Shown here in pieces: positions 1-64,000 of a stretch of DNA of 64,000 nucleotides. Under the pieces are notes generated by a model. The model had not been told where the DNA came from. It saw only the letters and a program-made list of their open reading frames with translations, and made no database searches. Within the stretch, counting starts at the first letter, position 1. The number at the start of each line of letters is the position of its first letter. This DNA comes from Okamejei kenojei (taxonomy: Eukaryota). The stretch lies in contig CM069132.1 of assembly GCA_035221665.1 (NCBI GenBank), positions 131,378,001 to 131,442,000 of the forward strand, written 5' to 3'. The position numbers and the translations under genes were made by a program.

Positions 1-819
1 TAGATGAGGAACAGAAGAGCATGGAATGTTGAAACAAACATGCCAGAAATGGGTTTGGGAAAAGGCATTTAAGTAAATGCACCAAATGTGTTGGTCAGGA
101 ACCATTCCAGTTTGTTGTGATGGAATATTGGATCATGTTAGAAAAGCGGTGAAAAGTGTAAGATTAGGTCATGGTTAGTTTTTAAGAATAAGTTAGAAGA
201 GTAATAAGATTAGAGAGTAAGTATTACAGGAACAGGATGGGTACATATGATTAGATATACTGCTCACGTGGAGAATAATTACTGTCATTGACTCACTGAG
301 CCAAATGATCACTTTCATATGCTGTACTTATCATATAATTCTGTGCATCAGTGAATAGACCTTTGTTACTTGGGAAACAAGAAATGTCAGTGGAAGTACA
401 TTTATTTAAAAAAATAATATATATATTTCATCCACAAATATAGCTTCACTATTATTTGGGCAAATGCTTCACTCTCCAAACTGAAAATAAATGTTGAAAA
501 TGTTCTTGAAGACATTAGTGAGGCTTTACAATATAATAATGATGTCAAATAACTAGACCCAAATGGGTCCAAATTATGCTTCATTTCTAACTGCTGTGGA
601 TTGCTCACCTAGTCAAGTGGAGTTTATTATCACATGCACAAGTACAGTAAAGCACAGATCTAATGAAAAATCTTACTCACAGCAGCATCACAGACACAGA
701 CAACATACAAATACATACATTATTCATAAATTACACAATTAAAAGAAAAAAAGACTAAAACACGATATTAGCGCAAGACAATTATGTTCAATAGTGCCCT
801 ATTGCTAAGGTGGGATTAG

Positions 820-1085
820 TTGAGACATACAGCATGGAAACAGGCCCTTTGGCCCACCAGTGACTCCTGTACACTAGCACTAACCTACACACTAGCGACA
901 AATTACAATCTTTACCAAAGCCAAATAACCTACAAACGTCTTTGGAGTGTAGGAGGAAACCAGAGCACCCTGCCAAAACACATGTGGTCACGGGGAGAAC
1001 GTATAAACTCTACAGACAGCACCCATAGTCAGGATTGAATCCGGGTCATTGCCACTGTATGGCAGCAGCTGCACTGCCAATGCTT
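820..1085 (-). mobile_element. tRNA-derived V-SINE (HE1-like) copy
   Basis: Reverse complement shows a tRNA-like head (GACCCGGATTCAATCC), V-domain-like core (GAGTTTATACGTTCTCCCCGTGACC...CTGGTTTCCTCCTACAC) and CR1-like 3' tail (GGGCCAAAGGGCCTGTTTCCATGCTGT); same family as 52027-52330. Confidence 0.8.
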
Positions 1086-1094
1086 CCCCAAGGG

Positions 1095-1340
1095 TTGTGT
1101 TGCCAAGTTAAAAAAAACTGATGGTTCTAAGAAAGTGGCTGCCCCTCAACCCAGTGGTGTGGGACTTCAGGCTTCAGTTTTTCCTGCCCAATGGTAGCAG
1201 CGAGTAGCGAGCATGGTGGTAATCATTGATGGTAGATGTTGAGCCTGTTGATGATGGGAGGTCTATGCCCATGATGGACCAGGCCGTACCCATCACACTC
1301 TGCAGCATTGGAATCACCATTACAGGCCATGAGGCACCCA
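1095..1340 (-). mobile_element. Old Rex1/Babar-like LINE 3' fragment
   Basis: Resembles the decayed LINE pieces at 26760-27300 and 45630-46250 (e.g. GTGGTGTGGGACTTCAGGCTTC...CCTGCCC); no intact ORF. Confidence 0.45.
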
Positions 1341-1451
1341 GGATCAGAATCCAGAACCAGGGGTCACAATATAATAGTCCTGAACCAAGGGTTATCGTTT
1401 AAGAATCCAGAGCCAGGGGGTCACAGTTCAAGGAAGGGATGAGAGGAAAGA

Positions 1452-1880
1452 TCCTGGACTGTCATATGAGGAAAGATTGAAAAGACTCGGTGTGTATTCA
1501 CTGGAGTTTAGAAGGATGAGGGGGGATCTTATAGAAACATACAAAATTATAAAAGGACTGGACAAGCTAAATGTTGTGCGAGTCCAGAACCAGGGGCCAC
1601 AGTCGTAGAATAAAGGGTAGGCCATTTCAGACTGAGGTGAGAAAAAAAAGAGTTGTGAATTTGTGGAATTCCCTGCCACAGAGGGCAGTGGAGGCCAAAT
1701 CACCGGATGGATTTAAGAGAGATTTTGATAGAGCTCTAGGGGCTAGTGGAAACAAGGGATATGGGGAGAAGGCAGGCACGGGTTATTGATTGGGGACGAT
1801 CAGCCATGATCACAATGAATGGCGGTGCTGGCTCGAAGGCCGAATGGCCTCCTACTGCACCTATTTTCTATGTTTCTATG
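1452..1880 (+). mobile_element. CR1 LINE (family A-like) 5'-truncated 3' fragment
   Basis: Encodes ORF2 C-terminal motifs (LSYEERL..YSLEFRR, RVVNLWNSLPQ, KGYGEKAGTGY), then 3'UTR GATCAGCCATGATC..GAATGGCGGTGCTGGCTCGAAGG and a TTCTATGT tail. Confidence 0.9.
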
Positions 1881-1882
1881 TA

Positions 1883-2163
1883 ATAGGAGGTAGGCCATTT
1901 AGGACAGAAATGAGGAAAAGCTGTTCCAGCCAGAGAGTTGTGAATCTGTGGAATTCTCTGCCACAGAAGGCAATGGAGGCCAGTTCACTGGATGGATTCA
2001 AGTGAGAGTTAGATACAGCTCTTAGCTCTTACGGAATCAAGGGATATGGGGAGAAAGCAGGAACAGGGTACTGATTCTGGATGATCAGCCATGATCATAT
2101 TGAATGGTGGTGCTGTCTCGAAGGGCCGAATGGCCTACTCCTGCACGTGTTTTCTACGTTTCT
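1883..2163 (+). mobile_element. Second CR1 3' fragment, head-to-tail with the previous one
   Basis: RPFRTEMRK..QRVVNLWNSLPQK motif, the same 3'UTR and a degenerate TTCTAYGT tail. Confidence 0.85.
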
Positions 2164-2756
2164 AAGATACTTTCTACGGTACCCGTGAAGAAGTATGTTA
2201 GAGCATTTGTTGACATGACGAATCTCTTTAATCTATTGTCGATAGTTTCTTTGAATCAGTAACCTGTCATGATGCAGGAGGGCAGTTTAGCTTCAATACA
2301 TTTTAGAAACATTGAAACCGCTACCCTCAGCAAGCCAAATGCTGCCAGACAAAATTATTACCAGAGAGCAGCCACGTGGCTGGGTTCCAAACATTTTCAG
2401 ACATGTTTTTTTTATATTTCAAGAGGTTACCTCTTCCAAGGCAGAATTTAAACTTTTAACAGTTGCACACACCAACTATTCACTGTATCATTTTTTGCGT
2501 GCAGTTCTAGTCACCCCCATTGTGGGAAGAATTTGGAGGTTTCAGAAAGGGTGCAGAGGTGGTTTACCAGAACGATGCCTGGATTATTAATGCACAGAGA
2601 GGTTGGACAGACTTGGATTGATTTCTCTGAAACACTGGCGATTTCATTGCTTCTCTTCTTTCCTTATCTGACATCCTTTTGTCTCCAACTCATCACTGGC
2701 CTTCGTCACTTATTCCACCCTTCTGTCAATCAAACCTCACACACCTGCATCCGCCA

Positions 2757-3045
2757 GGGTCGCATGGTGGCACAGCGGTAGAGTTGCTGCCTTACAGCTT
2801 TGGAGAAACGACTTTGATCCTGTCTACGGAGTTTGTACGTTCTTCCCGTGACCGCTTGGCTTGCCCACCCCCCACCGAGTGCTCAGGTTTCCTCCCACAC
2901 TCCAAAGATGTACGTTAATTGGCTTGGTATACATGTAAAAACTGTCTCTAGTGTGTGTAGGATAGTGTTAATGTGTGGAGATCACTGGTCGGTGTGGACT
3001 CGGTGGGCCAAAGGCCCGTTTCCACAAGGTATCTCTAAACTAAAC
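2757..3045 (+). mobile_element. tRNA-derived V-SINE (HE1-like) copy
   Basis: A-box-like TGGCACAGCGGTAGAG, V-domain GGAGTTTGTACGTTCTTCCCGTGACC, tail ending TATCTCTAAACTAAAC. Confidence 0.85.
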
Positions 3046-3049
3046 CTTT

Positions 3050-3245
3050 CATTTGCCAAGCTTTACCCCTATTCCATCCCTTTTCCAACTTTCTAATCCC
3101 TATTCCAACAGTCTGAAGAAGAGGCCCAACCAAAAACATCTCCTGCCCATTCTCCCCATAAATGCTCCCTCATCCGCTGAGCTCCTCCAGCCCATTGTGT
3201 TTTGCTCAAGATTCCAGCATCAGCAGTCTTTTGCATCTCCAGGGC
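3050..3245 (+). mobile_element. Penelope-like element terminal repeat fragment (decayed hammerhead motif)
   Basis: CAGTCTGAAGAAGAGGCCCAACCAAAAACATC..CCGCTGAGCTCCTCCAGC..CCAGCATCAGCAGTC, a diverged member of the family at 29216-29434. Confidence 0.6.
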
Positions 3246-3594
3246 TGATACACAATTTGCCTTCCGAATTGCAACACTGGTTCTTCCTTATCTTTTTTTT
3301 TGCGAGTTAAAACCTACAATCTGAAAAAAACAAGCATGTTGCACCTATACTTACTTGGGCCAGTTCTATTATTTATTTTTCCAAATTCCCTGTTATTACT
3401 ATTTTAATTAGAGGTCCTAACATTCTCACTAGCTCTGTTGTTAGTATAACTAATTTGTTGTTTTCAATTTTACCACCCCTTTGTTAAGTAGGTAAGTTAT
3501 ATATGCTAGCTGCCAATCGTTGCTACTCTAGGATCAATCACATTTTTAGTGACTACATCAACAATATCATAACTGACTTGCACCTCATACTAAA

Positions 3595-3690
3595 GGCACA
3601 AAGTGCTAGAGTAACTCAGCAGGCCAGGCAGCATCTCTGGAGAACATGGAGAGGTGACGTTTTGGGTTGGGTCCTTTCTTCAGACTGGTT
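3595..3690 (-). mobile_element. Penelope-like terminal repeat fragment
   Basis: Reverse complement CAGTCTGAAGAAAGGACCCAACCCAAAACGTCACC...GCTGAGTTACTCTAGCAC. Confidence 0.65.
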
Positions 3691-4350
3691 TTCTTGTTTA
3701 GAGTGAAGACCCTGGTTTTGGATTGAAAACAAGGTTGATTCAATCTTAGCATAACGTGCTATGTTATGATTACTGTTTCTAAGAGGTCCATGAATTACAG
3801 CATTATTAAATAACCCTTTGTAGTTCTTGTAGTCAAAGTCTCCAAACATTCAAAGTTTGCATGAGAAATTCCAAATAGACAATAGAACAGGGTACTGATT
3901 GGGGATGATCAGCCATGATCACGTTGAATGGCGGTGCTGGCTCGAAGGGCCAAATGGCCTACTCCTGCACCTATTGTCTATTGTCGATTGTCTAAATTGG
4001 ACAATTTTACTGCCATATCAAGGGATATGGGAGAAAAAGCAGCAACGAGGTACTGATTTTAGATGATCAGCTATGATCATACTGAATGGTGGTTCTGGCT
4101 CAAAGGGCCAAATAGCACCTATTTCTTATGTTTCTACCATCACAGCCACTCCCGGTACATTGCCACTCCCATTACTCCATTCTCAATATACTCCAGAGCA
4201 TCCTTAGAACCAGTGTTGGAGCCGCCATGGACAGGGTCTGACAAGTGTCAGCAGTATTTTGTACGTTTGGATGATCCAACTCATTTATGCAAACATGTTC
4301 ATATCTCAAAGATGTTGGATGAAAAAATTACCAGCAACGTAACCGAAATA

Positions 4351-5967
4351 CAGTGGCTTGCAAAAGTTTTCATACCCCTTGAACTTTTCCACATTGTGTC
4401 ACGTTACAACCACAAACGTAAATGTATTTTATTGGGATTTTATGTGATAGACCAACACAAAGTGGTGCATAATTGTAAAGTGGAAGGAAAATGATACATG
4501 GTTTCCAAATTTTATTACAAATAAAAAACTGAAAAGTGTGGCGTGCAAAAGTATTCTGCCCCCCTGAGTCAATACTTTGTAGAACCACCTTATGCTGCAA
4601 TTACAGCTGCAAGTATTTTGGGGTATGTCTCTACCAGCTTTGCACATCTAGAGACTGAATCTTTTGCCCATTCGTCTTTGCAAAATAGCTTAAGCTCAGT
4701 CAGATTGGATGGAGTGCGTCTGTGAACAGCAATTTTCAAGTCTTGCCAGAGATTCTCAATTGGATTTAGGTCTGGACTTTGACTGGGCCATTCTAACACT
4801 CGAATATGCTTTAATCTAAGCCATTCCATTGTAGCTCTGGCTGTATGTTTAGGGTTGTTGTCCTGCTGGAAGGTGAACCTCCACCCCAGTCTCAAGTCTT
4901 TTGCAGACTCAAACAGGTTTCCTTCCAAGATAGCCCTGTATTTTGCTCCATCCATCTTCCCATCAACTCTGACCAGCCTCCCTGTCCCTGCTGAAGAAAA
5001 GCATCCCCACAGCATGATGCTGCCACCACCATGTTTCACAGTGGGGATGGTGTGTTCAGGGTGATGTGCAGTGTTAGTATTCCGCCACACATAGCGTTTT
5101 GCATTTAGGCCAAAAACTTAAATTTTGGTCTCATCAGACCAGAGCACCTTTCTCCACATGTTTGCTGTGTCCCCCACGTGGTTTGTGGCAAACTGCAAAT
5201 GAGACTTCTTATGGCTTTGTTTCAACAATGGCTTTCTTCTTGCCACTCTTCCATAAAGACCCGATTTGTGGAGTGCATGACTAATAGTTGTCCTGCGGAC
5301 AGATTCTCCCATCTGAGCTGTGGATCTCTGCAGCTCCTCCAGAGTTACCATGGGCCGCTTGGCTGCTTCTAAGACCAATGCTCTCCTTGTCCGGCCTGTC
5401 AGTTTGGGTGGACGGCCATGTCTTGGTAGGTTTGCAGTTGTGCCATACTCTTTCCATTTTCGGATGATGGATTAAACAGTGCTCCGTGAGATGTTCAAAG
5501 CTTGGGATATTTTTTTATTACGTATCCCTGCTTTAAACTTCTCCACAACTTTATCCCTGACCTGTCTGGTGTGTTCCTTGGGCTTCATGATGCTGTTTGT
5601 TCACTAATGTTTTCTAACAAACCTCTGAGGCCTTCACAGAACAGCTGTATTTATACTGAGATTAGATTACACACAAGTGGACTCTATTTACTAATTAGGT
5701 GACTTCTGAAGGCAATTGGTTGCACTGGATTTTATTTAGGGGTATCAGATTAAAGGGGGCTGAATACTTTTGCACGCCACACTTTTCAGTTTTTTATTTG
5801 TAAAAAAATTTGAAAACCATGTATCATTTTCCTTCCACTTCACAATTATGCGCCACTTTGTGTTGGTCCATCACATAAAATCCCAATAAAATACATTTAC
5901 GTTTGTGGTTGTAACGTGACAAAATGTGGAAAAGTTCACGGGGTATGAAAACTTTTGCAAGCCACTG
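4351..5967 (-). mobile_element. Tc1/mariner DNA transposon, full length (1617 bp), IR/DR type
   Basis: TA duplications at 4349-4350 and 5968-5969; ~210-bp TIRs beginning CAGTGGCTTGCAAAAGTTTTCATACCCC; internal direct-repeat copy GTGGCGTGCAAAAGTATTC(A/T)GCCCCC at the inner end of each TIR. Confidence 0.97.
4569..5588 (-). pseudogene. Tc1 transposase, DD34E, inactivated by in-frame stops
   Basis: Start MKPKEHT at 5588; [16 protein letters not shown] and [11 protein letters not shown] motifs with 34 residues between the second D and E; stops near 5118 and 4590. Confidence 0.93.
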
Positions 5968-6059
5968 TAGCTCAGTTGGGAGAGCATTAGACAGAAAATC
6001 TAAAGGTCCCTAGTTCAATCCTTGGTTTCGGCAGCAGTGTTGAGTTATGTATTTTATAA

Positions 6060-6205
6060 CAACATTTATTTTAACAGACATTTGGACGAAAGCATGGATA
6101 TGAAAAGTTTTGAGGGATATGGGCCAAACGCGGACAGGTGGGACTAATGTAGACAGGCCTTCTTGGTTGGCATGGAAAAGTTGGGGCGAAGGGACGGTTT
6201 CCTTT
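6060..6205 (+). mobile_element. Old CR1 3' end fragment
   Basis: ACATTTGGAC..ATGGAT..GAGGGATATGGGCCAAACGCGGACAGGTGGGACTA..GTTGGGGCGAAGGG matches the CR1 ORF2 end/3'UTR seen elsewhere in the window. Confidence 0.65.
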
Positions 6206-6206
6206 G

Positions 6207-6512
6207 TGGGAGATACGGTGTCGCAGTGGTAGAGTTGCTGCCTTACAGCGCCAGACACCCGGGTTTGATCCTGGCTACAGGTGGTGTCTATACGGATTTT
6301 GTACGTTCTCCTCATGACCACATGGGTTTTCTCCAGGAGGTGCAGTTTTCTCCTACATTCCAAAGATATACAGGTTTGTGGGGTAATTGACTTCGGTGAA
6401 AGTTGTAAATTGTCCCTAGTGTGTAGTATAGTGCTAGTTTACGGGGATCGCTGGTTGGCATGGACTCACTGGGCTGAATGGCCTGTTGCCGCACTGTATC
6501 TCTAAACTAAAC
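6207..6512 (+). mobile_element. tRNA-derived V-SINE (HE1-like) copy
   Basis: Head CGGTGTCGCAGTGGTAGAGTTGCTGCCTTACAGCGCCAGACACCCGGGTTTGATCC, V-domain, tail CTCTAAACTAAAC. Confidence 0.88.
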
Positions 6513-6535
6513 TTGAAGTGCAATCTGTTACCAAG

Positions 6536-6824
6536 AAGCCCCTGTCCCACTTTCACGACCTAATTGGCGACCTCTGCCAAGTTTGCCCTTGACTCATACT
6601 CGCAGCATGGTCGCTGCGAGGTCATAGGAGGTCTTCGTAGCTCTTCCTCGTGCTCGTGAGTGGTCTCCGCGCACTTATGACCTCAAGTAGGTTGCGGTGT
6701 TTTTTCCAGCCCGATAAAAAATGTCCCCGTGTTTAAAAAAAAGTCGACATAGTCGTACATTTTTATCAACTCGTCTAGGGTCTTCTAAACCCATGGATTC
6801 AGTCGTCCAAGTGGAGCAGGCCCT
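6536..6824. mobile_element. MITE / non-autonomous DNA transposon (PIF/Harbinger-like)
   Basis: Imperfect TIRs GCCCCTGTCCCACTT ... AAGTGGAGCAGGCCC, ~290 bp, CpG-rich non-coding interior; the terminal motif is shared with 19421-19736 and 20899-21206. Confidence 0.6.
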
Positions 6825-7037
6825 TTAAGTGCTCATCTGACATTGAGCCACAGAGATAATGGCCTGCCTTGTCTTTTCATGAAAGCTAAATATTCCTTCA
6901 CCTCTGTGTGCCAGAGAAATAAACAAGATTATTCTAGTTTATACAATGAGCCATCTTTCTTTGGCATTTTATCCAAATGAACATAGATTAAAAATTGAAA
7001 CAATAAATTTGCATTCCAAACCAATAATTTAAAAATA

Positions 7038-7236
7038 TATAGGAACGAACTGCAGATGCTGGTTTACACCGAACAAAGACACAAAATGCTGGAGTAACCC
7101 AACAGAACATGCAGCACCTCTGGAGAGAAGGAATGGATGTCATTTTGGGACGGGAAGGGTCCCGACCCAAAACCTCATCTGTTCCTTCTCTCCAGAAATG
7201 CTGCCTGTCCAACTGAGTTACTCCAGCATTTTGTTT
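7038..7236. mobile_element. Fold-back Penelope-like terminal repeat
   Basis: GAACTGCAGATGCTGG..CACAAAATGCTGGAGTAAC..TCTGGAGAGAAGGAA followed by its inverted copy TTCCTTCTCTCCAGA..GTTACTCCAGCATTTTGT. Confidence 0.75.
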
Positions 7237-7957
7237 TCATGATCTTCAATCATTTAAATAGACATACAAAAAGCTACCATAACAATATGATTTATGGATA
7301 CAAAAGGTTCAATAACTTCAGGAAATTATCATCACTTCATCAGTTCAGCAATAATGGAAAAAAAAACTAATTTACCCCACGCATTCATGGCCTTTCATGT
7401 TATTGTTGTATTCTGTAGGAGATCACTAAGGAAATAATATTAATCATTCATTGTCAGAAGTAATAGATTTAAATCAGTGTATTGGATGATCCATACACCA
7501 GAATCATACAGCATGGAAACAGGTCCTTCCATTCAAATCCATGTCAACCATCTAGTATCCATTTGCACCAATTCTTTATTTCAAACTTTTATTCTCCCAA
7601 CAAACCCCTACAAATTATGCTGCTCCCCTACATGCAAGTGGCAATTTAAAGTGGCTGTTTGTCCTCCCAAGCGATATCTTTGGGATATGGAGGGAAAGTA
7701 GATCAAGTGGAGGAAATACTTTTTTAATCTCCTCACAGACCGCATCAGAGGTCAAGATTGAATCCTGGTTGCTGGATCTTTTAAATAGCAAATCTACTAG
7801 TTACACCACTGTTTTGCTGGAGTGTATCAGTCATCATTAACGTCACATATAATGGCCTTACGATTCATGAGAAGGTTGCATTCCAAAAATTGATGTATGG
7901 GGGCCAAAGATGATACAATTTTCTGACAAAGGAATAAAAGGCAGGTTGGCGATTGAA

Positions 7958-8052
7958 CTGAAGAAGGGTCTTGACCCGAAACATCACCTATTCCTTTTCG
8001 CCAGAGATCCTGCCTGACCCACACGGAGTTACTCCAGCATTTTGTGCCTATC
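7958..8052 (+). mobile_element. Penelope-like terminal repeat with intact minimal hammerhead core
   Basis: CTGAAGA-A-GGGTC-TT-GACCC-GAAA-CATC at 7958-7985. Confidence 0.7.
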
Positions 8053-8884
8053 AATTGGCGATTGGATAGACTGGCTCTCGTATCAATGTGCAAATGTACA
8101 CAAACTAAAGAGAAAACTTGCGATCTACCCAACTATAATACAGGAGCTCCCCAGATGACCACACTTGCAGAAATCCAACATTACACAAGCTCTCACGCCT
8201 GCTCTTAAAGCATTTAAGATAGCTTCAATAATAAGCTTCATGGTATTAATTAATGACTCGATACAGTAAATATTGCATCAATTGCTGTCAATGTTAGGAT
8301 GATCATTTAGTACAATGAAAGATGCATACCAAATGTCTGAATAGCAATACAAGATGGATTACTATGGCAAACGGATGCTTCTGACAATTTTTCAGGAATG
8401 GATCATTTCATAACCCAGGGACTACTTTCACTGCAGCACTACCAACTTTCAAAACCAGGTTCAAGTCGAGAACACACGCGACTTAAAAATGGGCCGGGTG
8501 AACAGTGCAAGAGAACACTAACAAAGCCCCATCGGGCCAAATCAGTAAAAGAAGAGATTGTGGGAACTCAGTCTCCTTCCATGCAATTGCTACAACAATG
8601 AACATTATTTTGTACGGTGACAGATTGAGAATCAATCAGATCATGGCAAATCACACTCAGAAAAAAAGCACACCAGCCAGCAAATCCAAGTTGTTTGTGG
8701 CAGGCTGACTCTCAAGGATGAGTTAGAACAGTGATGGTATTCTCAACAAGTACAAGAGACATTGATGATTGCACTATGCAGATACACGAGCCACAAGAAA
8801 TTTAGTTCTGTTAAACTTTTCCAATGGGAAAAATCTTGGTGAGCACTGAAATAACCCAAGTCCAAGCATCAATAGATGTCCAAA

Positions 8885-9212
8885 ACAAGGATGTTTCCAC
8901 TAGTGGGAGAGTCTAGGACTAGAGATGATAGACTCAGAATTAGAGGACGTTCTTTTCCGAAGGAGATGAGGAGGGTGGCTTCTTTAGTCAGAGGGTGGTG
9001 AATCTGTGGAATTCTTTGCCACAGAAGGCTAGGGAGGCCAAGTCAGTGGATATTTTTTAAGGCAGATATAGATATATTCTTGATTAGTATGGGTGTCAGA
9101 GGTTATGGGGAGAAGACAGGAGAATGGGGTCAGGGGGGAGAGATAGATCGGCCATGATTGAATGGCGGAGAAGATGGGCCAAATGGCCTAATTCTACTCT
9201 TATCCTTATGAC
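8885..9212 (+). mobile_element. Old CR1 3' fragment
   Basis: GTCTAGGACTAGAG..CAGAGGGTGGTGAATCTGTGGAATTCTTTGCCACAGAAGG..GCCATGATTGAATGGCGG; near copy at 34650-34915. Confidence 0.8.
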
Positions 9213-9452
9213 CTGCAGATGCTGATTTACAAAAAGATAGTGTTGGAGTAACTCAGTGGGTGAGATACCATCTCTGGAGAACACGGATAGGTAATGTTTT
9301 GGGTCAGGACCCTCCTTCAGTCTGAAGGGAAGTGACCCAGTAGGCTTTGTGCTGCCCCTCCTCAAGAAGGGCCCTGAACAGAAATGTCACCCATCCATGT
9401 TCTCCAGAGATGCTGCCTGACCCGTTGAGGTACACGAGTATTTTGTGTCTTT
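9213..9452. mobile_element. Fold-back Penelope-like terminal repeat
   Basis: CTGCAGATGCTG..GGAGTAACTCAGTGGGT..CTCTGGAGAAC and inverted GTTCTCCAGAGATGCTGCCTGACCCGTTGAG. Confidence 0.7.
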
Positions 9453-10466
9453 TTTTTCCCACCACTGGAATGTCTGCTGCATTCTGGCGATAAATTTAAG
9501 TAATATTTTGGACAAAACAACACAGATGAATGCTTTTCAATGACAATGTGACCAGACTGATTGAATAATATTCACAGTACATGAAATATAATTGCCTTGA
9601 TTAGATACATTCCAACACCAATGATTACTTGAGTGCCAACTCACATTATTAAATTCCTAATGCAAAGTTATAAACTGCCTCTGGCAGAACAGTATATGCA
9701 AGAGGGAAATAATTTGTAATGCATTCATCTTTGTGGCATCCACAACCCTCCAGCTACTGATTTTGCTACATCTATTAATCTATTACATGCTCAAAACATT
9801 ACCATTTGGTGAATTGAAGGACAGACGTTATTCTTTTACTAATTGAAGACCGCACACAAGTTAACAATTAAATATTTTAGAAGGCTCTGAATGAAGCCAA
9901 GTCAACATTTGCACCAAGAGTTATGTGCCTTGTGGGTGGGGCAAATACAGGGCTTTATTATCTTGTTCAGTTGGATCACAGTTTGCTGAATTGCATGGAG
10001 ATATTGCATAAAAGAAAGCTTTCACAAGCATTAAAGTGGTTCACCATGTTAGCTTTTCGGCAAAGTAAATCCTAAGGGCAATTAGGAAATAAATTGCATG
10101 TGCAAATTCTATAAGCATCTCTAATAAGTCAGAATTAACTTTGGTATTAGATAAGCCACGAAAAGAGTAATTCAGGAACCAACCCACAAAGTGATATCTT
10201 ATTCCCTAGCGACAAGGGTTTGCGTAGTATTAATGCACTGCCGAGCTTTAAATTGATTTTATAGTCAACAAGATAGTTAAATGCAATATAGTACGTGGCA
10301 GTCCCAGGCCATGTTTCACCTTTGCCCCATAATGAATTCTCACAAATTACTAACAGAGCTCCAGGGGCATGTTCATGTTCCATTGAAAGTTTTTACTGTT
10401 TTGCATCAATGTGCTGTTGGTGAAGTGTTTCAGAAGCAGGCACTTAGAAGAAGCCCACTACACACA

Positions 10467-10728
10467 AGGGCAGCACAGTGGTGCAGCTGCTGCCTCATAG
10501 CGCCAGAGACCTGGGTTAGATCCTACCCTCGGGTGATGACTGTGTGGAGTTTGCGTGTTCTCGCTGTGACCAAATCCTTTTCCTCTAAGTGCTCATTTCC
10601 TTCCACTTCCCAAAGACAATTGACCTCTGTAAGGAGCGGATGTGCATAACAAAGAACTTGTGTGAGCAGGTGTGGTGTGGGTTCGATAGGTCGAAGGGCG
10701 CATTCCATGCTGCATCTCTAAACTAAAG
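10467..10728 (+). mobile_element. tRNA-derived V-SINE copy (diverged)
   Basis: GGGCAGCACAGTGGTGCAGCTGCTGCCTCATAGCGCCAGAGACC.., GTGTGGAGTTTGCGTGTTCTC, tail CTCTAAACTAAA. Confidence 0.75.
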
Positions 10729-11054
10729 TTCATATTTCCGACTGACCGTTGGCACTCTGATGTGTCAGAAGACCTGCCATGGCATTGCTCATTGTGATGA
10801 AGACTTACATGCTTTACATAACATATTAAAGATTCACTATTTTGATTTCTTCAGCTTAAGATTCCAGTTGTGGTATGACCAGATTGATCGATTCATAAAT
10901 GCAACACCAAGTCATTGCTTCATGCAAAAGTTCTATGGATGGACCACATACTCACCCATCCATTCTATTTCTGCAATAGTTACAGCTCCGGTCATTCAAT
11001 TCTGAATACATTCATTAATAAACTAATTAAAAGCACACAAAATATTTAAAATTC

Positions 11055-11285
11055 NNNNNNNNNNNNNNNNNNNNNNNNNNNNNNNNNNNNNNNNNNNNNN
11101 NNNNNNNNNNNNNNNNNNNNNNNNNNNNNNNNNNNNNNNNNNNNNNNNNNNNNNNNNNNNNNNNNNNNNNNNNNNNNNNNNNNNNNNNNNNNNNNNNNNN
11201 NNNNNNNNNNNNNNNNNNNNNNNNNNNNNNNNNNNNNNNNNNNNNNNNNNNNNNNNNNNNNNNNNNNNNNNNNNNNNNNNNNNNN
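11055..11285. other. Assembly gap (N run)
   Basis: 231 consecutive N. Confidence 1.
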
Positions 11286-11339
11286 AAGTCATAAATTCAG
11301 AGTTATGCGGCATGGAACCAAGCCCAACTATTCCATGCC

Positions 11340-11446
11340 TGTTTAAGGACAACCTTTTCCCGTAAGTAAAACTCCGATGCATGCCTGGAACCGCTGTGCA
11401 TGCGTGGACTTTATTAAGTCGTTAAAGGCACATTACACATATAACA
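11340..11446 (-). repeat. 3' LTR of the Gypsy element (107 bp)
   Basis: TGTTTAAGG...ATAACA; ~90% identical to 17850-17959; AATAAA on the minus strand at 11410-11415. Confidence 0.92.
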
Positions 11447-11460
11447 TCCCCCCTTTTTCC
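11447..11460 (-). other. Polypurine tract (PPT)
   Basis: Minus strand GGAAAAAGGGGGGA directly abutting the TGTT start of the 3' LTR. Confidence 0.9.
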
Positions 11461-11637
11461 AAAAGAGAAAAACGTACAGATGTACAATGTATGCTCACTT
11501 GGCATATATCTGTCCAAGTGAGAAAAGAACACTTTTTCTGAAGTAAAGTTTCCTTTCCTTCTCATTATCTTATTTACATAAACTTGTTTTATTATACTTG
11601 CAACCCTATACAGACATAACAATTGATAAGAACTAAA

Positions 11638-13258
11638 TCAATGGGTCACATAGTCTCCGAAATACTTAGGCAGTCTCACAGCTCGACCTGAGCGAGTTCT
11701 CACTGTTTCGTTTGTGTCAATGCCCTTGTTTTTGTCAGTTCGCTCAGTAGCCGTGTTCTTTTTTCGCATTTGCTCGAGACGCTCATCTCGAATTGGCAAG
11801 TGTGATACCATGTTGACCTCCTCGAATACTTGCTCTCTGCTTGGAGTACCGCTAACTGCATACAACAGTGTATCCGTGAGGTACGTGAACTTCCCCTGAG
11901 AGTAGCTGATGTCAAAATCATAGCTCTGTAGGCGGAGTTCATTCCTTGAAGACGCTTCGGTGCTTTCACTAGTGGCTTCTTTGCTATCATTTCCAGCGGC
12001 TTGTGATCGCTGATCACGCTGGTGAAACGACCAAATGTACACTGATGGAAACCACGGCGAGCATCTCCTTCTCAATCAAGGCATATCGCGATTCAGTGTC
12101 AGTTATTGCTCTGCTTGAATATGCGATGGGACATCCTTTTTGGAGCAAGGCTGCCCCCAGTCCCTTGTTGCTCACGTCACACTGAATCGTCAGCTCCACC
12201 TTGGGATTATAGTACGCTAAGATCGGTGTTTCAGATACCATCTGTCTGATCTTGCACATTGCTTTGTCCTGTTCAGCAGACCACTCCCATGCTATGTCTT
12301 GTTTTGTCGGCTGTCTGATGTGCTCAAGAGTATCAGACAGGCTGGGTAGAAAACAGCTCAGGTAGTTGTCAAATCTAACTAGCCTTTGCACACCCTGTAC
12401 ATCTAAGGGTGCTGGCATATTCACAATATCTGCAACCTTTTGGGGGTCGGGTTGCAGTCCTGTGCCAGTGATCACAAGTCCTAACAAGGATATCTCAGTT
12501 GCTCTGAAGACAGACTTGTCCTTGTTAAGTTTGATGTGTTGCTGTACACATCGCTGAAGCAACTGAGCTTCGAGTTATGGTCGATGACCGCCTCTTCCAT
12601 CGCCTCTCCCTTACCATGAATGAGATGTCGTCGGCAACGCAGATCACTCCAGGTAGTCCTTTGAGCGCTTGGTGTAATCTTCGTTGGAAGATTTCAGACG
12701 ATACACATAAACCAAATGGCAATCGGCGCCACCGATAACGCCCGAAAGGTGTCAGATTGCACGATTTGTTGTCAAGTTTCACCTGCCAGAAGGCTGAGCT
12801 CATGTCTAGCTTACTGAAGATCTTCGCAAGGTCGAGATCTGGCAAGATGTCCGCAATAACTGGGAAAGGATGGCGCACTAGCTTCAGCGCTTCGTTAAGC
12901 GGTCGTGGATTGATGCACACCCGGAGATCGCCATTCTTTTTCTGTCATTTACAGTGATCAAATTCATTCACTGACTAGCTTTGCTTCCTAGCAGTGGTGT
13001 GAAGCCATCACTGGCCACAATGAACTCCACAGAATATTTGTGGTTTGTATTGGGGTTGAGCAGCTTAACCCAGCAAATGCCTTCCGCTTCCATTGTAGTC
13101 TTATTCCACACCATGAGCTTCTTGTGACATGGGGCTAGTGTGTGGTCTACGCCGTGTAAATATCTGCATGGCAAGATGTTCACGCTCGCTCCGCTGTCCA
13201 TTTGGAAGCCGACCTGCCTCCCATTGACAAGCATCGATGCGTAGACATCATCTCTCAC
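11638..13258 (-). pseudogene. Gypsy pol remnant: aspartic protease, reverse transcriptase, RNase H; integrase core missing
   Basis: FQMDSGASVN (protease), FSKLDMSSAFWQ/TPFGRYRWRRLPFG/VADD (RT), IQCDVSNKGLGAALLQ/YALIEKEMLA/SDHKPL (RNase H), C-terminal TRSGRAVRLPKYFGDYV; several frameshifts. Confidence 0.92.
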
Positions 13259-13794
13259 CGCACCGTGTTAATTGTGAGCGTGATACTATCAATGAGCTCA
13301 ATGCTCGTGTCACTTTCGGCCTGGTCGTCTACTTTGTGTACTTTCTTCTTTCTGCACACTTTGGCAAAGTGGTTGCGACTGCCACATGCCCTACACGTCT
13401 GTCCGTAGGCTGGACATTGCTGTTTGTCTATTGCATGCTCCTTGCCACAATACTTGCACGCTTTTGCTTCTTGATTGTGCTTTCCTTGGCTTTTCTTAGG
13501 CTTAGCCCACTTGCTTTGCTTGTGTGGGTATTGCACAGCTGCACCTCTCTTGCCGCTCTGCTGTCTGACTTTGTGGTCTGCAGCAACAGACCTACTACTT
13601 CTGGTGAAAGCTTGGAGATGTGACGCTGCAGTCTCGGCACTTGCAGATGTCGATACATCCGTTGAGAGTGAGCTTCCTTTCCTGCAGCAAACATCTCCTC
13701 GTTTGCGAGTCGCAAATGCCCAACACAATCTTGTCATGGAGCAAGCTGTTCGTTATGCACTGGCAGAAATTACAGGACTTTGCTAGTGTTCTGG

Positions 13795-13912
13795 ACAGAG
13801 GCCCAGGAGCCGTTGGTGAGGGAGGAGCGACGTCCGAGCGGTGAGTGTAAAAACCCAGCGCGGGGCTTTGTTTTTACAGAGGCCCAGCAGCCATTGGTGA
13901 GGGAGGAGCGAC
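13795..13912 (+). promoter_or_regulatory. CR1 5'UTR tandem monomers (putative internal promoter)
   Basis: ACAGAGGCCCAGSAGCCRTTGGTGAGGGAGGAGCGAC repeated at 13795 and 13876; two ATTGG (reverse CCAAT) motifs at 13978 and 14003; promoter function is inferred. Confidence 0.5.
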
Positions 13913-14095
13913 CAAAATCCGTAACGTTCTAAATCTGTAATGTTCCATTCAATTAACTGGGCTTGAGGAAGCCACTGATTGGTGGACTTGAATACGCAGC
14001 TGATTGGCAGTCAGATCCCAGCAGTTTGTAGTGTACCGTACTTTGTATTTTGTATTGTATATTGTATTTTGTGTTGTATCTAGGGTAAGGGAAGT

Positions 14096-15010
14096 ATGAG
14101 TGCCAGGGCAGCTTCTGTTCTGGATGTCAGATGTGGGAGGTAATGGAGTCGGGTAGCCTTCCAGACGTCCACATCTGCGCCAGGTGAGTCGAGATGGGGC
14201 TCCTAAAGGAGTGTGTTGGGAACCTGGAGCAGCAGCTCGATGACCTCCGTCTGGTCAGGGAGAGTGAGGAGGTCATAGAGAGGAGTTACAGGGAGGTAGT
14301 CTCTCCAAAACCACGGAGGCAGACACGTGGGTTACGGTTAGGAGAGGCAAGGGGAAGAGGCGGGCGCTAGAGAGTACACCAATGGCTGTACACCTTGGAA
14401 ATAAGTATTCCTGTTTGAGTGCTGTTTGGGGGGGAAAGCCTACCTGGCCTTCGGTACAGACACCGGCCCTGTTTATCAGAAGGGTAAGGAAAAGAAGAGG
14501 AGGGCATTAGTAATAGGAGACTCTATAGTTAGGGGGTCAGGTTGGCGATTCTGTGGACGCAGTCCGGAGACCCGGATAGTAGTTTGCCTCCCTGGTGCCA
14601 GGGTCCGGGATGTGTCTAAACGTGTCCAAGATATCCTGAAAAGGGAGGGAGAGGAGCCTGAGGTCGTGGTACATATTGGTACCTATGACATAGGTAAAAA
14701 CATAGAAGAGATCCTGAAAGGAAAATTTAGGGAGTTAGGAAGAGAGTTAAGGAAAAGAACCGCAAACATAACAATCCCAGGATTACTTTCTGTGCCACGC
14801 GACAGTGAGCGTAGGAATGGAGCAAGGTGGAGGATAAATGCCTGGCTGAAGGACTGGTGCAGAGGACAGGGATTCAAGTTTCTGGATCAATGGAACCTCT
14901 TTTGGGGAAGGAGTGACCTGTATAAAAAGGACGGGTTGCACTTGAACCCGAGGGGGACCAGTATCCTGGCAGGGAAATTTGCAAAGGCTACCGGGGGGAC
15001 TTTAAACTAG
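14096..15010 (+). pseudogene. CR1 ORF1: N-terminal Cys motif/coiled coil plus SGNH/GDSL esterase domain, disrupted
   Basis: ATG at 14096, CSGCQMW..HICAR; esterase blocks VIGDSIVRG, CLPGA, VHIGTYD, KDGLHLN in the 14426-15010 ORF. Confidence 0.85.
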
Positions 15011-15219
15011 AACGGTTGGGGGGAGGGACTCAAATAGAGAAAGCCAGTAGACAGGGTCTGAGGCAGGAGGCAGAGAAGGGAAGCACTCAGACCCAACATG
15101 TAGGGGGGAAAGAAGAAGAAAATAATAAACAGAGAATAAGAGGTGGTGGGTTTCCAGGGCAAAAATCAAAAGGGGCCACTTGTCAACATAATTGTATAAG
15201 GAGTAAGAGTGTTGTAAAA

Positions 15220-16612
15220 ACAAGCCTGAAGGCTTTGTGTCTCAATGCAAGGAGCATTCGTAATAAGGTGGACAAGCTGAATGTGCAGATAGCTATTAAT
15301 AACTATGCTATAGTTGGGATCACGGAGACGTGGCTCCAGGGGGACCAAGGCTTGGAGCTGAACATCCAGGGATATTCAATATTCAGGAGGGATAGACAGA
15401 AATGAAAGGGAGGTGGGGTAGCGTTGCTGGTGAGAGAGGAGATTAATGCAAAAGAAAGGAAGGACATTAGCTTGGAGGATGTGGAATCGATATGGGTAGA
15501 GCTGCGAAACTCCAAGGGGCAGAAAACGCTAGTGGGAGTTGTGTACAGGCCACCTAACAGTAGTAGTGGAGTTGGGGATGGCATCAAACAGGGTATTAGA
15601 AATGCGTGCAACAAGGGTAAAACAGTTAGAATGGGTGACTTCAATCTACATTGGGGGTTCAGTATTGATGTGGATAGAGAACTGGCTGGCAGGCAGAAAG
15701 CAAAGTGTAGGAGTAAACGGGTCCCAGCTAGTTACAATATATATTAATGATTTGGACGAGGGAATTGAATGCAACATCTCCAAGTTTGCGGATGACACAA
15801 AGCTGGGGGGGAGTGTTAGCTGTGAGGAGGATGCTAGGAGGCTGCAAGGTGACATGGATAGGCTGGGTGACTGGGCAAATGCATGGCAGATGCAGTATAA
15901 TGTGGATAAATGTGAGGTTATCCACTTTGGTGGCAAAAACAGGAGGGTAGACTATTATCTGAATGGTGGCAAATTAGGAAAAGGGGAGATGCAACGAGAC
16001 CTGGGTGTCATGGTACACCAATCATTGAAAGTAGGCATGCAGGTGCAGCAGGCAGTGAAGAAAGCAAATGGTATGTTAGCATTCATAGCAAAAGGATTTG
16101 AGTATAGGAGCAGGGAGGTTCTACTGCAGTTGTACAGGGTTTTGGTGAGACCACACCTGGAGTATTGCGTACAGTTTTGGTCTACAAATCTGAGGAAAGA
16201 CATTCTTGCCATAGAGGGGGTACAGAGAAGGTTCACCAGACTGATTCCTGGGATGTCTGGACTTTCATACGAGGAAAGACTGGAGAGACGTGGCTTGTAC
16301 TCGCTAGAATTTAGAAGACTGAGGGGGGATCTTATAGAAACGTACAAAATTCTTAAGGGGTTGTATAGGCTAGATGCAGGAAGATTGATCCCGATGTGGG
16401 GAGGTCCAGAACAAGGGGTCACAGTCTAAGGAATTCCTTTAGGACTGAGATGAGGAAAACATTTTTCACACAGAGAGTGGTGAGTCTCTGGAATTCTCTG
16501 CCACAGAAGGTAGTTGAGGCCAGTTCATTGGCTATATTTAAGAGGAGTTAGATGTGGCCCTTGTGGCTAAAGGGATCAGGGGGTATGGAGAGAATGCAGG
16601 TAAGGGATACTG
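15220..16612 (+). pseudogene. CR1 ORF2 remnant (APE endonuclease N-part fused to RT C-part)
   Basis: LNARSI/GITETW/VYRPP/GDFN endonuclease motifs directly followed by VLMWIENWL..YINDLD..KFADDTK..RPHLEYC; the middle of ORF2 is absent compared with the copy at 55424-58165. Confidence 0.9.
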
Positions 16613-16905
16613 AATTGGATGATCAGCCATGATCATATTGAATGGCGGTGCAGGCTCGAAGGGCCAAAGGGCAAAATGGCCTGCACCTATTTTCTATGTT
16701 TCTCTATGTTTCTATGTTCTCAGACTAGCAAGAAACGATTCAAAGTTTTCACCTGCTTCTTGTTGTCTCTTGTTGAAGAGCTATCACTCATACGTTTCAT
16801 TCTTCTCGCCCATGGTGTAGCTCTCGAACGTGCGAATGATCTCGGCCAGTTCTTGGTTCTCCTCGTCATTGGCGAACACAAAACTGTCGTAAATCTCCAG
16901 TCCGG

Positions 16906-17397
16906 ATAACCATATAACCATATAACAATTACAGCACGGAGACAGGCCCTCTCGGCTCTTCCAGTCCGTGCCGACCATTTGTTTTCCCCTAGTCCCATCT
17001 ACCTGCACTCAGACCATACCCCTCCATTCCCTTCCCGTCCATATGCCTATCCACTTTACTTTTAAATGTTAAAATCGATCCTGCCTCCACCACCTCTGCT
17101 GGAAGCTCATTCCACACAGCCACCACCCTCTGAGTAAAGAAGTTCCCCCTCACGTTACCCCTAAACTTCTGTCCCTTAATTCTCATGTCATGCCCTCTTG
17201 TTTGAATCTTCCCTACCCTTAATGGGAAAAGCTTATCCACGTCAACTCTATCTATCCCTTTCATCATTTTAAAGACCTCAATCAAGTCCCCCCTTAACCT
17301 TCTGCGCTCCAAAGAATAAAGACCTAACTTGTTCAACCTTTCTCTGTAACATAGTTGCTGGAACCCTGGCAACATTCTAGTAAATCTCCTCTGTACT
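16906..17397 (-). mobile_element. CR1 family B, 5'-truncated young copy inside Gypsy gag
   Basis: Open ORF2 C-terminus (MLPGFQQLCYRERL..SAGRWD), 3'UTR and (GGTTATAT)n tail; near-identical to 62760-63240. Confidence 0.93.
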
Positions 17398-17834
17398 AAT
17401 GTGCCAATTGTATGGAGAAACTATGCCGTCTGGTATGCTGGTGTTTGCCTGTCTAGCTGTGCGACCACGCTGTAGTTTGCCCACATCCAACGCCATGTTT
17501 TCCAACCTTCAGTCACTCCACGGTTGACGGTTAATGGGGTCGGTGGCCGTATACCTCTCACGGGAGGCAACCGGCAGCATGCTGTGGAGTGCTACCGGTG
17601 GCCGTCTGCGAAGGCCACTGGTCGCCCGTCTCCTCGTCCGCACGCGACTCGGCTTGCTGGTCTGCTCCACCCTTTGGGTCGCCTTGTCGTTTTCCGGCAG
17701 TTTTAATATTTTCTGTGCCTTAAATGCTGCTCACTCACCAATCCTACGGTGCTTGACAGTTGCACTAGTCCTTAGCTGCTACCTGTTCCAGCCGGGAGCT
17801 TCAGGTTGAGGCAGAAAAATATTTCCTTAAGGCA

Positions 17835-17849
17835 CCACCGCTGCCACCA
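17835..17849 (-). other. Primer-binding site complementary to the tRNA-Leu 3' end
   Basis: Minus strand TGGTGGCAGCGGTGG immediately after the 5' LTR; plus strand CCACCGCTGCCA+CCA equals the 3' end of vertebrate tRNA-Leu(AAG/TAG) as I recall it. Confidence 0.85.
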
Positions 17850-17959
17850 TGTTCAAGCACAAGCTTTTCCAGTAAGTAAAACTCCTACGCATGCCTGGAA
17901 CCGCTGCACATTCGTGGACTTTATTAAGTCGTTAAAGGCACATTATACTTATCATAACA
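17850..17959 (-). repeat. 5' LTR of the Gypsy element (110 bp)
   Basis: TGTTCAAGC...CATAACA, direct repeat of 11340-11446. Confidence 0.92.
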
Positions 17960-18169
17960 ATGTGAACCAACTTGAACTAGCCCAATTTGTCTGCATTTGG
18001 CCCATAGCCCTCTGAACTGTTCCGATCCATATACCTGCCGAAGATTATAACCATTTCTTTAATGTTGCAATCAATTTGCAACCACATTTATTACCTCCCC
18101 CTTTCCATATCTTTCAACAATTCATTCAACCGAGGTAGTCCACAAAAAGCAAAATATATCTTGTACCCT

Positions 18170-18685
18170 TCAAAGGTCTTTTATTGTCACATGTACCAAT
18201 TAAGGTACTGTGATATTCGTATTACCATGCAGCCATACTGAAAAAAAGCAACAAGACACACAGCTACATAAACGTTAACATCAATGTCCACCACAGCGGA
18301 TTCTCCACATTCCTCACTGTGATTGAAGAAAATAAAATCTAATCTTCCCTCGTTTTCTCCCGCGGTCGACGCAGTCGAACCATCTGTTGGGGCAATTGAA
18401 GCTCCCGCGTCAGGGCGATCTAAGCTCCTGCGGCTTGGAGCTCCTGAAGTCAGTCTCCAGCAGAGGCCTCCAAATCCTCGATGTTAGACCGCAGTGCGGA
18501 CCAAGATACGATATGGGAAAAAAATTGCATCTCCGTCAAGGTAAGAGATTTTACAAAGTTTCCCCCAACCCTTCCCCAACATAAAACAAGCTGACGAACA
18601 CTAAAAACATACATTTAATACATACTAAAAAGCAGAAAAGGAAGGGACAGAGACTGTTGGCGAGGCAAACACTGCGATCCATCTT
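18170..18685 (-). mobile_element. Probable non-autonomous retroelement with a Rex1/Babar-type 3' end
   Basis: Minus strand ends GTACATGTGACAATAAAAG like the LINE 3' ends at ~29160 and ~39760; CpG-rich non-coding body; no tRNA head. Confidence 0.5.
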
Positions 18686-19286
18686 TAAACCAGTTCCAGT
18701 TTGACTGTTTGATACTGTGGCTCTCCCAAGGGTTTATAAGCTTATCACTGCTGCATTATACTCTTAAATTATCCCTTGCTTCTGACAAAACAATTGGCAC
18801 CACGGTTTGATTAAACCTGTGCCTGAGAAATACAATTCATTCCTGAAGAATGCAGGTGGTTTTGCAAAATTCATGAAAATGATCCAGGGTATTTTCTGCA
18901 AGGGTTCTCAAATAATGGCAGTGCACACTGTTAATTCAGAGGAACCAAATTAATCAGGAGATAACTACATTCCATGCTTGTGCTGAGACTCAAGCCGATA
19001 GATTTCAGCATCTAAGACCTAGCCATTGCACAGTTTTTCCTGTGCATGTGCACAGTCTTTGTGGGATCTGCATTGTTTCACCGGCATTTCTCCTCACAAA
19101 CCTGTCCAGTCAAGAATCCAACAAGCTTTACAAAACCTTCCAGAGGGAATCAAGTGAATGTGAAAAGGACCAATCAGGATGAAAGTTAATGTGGACAAAA
19201 TGCTCAAAAATGAAAGGGTCTCAAAGAAGTATTTTTTCTTAAACCAAAAACACTACTAATATAAAGTATTCTGAAAATATCTAATT

Positions 19287-19365
19287 AGTCTGAAGAAGGG
19301 TCTCGACCTGAAACATCACCAATTCCTTCTCGCCAGAGATGCTGCCTGTCCTGCTGAGTTACTCA
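19287..19365 (+). mobile_element. Penelope-like terminal repeat with intact minimal hammerhead core
   Basis: AGT-CTGAAGA-AGGGTCTCGACCT-GAAA-CATC-ACC at 19287-19320. Confidence 0.7.
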
Positions 19366-19420
19366 TTCTTTAGTCTCACAATGGTTTCACAATTGTCTTC
19401 CTCTACACACGGCTGACCAA

Positions 19421-19736
19421 TGACCCTGTCCCACTGTATGAGTTCATTCAAGTGCTCTCCTGAGTTAAAAAAAAAATCTAACTCGTGGTAAGCACATAGA
19501 ATGAACGTAGCGGGTACATCGGAGCTCGGGGATGTCTCTTCGCAGCTCGTAACGCTAACGGCAGGTACTCGGGAAACGCGGTAAGCGCAGGCAGACTCAT
19601 GAAGATTTTTCAACGTTGAAAAATGTCCACGAGAACCCCAAGTACCTGCGAGCGGCCATTACCGTAGATCTCTAAGTTCGAATCAGGGCAAACTCTGGAG
19701 AACTCTTTGAATGAATTCGTACAGTGGGACAGGGCT
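19421..19736. mobile_element. MITE (PIF/Harbinger-like)
   Basis: TIR CCCTGTCCCACTGTATGAGTTCATTCAAG ... TTTGAATGAATTCGTACAGTGGGACAGGG, ~315 bp. Confidence 0.8.
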
Positions 19737-20439
19737 TTTGGTCCTGAATCTCTCACAAAAGATCAGCAATGGTTAGAGGATGTTTTTAAGGTGAGGACAT
19801 TAAATTGGTCCCTCTGGAATTTATTAAAATGTAATTAGAATTAGAATTTTTTCATTTGTTACTGATAATAACCAAACTCTTTCTGTTGCTGCCCTTACCC
19901 ATCTAAAGATCTATTTAAATGCATATTTTCAAAATATTTTATATTAATTATGTTTTTGGTTTAAGAATACTTTAAAATTATTGGTAGACTAATGCTTACA
20001 TTTGTTTGTAGTCATCTAATAGAATGCATTTGTCTATAAAATGCTTAGGTAGCTTAAGTTGGGGTGTTGGAAGCTGGATTGGTAAGAAATCATGAAAGCC
20101 ATCAATGGCTTGAGCATTCAGGTGGAGTTAATTGTCATTAACAATTAAGGTGCACATTATTATGGAAATTAACAGTTGATTTGTTTCACCAATGATTTTT
20201 ATTATGTTAAATATCTGATTTTGATAAATGGCAATAATAAATGACGGAAAAAAATGTAAACTGAACCAAAATCAAAATCAAACTAATAGCCCTAATTGGA
20301 ACTCTTTGCAATTTTGTTCCCATTTGTTACTACATTCAATGTTTGTAAACTAATTTAGGCTTCGCCACTATCAAAACACAGGGCCAAATCTATACCTGTT
20401 CCTATAACAAAGCGTAAAAAACTGAAACCTCTAAAGTGT

Positions 20440-20585
20440 GGCACAAGAGTGGGGCCGGCACGGAAGAATGCAGCACAAGAACACAATATGTGCCAAACAT
20501 GATGCCAAGACCAACTCCTATCTGTCTGCACATGATCCACATCCGTCCTTTCTCTGCATATCCTTATGCCCATCTGAAAGTCTCT
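20440..20585 (-). mobile_element. Old CR1-type 3' end fragment
   Basis: GTGCCAAACATGATGCCAAGACC..CTGCACATGATCCACATC..TTCTCTGCATATCC; related pieces at 28080-28200 and 59990-60090. Confidence 0.5.
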
Positions 20586-20619
20586 TCATTCTCCTTAAAT
20601 CTCCTAATTCTCTTAATTC

Positions 20620-20755
20620 TTCAGACCCGAAAGGGTCTCGACCTAAAACGTTACCCATTCCTTCTCTCCAGATATGCTGCCTGTTCTGCTGAGTTACTCC
20701 AGCATTTTGTGTCTATCTTCAGTGTAAACCAGCATCTGCAGTTCCTTCCCACACA
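20620..20755 (+). mobile_element. Penelope-like terminal repeat
   Basis: AAGGGTCTCGACCTAAAACGTTACCCATTCC..GCTGAGTTACTCCAGC..CCAGCATCTGCAGTTCCTTCC. Confidence 0.75.
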
Positions 20756-20898
20756 AGAATGAGGAAGGTACAATCTAAAACATCACAAGAGCATGATCAG
20801 ATAATCCCCAAGAAGATATTTACAGAAGGCGGCCTGATATAAATTCACAGATCATTGACTTGCTCAACATGACAGAAACAAAATCAATGCAGCCTTAA

Positions 20899-21206
20899 TG
20901 GGCCTGACCCACTTACGCGACTTTTCCGGCGACTGCGTCATAGGTCGTTACGGGTCGCTGAAAATTTTCAACATGTTGAATATCCAGCGGCGACCAGAAC
21001 AAGGTACGAATCTTTGGGAAACTACTCATGACCATGCAGGCTTCATCCCGCAACATGTCGCCTGTATGGTCGTGAGTAGTCGCCTCAGTCGCCCAAAGTC
21101 ATAGTGTGTTTCTGGTCGCTGCATGTTGACAATTTTTGCCGACCTGCCACGACCTATGACGGGTGCCAGAAGTCGCCGAAAAAACTGCGTAAGTGGGACA
21201 GGCCCA
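20899..21206. mobile_element. MITE (PIF/Harbinger-like)
   Basis: ~35-bp TIRs TGGGCCTGACCCACTTACGCGACTTTTCCGGCGACT / AGTCGCCGAAAAAACTGCGTAAGTGGGACAGGCCCA; flanked by TAA and AAA (possible degenerate 3-bp TSD). Confidence 0.85.
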
Positions 21207-21577
21207 AAAGGCCAACTATCCTCTCTCAACCCACTGTACCATTAATAAATGCTAATTGAGCTCCAGGCAGCTTCAAACCAGTGGCAAATTTTCAACTTCC
21301 TGCAGTCATGTATTCGGCAAGCACTTATTTATACTATTTGTAATTTGGTCTTCTCGCTGATTTCAGTGACATTTGAGAAAGAGTCAAGAATTTTCCTAAA
21401 ATGGCATTGTGATAATTGCACAGCACAGTACAGTTCTAGCTGAATTACAGTTGGAGCCAGTGGAAACCTACATTGTGATTGCCCAGGAAGGTAATGAGAA
21501 CAAACACCAGAGCTAATACTGATTATTATTCTTCATATATTTTCTCCAGTTCTGTTTTCATTCAGTGAGTTAGGAGA

Positions 21578-21866
21578 ATGCATACCTCCAGATTCAGGAA
21601 CAGTTTCTTCCCAGCTGTTATCAGGCAACTGAACCATCCTACCAACAACTAGAGAGCGGTCCTGAGCTACCATCTACCTCAGTGGAGACCCTGACTATCT
21701 TCGAACAGACTTTAGTTGACTTTGTTTTGCACTAAACGTTATTCCCTTTGTCATGTATCTGTACTCTGTGGAAAGTTCAATTGTAATCTTCCACTAACTG
21801 GTTGGTACGCAACAAAAGCTTTTCACTGCATCTCGGTACGCGTGATAAATAAATAAACTCAACTCA
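21578..21866 (+). mobile_element. Rex1/Babar-like LINE 3' fragment
   Basis: CCTCCAGATTCAGGAACAGTTTCTTCCCAGCTGTTATCAGG (RFRNSFFPAVIR) then 3'UTR ending AAAGCTTTTCACTG..TGATAAATAAA; related to 28940-29175, 29970-30300, 36600-36985. Confidence 0.7.
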
Positions 21867-22549
21867 AGGTGTGAGTGGTAGTGGTCCAAATGAGATTTAT
21901 TTCCAATCAACAATTGCCCCTCAACAGTGCAACTTCCTAGCCTCGTTACAACCACATTGTTGTGGGCTCAAATGTCCTTTCCTGAAGCAATTTGGGTTTA
22001 TAATCCAGTCATTTAAGGTTTCCATTAATGATAGCTGCTTGCCAGTGCAGATTGAATTAATTTACCACATTGTCACTGTGGCAGTCTTCAATCAGTAATC
22101 TCAGTCTCTAACTATGCTTCCGTAGCCCAATAGTTAGGCATTTTCCACACCTGTGCTACTGTTAAACCATTGACTGTTTTAACATCTATGATTTTTTTTT
22201 CCCATTTGTAATTCCCCCATGTTTTTGTGCCCAAACTCATTTACTTTCAAATACTTTTCTTAGCAACTGGAAAGGTTCACATTAGCTCATTGGTTTAACT
22301 ATGTATACAGTACTGTAGCTTCTATTGGCTAGAGTGCTAAATTGGCAAATTAAGTTCAAATTGGAACATAGGGACATCAATTCATGTTAAAAATTATTGC
22401 TACAAAACTCGTATCTGGTTCATTGAAATCCATTAAGCATGAATGGTGTCTTCTCCAGTTTTATCTCCGATCATACATCTGGCTCCCATTTTAATCCAAG
22501 AAACAAGGAATAATAGTCCGAGTCAGAGCGTGAAACCAGGCCATTCGTC

Positions 22550-22642
22550 CCTGATCATATTGAATGGCGGTGCTGGCTCGAAGGGCCGAATGGCCTCCTC
22601 ATGCACCTATTTTCTATGTTTCTATTTTCTATGTTTCTATGT
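22550..22642 (+). mobile_element. CR1 family A 3'UTR/tail fragment
   Basis: GATCATATTGAATGGCGGTGCTGGCTCGAAGGGCCGAATGGCC plus (TTCTATGT)n. Confidence 0.85.
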
Positions 22643-22965
22643 CCCAACCTGTTCACAATGGCCATCATATACCATCTAAACTAGTCCCACCTGCCAGGCG
22701 TTTTGTCCATATCACTCTAAACCTGTCCTATCCATGTATCTGACTAAATGTTTCTGAAACTTTGCGATAGTACCTGCCTCAACAACATCCTCCAGCAGCT
22801 CGTTCCATTCATCAACCACCGTCTGTGTGAAAAAGTTACTCCTCAGAATTCTATTACATCTTTCCTCTATCACCTTAAACCTATGTCCTCTGGTTCTCAA
22901 TTCTCCCACTCCGAGCAAGAGATTCTATGCATCTAACAGATCTGTTCCTCTCATTAATTTGTACA
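22643..22965 (-). mobile_element. Old CR1 3' fragment
   Basis: Minus-strand ORF RTRGHRFKV..NFFTQTVVDEWNEL.. Confidence 0.8.
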
Positions 22966-24369
22966 ATGCCATTTTGCTGGTCTCACATCCAAGGAAAATT
23001 AAATTAAAGAGTCAAACACGTAAATCAGCCATATGAATGCGAGCATAGGCCTTAACTTTATGCTTAAATAAAAATATCATTATCGGTCAGCAATCTTGAT
23101 CAATTTTGATTATAGCACTACTGTGTGACAATTAATCTCCCAGTCTCTGGTTATAAAACTACTTTTCATTATCTTATAATTGAAGGCAAACCCAAGGACG
23201 TAATCACTGCACATTTACTAATTTATATACTTTTAACAAGATTTTACAACTATCATGAATGGAAAATAATCAGGAAAGGGAACCTTATTCAAATCATTAC
23301 TATATTTGGTAAGAGCACTTGCGATTTCCTGCAAACTCCACGCAGAGTGTAAATTGTACAAAATTTAATCCCCAATTAGCGAATTAAAAGTTGCTTATGA
23401 ACTATTCAATAGTTTGTCAATAAAGATTTACTATTTGAAATATAACTACTTAAGAAAACAATTAACATCGAGTCTTGAATTCAAGCTGGCCAGAATCATT
23501 GGAATTATTTGGCATTTCACATAATTAACAGTTAATAGACCAACATAAAAAATATTCAGGCACTACATCATATATCATAATAAACTGCCATGTCAATGAA
23601 GATTAAACTTAATATTGAATACAATAAGAATTATCTTCGCCACATGCTCGTGACAACTGGCAGTTTGCAACAGTATATGGAGCTGATAGCTTGGACACTC
23701 AAGTCTCAGTGGTGCATTGGCTTGGAATTTGAATATCAGACAGGACAACTTCCCAGCCAGTCATTAGATAAAGGGTTGTCTAGCTCCGAGCACTGCCAAT
23801 GCATAACCTAAGTATTAGCGCAGCCAAAAGGACACCCTGGCAATAAACACTGCCAGCAAATAATTCAACAGTAAATGCACACAGCCAATAAACTTTACAT
23901 ATGTGCTTTTACTTTAATGCTTTTCATCTATGTTTACAGGTTACTCTGTTCTTTATCATATTTAACCAATGTTGAAGGTGAATGTGAACGATTGCCAGAG
24001 AGCTGCTACGTATTTAATGCTGGATTAAACCAAGAGCAAAATGACAAGCAAGCAATTTGGCTATTCATTTTATCTTGTCTGAACTGGAAGGCAGACAATA
24101 AAGATGTTACCTCTCTTAAAAAATATGTTTTTGGCATGATCCAAGTGTTTAGCAACATAGGAAAGAGAAATGACTCATTGACAAGTCTGCAACACCAGGT
24201 GGTTTGTGCCCTTTTTCAACCTCCCCGTGTTTTGCCCATATTTGCTTCATATCCCTTATGGTATCCATCCACACCAATAGCCATTGCATTGCTACTTTAG
24301 TACCCACAGCTTGTCAGAGGAGAGCATTCTAAATGTTCACCACAGTTGATCTAGAGAAAAATGCGACCT

Positions 24370-24575
24370 ACTTTTATTTCCTGGTTTCCTATCCCTGTAC
24401 CTATCCAAATGTTTCTTAAATGCTGTGATAGTACCTTCCTCAACTACCTCAACTGGCAGCCCATTCCATAGACCTACCACCCTTTGGGTAAAAACATTTC
24501 TGCTTGGGTTCCTATTAAATCTACCCTCTCCCCTCACTTTACACCCATGCCCTTTGGTTCATGATTCCTCTACTC
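24370..24575 (-). mobile_element. Old CR1 3' fragment
   Basis: Minus-strand ORF VFTQRVVGLWNGLPVEVVE..FKKHLDRY. Confidence 0.8.
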
Positions 24576-24677
24576 AAACACATTTAGCCTATCTAATCCT
24601 GATGGCAGTCAAGCAACACATACACTAGCAACATGGGCTAAAACGTCAGTGGCCATACTAGTATATATGACTGCTGG

Positions 24678-24830
24678 AGATAGATACAAAACGCTGGAGT
24701 AATTCAGCGGGACAGACATCATCTCTGGATAGAAGGAATGGGTGATGTTTCAGGTCTAGACCCTTAGTAATTCCAGCATTTTGCATCTATCTTTGGCTTA
24801 AACCAGCATCTGCAGTTCCTTCGTACAACA
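24678..24830. mobile_element. Fold-back Penelope-like terminal repeat
   Basis: AGATACAAAACGCTGGAGTAATTCAGCGGG.. and inverted ..TTCCAGCATTTTGCATCT..CCAGCATCTGCAGTTCC. Confidence 0.7.
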
Positions 24831-26189
24831 TTTTATCTGACTGCTGGGTTAGCTCCATCACCTGCATTTACTAATAGATTCTCACAGTGTGGAAACAGAC
24901 CCACCCTTTGGCTCAACATGCCCACTCCAGCCAACATTCCCCATCTATACTAGTCCCAACTGCCAGCCTTTGGCACATATCCCTCTAACTCTACCCTATC
25001 CATGTACCTGTCTATATGTTTCTTAAACACTGTGATGGTAACTGCCTCACCCAGCAGTGTGCAGGAAGGAACTGCAGATGCTGGTTTTAAAATCGAAGAA
25101 ACCCAGTCTCTAGCACTGTGAGGGATCAACTCTACCACTGCACCACCATGCACTGTATTTAGGATGCATCTAAAAATGCATTTTAATTGCCAAGGCATGG
25201 CAGGTTATGGGCCAAACACAGGTCAATTGGATTAATATAGATAACCCCAACAGTCAGTATAAACATGGTGGGCTAAAGGGCCTGTTACTGACCTGTATGA
25301 CTCAGAGTCTTAATGAAAGTAACGGAAGGCTTGCGATTTGTGGGCATCATTTATGACAGAAATATTCCAATTCAGTTATAAAAAAAAGTTTTCCAATCAT
25401 TCTCCAGTTGCTTAGGAACACCAAAACGGATTATAATAGAGATCTTTTGATGAGTACTGTATTACTCTAAATGTATTGTTGTAATTCCACCACAAGGCAT
25501 CATTCCAATTATGTTCTTTGAAATCAGCAGACACCCAACAGTGCCAAAGTGTATCAGCCTGGGTTAATTAATCATTGCACTGAATGCTCAGGCAAATACA
25601 AAGAGGGTTGCCCAAGGCCTCCTAAGAAATTGGGGAGAAAAAAGCATGAAATATGGAAATGTCAGAATGAAAAGAAAATCATTGACATTGCATTACTTCC
25701 AACTTCAAAGCACTCCATAATCCACAAATTATTCTCACTGAGAACTTACTTCACAGAAACAGCCATGTGTGACCATGCCAAAGTTTATGCTCCATTAAAA
25801 TTTGGCATAGTGTGGTACATCAGACATGGCAAGAATTGGGTATGAAATTATACTGAGGGCAGCAAAGATGGGGAAGGAAAATAATGCACTGTGCTGTCCA
25901 AAGTCTATCATCAATCTTGGGCTGCACTCACTCAGAAGACAGGATATTCTTCTGGACGTTTTAAAATCCCCTTATGTACAAACTCAGGTCACCCCTTTCA
26001 AAATGTTTATCATATTGGCTCAACTACGCTCTGGTGGCACATGTTAACTACAATGCAGGCTTATAAGTTCCTTCCAAATTAATTATGGACTGATTAGCAC
26101 AAAGCATTCACCCTTTAATAGTCCGAACCTTTTCATCTGCAAGGCATATCAAGAGTACAATAATTAATAATTGATTCAGAATTAATGTC

Positions 26190-26670
26190 GGGCAATTATG
26201 GGCTTGAGTTATAAGGGGTGATTGGATAGGTTCAAACCGCTCTCCCAGAAAGTCAAGATTCAGTGTTTTACTGTTATGTCCCGATAGGGAACAATAAAAC
26301 TCTTACTTGCAGTAAACGTGGGCGTGGGGTGACTTCAAAGAAATTGAGAAGTTCGCAGGGAGCATGGATAGGGTAGTCACTGTCTTTTTCTCAATGTAGT
26401 GAATTTAGAAATGTTATTTCTAAAATTGGAGGCAAAGGTTTAAAATGATAGGGAAAACATTTAAAAGGGGATAAAAGTGGCATTTTTTCCAGACTAAGAT
26501 ACGTGTAAGGAAGAGCTACAATAGTGTGTGGGGTAGAGACAGGTAATAATTACAACTTTTAAAAGGCATTTGAACATGGACAGGAGAAAATTAGAGAGAC
26601 ATGGCCCAAAACAAAGACTTCTTGCTCTGCATAGACAAGTTGGGTCAAAGTGTCTGTTTCTATGGTGTCT
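26190..26670 (+). mobile_element. Highly decayed CR1 3' fragment
   Basis: GGCTTGAGTTATAAGG..TTGGATAGG, GCATGGATAGGGTAG, TTTAAAAGGCATTTG, GTTGGGTCAAAGTGTCTGTTTC recognisable as the CR1 ORF2 end/3'UTR. Confidence 0.55.
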
Positions 26671-26759
26671 GACATTGAATCTGCCTGAATGAATATAGTT
26701 CCAATGATAGTAGTAGCTCCATATCATTCAAAAGGTGGTATAGGTTTATTAATACTACA

Positions 26760-27300
26760 TGTAAACATTGACAAGCTTTGTTTGTGTGTTATCTAGGCAA
26801 AACAAATCATATTACACAATCACAACGTACGATAGGTAGTACTAAGCGAAAAACATCAGGTTGCAGAATGTAGTGTTACAGTATTACCATTATGAGGGAA
26901 AAGTCCAAGGTGTACAATGAGATAGGTTGGAGAACTGGGACTGTATCCTAGCTTATGGGGGGTGGGGATGGACAGGGGGCGCGACGGTTCAGCACTCTGA
27001 TAAGATCAGGGAAACAGCTGTTCCTATATTTGCTATGTGCTTTTGAGTTTTTGTATCTTCTGCCTGATGAGAGAGGGGAGAAGAAAGTGTGATCTAGGTG
27101 AAAAAGGTTTGAGGCAGCACGAAGTATAGATAGAGTTCATGGTTGGGAGACTGGTCTGCGTCATGCACTGGGCTACATCCTCAATTCTCTGCAATATTTT
27201 GCAGTCTTGGGTAGATCTGTTACCAAATCAAGCTGTGATGCACCTCGATGTGATGTTTCCTGTGGTGCATTTGTAGAAGTAAGAGCCCTTGGCAAACTTG
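26760..27300 (-). mobile_element. Decayed Rex1/Babar-like LINE 3' fragment
   Basis: AAACAGCTGTTCC..TGGGCTACATCCTCAATTCTCTGCAA..CCAAATCAAGCTGTGATGCA; similar to 45630-46250. Confidence 0.65.
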
Positions 27301-27451
27301 CCGAACAAAATAGCACACTTGACTGATATCTTATCTACCACACTAAATTTTAATTCCCTCTACTGACATTGCATTGTAACTGCAGTATATCGAGTCTACA
27401 AAATGCACTTGATACTTGTCATGGGTACTCCAACAGGACTTTAAACCTGCT

Positions 27452-27840
27452 TGGAAGGAACTGCAGATGCTGGATTACACCAAAGAAACACAAAATGCCG
27501 GAGTAACTCAGTGGGACAGGCAGCATCTCTAGATAGAAGGAATGGGTGACGTTTCGGGTTGAGACCCTCCTTCAGTTCGAGTCAGGGGAGAGGGAAACGA
27601 GTGCTATGGAAGGGAAAGGTGTGAAAATAAGTGATCAAAGGGGACGAAGTTCAAGGAAAATATAGATCATTGTTAGCTTGGGGAAGAGGATAACAAGCCA
27701 TACAAAGTAAAATGTAATCAGTCAGTGAACTAGGATGGGGAGGGATCAACAGCGAGGGAAAGCAAGGATTACGAAGTTAGAGAAGTCAATATTCATACTG
27801 CTGGGTTGCATGCCGCCCAAATATGAGGTGATGCTCCTCC
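27452..27840 (-). mobile_element. Penelope-like element 3' fragment with terminal repeat
   Basis: Terminal repeat GGAAGGAACTGCAGATGCTGG..GACGTTTCGGGTTGAGACCC followed by a purine-rich stretch and AATATTCATACTGCTGGGTTG..AATATGAGGTG, consistent with the C-terminal end of a PLE ORF on the minus strand. Confidence 0.6.
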
Positions 27841-28049
27841 TTTAAACCTGGGACCCCCCCCCCGGTCCCCAATTATTCTGGAGGTTAAGAGCAGTACCTA
27901 CCATTTCTTGCAATTCCCCTTTTCACTAGGCATACAAAAAACAATGTAATTGTTTTTTACGTTGCTTTATGGACCTCAAAACACAACATTGCAGCAAATC
28001 TTAGCCACAATGACCCACCACTTCAAAGTAACTCATCAGCTTCAATGGC

Positions 28050-28690
28050 AAATAGAACATAGCAATTAGAACATAGAAATAGTGCAGCACAGACCCTGTG
28101 GCCCACAACCTCTGTGCTGAACACGATGCCAACGTAAACTGATCTCATTTGCCTGCATATGATCCATATCCTTCCTTTTCTTGCATATCCATGTGTCTTC
28201 TAAAAGTCTCTTACGCATTAATATCATATCTGACTCCTCCATCAGACAGAGTGTTCTATGCACTCACCAACCTGTGTAAAAATGAAATCCCTTGTACATC
28301 TTTAAACTTTGCCCCTCTCAACTTAAAGTTATGCCCTCATGTCCTTGACATTTTCATCCGGGGGAGGGGGGGGGGGGGAAGGATCTGACTGTCTATCCTA
28401 TCTATGCCCCTCAATTTCATATGCTTCTACCAGGTCTGCCCTCAACCTTCGATGCCCCAGAGAAAACAATCCAAGTTTGTCCATCCTCTCCTTGTAGCTA
28501 ATACCCCCTAATCCAGGCAACATTCTGAAAAACCTTTTCTGCACCTTCTCCAAATCCTTCCTGTAAAGAGGCGATCAGAACTGCATGCAATACTCCAAAA
28601 CCACACCACATGTCTTCTGTACCACTACTTACCTTTGCAGCCACATTCAGGGGCCATGAACCTGGACCCCCAAGACGCTTCTGCACATAA
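28050..28690 (-). mobile_element. Old CR1 3' fragment
   Basis: AGAACATAG tail repeats; minus strand GGAGTATTGCATGCAGTTCTG, TTGCCTGGATTAGGGGG, GGACAAACTTGGATTGTTTTCTCTG. Confidence 0.75.
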
Positions 28691-28939
28691 TTCCTTATAA
28701 TTAGAATGGAGAGGGCCCCATCTCAAAATGTCATCTGTTCAATCCCTGCACAGATGCTGCCTGCCAAATTTCAGCATCTGCAGTTTCTTGTGGAACTAAT
28801 CCATGCCAGAATTTATGCTCCATATGATCATCCTCCAGTCTTTCGACCACTCGATCAACATAACCCTTTATTCTTTCTCTGTCATGTGCTTGTTTGTCCA
28901 GCCTCCCCTTAAATTGATCAATCCAAGAACAAGAACAGA

Positions 28940-29175
28940 AACAGGGATAGTTTCTTCCCAGCTGTTAACAAGGAACGGAATCCTCCTACCACAACCAGAG
29001 AGCAGTCCTGAACTGCTATCTGCCTCTTTACTGCACTAAACATTTCTCCCTTATAATGTATCTGTGCACTGTGGTGGCTCGATTGTAACCATGTATTGTC
29101 TTTCTGCTGACTGGTCAGCACGCAACAAAAGCTTTTCACTGTACCTTGGTGCACATGACAATAAACTAAAACTGA
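28940..29175 (+). mobile_element. Rex1/Babar-like LINE 3' fragment
   Basis: AGTTTCTTCCCAGCTGTT..AAAAGCTTTTCACTGTACCTTGGTGCACATGACAATAAACTAAA. Confidence 0.7.
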
Positions 29176-29215
29176 ACAAATACTCTTCACCTAAACCAAT
29201 CCCTGAGATAATGTG

Positions 29216-29434
29216 TTAACGAAGAAACTGCAGATGCTGGAGAATCGAGGGTTACACAAAAAGCTGGAGAAACTCAGCGGGTGCAGCAGCATCTAAGAGG
29301 CGAAGGAGATAGGCGACGTTTTGGGTTGAGACCCTTCTTCAGACTGAAGAAGGGTCTCGACCCGAAACGTCGCCTATCTCCTTCTCCTCTTAGCTGCTGC
29401 TGCACCCGCTGAGTTTCTCCAGCTTTTTGTGTAA
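29216..29434. mobile_element. Young fold-back Penelope-like retro-insertion with 15-bp TSD and hammerhead core
   Basis: CCCTGAGATAATGTG at 29201-29215 and 29435-29449; ~95-bp inverted arms (29248-29342 / 29344-29438) around a 1-nt loop. Confidence 0.85.
29344..29371 (+). ncRNA. Minimal type I hammerhead ribozyme motif
   Basis: CTGAAGA-A-GGGTC-TC-GACCC-GAAA-C-GTC: CUGANGA box, 5-bp stem II, GAAA box, palindromic ACGT in place of stem III, GUC cleavage triplet; activity not demonstrated. Confidence 0.7.
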
Positions 29435-29969
29435 CCCTGAGATAATGTGCCTCACATCCTGTCTCTCCTTTCACTAAAGAGGTTTCACTTAAATTTCTCA
29501 GTGATTATCTTGCCACTTTTCTCCCCATTCCCCACATAGATTATCCTGTGGTCTGGACATTTTCTCCTGACCATAAACCACACAATCTATTTTTTGTACC
29601 ATTTGAAAGCTTCTTTATATGCTTCCATCATTTAAATCATTAATATACATAACAAAGGGCCAAGTAGTGAGCCTTGCAACAAAACATAGCAACAGTCTTC
29701 CAGTTACAAAATCATTCATAAAGCATTACCATTTGATTCCCTTCATTTAGCCAATTTCCGATCCAATTTGCCACCATCCCTTGGATCCTACTGGTATTTA
29801 TTTTCTCGACAAGCTGACCATATGGGAACTATTCAGAGATGTAGGCTACATCAGGAAACACCGTTCCATTTATCATTACTCAGTCAAACTTTAGCAATTT
29901 ATTCATCCATAATATAGACATTTGTTTGGCATAAGGATGGGATATATTTATCTTTGGGCCTGCCAATTT

Positions 29970-30300
29970 ATCCAATTTCAAAGATGCTAATGAAGGACGA
30001 GTTGCACCTCGGCCACTCCCTCTTCTGCCCTCACCCAGCAGGCAAAAGGTACATGTGTGTGAACGCACACCTCCAGATTCATGGACAACAACTAGAGAGC
30101 GGCCCCAAGCTACTACCTACCTCATTGGCGACCCTCAGTCTATCTTTGACCGGATCTTACTCTTTACTATATTCCCTGGATCGTGTATCTGTACACTGTA
30201 AATGGCTTGAATGTAATCATGTATTGCCTTTCTGCTGCCTGGTTAGCCACAGCAAAAGCTTTTCACTGTTACCTCATTATGTGCAACGATAAACTAAACT
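29970..30300 (+). mobile_element. Rex1/Babar-like LINE 3' fragment
   Basis: CACCTCGGCCACTCCCTCTTC..CACCTCCAGATTCA..AAAGCTTTTCACTGT..ATAAACTAAAC. Confidence 0.7.
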
Positions 30301-30736
30301 TCATATCCATTGCTATATTTATCCAATCCTGTTTTCGTACATGACTCTTTTTGAAAACGAGTATTCTACCCAGTTTACAAAGTCGATCAACAGACTTAAA
30401 ATCATCTCTAACCTTCCACCTCCAGACACATTACATTTTGTTGATCCTCAATAAGTTTAACTTTTTTCCTTTGATAAACGCATCCTCTGCATTTCTAAAA
30501 ATCATTCTATATTCCCCAAATTTATGCGTGGTTTAAAAATTTGGAATAAATCTATTCTGCGTTGTCACACAACGCTAACCTGCTGGCTCTGCATTGAGCT
30601 GTGCATTATTTACCGCTGAGTTCATAAATCATTGGATTTCAGCACAGCTTGATACCAGAAAATGAGCACATGTGCCAACTACATGTGTGGTAGCCTGCTG
30701 CTTCACAATGGGAACCAGGATGGGAAGATTTTAAAA

Positions 30737-31125
30737 CGGGAGAGGGGAGGGGGGAGCTGCGGAGAGGGGAGGGGGGAGAGGGGAGGGGGAGAGGCGGAGA
30801 GGGGAGGAGGGAGACGGAGAGGGGAGGAGGGAGAGGGGAGGGGAGGAGACACGGAGGGGAGGGGGGAGGGGGGCGTGGGGGAGGAGAAGGGAGCATGGGG
30901 AGGGGAGGGGAGCATGGGGAGGAGAGGGGAGAGTGGGGGAGGAGAGGGGAGCGTGGGGGAGGAGAGGGGAGCGTGGGGGAGGAGAAGGGAGCATGGGGGA
31001 GGGGAGGGAGGGGACATGGGGGAAGGAGAGGGGAGCGTGGGGCAGGAGAGGGGAGCGTGGGGGAGGAGAGGGGAGCGTGGGGGAGGAGAGGGGAGCGTGG
31101 GGGAGGAGACAGAGAGGGAAGGAAG
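30737..31125 (+). repeat. G/A-rich minisatellite, ~20-bp unit GGGAGCGTGGGGGAGGAGAG
   Basis: About ten recognisable units at 30870-31110, preceded by a degenerate polypurine tract. Confidence 0.92.
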
Positions 31126-31639
31126 GTGACAAGAGTGCAGATGGGAGGTTAGGAGATAGATTTCAGGCTAATCAAATTGAAGGTAAAGCTTTGCCGAAAC
31201 ACAAAGTACCCTCTTTGACAAAGAAGTTAACTCATTTTCACAATAGTGGAAAGAATTTTTACGTGTACAAATCTTCTCTTTTTAAGTGAGACTGAGTTGG
31301 CATGGACGCGTAATTGTGGTGCAGTAATGTACACCCTTACCCTATTTGAATTTGCCAGGTTGCAAATGGTCAACTCTTAATTAGATAATTTGAGGGGTTG
31401 GGGAGGCAAAGGGGTAGTTAGGTGGTGTCAGTAAAATCCAGTCAGAGCCCCGGGTTAGCTTCAAGTTGCACTAATTCATGTAGTCATGCATTGCATAATC
31501 TGACCAATGTTACAACTCGTGCAGTAACATGCTGCACATACAGTCTGGCACAAATGTCTGCATTCTCCGCCACTGCACAGTTGCTGTCAGCTTTATTATT
31601 GTCACATGCAGCAAAGTACAGTGAAAAGCTTAGATTTGC

Positions 31640-31900
31640 ATGTAGAATTGCTGCCTTACAACGCCAGTGACCCGGGTTCAATCCTGACCACAGGTGCCGT
31701 CTGTATGGAGTTTGTACATTCTCCCTGTGACCACATGGGTTTTCACCGGGTGCTCTGTTTTCACACGACACGCAGGTTTGTAGGTAATTGGCTTTAGTAA
31801 AATTGTCCCTCAGGTGTAGTACAGAACTAGTGTATGGGCGATCGTTGGTTGGCACGGACTCGGTACGCCAAAAAGCTTGTCTCCACGCTGTACCTCCAAT
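31640..31900 (+). mobile_element. tRNA-derived V-SINE copy
   Basis: GTAGAATTGCTGCCTTACAACGCCAGTGACCCGGGTTCAATCC, V-domain GGAGTTTGTACATTCTCCCTGTGACC. Confidence 0.82.
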
Positions 31901-32186
31901 TTATACTAAAGATACTCTTTTCAATTTAAAAACATAGTGAGCCTGATTCGACCCTGGCACACCGACAGCTATAACAATGCACCTGCGTTCCCTGACCAAC
32001 AATACAAAGGCGTCTGGTCACATGCTCAGCAGCACCAGCAACACATGTAAGCTGAAAATTGTCCAAAAAAAAAGAAACTGCTATTGTGGCCATGCAGGAA
32101 AATTGGATTATGTCAATGTCCAAGCTAGAAATTCTGGACAGCAATTCTCTTTTAAATCTATAAATTTGTTGTGAGGTTACCACAAA

Positions 32187-32228
32187 CACCCCCCCCCCCC
32201 CCCCCCCCCCCCCCCACCCCCCCCCCAC
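32187..32228 (+). repeat. Poly(C) tract
   Basis: ~40-nt C run with isolated A interruptions; similar runs at 38154-38200 (C), 45398-45416 and 28362-28378 (G). Confidence 0.9.
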
Positions 32229-32727
32229 CTGCCCACCACCACTATTTGCCTGTGATCAACTAAGCACTACAGAAAAATGCCCCAAATGATTTCTCTGAAC
32301 TTGATGCCACAAATCAGCCTCTGCATTTAGTGTATAAAAAGGGAGCTATTGTGAGGGTCAAACAATTGGTATTGATCAAAGGGGGTCATTATCCTTGGAC
32401 GTCCAGCTTCCTGTAATGAGATACGAGGTGCAGCACAGCGTTAATTTGTGAAATAATTCCTTCACAATGCTGCCGTTGCTTGCTAGCCTGTGGGGATTCT
32501 TCAGTGCCTCCCCCATTCAGGAGAAAGGTCCCGGCCAGTCCTGCAGTTGCGACAAGATCCAGTTTTTTTTTTTTCTCACTGTCCATTCACGAGACAGTCT
32601 CAGTCCTGAACCAGCGGAAATATTTTCTCACACTAACGTTGGCCCTCATTGCACCAAACATATGCATGCTTAACGCCAGCAGCAACACCTCCATTTATGC
32701 TTTTTGATATGCTTGAAGGGTCAAAAG

Positions 32728-32950
32728 TGGCTTTGTTGCTGGACTTAATCCTGAGAGAAAAATTCAAACCCCACCAGGGAATTTAAGTATCATTCAATAA
32801 ACCTGCAACGTAATAAGTGCATCAATGTCTTGTGATCACAAAGCTACCGGATTGCTGTCAAAACCAAACTGGTTCAATGTCATTTTGAGAAGGAAATCTG
32901 CCACCCTCTGCCAACTTGGCCCCTTTGTGCATCCAGATACACAGCAATGC
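32728..32950 (+). mobile_element. Ancient decayed SINE-like repeat (different family from the V-SINE)
   Basis: TTCAAACCCCACCA (B-box-like) then GGATTGCTGTCAAAACCAAACTGGTTCA..GAAGGAAATCTGCC..CCAGATACACAGCAATG; a weaker related piece lies at ~22395-22490; family assignment is from memory only. Confidence 0.4.
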
Positions 32951-33260
32951 AAAGATAGACACAAAATGCTGCAGTAACTCAGTGGGTCAGGCAGCATCTC
33001 TAGAAAAAAGGAATAGGTGACGTTCTGGGTCGAGACCCTTCATCAGACTGAGAGTCGGAGTGGGACAGTAGGAGTATGGGAAAGTACAGAACTAAGCAGA
33101 GCATGCATCGATGACTCAGGAAAGGTGGAGCCCATAATGGTCCATTGTTGGCCAGGGATGAGGTGATAAAGGAATACAAAATGGTGAAATTATACTAGTG
33201 TGGTGGGGGGATGTGGAGAGTGAGCGAGAGAGAGGGAATGCAAGGGTTACTCGAGGTTAG
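32951..33260 (-). mobile_element. Penelope-like element 3' fragment with terminal repeat
   Basis: AGATAGACACAAAATGCTGCAGTAACTCAG..GACGTTCTGGGTCGAGACCCTTCATCAGACTG followed by a purine-rich region resembling 27580-27780. Confidence 0.65.
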
Positions 33261-34026
33261 CAACGCAGTTTGTGCTATAATGCTGAGAACGACATTTTGC
33301 ACTCTGCATCTTCCTATTGGCTCTAACCATTGATTGTCCTTATGTATAGTATTATCAGATCTAAATGGATAGCATTAAAAATAAAAAATTACACTGTACC
33401 TCTACTTGTGACAAAAAAAAACCTAAACCCAAGACTCGGCGATCCTCAAGCAAGCCGTTCACATCATGCACAACAAATGTCAGAATAATATCACACAAAT
33501 GAATTGAACGTGCTTTGTTGATGCTATTGTCAGCTAATGTTTTCACTCCAAGTTTAATTAGCCAACCCTTAATTGAGTGCTTTTGTGATTTGAATCAAAT
33601 GGTCTGTTTATTCAGACCAGTGGGGAATAATTAGGTGGGTTTTTTAAAATCAGAATTTAAGTTGCCTTCATTCTGGCTGTCTACACTGTGGTACTTTGAA
33701 TGGCAAATTTAAAATATTTCACATTATGAGACATTATCAGGGCAGGGAGAAATGTGAAACCCAGTTGCTAAAGAAATCCCATTGGCAGATCATTCAGGCC
33801 ATGGCATAATTTAAAACGTGAAGGCCTCAATGTGACCACACTCTCAGTGGAAATCACTGCATGGAAATATGTTCTTGGAAAGTGTAAACCAACAACCTCC
33901 ATTATCATGATGCAAATACAGAGCGGTGAAATGTTCCATTGAATTTCAGGCAATGAATCAATCGCTTCAGCACTCTTGGCCCAGTTAGTATGGAGGTTGA
34001 GTACAACGCAGGTGGAAGATTTACTT

Positions 34027-34212
34027 GTGTAGGGAGGAACTGCAGATGCTGATTTAAACCAAAGATAGACACAATAAGCTGGAGTAACTCAGTGGGACAG
34101 GCAGCATCTCTGGAGAAAAGGAATGGGTGGCGTTTCGGATCAAGACCCTTCTTCACCCATTCCTTCTCTCCAGAGATGCTGTTTGAGTTACTCCAGGCTA
34201 ATGTGTCTAATC
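34027..34212. mobile_element. Fold-back Penelope-like terminal repeat
   Basis: GGAACTGCAGATGCTG..CAGCATCTCTGGAGAAAAGGAATGGGTG and inverted CACCCATTCCTTCTCTCCAGAGATGCTG. Confidence 0.78.
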
Positions 34213-34649
34213 TTTGGGATTAACTTCCATAGGCACAGGATGAAAGAATAAACTAATGTGAATATTTTAGAGTTGACATTTAGGTCAGAGATACAACATT
34301 CATGTGACCATCAATACACAACTCACTGTCCATGTTATTAACTTTAAGGCATGCCAATCCAGCTTCAGCTACCACATCCCAGTAACAAGGTGAAAGAATG
34401 CTCAAAATCTGGCATCTGTCCCATTTAAGTTTCTCATCTTTCTAATTCACTCAACACACTGCTCCTTTAGTTAATGCAAACACAGAATTGCAATTCCTTC
34501 AAAGAAGCTGGACATTATTCTATTTGAGATATTTCCTCTCATCAAGCCATCAGCTTGGATTGACAAAAATCCCTACGTAGCAAGAGAATGCACATTTAGA
34601 GTTTATGTTATCCTTTTATCAAAACAGTGGCTCAGGGGAATAAAACAGT

Positions 34650-34915
34650 AGGACTAGATGTCGTAGCCTCAGAATTAAAGGACATTCCTTTAGAAAGGAG
34701 ATGAGGAGGAATTTCTTTAGTCAGATGGTGGTGAATCTGTGGAATTCTTTGCCACAGAAGGCAATGGATACATTTAAGGCAGAGATAGATAGATTATTGA
34801 TTAGTACGGGTGTTAGGGGAATTATGGTTGGGAGGGAGAGATAGATCAGCCATGATTGAATGGCAAAGCCTTGAAGGGCCAAATGGCCTAATTCTGCTGC
34901 TATCACTTATGACCT
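34650..34915 (+). mobile_element. Old CR1 3' fragment
   Basis: GGAGATGAGGAGGAATTTCTTTAGTCAGATGGTGGTGAATCTGTGGAATTC; similar to 8885-9212. Confidence 0.8.
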
Positions 34916-35939
34916 TATTTATGGTGTGTCATTCTCCTTGATTCGCGCTGAGTCCCAATGAATGGGAAATTTGTTGCTAAATCAAAATCAGAGAACATGT
35001 TACCTAACATTGCTGGACTCCATTACCACAGATCCTGAAGCAGCTCATTCTGAGCCAAATCGTTATCTATTCAAAGACAATACGTTAGTTAGCCTTGCTC
35101 TCACACAGCCAATGGATAAATAGGTGTGGCAGTAGATAGAAATAAAGTTTAAAAATAGTTAATTCTACTCTCTCCTATATGATGTGCTTCAACCTCAAAG
35201 ATTAAAACAACTAGGGCAGTGTTTATGTATAGAAACGCAGAATTAAACTGCAATCGCACAAGGACAGATACAAAGCTGAAAAAGACTCTGAAGATAAATT
35301 TTTAAAACATATTTCTTTAGTTTTACTTCAATCAAAAAAACTGTTGATTTACTTATTACTTTTATACACAAAAGCCATAAGAGCGATTCTAGAGGGCAAA
35401 TAGAACTCAACACCAGGACTTCAATTAGGTTCCTTCATTTTCCCACGCAAGTTTTTTTTGGACTCAACCTCCACGTCCATAATTTGAAACATTGAATAAA
35501 GCAACAGGTTGAAGAGTGTTCTTACAAAGCTTTAACTAGCTCCAGTGCAGTGTTTCCTTTCCAAAATTATGGTAATGGTCCTCGTAACAGCCAGTTCTCC
35601 AGCATGCGATGGCAAGCAGTTCTTTTGCAATGGGTACATGTAGTTTCAGAAACAAAAATCCCAGGCAGTCCGCCCACAGCGCTACACCTTCCAAATCTGA
35701 TTCAAAGTTAATTATTTTGAGGTTACTGTCTCCCGACGTGCGGCTTATTGTTAACTGCTTGCCAATTAAGTGCTGTTTCTAAGGCCAAGTTTTCAGGCTT
35801 CAACAGATATTCAAGCACAACACGAGCATGCAAGTGAAGACTGTGGCTGAACCATAAAAGTCACCCATCCCCGAGGCCATTAATGTTAATGTTTGAGTTT
35901 GAGTTTAGTTTATTGTCACATGTACTGAGGTACAGTCAA

Positions 35940-36580
35940 AAGTTTAAATGGGGGGCCACCATTGACTCCACAATCAAAAAGGCACAACGGAGGATTTACT
36001 TCCTGCAGCAGCTGAGGAAGCACAATCTGCCACGGGCAATGATGATCCAATTCTATACTGTCATCATAGAGTCTGTCCTCACCTTCATCATGGTCTGGTT
36101 TGGCTCAGCCACCAAGCACAACACCTGGACGCTGCAGCAAATCGTCTGATCAGCCAAGAAGGTTATTGACTGCAACCTTCCCTTGCAGTGTACAGATGAA
36201 CTGTACACTGCAAGGGCCAGGAAGCGAGCAGGTAAGATCTCTAATCCCTCTCACCCTGGCCACAAACTCTTTAAATCAATTCCCTCTGGAAGGTGACTCC
36301 GGACTATCAAAGCTGCCACAGCCAGACATAAAAACAGTTTTTATCCACGAGTAGCTCTACTCAATAATCAAAAATCTGTAGCTTCCTTTTGCTCTGGTAT
36401 TTTATTTAATTCACATATTTAATCAATAATGTTTTATAATTAATGTTTAATGATGTATATGTCATTCCTAACTGTCACTGAATGTCATGTTGCCACTTGT
36501 GGGCAGAGCGCCAAGGTAAATTCCTTGTATGTGAATACTTGGCCAATAAACATTCTTATTCTTCTATTATTATTCTTACT
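35940..36580 (+). mobile_element. Rex1/Babar-like LINE 3' fragment
   Basis: KKAQRRIYFLQQLRK..FYTVIIESVL..VWFGS, then HPGH-like and NSF-like motifs, 3'UTR with AATAAA and an ATT/CTT-rich tail. Confidence 0.8.
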
Positions 36581-36594
36581 CTTTTGATGCATGC

Positions 36595-36985
36595 TAACCA
36601 GTTGCAGAAAGATTAAATTCGAGCCATCCACAGTGTAGAGTTACGTGATAAAGAAAATGTGAATAACGTTTAGTGCAAATTAAAGTCAGTAAAGTACGAT
36701 CGAAGCTAGTCCAATAGTCTCCAATGAGATAGATAGTAGTTCTGGACTGTTCTCTATTTGTTGGTAGGATGGTTCAGTTGCCTGATAATAGTTGGGAAGA
36801 AACTGTACTTGAATCTGGGGGTGTGCGTTTTGCCCGATGGGAGAGCGGGATAAGAGGGAGTGGCTGGGGTGCGACTCATTCCTGATTATGCTGGTGGCCT
36901 TGTCGTGCCAGCAAAAAGTGTCAATGGAATAATTGGAAAGGAGGTTGGTTTGTGAGATGGTTTGGGCTGCATCCACAATTTCTGC
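36595..36985 (-). mobile_element. Rex1/Babar-like LINE 3' fragment
   Basis: Minus-strand translation IVDAAQTI..KATSIIRNESHPSHSL. Confidence 0.7.
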
Positions 36986-37224
36986 CATTAAATAATGGGC
37001 TGGGGCTGTGCTGAGACAAAAAGAGGTGCACCCACAAAGTATAAAAACTGCAAATGCACAAGTGCTCATGCACTGCAAAAAATAATTTTCACTTCTCCAT
37101 CCTTCAGGTATCACAGATGTCGTTAGCGATCATAATGACATCACACCACAATAAAATCTATTGTGAGACAATGCAACTAATCCTCGACGTAAAATAGGAA
37201 AGTGATGGAAATCTGAAATTAAGC

Positions 37225-37432
37225 TAAATGCTGGAAATTAAGCAGGTTAAGCAGCTTCTGTGAAAACCGAAGCCCCAAGATATTAACTGTTTCTGCCTCG
37301 GTCTGAAGAAGGATTCTGACCAGAAACATCACCCATTCTTCTTCTCAAGTGATGCTGCCTGTCCTGCTGAGTTACTTCAGCACTTTCTGTCTATCTTCGG
37401 TATGAATCAGTATCTGCAGTTCCTTCCTATAC
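37225..37432. mobile_element. Penelope-like terminal repeat, partly fold-back
   Basis: GGTCTGAAGAAGGATTCTGACCAGAAACATCACC..GCTGAGTTACTTCAGC..ATCTGCAGTTCCTTCC. Confidence 0.7.
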
Positions 37433-37829
37433 AATTATTGGAGGGTTGATGGGCAGACATGGGGGGAAATCGGTTGCTAAGAGACAAGTAGGAAAATAGG
37501 ATCAATGGGTAGGGTCCTAGAGTTAGTATGGTTCAAATAGCCTCCTCTGTGTTGAAAGGAAATACAAGAAATACAAGCCATAATGGTCAGCAAAGTCTCA
37601 CCCTAGCTAAGCTAGCTTCAAAAGCAATGAGTGATTTTCACATATCAAATAAAATTGTTAGTGATTTAATAATTGTTTGTATTTATAGTTTGCCTTGTCA
37701 TTTATCTCTTGGTCTGAAGTCTGAGAATCTCCATTGAACTTGAGTGGGTTCTCAATTCCAGTGCCAGTTCCAAGATGATTCTCAGGGTAATGCCAAATAA
37801 TCTCAGAAGACAGACCGTTTAAATGATTT

Positions 37830-37982
37830 NNNNNNNNNNNNNNNNNNNNNNNNNNNNNNNNNNNNNNNNNNNNNNNNNNNNNNNNNNNNNNNNNNNNNNN
37901 NNNNNNNNNNNNNNNNNNNNNNNNNNNNNNNNNNNNNNNNNNNNNNNNNNNNNNNNNNNNNNNNNNNNNNNNNNNNNNNNNN
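37830..37982. other. Assembly gap (N run)
   Basis: 153 consecutive N. Confidence 1.
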
Positions 37983-38153
37983 GTTTTATTTAACTCTTAT
38001 AAATTAATTAAATTGTTTAACAAAATACCATACATGGCAGTGATTTGGAGACTAATTCAATTCTGACATTCAGGTGAAAGTTTCATATTTTGAAACATAA
38101 AGGTAAATACTTCAATGGCACTGCATATCCCATCAAAGTTTGATCCCCCTCTC

Positions 38154-38187
<34 letters not shown>

Positions 38188-39184
38188 CCCCCCCCCCCCC
38201 ATCATAATTGAGGGCTTTATAAACTCATGCTTTAGAGACTTATCCCATTCAGAGACCACATTCCAAATACAATTAAAAGAAAGCCAGAAATATTTGACAA
38301 GCCACATCAGGAACATTTGTCAAGCCATGCCAATGTTGTTGTGCCCAAGGCAACAATTGTGAAGGAGGGAACATTTTCTGCCTCAGCAGAGTGACTTTGA
38401 ATGGACCAGATCTAATGGAAGTGTCTGCATTTTTACATTAAAAAAAAAACATTTCCCCCTTTTGTCTGAAGCATTTCCAAGATGCTTGGGAATCGCCCTT
38501 CGCACATCATGCTGTTGTGTGACAGCGATATGTCTAAGACACAGACAGATTCTGGAGGCAGAGCTAGAGCGAGTTCTGATCAACTGTCCTAATCAAGTAA
38601 AGATTTAAGCAAGATCTGGACCCAAAAGCTTCCATTAGTGTAGGAGGAACTGCACATATGCAAGGCTGGAAATCCACAGCTTTCTGCTGGTGTGGGTTGA
38701 TGCAAACTGAATAACTTCGAGGGCAGGAACAATTTCAAACCATTAAACTAGACATTTTATAATGAGCACTGTCAATTACACATGTTCTGCAACAATGAAA
38801 GTTAAAAAGATAAAACCAAATTACACCAAGCATGTTGCGTTTCAACATCATTGGCATTTGTCATTATGCATGTATCATGATATTTGAAAAATACATTGTA
38901 CTTAAGAGTGTGCCAATAAATAATGTCAGACACAATTGAAGTATTGTTTGTCATAACAACTAAAAACCACGCCAGGCAAAGATAGTTATACATTTCATTG
39001 CTATTTTAGCTCTTTTTAATCCTTTTATTTCCAGTTATGTTTTACTCTGAGGTCCTGTTTACATTTCGGCACTTCTAGAACAGCAGTGAAAGAATTCATG
39101 GAATCATGTTCCAATGACTCCCCTTTTTGCATTTGGTGCTTGCGACTTCAAACCATAAAACTGTGGGATGTATCTGTGGAAATT

Positions 39185-39782
39185 TAGCATGTCTTCAACA
39201 TGCAAATTTCTACAGATGCACCATAGAAAGCATACTGTTGGGAAGCATCACAGCTTGGTTTGGTAATAGCTCTGTCCAAGACCACTAGAAACAGCAGAGT
39301 TGTGGATGTAGTCTAGTCCATCACATTGACCAGACTTCCTACTGTTGACTCCCACTACACTTCTCATTGCCTCGGAAAATCAGCCAAAGTAATCAAAGAC
39401 CTGTCCCACCCCGGTCATTTCTTCTTCTCCCTATTCCCGCCATGCAGAAGATACAGAAGCTTGAAAGCATGCACCATCAGACTCAGGAACAGCTTCTTTC
39501 TCTTTGTTATTAGTCTTCTGAATTGTCCTTCCATGAGCTAGGATACTGTCAGATTCACCTGTACCCTTTTGCGGATGTCAAATTTTATCTATGGAACTAT
39601 TGTACTACAACGCTGAGAACTATACTCTATACTCCGTCTTCCCCTATGGTCTACCTATTGTAATAGAGTTTGGTTTGAAATTTGTTATGTATTGTTATGT
39701 ATAGTTTTATCTGATTTGATTGAATAGCATGCATAATACTGTATATTGTTACATCTGACAATAATAATAAATCTAAAACCTA
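39185..39782 (+). mobile_element. Rex1/Babar-like LINE 3' fragment
   Basis: AATTTCTACAGATGCACCATAGAAAGCAT (NFYRCTIES), IKDLSHPGH, RLRNSFF, end GACAATAATAATAAA. Confidence 0.78.
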
Positions 39783-39879
39783 GCTGGAATCGGGGTGAAT
39801 GCCACTCTGGAGCATCTCATATTACAGCATTGCAAATTAGGCATTACTATGCCAGCACCTTGGCCCAATTTCTAGTCCT

Positions 39880-40245
39880 TTCCACGTTCCTGTTCAACTG
39901 CTTTTTAAACGTTGGGTTTGTCTCTGCCTCAACTACCTCCTCTGGCATTTTGTTCCATACACCCACCACCCTAAGTGTGTAAAAAGTTACCCTTCAGATT
40001 CCTATTAAATCTTTTCCCCTTCACCATAATCCTATGTCCTCTGGTCCTCGGTTCATCTACTCTTGGCAAGAGACTGTGCATCCACCTGATATATTTCTCT
40101 CATGAATTTATACTCTTCTATAAGATCACCCCTCACCCTCCAGCTCTCCAAGGAATAGTGACCCAGCCTACTCAACCTCTCCCTATAGCTCAGACCCTCT
40201 AGTCCTGGCAACAATCTCGTAAATCTTCTCTGTACCCTTTCCAGC
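39880..40245 (-). mobile_element. Old CR1 3' fragment
   Basis: Minus-strand LERVQRRFTRLLPGLEGLSYRERLSRLG. Confidence 0.85.
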
Positions 40246-40956
40246 GAAGACTTATGAGGATGTCGTAACAAAAAAAGGTGTTGCAAAACAAGATTGAAGG
40301 TGAAAAAAATTAAAAAGATACTAAACACCATTATATTTTGAAACGAGGGAATTCTATTTTTCAGATAGTAAAATCATCATTTAAAAAAAAAATTATGGCC
40401 AGTTAAACTACCAAAGAACGATTGTCCATTTATGTCATTGACATTTACGCTGATCAACAATGAAAAACATTTTCAGGTAGCTTCAGCGAGGATAGTTTGT
40501 AAATACCTCGTGTACATAACCGATTACTGATTTAAGATTATTATTTTGGAAACAGCTGCAAAACAGCACACCCAGTGGAGGAGCTGAGAATCGCTGATAA
40601 CATGTTTGAGTTAGTTATAAAATGCAACAAACATATGTTAGTGTCCACTTTACCCTGTAATGACCACACTTTGCCTGTCTTTGTAGTGATTACCACCAAA
40701 AACCCAGTGCTGCAACATGATCAGTAGCATAAAGTCTGCCAGCATAACTTAAATAGTTATTTGAAGAAATTGTCCTGTACTACGACTACTCCTTTCTGCC
40801 AAATTACCCAGTTCAATGCCAGCAGCAGACAACAGCTGTGCATCCCATCCATATTAACCGCCCTCAGACTGTCTGTCGGGCCTTGACAAGTTGGGACAGG
40901 CTAGCGTTCTAACTTGGAAGACCAAAGGAACAAATCTTGCAAGTAAACTTGCAAGT

Positions 40957-41892
40957 AGTTTGCGGATGACACTAAGCTGGGGGGCAGTGTTCGCTGTGAG
41001 GAGGATGCTAGGAGACTGCAAGGTGACTTGGATAGGCTGGGTGAGTGGGCAAATGTTTGGCAGATGCAGTATAATGTGGATAAATGTGAGGTTATCCACT
41101 TTGGTGGCAAAAAACAGGAAAAGAGGACTATTATTTAAATGGTGGCCGATTGGGAAAAGGGGTGATGCAGCGAGACCTGGGTGTCATGGTACACCAGTCA
41201 TTGAAAGTAGGCATGCAAGTGCAGCAGGCAGCGAAAAAAGCGAATGGTATGTTAGCTTTCATAGCAAAAGGATTTGAGTACAGGAGCAGGGAGGTTCTAC
41301 TTCAGTTGTACAGGGTCTTGGTGAGACCACACCTGGAGTATTGCGTTTTGGTCTCCAAATCTGAGGAAGGACATTATTGCCATAGAGGGAGTGCAGAGAA
41401 GGTTCACCAGACTGATTCCTGGGATGTCAGGACTGTCTTATGAAGAAAGACTGGATAGACTCGGTTTATACTCTCTGGAATTTAGGAGATTAAGAGGGGA
41501 TCTTATAGAAACTTACAAAATTCTTAAGGGGTTGGACAGGCTAGATGCAGGAAGATTGTTCCCGATGTTGGGGAAGTCCAGGACAAGGGGTCACAGCTTA
41601 AGGATAAGGGGGAAATCCTTTAAGACCGAGATGAGAAAGACTTTCTTCACACAGAGAGTGGTGAGTCTCTGGAACTCTCTGCCACAGAGGGTAGTTGAGG
41701 CCAGTTCATTGGCTATATTTAAGAGTGAGTTGGATGTGGCCCTTGTGGCTAAGGGGATCAGAGGGTATGGAGAGAAGGCAGGTACGGGATACTGAGTTGG
41801 ATGATCAGCCATGATCATATTGAATGGCGGTGCAGGCTCGAAGGGCTGAATGGGCCTACTCCTGCACCTAATTTCTATGTTTCTATGTTTCT
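40957..41892 (+). mobile_element. CR1 family A, 5'-truncated copy
   Basis: FADDTKLGG through RGYGEKAGTGY with frameshifts, 3'UTR, (TTCTATGT)n tail; candidate TSD TTCTAACT at 40907-40914 and 41889-41896. Confidence 0.95.
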
Positions 41893-42351
41893 AACTCTAA
41901 GGGAAACACCCACAGTGCTTACTGGAGGGATGAGGGACACCAGTCAGCAGATTTACCTTGCAACCACTTCAGAAAAAAAGTGGGGAATGTCAGGGATCAA
42001 TTTCCAATTGATGCTCATAACGTGATCCCAAGGCTGGGTTCCAGTGTGTGATGCTGAACTGTCATTGGAAAACAACGCTTGAAAGTTATGCAAGAACAGG
42101 GTGGCTTGAAAAATCTTATGACCCCAGCCTGTGGTCATATGCCTAATGGTGCCTGAAATGAAATGCAAGTTAAAGAAAGGAACTCCAAAGAAAACTCCAG
42201 CGCAATTTTATAGCTGCTGATTCTCCAATTTGCAATGGTTTACAAGACTCTCCTGGGCACTGCAATTTTAAATAGCAAATTATTTTGCATCTTTTCTTTT
42301 TTTTTTTTGTTTTTGCATATTAGCTGCAAATGCAAAGGAGCAGGATACCGT

Positions 42352-42650
42352 TGCACAGTGGCGCAACAGTAGAGCTGCTGCCTTATAGCATCAGAGACCC
42401 GGATTCGATCCTGACCATGGCTTCAATTTGTATGGGGTTTGTACATTCTCCCTGCGACCACGTGGGTTTTCTCTGGGTGCTCCGGTTTCCTCTCACACTC
42501 CAAAGACGTTGGGGTTTGTAGGTTAATTGACTATTGTAAATTGTCCCTAGTGTGTCGGATAGTGAAAGCGTATGGGCGATTGATGGTCAGCATGGACTTA
42601 GTGGGCTGAAGGGCCTCTTTCCACACTATATCTCCAAATCTAAAAATCTA
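42352..42650 (+). mobile_element. tRNA-derived V-SINE copy
   Basis: CACAGTGGCGCAACAGTAGAG..GGATTCGATCC, V-domain GTGGGTTTTCTCTGGGTGCTCCGGTTTCC, CR1-like tail. Confidence 0.88.
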
Positions 42651-42764
42651 AAGTTTAAGTTAAGAGATCTTGTGACAATACCTCTAAATCTGTGTCCGCG
42701 CCATGCTGGCATCATTCCTCAGTGATAAAACCAAAAGGAACAAGGCATAAAGACAAAGCTAGAA

Positions 42765-43525
42765 TTTGAGGATGTTGCCAGGACTCAAAGGGCCTGAGCT
42801 TTTATGGAAAGATTGGGCAGACAAGGACTTTATTCCTTGGAGCAGGGAAGGCTGAGGCGCGATCTTATAGAGGTGTCTAAGATCATGAGGAGAAATAGAT
42901 AACCATATAACAATTACTGCACGGAAACAGGCCCTCTCGGCCCTTCCAGTCCGTGCCGACCATTTGTTTTCCCCTAGTCCCATCTACCTGCACTCAGACC
43001 ATACCCCTCCATTCCCTTCACGTCCATATACCTATCCACTTTAGTCTTAAAAGTAAAAATCGATCCTGCCTCCACCACTTCTGCTGGAAGCTCATTCCAC
43101 ACAGCCACCACCCTCTGAGTAAAGAAGTTCCCCCTCACGTTACCCCGAAACTTCTGTCCCTTAATTCTCATGCCATGCCCTCTTGTTTGAATCTTCCCTA
43201 CCCTCAATGGGAAAAACGTATCCACGTCAACTCTGTCTATCCCTTTCATCATTTTAAAGACCTCAATCAAGTCCCCCCTTAACCTTCTGCGCTCCAAAGA
43301 ATAAAGATCTATTCTTTACTGCATAAGATAGGGTGAATGCAGTCTTTTCCCCTGTTTAGGGAAATCAAGAACTAGGGGACAGAGGTTTAAGGTGAGAAGG
43401 GCAAAGCTTAATATGAGCCTGAGGGCAAAACACAGGAAAATGGGGCTAGCTTAAAGGAGGAATCTTGGTCCGAATGGAAAGTTGGGCCGAAGGGCCTGTT
43501 TCCATGCTGCATGACTATGCATCTA
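42765..43525 (+). mobile_element. Old CR1 3' fragment interrupted by a younger CR1
   Basis: GGATGTTGCCAGGACTC..GATCATGAGGAGAAATAGATA resumes as AGATAGGGTGAATGC..AGAACTAGGGGACAGAGGTTTAAGGTGAG after 43326. Confidence 0.75.
42899..43306 (-). mobile_element. CR1 family B, 5'-truncated young copy
   Basis: Open frame ERRRLRGDLIEVFKMMKG..SAGRWD plus 3'UTR and GTTATATGGTTAT tail. Confidence 0.93.
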
Positions 43526-43929
43526 AATAACAATGGAGCTAATCACTCCCAAATAAATTACAGAAAAGACAGCATTGGCAAAACTCAGTGGGTCAGGCAG
43601 CATCACAGGTGAACACGAGCAGGTGACGTTTCAGGTTGGGACACTTCTTGACTGATTGTAGGGGACAGGGGAAAAGGGGGAGGAGATGAGGGGCAGGAGA
43701 GAGCGAAGGGTGTAATGCGAAAATATTCCTCAAATAAATCACCCTTTTCACTAATAAAACTATTTTCTTTAAATGAATTGAATGATAACATAAGGAGGAA
43801 AAACAAGTTTCCAGACAAATAACCGATTCAGCATGTACTGATGAGGAAAGGACCGGGATCAGTATGCAAAGCTTCATGGCTTTTAATAGTTATTTTTGTC
43901 AAGGAGATAACAAAGTCATCAAAGGAATT

Positions 43930-44273
43930 TGACGTGGATAAGTTTTTCCCATTGAGGGTAGGGAAGATTCAAACAAGAGGGCATGACATGAGAATTAAGG
44001 GACAGAAGTTTAGGGGTAACGTGAGGGGGAACTTCTTTACTCAGAGGGTGGTGGCTGTGTGGAATGAGCTTCCAGCAGAAGTGGTGGAGGCAGGATCGAT
44101 TTTAACATTTAAAAGTAAAGAGGATAGGTATATGGACGTGAAGGGAATGGAGGGGTATGGTCTGAGTGCAGGTAGATGGGACTAGGAGAAAACAAATGGT
44201 CGGCACGGACTGGAAGGGCCGAGAGGGCCTGTTTCCGTGCTGTAATTGTTATATGTTATATGTTTTGTTATAT
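43930..44273 (+). mobile_element. CR1 family B, short 5'-truncated copy
   Basis: DVDKFFPLRVGKIQTRGH..SAGRWD, GTTATAT tail; candidate TSD GGAAT at 43924-43928 and 44274-44278. Confidence 0.93.
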
Positions 44274-44339
44274 GGAATCGAGTCAGACTGTTTTCTACAC
44301 ATAATTCTTCAGAATACATGAAAAATAAAACATGGTGCT

Positions 44340-44490
44340 GCTCTCCCCTGACTCTCAGTATAAAGAAGGGTTCCGACCCAAAACGCCACCTATTCCTTTT
44401 CTCCAGAGATGCTGCCTGACCCACTGAGTTACTCCAGCATTCTTCTGTACCTTTGGTGTAAACCAGCAACTGCAGTTCTTTCCCACACGG
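44340..44490 (+). mobile_element. Penelope-like terminal repeat
   Basis: AGAAGGGTTCCGACCCAAAACGCCACC..CTGAGTTACTCCAGC..CCAGCAACTGCAGTTC; hammerhead core decayed. Confidence 0.72.
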
Positions 44491-45629
44491 CAGTGTTCTA
44501 CTCACTGGTTCAAATGAATGTAAAGAACCAAATTGAAAGTTAGTGAAGTTAACCTTGCTCCCAAGTTTCAATTACATTTCCTATAATCTTGACCTGTGCT
44601 TATAAACATAGAGCACGATTCTCACAGACCAGAATGCTATCTGCGGCTAAGAGCTGGATTGTGTGCCAGAATAACTGCAGGAAGTTGAAAATCCCCAGAA
44701 CCTGTTGAAATCCTGTTAGTGATTACAGCAAATATGTTTTGAATTGGAACCAGCAACACTCCTGCAGTCTGATAAGGGACTTCTGGCATTAAGACGTGGA
44801 GATCAGCTTCTGTTCTTAAGTGCATCCAGACCAGAGGATATGCCTTGGTTCCGTGTCTGAGCCTCTATGACTACAAGGTAATTCCGGCTAATGTTGTTAA
44901 AGCTAATCTCGTGGCTCTATAATGCCAGTTTCATGCAGAGGTCACCAAGACACCAACTATCTGTGTAATATTCCAGGCCACTCATCATTGACGCACAATG
45001 CCGCCAAATCTAGAACTGCTGTCAACTGGTTGTTATTCAAGGCTGGCACAGCTGTGGGAGATCGACTTACCACAAGGAACGGAAAACAATGCTTAGTCAA
45101 TTTCTCAGCATATGGAAAAGGTGGCGTTAATATATTAGTTGAAGTTTTTTTGATGTTAATGTGGTGCAGAAATACTCTGGTTGCAGGGCAGGATGTTATG
45201 CAGTGGTTCAAATTTATCTGATTCCCTTTTTATCTGTGCTGTTGCACAGAAGAGATGGGGGTCCTGGAGCATTCCTGAGCTCTGCCTTGAAGGAAGGCCA
45301 AGATACCAGGAAGCAGGATGTGGGAGGGAGAGATTGATGTGACAGAAAGAAAGATTGCAGGAGGGAGAGGGAGGAAGGCGCCGGAAGTAGGTGGGATTTG
45401 GGGGGGGGGGGGGGGGTGAAGAGCAGGAAATTGTTCTTGCCTGTCTTGAAAGATCACCTTTAAATAGCAGAGCAGCAGAAGAATCTCTGCATTGTGCTGT
45501 TGAGATGGAGGAAATCCACGTGGAGCAGAGAGGGTGAGAGACAAGACAATATAACCCCATTTTTGTTTATTCCCCTTGCACGCCCATCAGTTTCCCCCCA
45601 GTTTATGACTCACATTTTAGGTTTAGGTT

Positions 45630-46250
45630 TATTATTGTGATATGCACCAAGGTGTGCTATCCAATCAAATAATACTAGGATGCATTATACAAAAATACTA
45701 TCAAGTCAAACTTAAGAACATCAAGCCAAATTTAAGAACAATTTGGTAAAGCAAAGGGGTGCATAATTTGAAACATAATTCTCAGTGTTGTAGTGGAGCA
45801 GTTCTTTGACGAAGTCCAATGTCTATAGTGGGATAGAGATGAATTGGACAGTACCCTAGCAAATGGTAGTACCATTCAGAAGCCCGATTACAGGGAGGAA
45901 GAAGCTGTTTCCAAGTCTGGCGGTTCATGTTTTCTAGCTTCTGGATATTCTGCCCTATGGGAGCTGGGGAAGGAATGACCAGGATGAGACAAGTTTGAGT
46001 ATGTTGGCTGCTTGGCTGCTTTACCAAGGCACCATGAAATGTAGATGGAGTCAGTGGTGGGAAACCTGGTCCAGGCGATGAACTGGGCTACATCTACAAC
46101 TCTCTGCAATTTCTTGCAGCCATGAATAGAGCTGTTCCCAAAGCAAGCTGTGATGCAACCTGACTGTATGCTGCCTATGATGTATATATATAGAAATTTG
46201 TAAGATTAGTTGGAGTCATGTCAAATTTCCTCAGTCTCCTGAGCAAGTAG
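45630..46250 (-). mobile_element. Rex1/Babar-like LINE 3' fragment
   Basis: Minus-strand LQRVVDVAQFI..SHPGHSF; collinear with 39185-39782. Confidence 0.72.
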
Positions 46251-46579
46251 AATTCATAGTTCATAAGTTCAAAAGTCATAGGAGCAGAATTAGGCCATCA
46301 TCGAGTGATGAACAAGAGCCTGCATCATGTTTAAAATGCTCTAAAAAGCTATTTGAACCTACAGTGGCTTGCAAAAGTATTCATACCCCTTAAAGTTTTC
46401 CACATTTTGTCACGTTACAACCACAAACGTAAATGTATTTTGTTGGGATTTTATGTGATAGACCAACACAAAGTGGTGCATAATTGTGAAGTGGAAGGAA
46501 AATGATACATGGTTTCCAAATTTTATTACAAATAAAAAACTGAAAAGTGTGGCGTGCAAAAGTATTCAGCCCCCCAGAG

Positions 46580-47600
46580 TCAATACTTTGTAGAACCACC
46601 TTTCGCTGCAATTACAGCTGCAAGTCTTTTGGGGTATGTCTCTACCAGCTTTGCACATCTAGAGACTGACATTTTTGCCCATTCTTCTTTGCAAAATAGC
46701 TCAAGCTCAGTCAGATTGGATGGAGAGCATCTGTGAACAGCAATTTTCAAGTCTTGCCAGAGATTATCAATTGGATTTAGGTCTGGACTTTGACTGGGCC
46801 ATTCTAACACATGAATATGCTTTGATCTGAACCATTCCATTGTAGCTCTGGCTGTATGTTTAGGGTTGTTGTCCAGCTGGAAGGTGAACCTCCGCCCCAG
46901 TCTCAAGTCTTTTGCAGACCCTAACAGGTTTCCTTCCAAGATTGCCCTGTATTTGGCTCCATCCATCTTCCCATCAACTCTGACCAGCTTCCCTGTCCCT
47001 GCTGAGGAAAAGCATCCCCATAGCATGATGCTGCCACCACCATGTTTCACAGTGGGGATGGTATGTTCAGGGTGATGTGCAGTGTTAGTTTTCCGCCACA
47101 CATAGCGTTTTGCATTTAAGCCAAAAACTTCAATTTTGGTCTCATCAGACCAGAGCACCTTCCTCCACATGTTTGCTGTGTCCCCCACATGGCTTGTGGC
47201 AAACTGCAAATGGGACTTCTTATGGCTTTGTTTCAACAATGGATTTCTTCTTGCCACTCTTCCATAAAAGGCCTGATTTGTGGAGTGCACAAATAATAGT
47301 TGTCCTGTGGACAGATTCTCCCACCTGAGCTGTGGATCTCTGCAGCATCTCCAGAGTTACCACGGGCCTCTTGGCTGCTTCTCTGATCAATGCTCTCCTT
47401 GCCCGGCCTGTCAGTTTAAGTGGACGGCCATGTCTTGGTAGGTTTGCAGTTGTGCCATACTCTTTCCATTTTCGGATGAAGGATTGAACAGTGCTCAATG
47501 AGATGTTCAAAGCTTGGGATAGTTTTTGTTAACCTAACCTTGCTTTAAACTTCTCCACAACTTTATCCCTGACCTGTCTGGTGTGTTCCTTGGGCTTCAT
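46580..47600 (-). pseudogene. Tc1 transposase, inactivated
   Basis: MKPKEHT start; early TAA near 47530; frameshift near 47270; WSDETKI, DNNPKH and SPDLNPIDNLW (catalytic E changed to D); ends AKGGSTKY. Confidence 0.93.
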
Positions 47601-47758
47601 GATGCTGTTCGTTCACTAATGTTCTCTAACAAACCTCTGAGGACTTCACAGAACATCTGTATTTATACTGAGATTAGTTTACACACAAGTGGACTCTATT
47701 TACTAATTAGGTGACTTCTGAAGGCAATTGGTTGCACTGGATTTTATTTAGGAGTATC

Positions 47759-48965
47759 AACCATATAACCATATAACAATTACAGCACGGAAACAGGCCC
47801 TCTCGGCCCTTCCAGTCCGTGCCGACCATTTGTTTTCCCCTAGTCCCATCTACCTGCACTCAGACCATACCCCTCCATTCCCTTCACGTCCATATACCTA
47901 TCCACTTTACTCTTAAATGTTAAAATCGATCCTGCCTCCACCACTTCTGCTGGAAGCTGATTCCACACAGCCACCACCCTCTGAGTAAAGAAGTTTCCCC
48001 TCACGTTACCCCGAAATACCTCTGTCCCTTAATTCTCATGTCATGCCCTCTTGTTTGAATCTTCCCTACCCTCAATGGGAAAAAAACGTATCCACGTCAA
48101 CTCTGTCTATCCCTTTCATCATTTTAAAGACCTCAATCAAGTCCCCCCTTAACCATCTGCGCTCCAAAGAATAAAGACCTAACTTGTTCAACCTTTCTCT
48201 GTAACATAGTTGCTGGAACCCTGGCAACATTCTAGTAAATCTCCTCTGTACTCTCTCTATTTTGTTGACATCCTTCCTATAAACTAGGCGACCAAAATTG
48301 TACACCATACTCCAGAATTGGTCTTACCAATGCCTTGTACAATTTTAACATTACTTCCCTACTCCTATATTCAATGCTCTGATTTATAAAGGCCAGCACA
48401 CCAAAGGCTTTCTTTACCACCCTATCTACATGCGATTCCACCTTCAGGGAACTATGCACAGTTATTCCTAGATCCCTCTGTTCCACAGCATTCCTCAATT
48501 CCCTACCATTTACCATGTACGTCCTATTTTGATTTGTCCTGCCAAGATGTAGCACTTCACACTTATCAGCATTAAACTCCATCTGCCATCTTTCAGCCCA
48601 CTTTTCCAAATGGCCCAAATCTCTCTGTAGACTTTGAAATCTACTTCATTATCCACAACACCACCTATCTTAGTATCATCTGCATACTTACTTATCCAAT
48701 TTTCCACCCCATCATCCAGATCATTGATGTACATGACAAACAACAGTGGACCCAACACAGATCCCTGAGGCACCCCACTGGTCACCGGCTTCCAACCTGA
48801 CAAACAGCCATCCACCATTACTCTCTGACATCTCCCATTCAGCCACTGTTGAATCCATCTTGCTACTCCGCCATTAACACCCAAAGATTGAACCTTCTTA
48901 ACCAACCTTCCATGGGGAACCTTGTCAAAGGCCTTACTGAAATCCATATAGACAACATCCACTGC
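47759..48965 (-). mobile_element. CR1 family B, 5'-truncated copy inserted in the Tc1 5' region
   Basis: AVDVVYMDFSKAFD..VPQGSVLGP..YADD..SAGRWD with small indels; (GGTTATAT)n tail; Tc1 sequence GGAGTATCA resumes as CAGAGTAAAGGGGGC. Confidence 0.95.
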
Positions 48966-49851
48966 AGAGTAAAGGGGGCTGAATACTTTTGCACGCCACA
49001 CCTTTCAGTTTTATATTTGTAAAAAAAATTTGAAAGCCATGTATCATTTTCCTTCCACTTTACAATTATGCGCCACTTTGTGTTGGTCTATCACATAAAA
49101 TCCCAATAAAATACATTTACGTTTGTGGTTGTAATGTGACAAAATGTGGAAAAGTTCAAGGGGTATGAAAACTTTTGCAAGCCACTGTATAGCCTTGTAA
49201 CTGATGGACAAGAGAATTAACACTTTGAGGCTTTGTTGTGAGAAGCATCTGTTCAAAATGCTTTGCTTGATTGGAGCATGTTCCACAGTTGCTCCAAAAA
49301 TTAATTCCTAATTCATTCACTGTTATTTAGTCCCATTTTATTTTAAATGAAATATGTTCCTCTTGTACCTCCCCACCACTCGAGTCAGGACTCACACTTC
49401 TGATTTATTTTTTGTTATTTACAGATTTTAATTAGCAACTCTAGGAGATTATCCACTGTTGCTTTCCATGCAAATGGCAGCTGCCATCCCAAATTTGAAA
49501 CTGAAGAAGTTTCCAATAATTTGCTTTTCGCGTGCTGCACATTCTGAATATGAACGCGTTCACATTTCAACATCCGAAAACTGTCCCTTGTCACTGCAAC
49601 AGTGTGCCCAAGGATCATTTGCCCTTGTAGTCATTGACAAATCAATTGCCTATATAACGTTTAGAAGCTTGAAGACTGTCTTTGCTACCAACAAAAGGAG
49701 ATTACTCTCACAATTGAGCATGGTGTTCAAAATTATTCTGAACAGAAAATAAACATTCAGTTTAAAAACTGCCCACAGTCTTTGTACTCCACACAAGTCT
49801 TCGCCCATTGCATCTACCTGAAGTCTGGTGATCAGCAGCACCACTTCCTTG

Positions 49852-50062
49852 GTTTAGTTTCGTTTAGAGATACTGCACGGAAACAGGCCTTTCAGCCCAC
49901 ACCGACCAGTGATATCCGCACTATCCTACACATTCTAGAGACAATTTACATTTATACCAAGCCAATTAACCTACAAACCTGTACGTCTTTGGAGTGTTGG
50001 AGGAAACCGAAGATCTCGGAGAAAACCTACGCAGTCAACTCTATCGCTGCACTACCGTGCCA
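49852..50062 (-). mobile_element. V-SINE copy with internal deletions
   Basis: Reverse complement GGCACGGTAGTGCAGCGATAGAGTTG..TTTCCTCCAACACTCCAAAGACGTACAGGTTTGTAGG..TATCTCTAAAC. Confidence 0.8.
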
Positions 50063-51184
50063 CCCTTGGTTCTTTTGTATTCATTGCAAACCTGCATTGG
50101 CTGCAGCATTGAGAACCTGCAATTCATGTCACACATATCCACGACTACAGAGATCCCCACACCACCCACGAAGGGAACCCCACTGGAGAGAGCTTCTGGG
50201 ACTCGCTTCACATTTTGATTAGAGGTGAAACAGATTTCCAGTGGTTTTGCACTACCAAGTCAAAATGGCTCCTTCTCCTATCTGTGGTTGGAAAGAATGA
50301 AACTTCTCCCAACAAGTCCTCTTCTAGTGCCACTAATTTATAACCATTCGTCTAAAATAGTGAAGTTTCCCCATAAAATAGGCAGTTTATTATAATTGTA
50401 GTTATTCCACACAAAAAAAAATCCACACAGCTATATTTAGCAGAACGAATGTGCATCTTAAAATGAGATTTCTTTATGAAACTTTTCTCAGTATATATTC
50501 ATGAATTCTCAGCAAAAACCTGTCACTGCTGAAAGAATAATCTTGCTGCTCCATTCCTGGGTGGTATGGGTGAAAAAGGACTGTCAAATAGATTTAAAAG
50601 TTTCACTTTTAAATAAAGCATATATAATACTTGGTGATTATAATAGAATAAACTGTAAAATTAAATAAAATTATCAAGATGAATGCTCCCTACAAAGATG
50701 TTGCCCGACCCGCTGAGTTTCTCTAACAGTTTGCTATTCTGTAAATGTTCAAACATTTTAATAAGAACAGACAATAATTTAGCAATAGCTATTTAATAAT
50801 ATTTAAATAGCTATTTAAGAAAGCACTAAGAAAGGACATTTCATATTTTCTCATTGTTGCACTATCAAAAGGGCCTGACGGCTAAAGTAGTCACACCAAC
50901 TGCACAATTTTAAGCTTGTTATAGTCAAGACATCAATCCACTTCTACGCATCTTTATTTGAAAAAGCAAAAAAAGCTTTGAGATATTTTACCATCGGAGT
51001 GTTGCCAATGATAATTTTCTCAATGTTTTCCTGCCTCACTGCAGTTTGTTATCAGAACAATTTTAATAATAGCTATAAAAATATATATAATTTTACTGGT
51101 TTGCTCCAATGTTGCAATGTTCAAAGGTTGTTTAAAATTATGGGTTTCTCTTTTCATTTTATATAAACTTAATATTTAGATAGA

Positions 51185-51345
51185 TTCAGAGTCATTGAGC
51201 ATGGAAATAAGTCCTTAAATCAAACGTGTCCATGATAACCAAGGTACCCCATTTAAGATCGTCACATTTGCCTGCATGTCCTTCTAAACCTTTCCTATGC
51301 ACATACCAACCCCAAGGTCTCTTAAATGTACCTGCCTTCACTACT
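51185..51345 (-). mobile_element. Old CR1 3' end fragment
   Basis: Minus-strand AEVVKAGTFKR..RKGLEG.. followed by 3'UTR. Confidence 0.6.
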
Positions 51346-51470
51346 TCGGCACTCGTTCCTGTTATGGGCTTTGACCTCAGATTTCTGTGCATCAATCCTG
51401 TGATGGGTCCTGCCGTTAACTGTATACATTCCACTTAGATTTGTCCTCTAAGTGCAACACCTCCCACTTA

Positions 51471-52335
51471 GGGCGGCACAGTAGCGCAGCAGTAGAGCTG
51501 ATGCATTACACCGGGGTTCGATCCTGACTCTAGGCACTGTCTGTACAGAGTTTGCACATTCTTCATGTGATTGCATGGGTTTCCTCCCACACTCCGGAGA
51601 CGTACGAGTTTGTAGGTTAATTGGCTTCTGCAAATTGTCCCAAGTGTGTAGGATAGAACTAGTGGATGGGTGATTGCTGGTCGACGTGAACTTCCACACT
51701 GCATTTCTAAATTAAACAAGGCTGTGGCAGTGGGAATCCTTAGCACATCTGTTGCTGTATAATACTGCATGTTGTAAGCAACAGGTTTGTAGATTAACTG
51801 GCTTTGGCAAAATTGTAAATTACCCCTTGTGTGTAGGATAGTGCTAGTGTATGGGGTGATCGCTGGCCGGTGTGTACTCGGTGGGCCGAAGGGCCTGTTT
51901 CCTGAAGTCTAAAGTCTTGTTTAAACTCCATTGGCCATTTCTCAACACATATCTGCAAATCATCTCTATCCCACTGTTTTTTAATGTCGTTTTGTGATAG
52001 ATTTGTACATTTTTAAAAAGGAGAAACGGTGGCACGGAGGCACAGCGGTAGAGTTGCTGCCTTACAATGCCAGAGACCCGGGTTCGATCCTGACTACGGG
52101 TCCTTCTCTGTACAGAGTTTGTACGTTCTCCCCATGACCTGCGTGGGTTTTCTCCGGGTGCTCCGGTTTCCCCCCACACTTCAAAGATGTCCAGGTTTGT
52201 CAGTTAATTGGTTTTGGTAAAATTGTAAATTGTCCTTTGTATGTAGGATAGTGTTAGTGTACCGGGATCGTTGGTCAACGCGGATTGGTGGGCTGAAGGG
52301 TCTGTTTTCGTGTGGTATCTCCAAACTAAGCTAAC
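51471..52335 (+). mobile_element. Cluster of V-SINEs (51471-51715, partial 51780-51915, near-complete 52027-52330)
   Basis: Best copy: GGCACAGCGGTAGAGTTGCTGCCTTACAATGCCAGAGACCCGGGTTCGATCC (A/B boxes), V-domain GCGTGGGTTTTCTCCGGGTGCTCCGGTTTCC, CR1-like tail. Confidence 0.9.
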
Positions 52336-53423
52336 AAACTAAAATTCCTATGATTGCCCAAAAACTTCAGAACATTTCTGCCAGTTAATGGGGAATTGTA
52401 AATGTCAGAGAGATATGATCAGGAATTCTTGACTGTGTTTGGAGTCAAATTGCAGCACTGTGACAATACTAACTTTACTTTAAAGCCAGATTCCCTCTCA
52501 AACACAGCACTGATAACAAATCATTTTGACGTATACAAATAAACCCAGTTTATCCCTTATTACTGGAGTGCAGAATTGATGGATTAAAAAAAGAATTAAA
52601 AGCAATCAATTGCTTTTGCAAACTGAAACAAGAGAGATTTAATTCTCAATTTAATTGGAATGTTTTTAGGCGTTAGAATTTAGCTTTCAAGTCCAACTCT
52701 GCAAAATGCATTCAAACAAAAAGACCCCAAACAGAACACAGATCAAATAGGATGCCAAGGTCAGAAGTGGAATAATTGGGAAAGCACCTGTCTTCTCAAG
52801 AAAAACAAAGTTTTCAATTCCATCTACTGTTTGCATGGCCCATTGACAACCATTTCTCGACATTAAAAGAAGCATTTCCACCAGTGATGGCCCAAAACTG
52901 TGGATTCTAACTGCCAGAACATGTTTTTCAATTGTTTTAATGTTATAGCTGTCCATTTTGTGAAGCAAATGAGCTTTATAAGGCTGCAGCAGTCCACACT
53001 TTTCTCTAATGCCAGAATTACTCGCAATAGCCCCAAACTAAAAAAGTTATTCTCCGATAGCACAGATGTGTACGCTTCGTGATTTGTTTACTCAATCTGA
53101 GAGCAATCTCTATTCTTAGACACCCATACTGTTAACCAATGCTCACCAAGGTAATGTAATAGAATCACCTTCACATCTTTAAGATTCATGGTGCTAAATC
53201 TGAACAAAATACTCTAAATGTGGACTCAATGTCTTGTACAACTGTAACATGACCTCCAAACTTATACACTCAATACTCTGACTGATGAACGCCAATGTGC
53301 CAAAAGCCTTCCTGACAGCCCTATCTACCTAGTGATGCCACTTTCAAGGAACCATGTACGTGCACTCCTCGATCCATCTGTTCTACAATACTGCCCAGAG
53401 CCCTACCTTTAACCATGTAGGTT

Positions 53424-54191
53424 TGTAAATAGCTAATTCTAAGTTCCCCCCAGTCTAGTTTCAGTCAATAAAATACTGAATCAAGCTCGTGAGCAACTAA
53501 CCTTTACTTTGGATAACACAACAGTTCCCCTATACAATGCCTAAACACCGCAGGTTTCATCCTTGTATCTGCTTGGCCAAGCTCTTCTAGCCTCGTGCAA
53601 GCAGGGAAACTCCAAAAGGTCACGCAGTTCCAAGCGTTCTTCCGGAAGATCGACATCGGACCTCGTGGGAGCTACCTTTTATAGGTCCCCGAACTTTGAG
53701 GGGCCGAACCACATGGGGGTGGTCTTTATACGGTCCAATAACACATATCGATTAACACAGTACATGATAGACAGTTCCCTAACCCAATAACACAGCAACT
53801 AAGACATTGTATCTAGCAAGGCTTCAAGATGGAAGCTAACACAGATGAATAATGCAACATGTGCCTTGGGATTCAGACAACCCAGACAAAACTTAACATT
53901 TCAACCAAACAACAACTATCCAAATAAGGCCTTGCAACATTATTTACACTATGTATATCTGGTTTGCATTGACCCAATCAGTTCCATTTATTTTACACCT
54001 TATTGTAAGACACCGCAGATGTCCCATTCTTTCTCTGTATCTCTTATCTTAGCCACAGACAAACTGGCACCATTCAGCAGCGTGTCTCAGTTCTGCAAAG
54101 GCACATTAAACTTGATCAAAACGGCCTAGCAGAACACAAGCCCTTACTCAATATTAATGTCATGGCTGCTCCAATTTAGCCAGGATTAACA
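53424..54191. mobile_element. Solo LTR-like insertion (768 bp), possibly with a second LTR nested inside
   Basis: Begins TGTAAAT and ends ATTAACA; 4-bp TSD GGTT (53420-53423, 54192-54195); removing it restores CR1 continuity; ATTAAA at 54105-54110. Confidence 0.72.
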
Positions 54192-54522
54192 GGTTCTGCC
54201 CTGGCTTGACTTACCAAAACTTCCCTCACACTTCTCTGTGTTAAGCTCCATCAACCATTCTTCAGCCCACCCGCCCAACGGAGCCAGATCCTGTTGCAAT
54301 TTTTGACAACCATCTTCACTACCAACAATACCACCCATTTTTGTGTCATCTGCAAACTTGCTAAACACGTTCTCATCTAAATCATTGTTATAGATAAAAA
54401 ACTGCAATGGTCCCAGCACCAAACCCTGAGGTACATCGCTAGTCACAGACCTCCAGCCCAAAAAACAAACTTCCACTTTCACCCTCTGCTTCTTTCCGTG
54501 AAGCCAATTTTCTAATCAGTCA

Positions 54523-54620
54523 AGATAGACACAAAAAGCTGGTGTAACTCAGCGGGAATGCAGCATCTCTGGAGAGAAGGAATGGGTAACGTTTCAGGTC
54601 GAGACCCTTCTTCAGACAGA
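54523..54620 (-). mobile_element. Penelope-like terminal repeat with intact hammerhead core
   Basis: Reverse complement of 54588-54615 is CTGAAGA-AGGGTCTCGACCT-GAAA-CGTT. Confidence 0.72.
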
Positions 54621-55423
54621 TAGCTCACAGACAGAGATATCATGAAATCCAACCTTCCAGAGTAGCTTACCATTCGGAACCTTGTGAAATGCCTTGCTGA
54701 AAGCCAATTGTACAAGATCTACAGCTCTTCCCTCAATCTATTTGGTCACAATTTCACAAAACTCAGATTTGTGAGACTGTCAGCACACAAAAACTCCATA
54801 TATACTCGCTGGTACAGCAGTTAGTGCGATTAGTTCACAGTCCAGTGAGCTGGGCTTGTTCCTGACTCTTGATGCAGTCTCTGTGATCATGTGGTTTCCT
54901 CCAGTGCCCAGTTCCCTCCACATCTTACATGTATGCTGGTAGTATAATTGGCTACCGTAAATTATCCGTGGTGTGGGAAGCCGAAAAAAGAATCAAAAGC
55001 AAATTGATGGGTATGTGCAGGCGAGAAGTTCCACTGCTGTTGGAAAATAAGAAGGGGAGGGCAACTGACAGAATTGCTACTCGGAGAACTGGGTATGGCC
55101 TCTCCTTTGTGTCTTCACAAGCCAAGGATAAGTAACAGTAGATTCACACCAAATCAAATGTGCCTGGAGGTACAACCTGAATGAGTCATTAAACTGCAAT
55201 TTTCTGCTCTGCAGATGATATTGCTCTGGTCAAAGTCTGCAATCACTCAAAAACAGTTGATAACAAGGCAAACATAATGTAAAACAATTTGGCAGACAGT
55301 ACATTGAAGCAGTAAATTTAAATCTAACAAGTTTGGTGAGGCTTTGCTGGCAAGACTACAACTTGCCCTTCCTGGTGGGAAAGACAATGAAGGCGGCTTT
55401 CTTAAATTGCTGCTTCCAGTCAT

Positions 55424-58165
55424 ACATAGAAACATAGAAACATAGAAATTAGGTGCAGGAGCAGGCCATTCGGCCCTTTGAGCCTGCACATACCCATTCA
55501 ATATGATCATGGCTGATCATCCAACTCAGTATCCCGTACCTGCCTTCTCTCCATACCCCCTGATCCCTTCAGCCACAAGGGCCACATCCAACTCCCTCTT
55601 AAATATGGCCAACGAACTGGCCTCAACTACCTTCTGTGGCAGAGAATTCCACAGATCCACCACTCTCTGTGTGAAAAACGATTTTCTCATCTCAGTCCTA
55701 AAAGACTTCCCCCTTATCCTTAAACTGTGACCCCTTGTCCTGGAGTTCCCCAACATCGGGAACAATCTTCCTGCATCTAGCCTGTCCAACCCCTTAAGAA
55801 TTTTGTAAGTCTCTATGAGATCACCCCTCAATCTTCTAAATTCCAGCGAGTACAAGCCAAGTCTATCCAGTCTTTCTTCATATGGAAGTCGTGCCATCCC
55901 AGGAATCAGTCTGGTGAACCTTCTCTGTACTCCCTCTATGGCAAGAATGTCTTTCCTCAGATTAGGAGACCAAAACTGTACACAATACTCCAGGTGTGGC
56001 CTCACCAAGACCCTGTACAACTGCAGTAGAACCTCCCTGCTCTTGTACTCAAATCCTTTTGCTATGAATGCCAACATACCATTCGCTTTCTTCACAGCCT
56101 GCTGCACCTGCATGCCTACTTTCAATGACTGGTGTACCATGACACCCAGGTCTCGCTGCATCTCCCCTTTTCCTAATCGGTCACCATTCAAATAATAGTC
56201 TACCTTCCTGTTTTTGCCACCAAAGTGGATAACCTCACATTTATCCACATTATACTGCATCTGCCATGCACCCAGTCTATCCAAGTCATCCTGCAGCCTC
56301 CTAGCATCCTCCTCACAGCTAACACTGCCCCCCAGCTTCGTGTCATCCGCAAACTTCGAGATGTTGCATTTAATTCCCTCGTCCAAATCATTAATGTATA
56401 TTGTAAATAGCTGGGGTCCCAGCACTGAGCCTTGCGGCACCCCACTAGTCACTGTCTGCCATCCTGAAAAGGACCCGTTCACTCCTACTCTTTGCTTCCT
56501 GTCTGCCAGCCAGTTCTCTATCCACATCAATACTGAACCACCAATACCATGTGCTTTAAGTTTGTATACCAATCTCTTGTGTGGGACCTTGTCGAAAGCC
56601 TTCTGAAAGTTCAGATACAACACATCCACTGCTTCTCCCTGATCCACTCTACTAGTTACATCCTCAAAAAATTCAATAAGATTCGTCAGACATGATTTAC
56701 CCTTCGTAAATCCATGCTGACTTTGTCCAATGATTTCACCACTTTTCAACTGCGCTGCTATCCCATCTTTAATAATTGACTCTAGCAGTTTCCCCACTAC
56801 TGATGTTAGACTAACTGGTCTGTAATTCCCCGTTTTCTCTCTCCCTCCCTTTTTAAAAAGTGGGGTTACATTAGCTACCCCCAATCCTCAGGAACTACTC
56901 CAGAATCTAAAGAGTGTTGAAAGATTATCACTAAGGCATCTGCTATTTCTGGGGCTACTTCCTTAAGTACCCTGGGATGCAGCCTATCTGGCCCTGGGGA
57001 TTTATCGGCCTTTAATCCGTTCAATTTACCCAACACCACTTTCCGTCTAACCTGGATTTCACTCATTTCCTCCATCTCATTTGACCCGCGATCCCCTGCT
57101 ATTTCCGGCAAATTATTTATGTCTTCCTTAGTGAAGACATAACCAAAGTAGTTATTCAATTGGTCTGCCATGTCCTTGTTCCCCATGATCAATTCACCCG
57201 TTTCTGAGTAGAAGCGACCTACATTTGTTTTAACTAATCTTTTGCGCTTCACATATCGATAAAAACTTTTGCAGTCAGTTTTATGTTTCCTGCCAGTTTT
57301 CTTTCATACTCCATTTTCCCTTTCCTAATTAAGCCCTTTGTCCTCCTCTGTTGGTCTCTGAATTTCTTCCAGTCCTCTGGTAGGCTACTTTTTCTGGCTA
57401 ATTTGTACGCTTCATCTTTTTCTTTGATACTATCCCTGATTTCCCTCGTTATCCACGGATGTGCCACCTTCCCTGATTTATTCTTTTGCCATACTGGGAT
57501 GAACAATTGTTGTAGTTCATCCATGCAGTCTTTAAATGCCTTCCATTGCATATCCACCGTCAACCCTTCAAGAATCAATTGCCAGTCGATCTTGGCCAAT
57601 TCACGTCTCATACCCTCAAAGTTACCTTTCTTTAAGTTCAGGACCCGTGTTTCTGAATTAACAATGTCGCTCTCCATCCTAATGAAGAACTCAACCATAT
57701 TATGGTCACTCTTGCCCAAGGGGTCACGCACAACAAGGCTGCTAACTAACCCTTCCTCATTACTCAATATCCAGTCTAGAATAGCCTGCTCTCTCGTTGG
57801 TTCCTCCACATGTTGGTTTAGAAAACTATCCCGCATACATTCCAAGAAATCCTCTTCCTCAGCACCCCTACCAAATTTGATTCACCCAATCTATATGTAG
57901 ATTGAAGTCACCCATTATAACGGTGTTACCTTCGTTGCACGCTTTTCGAATTTCCTGTTTGATGCCATCGCCAACTCCACTACTACTGTTAGCTGGCCTG
58001 TACACAATACCCACTAGCGTTTTCTGCCCCTTAGTGTTTCGCAGCTCCACCCATATCGATTCCACATCTCCAATCTAATGTCATTCCTTTCTATTGCGTT
58101 AATTTCCTCTCTAACCAGCAATGCTACCCCACCTCTTTTTCGTCTCTGTCTATCCTTCCTGAATA
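55424..58165 (-). mobile_element. CR1 family A, 5'-truncated within the endonuclease domain
   Basis: (TTCTATGT)n tail at 55424-55448; ORF2 from the endonuclease (VYRPAN, MGDFNLH, SDHN) through RT. Confidence 0.96.
55526..58160 (-). pseudogene. CR1 ORF2 (APE endonuclease + reverse transcriptase), several frameshifts; RT frame open for 452 aa
   Basis: KSPGPD, NYRPVSLTS, QHGF..KSCLTNL, GVPQGSVLGP, KFADDTK; the first catalytic Asp motif reads YLNFQKAFD (D to N). Confidence 0.93.
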
Positions 58166-58339
58166 CGTTGGGCCATGGAGTGCTTTGGGATGAAGTAACA
58201 GTGTTCTTTCCCCAACTGATACATTTCTGATTAAAATTCTTGTTTTGTTCTGAAGTACAACGAAGGGTAGTGAACTCCCATTCTCCAAATCATTTGGAAG
58301 GCTTTGAACTGAACTGAACTGCCATGGAATAATTGTATA

Positions 58340-58530
58340 TGAAGGAACTGCAGATACTGGTTTACACCAAAAATAGACACAAAATGCTAGAGTAACTCGG
58401 TGGGACAGGCAGTGTATCTGGATAGAAGGAATGGGTGACATTTCAGGATGAGAACCCAAAACATCTCCCATTCCTTCTATCAATAGATGCCTGTCCTGCA
58501 GAGTTACTCCAGCATTTTGTGTCTATCTAT
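58340..58530. mobile_element. Fold-back Penelope-like terminal repeat
   Basis: GAAGGAACTGCAGATACTGG..ATAGACACAAAATGCTAGAGTAACTC and inverted GAGTTACTCCAGCATTTTGTGTCTAT; ATGGAATAATTGTA occurs on both flanks (58324-58337 and 58529-58542), a candidate 14-bp TSD. Confidence 0.8.
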
Positions 58531-58744
58531 GGAATAATTGTAACTGTGCAATCATAGCTGCATTGCGACATCCTAGAAGCCTGCAGCATATTTTGGTTAC
58601 TAAGATGAAGAGCAACAATCTGTTCCTATAGACCAGGTCAGAAAGAACCCAAAACAGATTGCAAACATCACAGAACTGAACAAATGGAACAAACGGCAGA
58701 TGAATGCATTTACTCCACAAGGCAACTGCCCAGATGTTAAAATG

Positions 58745-58930
58745 TAGACAGAAGGAACTGCAGATCTGGAATCTTGAGCAAAACAAAATGTGGGAGGAAC
58801 TCAGAGGCAGACATTATTTGTGGAGGGAATGGACATCAAATCAATTTGAAGAACAGCCTCGACCCAAAAGTTGTCCATTCCCTCCATAAATGATGCCTGA
58901 CCCACAGTTGCTCCTGTCCTCTGCATTTTA
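58745..58930. mobile_element. Diverged fold-back Penelope-like terminal repeat
   Basis: AGGAACTGCAGATCTGGAATCTTGAGCAAAAC..GAGGGAATGGACA and inverted TGTCCATTCCCTC. Confidence 0.55.
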
Positions 58931-59689
58931 CTCAGCTGGTAAAAACTGAAAATTGTACGATTTTTAATTTGGTCAGCAACATTATCATCAGTTCACCACC
59001 CAACTTCAACGCTGATGTTAAACATGGGAAGGCAAAGGTGAAAATGGTCCATAGCACTTCTTCATGGAACATCATGGTGTGAACAGTAGTAGTTTACTGG
59101 AAATCAAACGTTAAATGCTGGATAGATGGATTGATTCACAAAAATAATTAACAATCGTTACTCATCACTATAAATGCAATACACATCCGTGCTTATTGTA
59201 CATTGACTACACATGCAGGATTGTGTTCTGTCCAGCTATCTTGGCAGCCCATGCTGAACTGACAACGTGTTGGGGATCTTACACTTCCTTTGAAGTTTGA
59301 ACATTGAATTAAAGAAGAAAATTTGATTTTTTTTTAATGCCATAAGGGATACAAATTGTTATCAGCATAGGGAGAGGGCCAATAGTGATGACAATGTGTA
59401 ACTGATATTTCACAGAGACCCACATTATTTTAAGCATTTACGTCAAGCATGCTGTGATTCCGTGAATATATTGACCTCTCCTAGAAATATGCCAAGCAAT
59501 AATGTACTGATTTTGTACAAGACACCCTTCCTTCATTAAAATAACTGATCTTGAATTTAACGTCACTACTTACTCAATTTGGTAAAGTTGAAGTCAACAG
59601 GATTTTCCTTCCCAAGTCTGCTAAAGCCCCTCAGCCTTACTTATAACTGCAAGTATATAGAGATGCTGCTTGTAGGCAGTATGGCTGTA

Positions 59690-59866
59690 GAACAGCTGTA
59701 GAATCTGGTTTCCTCCCACACCCAAAGACTTTCAGGTTAATTGGCTTCTGTAAATTTGTAAATTGTCTCTACTGTGTGTAGGATAGTGCTAGTGTACAGG
59801 GTGATCGCTGGTCAGCGTGGTCTCGGTGGGCCTACATTTCTGCACTGCATCTCTACGGTCTAAAGT
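59690..59866 (+). mobile_element. V-SINE 3' part
   Basis: GGTTTCCTCCCACACCCAAAGAC..GTGTAGGATAGTGCTAGTGTAC..CTCGGTGGGCC. Confidence 0.75.
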
Positions 59867-60265
59867 CCCACTGAGTTACTCCAGCACTTTGCCATTTTTA
59901 TAAACAACGATCTGCAGTTCCTTGTTTGTACAGTTTAGAGAGGTGCAGACCATGTTTGCTTTAAACAGAGCATGGTGGATGCCTGGGAGGGACATCGGTC
60001 ATGTGCAGACAGATGAGTTTAGATTTTCTTGGCATTATGTTTGGCACAGAAATTGAGGGCCAATGGGCCTGTTCCTGTGCTGTACTTTATGTTTTTTGCT
60101 CCAAAACCAGAATTATTGCAACATACAAGGCTTAGAATTTGTAAATGCATAACTAAAACTCAGTTCACGCCAAACCTTGGTTAGTGTGAACGAGGCCCTG
60201 TTTCTGTACTGTATGACGATGTGACATGTTTTCACTCCACAAAAGCAGATTAACAGCTTTTCTTT

Positions 60266-60492
60266 TTTAGAGATACAGCGTGATAAACAGGCCCTTTGGC
60301 CCACCAAGTCAGAGTCGACCAGCGATCCCTGCACATCAACACTATCCTATACATACTAGGGACAATCTACAATTATACCAAGCCAATTAACGGGGAGAAC
60401 ATAAAAACTCTATACAGACAAGCACCCGTAGTCAGGATCGAACCCGGGTCTCTGGCGCTGTGAGGCATCCCTTCTACCGCTGCACCATCGTG
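60266..60492 (-). mobile_element. V-SINE copy with internal deletion
   Basis: Reverse complement CACGATGGTGCAGCGGTAGAAG..CAGCGCCAGAGACCCGGGTTCGATCCTGACTACGGG..TATCTCTAAA. Confidence 0.85.
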
Positions 60493-61287
60493 CAATTGAA
60501 AGGTGCTACACTAACACCACTGAAAGCTGATAGGCTTGATACAAATTATGTTCAGTCTCTTAGCTCAAGATGACCCAGATATATCACAGTGCCGGATCCA
60601 TGGTCACAGCTGGAAAGCAGATACACCTCACTACTTGCGTGTTGTTATGCAGAGTTGGAAGGCCAGAACTTGCTGATGTTCAGGTTGTAACTGATCAGCA
60701 ATTCTCAACCAAACCATCAGCTGCCCATAAATACAACCTGGGCCAATACAGAATCCAAGGGAAAAGAAAATTAATTAAATTAGGTGCACATAGAACATGT
60801 GACTCATAACCGCAAGGGCTAGTTGAGACAAATAGTGAGAATACATTTAAAGGAAAGTTGGATTCGCACACAAGGGAGAGAGTGATGTCAATAGAGCAGG
60901 GTTCAGGAAGGTGGAAGGAGCTCATGCAAAATGTTGACTTCATGGGCTGAATGGCCTATTTCAATGCAACTTTGTTGTAGAGGGAAAATAAACCTGACGT
61001 GTGTTTATTTGGTACCTTCTGAGTTCACCACAGTAATTTGCAGTGTTGGCAGGCTTCACGACAAGCACACATGCAAACAGGGCAGGTTTTATTCAGTAAA
61101 CTGGACTGGAGTAGGCAGTGGATATAGTTAGCTTGTCTCCTGGGCTATTTGCAATGAACACTGGGCAAAAAACATCCACAGTTTGCCCAGAACATTGGAC
61201 AATATGCAAACTGATGAACAACACAGGTTTTGGGGATTCTGAATGCAAAATTAAATACAAATTACAAAGGTTGTGGCCATCAATAAT

Positions 61288-63240
61288 TATAGGAGGCATG
61301 GAGTAAATGAGGTGCTAGAGGAGTATAAAGAATGTAAAAAGAATCTTAAGAAAGAAATTAGGAAGGCTAAAAGAAGATATGAGGTTGCTTTGGCAAGAAA
61401 GGTGAAAGTAAACCCAAAGGGTTTCTACAGCTATATTAATAGCAAAAGGATAACGAGGGATAAAATTGGACAATTAGAGAACCAGAATGGACAGCTATCT
61501 GCAGAGCCAAAAGAGATGGGGGAGATATTGAACAATTTCTTTTCTTCGGTATTCACCAAGGAGAAGGATATTGAACTCTGTGAGTTAAGGGGAAAAAGTA
61601 GAGTAGCTATGGAAACTATGAGATTCAAAGAGGAGGAGGTACTGACACTTTTGAAAAATATAAAAGTGGATAAGTCTCCAGGTCCTGACAGGATATTCCC
61701 TAGGACATTGAGGGAAGTTAGTGTAGAAATAGCAGGAGCTATGACAGAAATATTTCAAATGTCATTAGAAACGGGAATAGTGCCGGAGGATTGGCGTACT
61801 GCGCATATTGTTCCATTGTTTAAAAAGGGTTCAAAGAATAAACCTAGCAATTATAGACCAATTAATTTGACGACAGTGGTGGGCAAATTAATGGAAAGGA
61901 TACTTAGAGATAATATATATAAGCATCTGGATAAACAGGGTCTGATCAGGAACAGTCAACATGGATTTGTGCCTAGAAGGTCATGTTTGACAAACCTTCT
62001 TGAATGTTTTGAAGCGGTAACTAGGGAAATTGATGAGGGTAAAGCAGTGGATGTTGTCTATATGGATTTCAGTAAGGCCTTTGACAAGGTTCCCCATGGA
62101 AGGTTGGTTAAGAAGGTTCAATCTTTGGGTGTTAATGGCGGAGTAGCAAGATGGATTCAACAGTGGCTGAATGGGAGATGTCAGAGAGTAATGGTGGATG
62201 GCTGTTTGTCAGGTTGGAAGCCGGTGACCAGTGGGGTGCCTCAGGGATCTGTGTTGGGTCCACTGTTGTTTGTCATGTACATCAATGATCTGGATGATGG
62301 GGTGGAAAATTGGATAAGTAAGTATGCAGATGATACTAAGATAGGTGGTGTTGTGGATAATGAAGTAGATTTTCAAAATCTACAGAGAGATTTGGGCCAT
62401 TTGGAAAAGTGGGCTGAAAGATGGCAGATGGAGTTTAATGCTTGATAAGTGTGAAGTACTACATCTTGGCAGGACAAATCAAAATAGGAAGTACATGGTA
62501 AATGGTAGGGAATTGAGGAATGCTGTGGAACAGAGGGATCTAGGAATATCTGTGCATAGTTCCCTGAAGGTGGAATCGCATGTAGATAGGGTGGTAAAGA
62601 AAGCCTTTGGTGTGCTGGCCTTTATAAATCAGAGCATTGAATATAGGAGTAGGGAAGTAATGTTAAAATTGTACAAGGCATTGGTAAGACCAATTCTGGA
62701 GTATGGTGTACAATTTTGGTCGCCTAGTTATAGGAAGGATATCAACAAAATAGAGAAAGTACAGAGGAGATTTACTAGAATGTTGCCAGGGTTCCAGCAA
62801 CTATGTTACAGAGAAAGGTTGAACAAGTTAGGTCTTTATTCTTTGGAGCGCAGAAGGTTAAGGGGGGACTTGATTGAGGTCTTTAAAATGATGAAAGGGA
62901 TAGACAGAGTCGACGTGGATAAGCGTTTTCCCATTGAGGGTAGGGAAGATTCAAACAAGAGGGCATGGCATGAGAATTTAAGGGACAGAAGTTTAGGGGT
63001 AACGTGAGGGGGAACTTCTTTACTCAGAGGGTGGTGGCTGTGTGGAATGAACTTCCAGCAGAAGTGGTGGAGGCAGGATCGATTTTAACATTTAAAAGTG
63101 GATAGGTATATGGACGTGAAGGGAATGGAGGGGTATGGTCTGAGTGCAGGTAGATGGGACTAGGGGAAAACAAATGGTCGGCACGGACTGGAAGGGCCGA
63201 GAGGGCCTGTCTCCGTGCTGTAATTGTTATATGGTTATAT
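61288..63240 (+). mobile_element. CR1 family B, longest copy (5'-truncated, complete RT domain)
   Basis: KSPGPD, NYRPINLT, QHGF, YMDFSKAFD, GVPQGSVLGP, YADD; +1 frameshift near 62442 and indels near 62930-63000; tail GTTATATGGTTATAT. Confidence 0.96.
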
Positions 63241-63468
63241 CTTCTGTAGTCAATGATATGCTTAAAAATATACACTTGAAATTGTGGTAGCTTCATCCAG
63301 CAGTTCTATTTTGATATTATGAAGCAAGATTCAAGGTGTTTGTCATGAAGATGCTCAATTTGCTCAACTAATGTAATCTGGTCTACAACTGTGAGTACAG
63401 TAGTGTTCATCTTTTAACAAATAAAGACAACATTTCAAAGTAATTTCTTACTATGGCCGAAGTAAGAG

Positions 63469-63880
63469 ATCTGAAGAAGGGTCCTGACCCAAAACATCAC
63501 CTGTTCATGTGCTCCTCATAACTCATAGGAGCAGAATTGACCATTTGGCCCATTGAGTTAACTCTGCCATTCAATCATGGTTGATTTATCTTTCCCTCTC
63601 AACTTCCCCCATTCTTCTGTCTTCTCCCCATATCCTTCTGAGATGCCACCTGACCCGTTGAGTTAGTCCAACAAGAGTTTCCACCAATCACTTGCCATGC
63701 TTTATTCCGCACCAACCTTTCTGCCAGCTCCCTCTTCCCCACTACAATCTGTCTGAAGAATTATCCCAACGCAAAACATGGCTTATCCATGTCCTTCAGA
63801 GATGCACCCTGACCAGCCTAGTTACTCTAGCACTCTGTTAGATGCAAGATTCCAGCATCTGAAGTTCCTTGTGTCTGCAC
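63469..63880 (+). mobile_element. Two Penelope-like terminal repeats in direct orientation, the first split by a CR1 3'UTR piece (~63520-63635, minus)
   Basis: CTGAAGAAGGGTCCTGACCCAAAACATC at 63471 and GTCTGAAGAATTATCCCAACGCAAAAC at 63751, each followed by GAGATGC..CTGACC..GTTA. Confidence 0.6.
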
Positions 63881-64000
63881 TAATCCCAACTGTTGTTAAT
63901 TTTAATACCACTCAAAAGTAACACTGCAGAAATGCTCTCAAATTCCAAAGCTTTTTCCAAGGCACTTTCAGGTTTATACTAGGTTCCTGTAAATAAGAAT

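Follow-up and report, generated by a model that had tools for sequence, protein, structure and literature searches.

What kind of sequence is a 219-bp insert that lies between two exact 15-mers, folds back on itself and carries a hammerhead-like core on each strand, and how did it arise? The insert was found in a 64,000-nt stretch of Okamejei kenojei DNA (the window; GCA_035221665.1, CM069132.1, 131,378,001-131,442,000, forward strand), and positions below are window positions. A first-pass annotation had offered two origins, a protein-free, non-autonomous ribozyme retroelement or an extremely truncated Penelope-like element (PLE) made by snap-back. Within the PLE pLTR, we number from the C of CUGAAGA as +1, which places the predicted ribozyme cut between +28 and +29.

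Structure of the insert

The coordinates of the insert and of its perfect duplication, whose two copies are spaced 234, were all confirmed (Table 1), as was the overlap of CCCT between the end of the right arm and the duplication. The inverted arms (29248-29342 and 29344-29438) are 95 nt each and 96% complementary, with a 1-nt spacer, in agreement with the near-perfect hairpin of about 95 bp described before; the predicted fold has an energy of -190.9 kcal/mol (z = -25), and none of 200 shuffles was equally stable. A further 32 bp have no pairing partner and form a one-sided extension of the tailed arm, which corresponds to the PLE tail. The fold-back point does lie one base 5′ of the CUGANGA box, as CTGAAGA begins at 29344, next to the centre base 29343. 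The centre of the insert has the same seven letters as parent copies, which have T in the middle, and since the parent carries CAG-T-CTG across its pLTR front edge, the fold-back point is a native micro-palindrome.

The reported hammerhead-like core on each strand was also recovered, with GTC at 29369-29371 and with AAAA for GAAA in the minus core. This change and a second G-to-A change in stem II both fall at CpG and are missing from most copies, so they appear to be decay. An uninterrupted target site was not found in the genome of the insert with up to two mismatches allowed.

Table 1. Features of the insert and its flanks in window positions.
Feature	Position	Strand	Remark
Target site duplication, left copy, 15 bp	29201..29215	.	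Exact repeat with 29435..29449
Long (tailed) arm, pLTR -1 to +127	29216..29343	- (element sense)	Match to ORF-linked pLTRs
PLE tail, 32 bp, single arm only	29216..29247	-	Outside inverted repeat; ORF-adjoining in full-length copies
Putative minimal type I hammerhead core of long arm	29315..29342	-	G12 to A and further G-to-A in stem II, both CpG
Junction, CAG-N-CTG micro-palindrome; centre base 29343	29340..29346	.	Native to parent pLTR front edge
Short (tail-less) arm, pLTR +1 to +91/+95	29344..29438	+	Final 4 nt common with right duplication
Putative minimal type I hammerhead core of short arm	29344..29371	+	Intact core without the first stem I pair; cut predicted after 29371
Target site duplication, right copy, 15 bp	29435..29449	.	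Exact repeat with 29201..29215

The parent Penelope-like element

Long open frames were located by a protein search of the genome, and 12 stretches were fetched. Two of these (L196 and L197) hold a pLTR, an open frame of 1,197 codons and a second pLTR, and L199 is similar with a shorter frame. The intact protein of L197 has 1,185 aa from its ATG, and Pfam matched RVT_1 at residues 669-839 (E 5e-6) and GIY-YIG at 1089-1122 (E 0.004), both under the curated cut-offs; the parent translation also carries DKG and YIDD motifs. Read from its translation, the parent is an EN+ PLE with a single ORF that joins a reverse transcriptase (RT) to a C-terminal GIY-YIG domain. The linker between RT and endonuclease in L197 is CNRKKCNTC (CX4CxxC), and the endonuclease reads as the CCHH type, with CxxC flanked by LIY and YIG and with two histidines further downstream. 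The layout indicated by these motifs fits the Neptune/Nematis type of PMC8557442, which defines the CCHH endonuclease motif for EN+ PLEs and the CX2-5CxxC linker for that clade. A PDB sequence search with the RT-EN part gave no matches at E <= 0.1.

The long arm of the window matches the pLTR that immediately precedes the intact ORFs (L196, L197) at 94.5% identity across 128 nt, and it is 97.7% identical to an ORF-linked pLTR in L189, with which it has subfamily markers in common. In addition, 11 of 30 loci picked by the hammerhead stretch run upstream into shared sequence that reaches the GIY-YIG and RT frame. The first-pass annotation had proposed to test whether the termini match an autonomous PLE, and the arms are indeed the pLTR of an RT and GIY-YIG element in this genome; these ORF-linked pLTRs, along with the family motif, also support the link to PLEs and their minimal hammerheads that it had drawn. 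The tail adjoins the ORF directly in full-length copies. The three copies with a pLTR before the ORF all have at least 400 bp of 3′ end ahead of it, as partial-tandem pLTRs, and none of these full-length copies starts at -3.

The RNA of this pLTR (L197:4150-4280, alignment A2) is predicted to pair the tail with +49..+56 and with the CUGAAGA box, a fold that would hold the ribozyme off. These helices are conserved without compensatory change, and a two-sided change was seen in 1 of 21 pairs of the consensus fold.

Hammerhead motifs

The family motif comprises CUGANGA, one unpaired base, a G-C pair opening stem II, GAAA and a palindromic vestigial stem III. These elements are shared with the PLE hammerheads of Cervera and de la Pena 2014 (PMC4209133), and by sequence the motif fits their minimal type I hammerhead. 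The plus arm and the parent retain an intact core and an intact palindromic stem III, the minus arm has G12A, and core and stem II are identical in 178 of 264 distinct motif contexts. Stem I has 2 bp in the parent and the minus arm, short of the 4-5 bp of the minimal type I hammerhead, and its first pair is broken in the plus arm (A opposite G). Stem II has 4-5 bp in the window family; the common motifs in PMC4209133 have 7-8 bp in stem II and 4-5 bp in stem I, with 2 in D. virilis. Across subfamilies (26 arms from 144), none of the 7 pairs of the hammerhead stems had a two-sided change, and stem II was 96.9% paired and near-invariant. PMC4209133 also describes single hammerhead motifs genome-wide and opposite-strand pairs about 100-700 bp apart, whereas the two window motifs are adjacent.

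A search with hammerhead models had been proposed as a check on the motif, but an Rfam scan returned no hammerhead at E <= 10, and its 15 matches to other families were all below gathering scores. Forcing stem II with an unpaired core was calculated to cost about 46 kcal/mol on either strand of the window copy, compared with 7.9 in the parent pLTR. In the predicted fold, both window cores are damaged and buried in the hairpin, and because of this opening cost the cut after 29371 that the first-pass annotation anticipated is not expected in the window copy.

Non-LTR retrozymes (bioRxiv 10.64898/2026.07.22.740005) are likewise non-coding, with a type I hammerhead and a PLE pLTR origin. Their units are head-to-tail tandems with complete hammerheads, so that both ribozymes lie on one strand, whereas the insert is head-to-head with both cores damaged, and we reject an identity with them.

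Copies in the genome

Exact matches in the 2.76 Gb genome numbered 803 for the 27-nt centre, 30,035 for the 33-nt hammerhead stretch and 45,425 for a 35-nt stretch further along the arm, with none for the reversed controls. The genome thus holds at least 30,035 hammerhead-bearing ends, and at least 80 matches to the whole insert were listed. The loci surveyed are the first-listed matches on contigs C1-C2 and not a random sample. Among the loci most like the insert (30 taken, of which 3 were dropped as the same places on the other strand), the 27 distinct ones have near-fixed outer ends and a variable centre junction, with a duplication of about 10-18 bp in most. One of them, L002, is a segmental duplicate of the window locus.

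A subfamily marker of the window locus had 755 exact genome matches. After one of 25 loci was dropped (L306, anchor missed), the 24 scored copies comprised 11 that run into the parent 3′ UTR or ORF, 11 solo ends and 2 fold-backs with unlike junctions. Since junctions vary and 22 of 24 subfamily copies are solo or ORF-linked, fold-backs look newly made at each insertion, and the subfamily copies give no sign of a hairpin master.

Where copies begin and end

The survey of ends covered the 100 arms listed first (C1, 0-5 Mb), counting both arms of each pair. Their 3′ ends form two classes, with 64 at +85..97, 27 at +118..130 and 9 just outside these bins. At the 5′ side, 56 arms begin at -8..+7, 29 are spread from -12 to -1523 and 15 begin further in. 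The ribozyme cut was rejected as the source of the 5′ ends, since a start within 2 nt of +29 was seen in 1 arm of 100. Of the 67 arms that lack an inverted piece next to them, 50 are short and 17 tailed, and 36 still fall in the front-edge pile-up. Genome-wide, parent identity is lost just before -3 in 3,580 copies and before -2 in 4,073, counts that are partly inflated by duplicated carriers.

The letters -5 to +1 fit an initiator consensus. A hand tally gave a weak excess of the G that a cap would add, relative to base composition, with 36 of 100 before -3 (p = 0.024) and 44 of 100 before -2 (p = 0.0016); in fetched cases the extra G was sometimes derived from the target, and 6 of 20 were passengers of one other repeat. 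Contigs from 4 putative RNA runs (of 24 listed, all contigs) were aligned to a parent copy; their loose ends accumulate at -4/-3, the same place as in the genome, and at least one of the runs is probably DNA. In 13 of 40 fetched copies, 0-1 nt separate the duplicated target from the first element base, and no shared upstream exon was seen in the flanks printed; the other 27 have longer gaps or no clear duplication.

As a separate observation, TG stands just outside the tailed end in 21 of the 27 distinct insert-like loci (L001-L028), and short ends frequently continue into C tracts. This pattern amounts to an overlap of a few bases with the target at both priming sites; the anole study discussed below reported no homology.

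Formation of the fold-backs

Arm pairs were scored at the first 70 listed exact-centre loci, and 33 formed the young set after 37 were dropped (an arm shorter than 75 nt or below 90% identity). All 33 combine one short and one tailed arm, compared with 38% expected under independent choice from the 67 arms without an adjacent inverted piece. In the set of all ages (53 pairs, 17 of 70 dropped), 48 pairs were short plus tailed and 5 were not mixed. Variants common to both arms of a copy numbered 21, against 4.3 +/- 2.0 after shuffling, and none of 2,000 shuffles reached this value. Judged by these shared variants, both arms of a young fold-back come from one template, with the caveat that concordance could also arise by gene conversion within the palindrome. 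The native centre base was assigned to the short arm in 20 of 33 and to the tailed one in 13, a split indistinguishable from even (p = 0.30), and the window copy is of the tailed-arm class.

We consider it probable that two head-to-head pLTR copies, one of them tailed, result from a single insertion in which both cut strands primed copying of one RNA. Such an insertion would draw on an element like those whose pLTRs, flanking intact RT and GIY-YIG frames in the same genome, match the arms. The element protein would make a staggered cut, about 15 bp apart. The in vitro behaviour of the anole element suggests that reverse transcription would then begin near +92 on one strand and near +126 on the other, at either end of the tail. 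Both cDNAs would end at the front edge (-4 to +3), where the observed pile-up most likely marks the RNA 5′ end, and their ends would pair through CAG-N-CTG, followed by repair of an A-A mismatch either way and by fill-in. Two cDNAs that end at -3 and pair over the palindrome would leave such a mismatch and could produce both centre-base classes. The product is non-coding, with the hammerheads as passengers, and is predicted neither to cleave nor to spread as a unit.

A fuller version, which we rate slightly short of an even chance and propose tentatively, is that one complex primes both strands on one RNA at two fixed sites, so that one arm is always short and the other tailed, that the cDNAs run off a capped 5′ end and that the micro-palindrome joins them. 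In the same joint proposal, the cap would sit at a site resembling an initiator, three bases ahead of the hammerhead. If true, this would explain head-to-head pLTRs with a one-sided tail without antisense self-priming, and most copies would be run-off products of uncut RNA.

Alternative explanations

The truncated-PLE origin offered by the first-pass annotation is supported as far as truncation goes, but its snap-back step fares less well. In such a scheme, which closely resembles the self-priming proposed in Arkhipova 2013, one cDNA (or antisense RNA) would fold on CAG-N-CTG and prime the second arm, and an endonuclease would open the resulting hairpin near +92. The parent already carries the palindrome, both arms would come from one template, self-priming is favoured in PMC3846280, and the window copy itself is in the 13-of-33 class that snap-back predicts. 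However, a tailed cDNA that snaps back would give only this tailed-arm class, and a short cDNA cannot template a tail, so the 20 of 33 copies whose short arm owns the centre base, and the even split as such, argue against simple snap-back. Many junctions also have gaps or filler and no palindrome, and solo ends share the +92 stop (50 of the 67 arms without an adjacent inverted piece), and overall we regard snap-back as unlikely. Two-primer insertion might also hold with a front-edge pile-up caused by splicing at a 3′ site or by a stop of the reverse transcriptase, and not by a transcription start. The pyrimidine-rich stretch of the parent ends in CAG just before -1, the D. virilis intron ends at ribozyme helix I (PMC4209133), and full-length copies starting at -3 were absent (0 of 3). 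Against a splice site stand the 13 of 40 copies with the target 0-1 nt from the first base and the flanks printed without a shared upstream exon, and if the hammerhead fold halted the enzyme, the stop should lie 3′ of the hammerhead, which makes this variant very unlikely in our judgement.

The other proposed origin is a hairpin element that encodes no protein, carries two hammerheads, undergoes transcription and self-cleavage in its own right and is put back into the genome by the PLE enzyme. It could account for 803 copies with an identical 27-nt centre and for the near-fixed outer ends common to 27 distinct loci. Those ends, however, follow from two start sites and a front-edge pile-up, the junctions vary inside one subfamily in which only 2 of 24 copies are fold-backs, and the arm-specific differences that recur are accounted for by CpG changes or end effects. 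The transcript of such an element would be a duplex of -190 kcal/mol with its core buried, and we grade this origin as already largely refuted and highly improbable. A cut-and-paste MITE with long terminal inverted repeats would share the near-perfect inverted repeat, the absence of coding sequence and the many copies. The first-pass annotation had named a fixed short duplication and the lack of a PLE link as marks of a MITE; the duplication length instead varies in the young fold-backs (median 14 bp; 12-18 bp in 24 of 33), the tail sits on one arm, and the arms are ends of an RT and GIY-YIG element, a frame link that refutes a MITE and leaves it next to no probability.

Comparison with known elements and significance

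The insert is real but an ordinary and likely dead PLE-end insertion whose layout is already described for PLEs. PMC3846280 (Adineta vaga Pen2/Pen2a) describes the inverted pLTR, junction palindrome, tail and duplication, and the Fig. 2 legend of PMC8557442 gives a general scheme of inverted-pLTR insertions of EN+ PLEs; the tail is also described in both and in PMC11167929. Our fold-backs share with these the head-to-head pLTRs, the junction palindrome, the 30-40-bp tail at one end and the duplication of variable length, but both copies in the insert are reduced to the pLTR alone. Both papers invoke self-priming or endonuclease resolution, whereas the counts in the present genome favour two primed cDNAs.

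For the anole Poseidon element PAc, Frangieh et al. 2024 (PMC11167929) report that both target strands are cut and extended, that two internal RT starts bound the tail and that the pLTR hammerhead is dispensable for insertion. The two internal starts are a likeness, supported in the present genome by the two 3′ end classes; the parent differs in its CX4CxxC Neptune/Nematis linker and in an ATG after the tail, that of PAc being inside the hammerhead. PAc had no strand difference in start site in vitro, and the strict short/tailed pairing is therefore not a prediction of that system. In the main text of PMC11167929, inverted insertions are not treated ("inverted" occurs once, for a blocking nucleotide), and in titles and abstract openings, outside subscription papers and repeat databases, we found no literature on this PLE family or on two-strand priming for inverted PLE ends.

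The window locus itself is of little weight, being one PLE end among tens of thousands. Taken together, the copies provide three countable facts on a replication cycle called undefined in PMC8557442: the pairing (33/33), the centre base (20:13) and the 5′ ends (56 of 100 at the front edge vs 1 at the ribozyme cut). The intact frames of this genome would allow testing in vitro, and such hairpins mimic MITEs and microRNA precursors in annotation.

Other repeats in the window and at related loci

The region 22968-32623 of the window is duplicated about 0.9 Mb away (L175, G000:C2:132297000-132306900; 95.9% over 9,956 columns, the whole fetched stretch), and because it includes the insert, the insertion is older than the duplication. 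The window also holds about 20 older, decayed pLTR arms of related subfamilies (68-84% identity), for example at 3109-3227, 7957-8046, 19287-19364, 20617-20748, 27454-27576, 32959-33051, 34035-34155, 44355-44477 and 54529-54620. Young copies of another repeat lie at 61287-63240, 47759-48965, 42899-43311, 43929-44275 and 16906-17397, 96-99% identical to an insertion in L172 that is LINE-like, with a long RT-like frame.

At six loci (L251, L253, L257, L265, L266 and L267), a PLE stub made of an inverted tail and a short arm lies inside another multi-copy repeat and travels along with it, with a common junction and several hundred flanking bases to the same right end. A short PLE stub at about 1500 in L084 is inserted within another frame, presumably a retroviral pol. 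The fold-back at about 1514 in L032 has arms from different subfamilies, which points to two templates or to insertion into an older copy.
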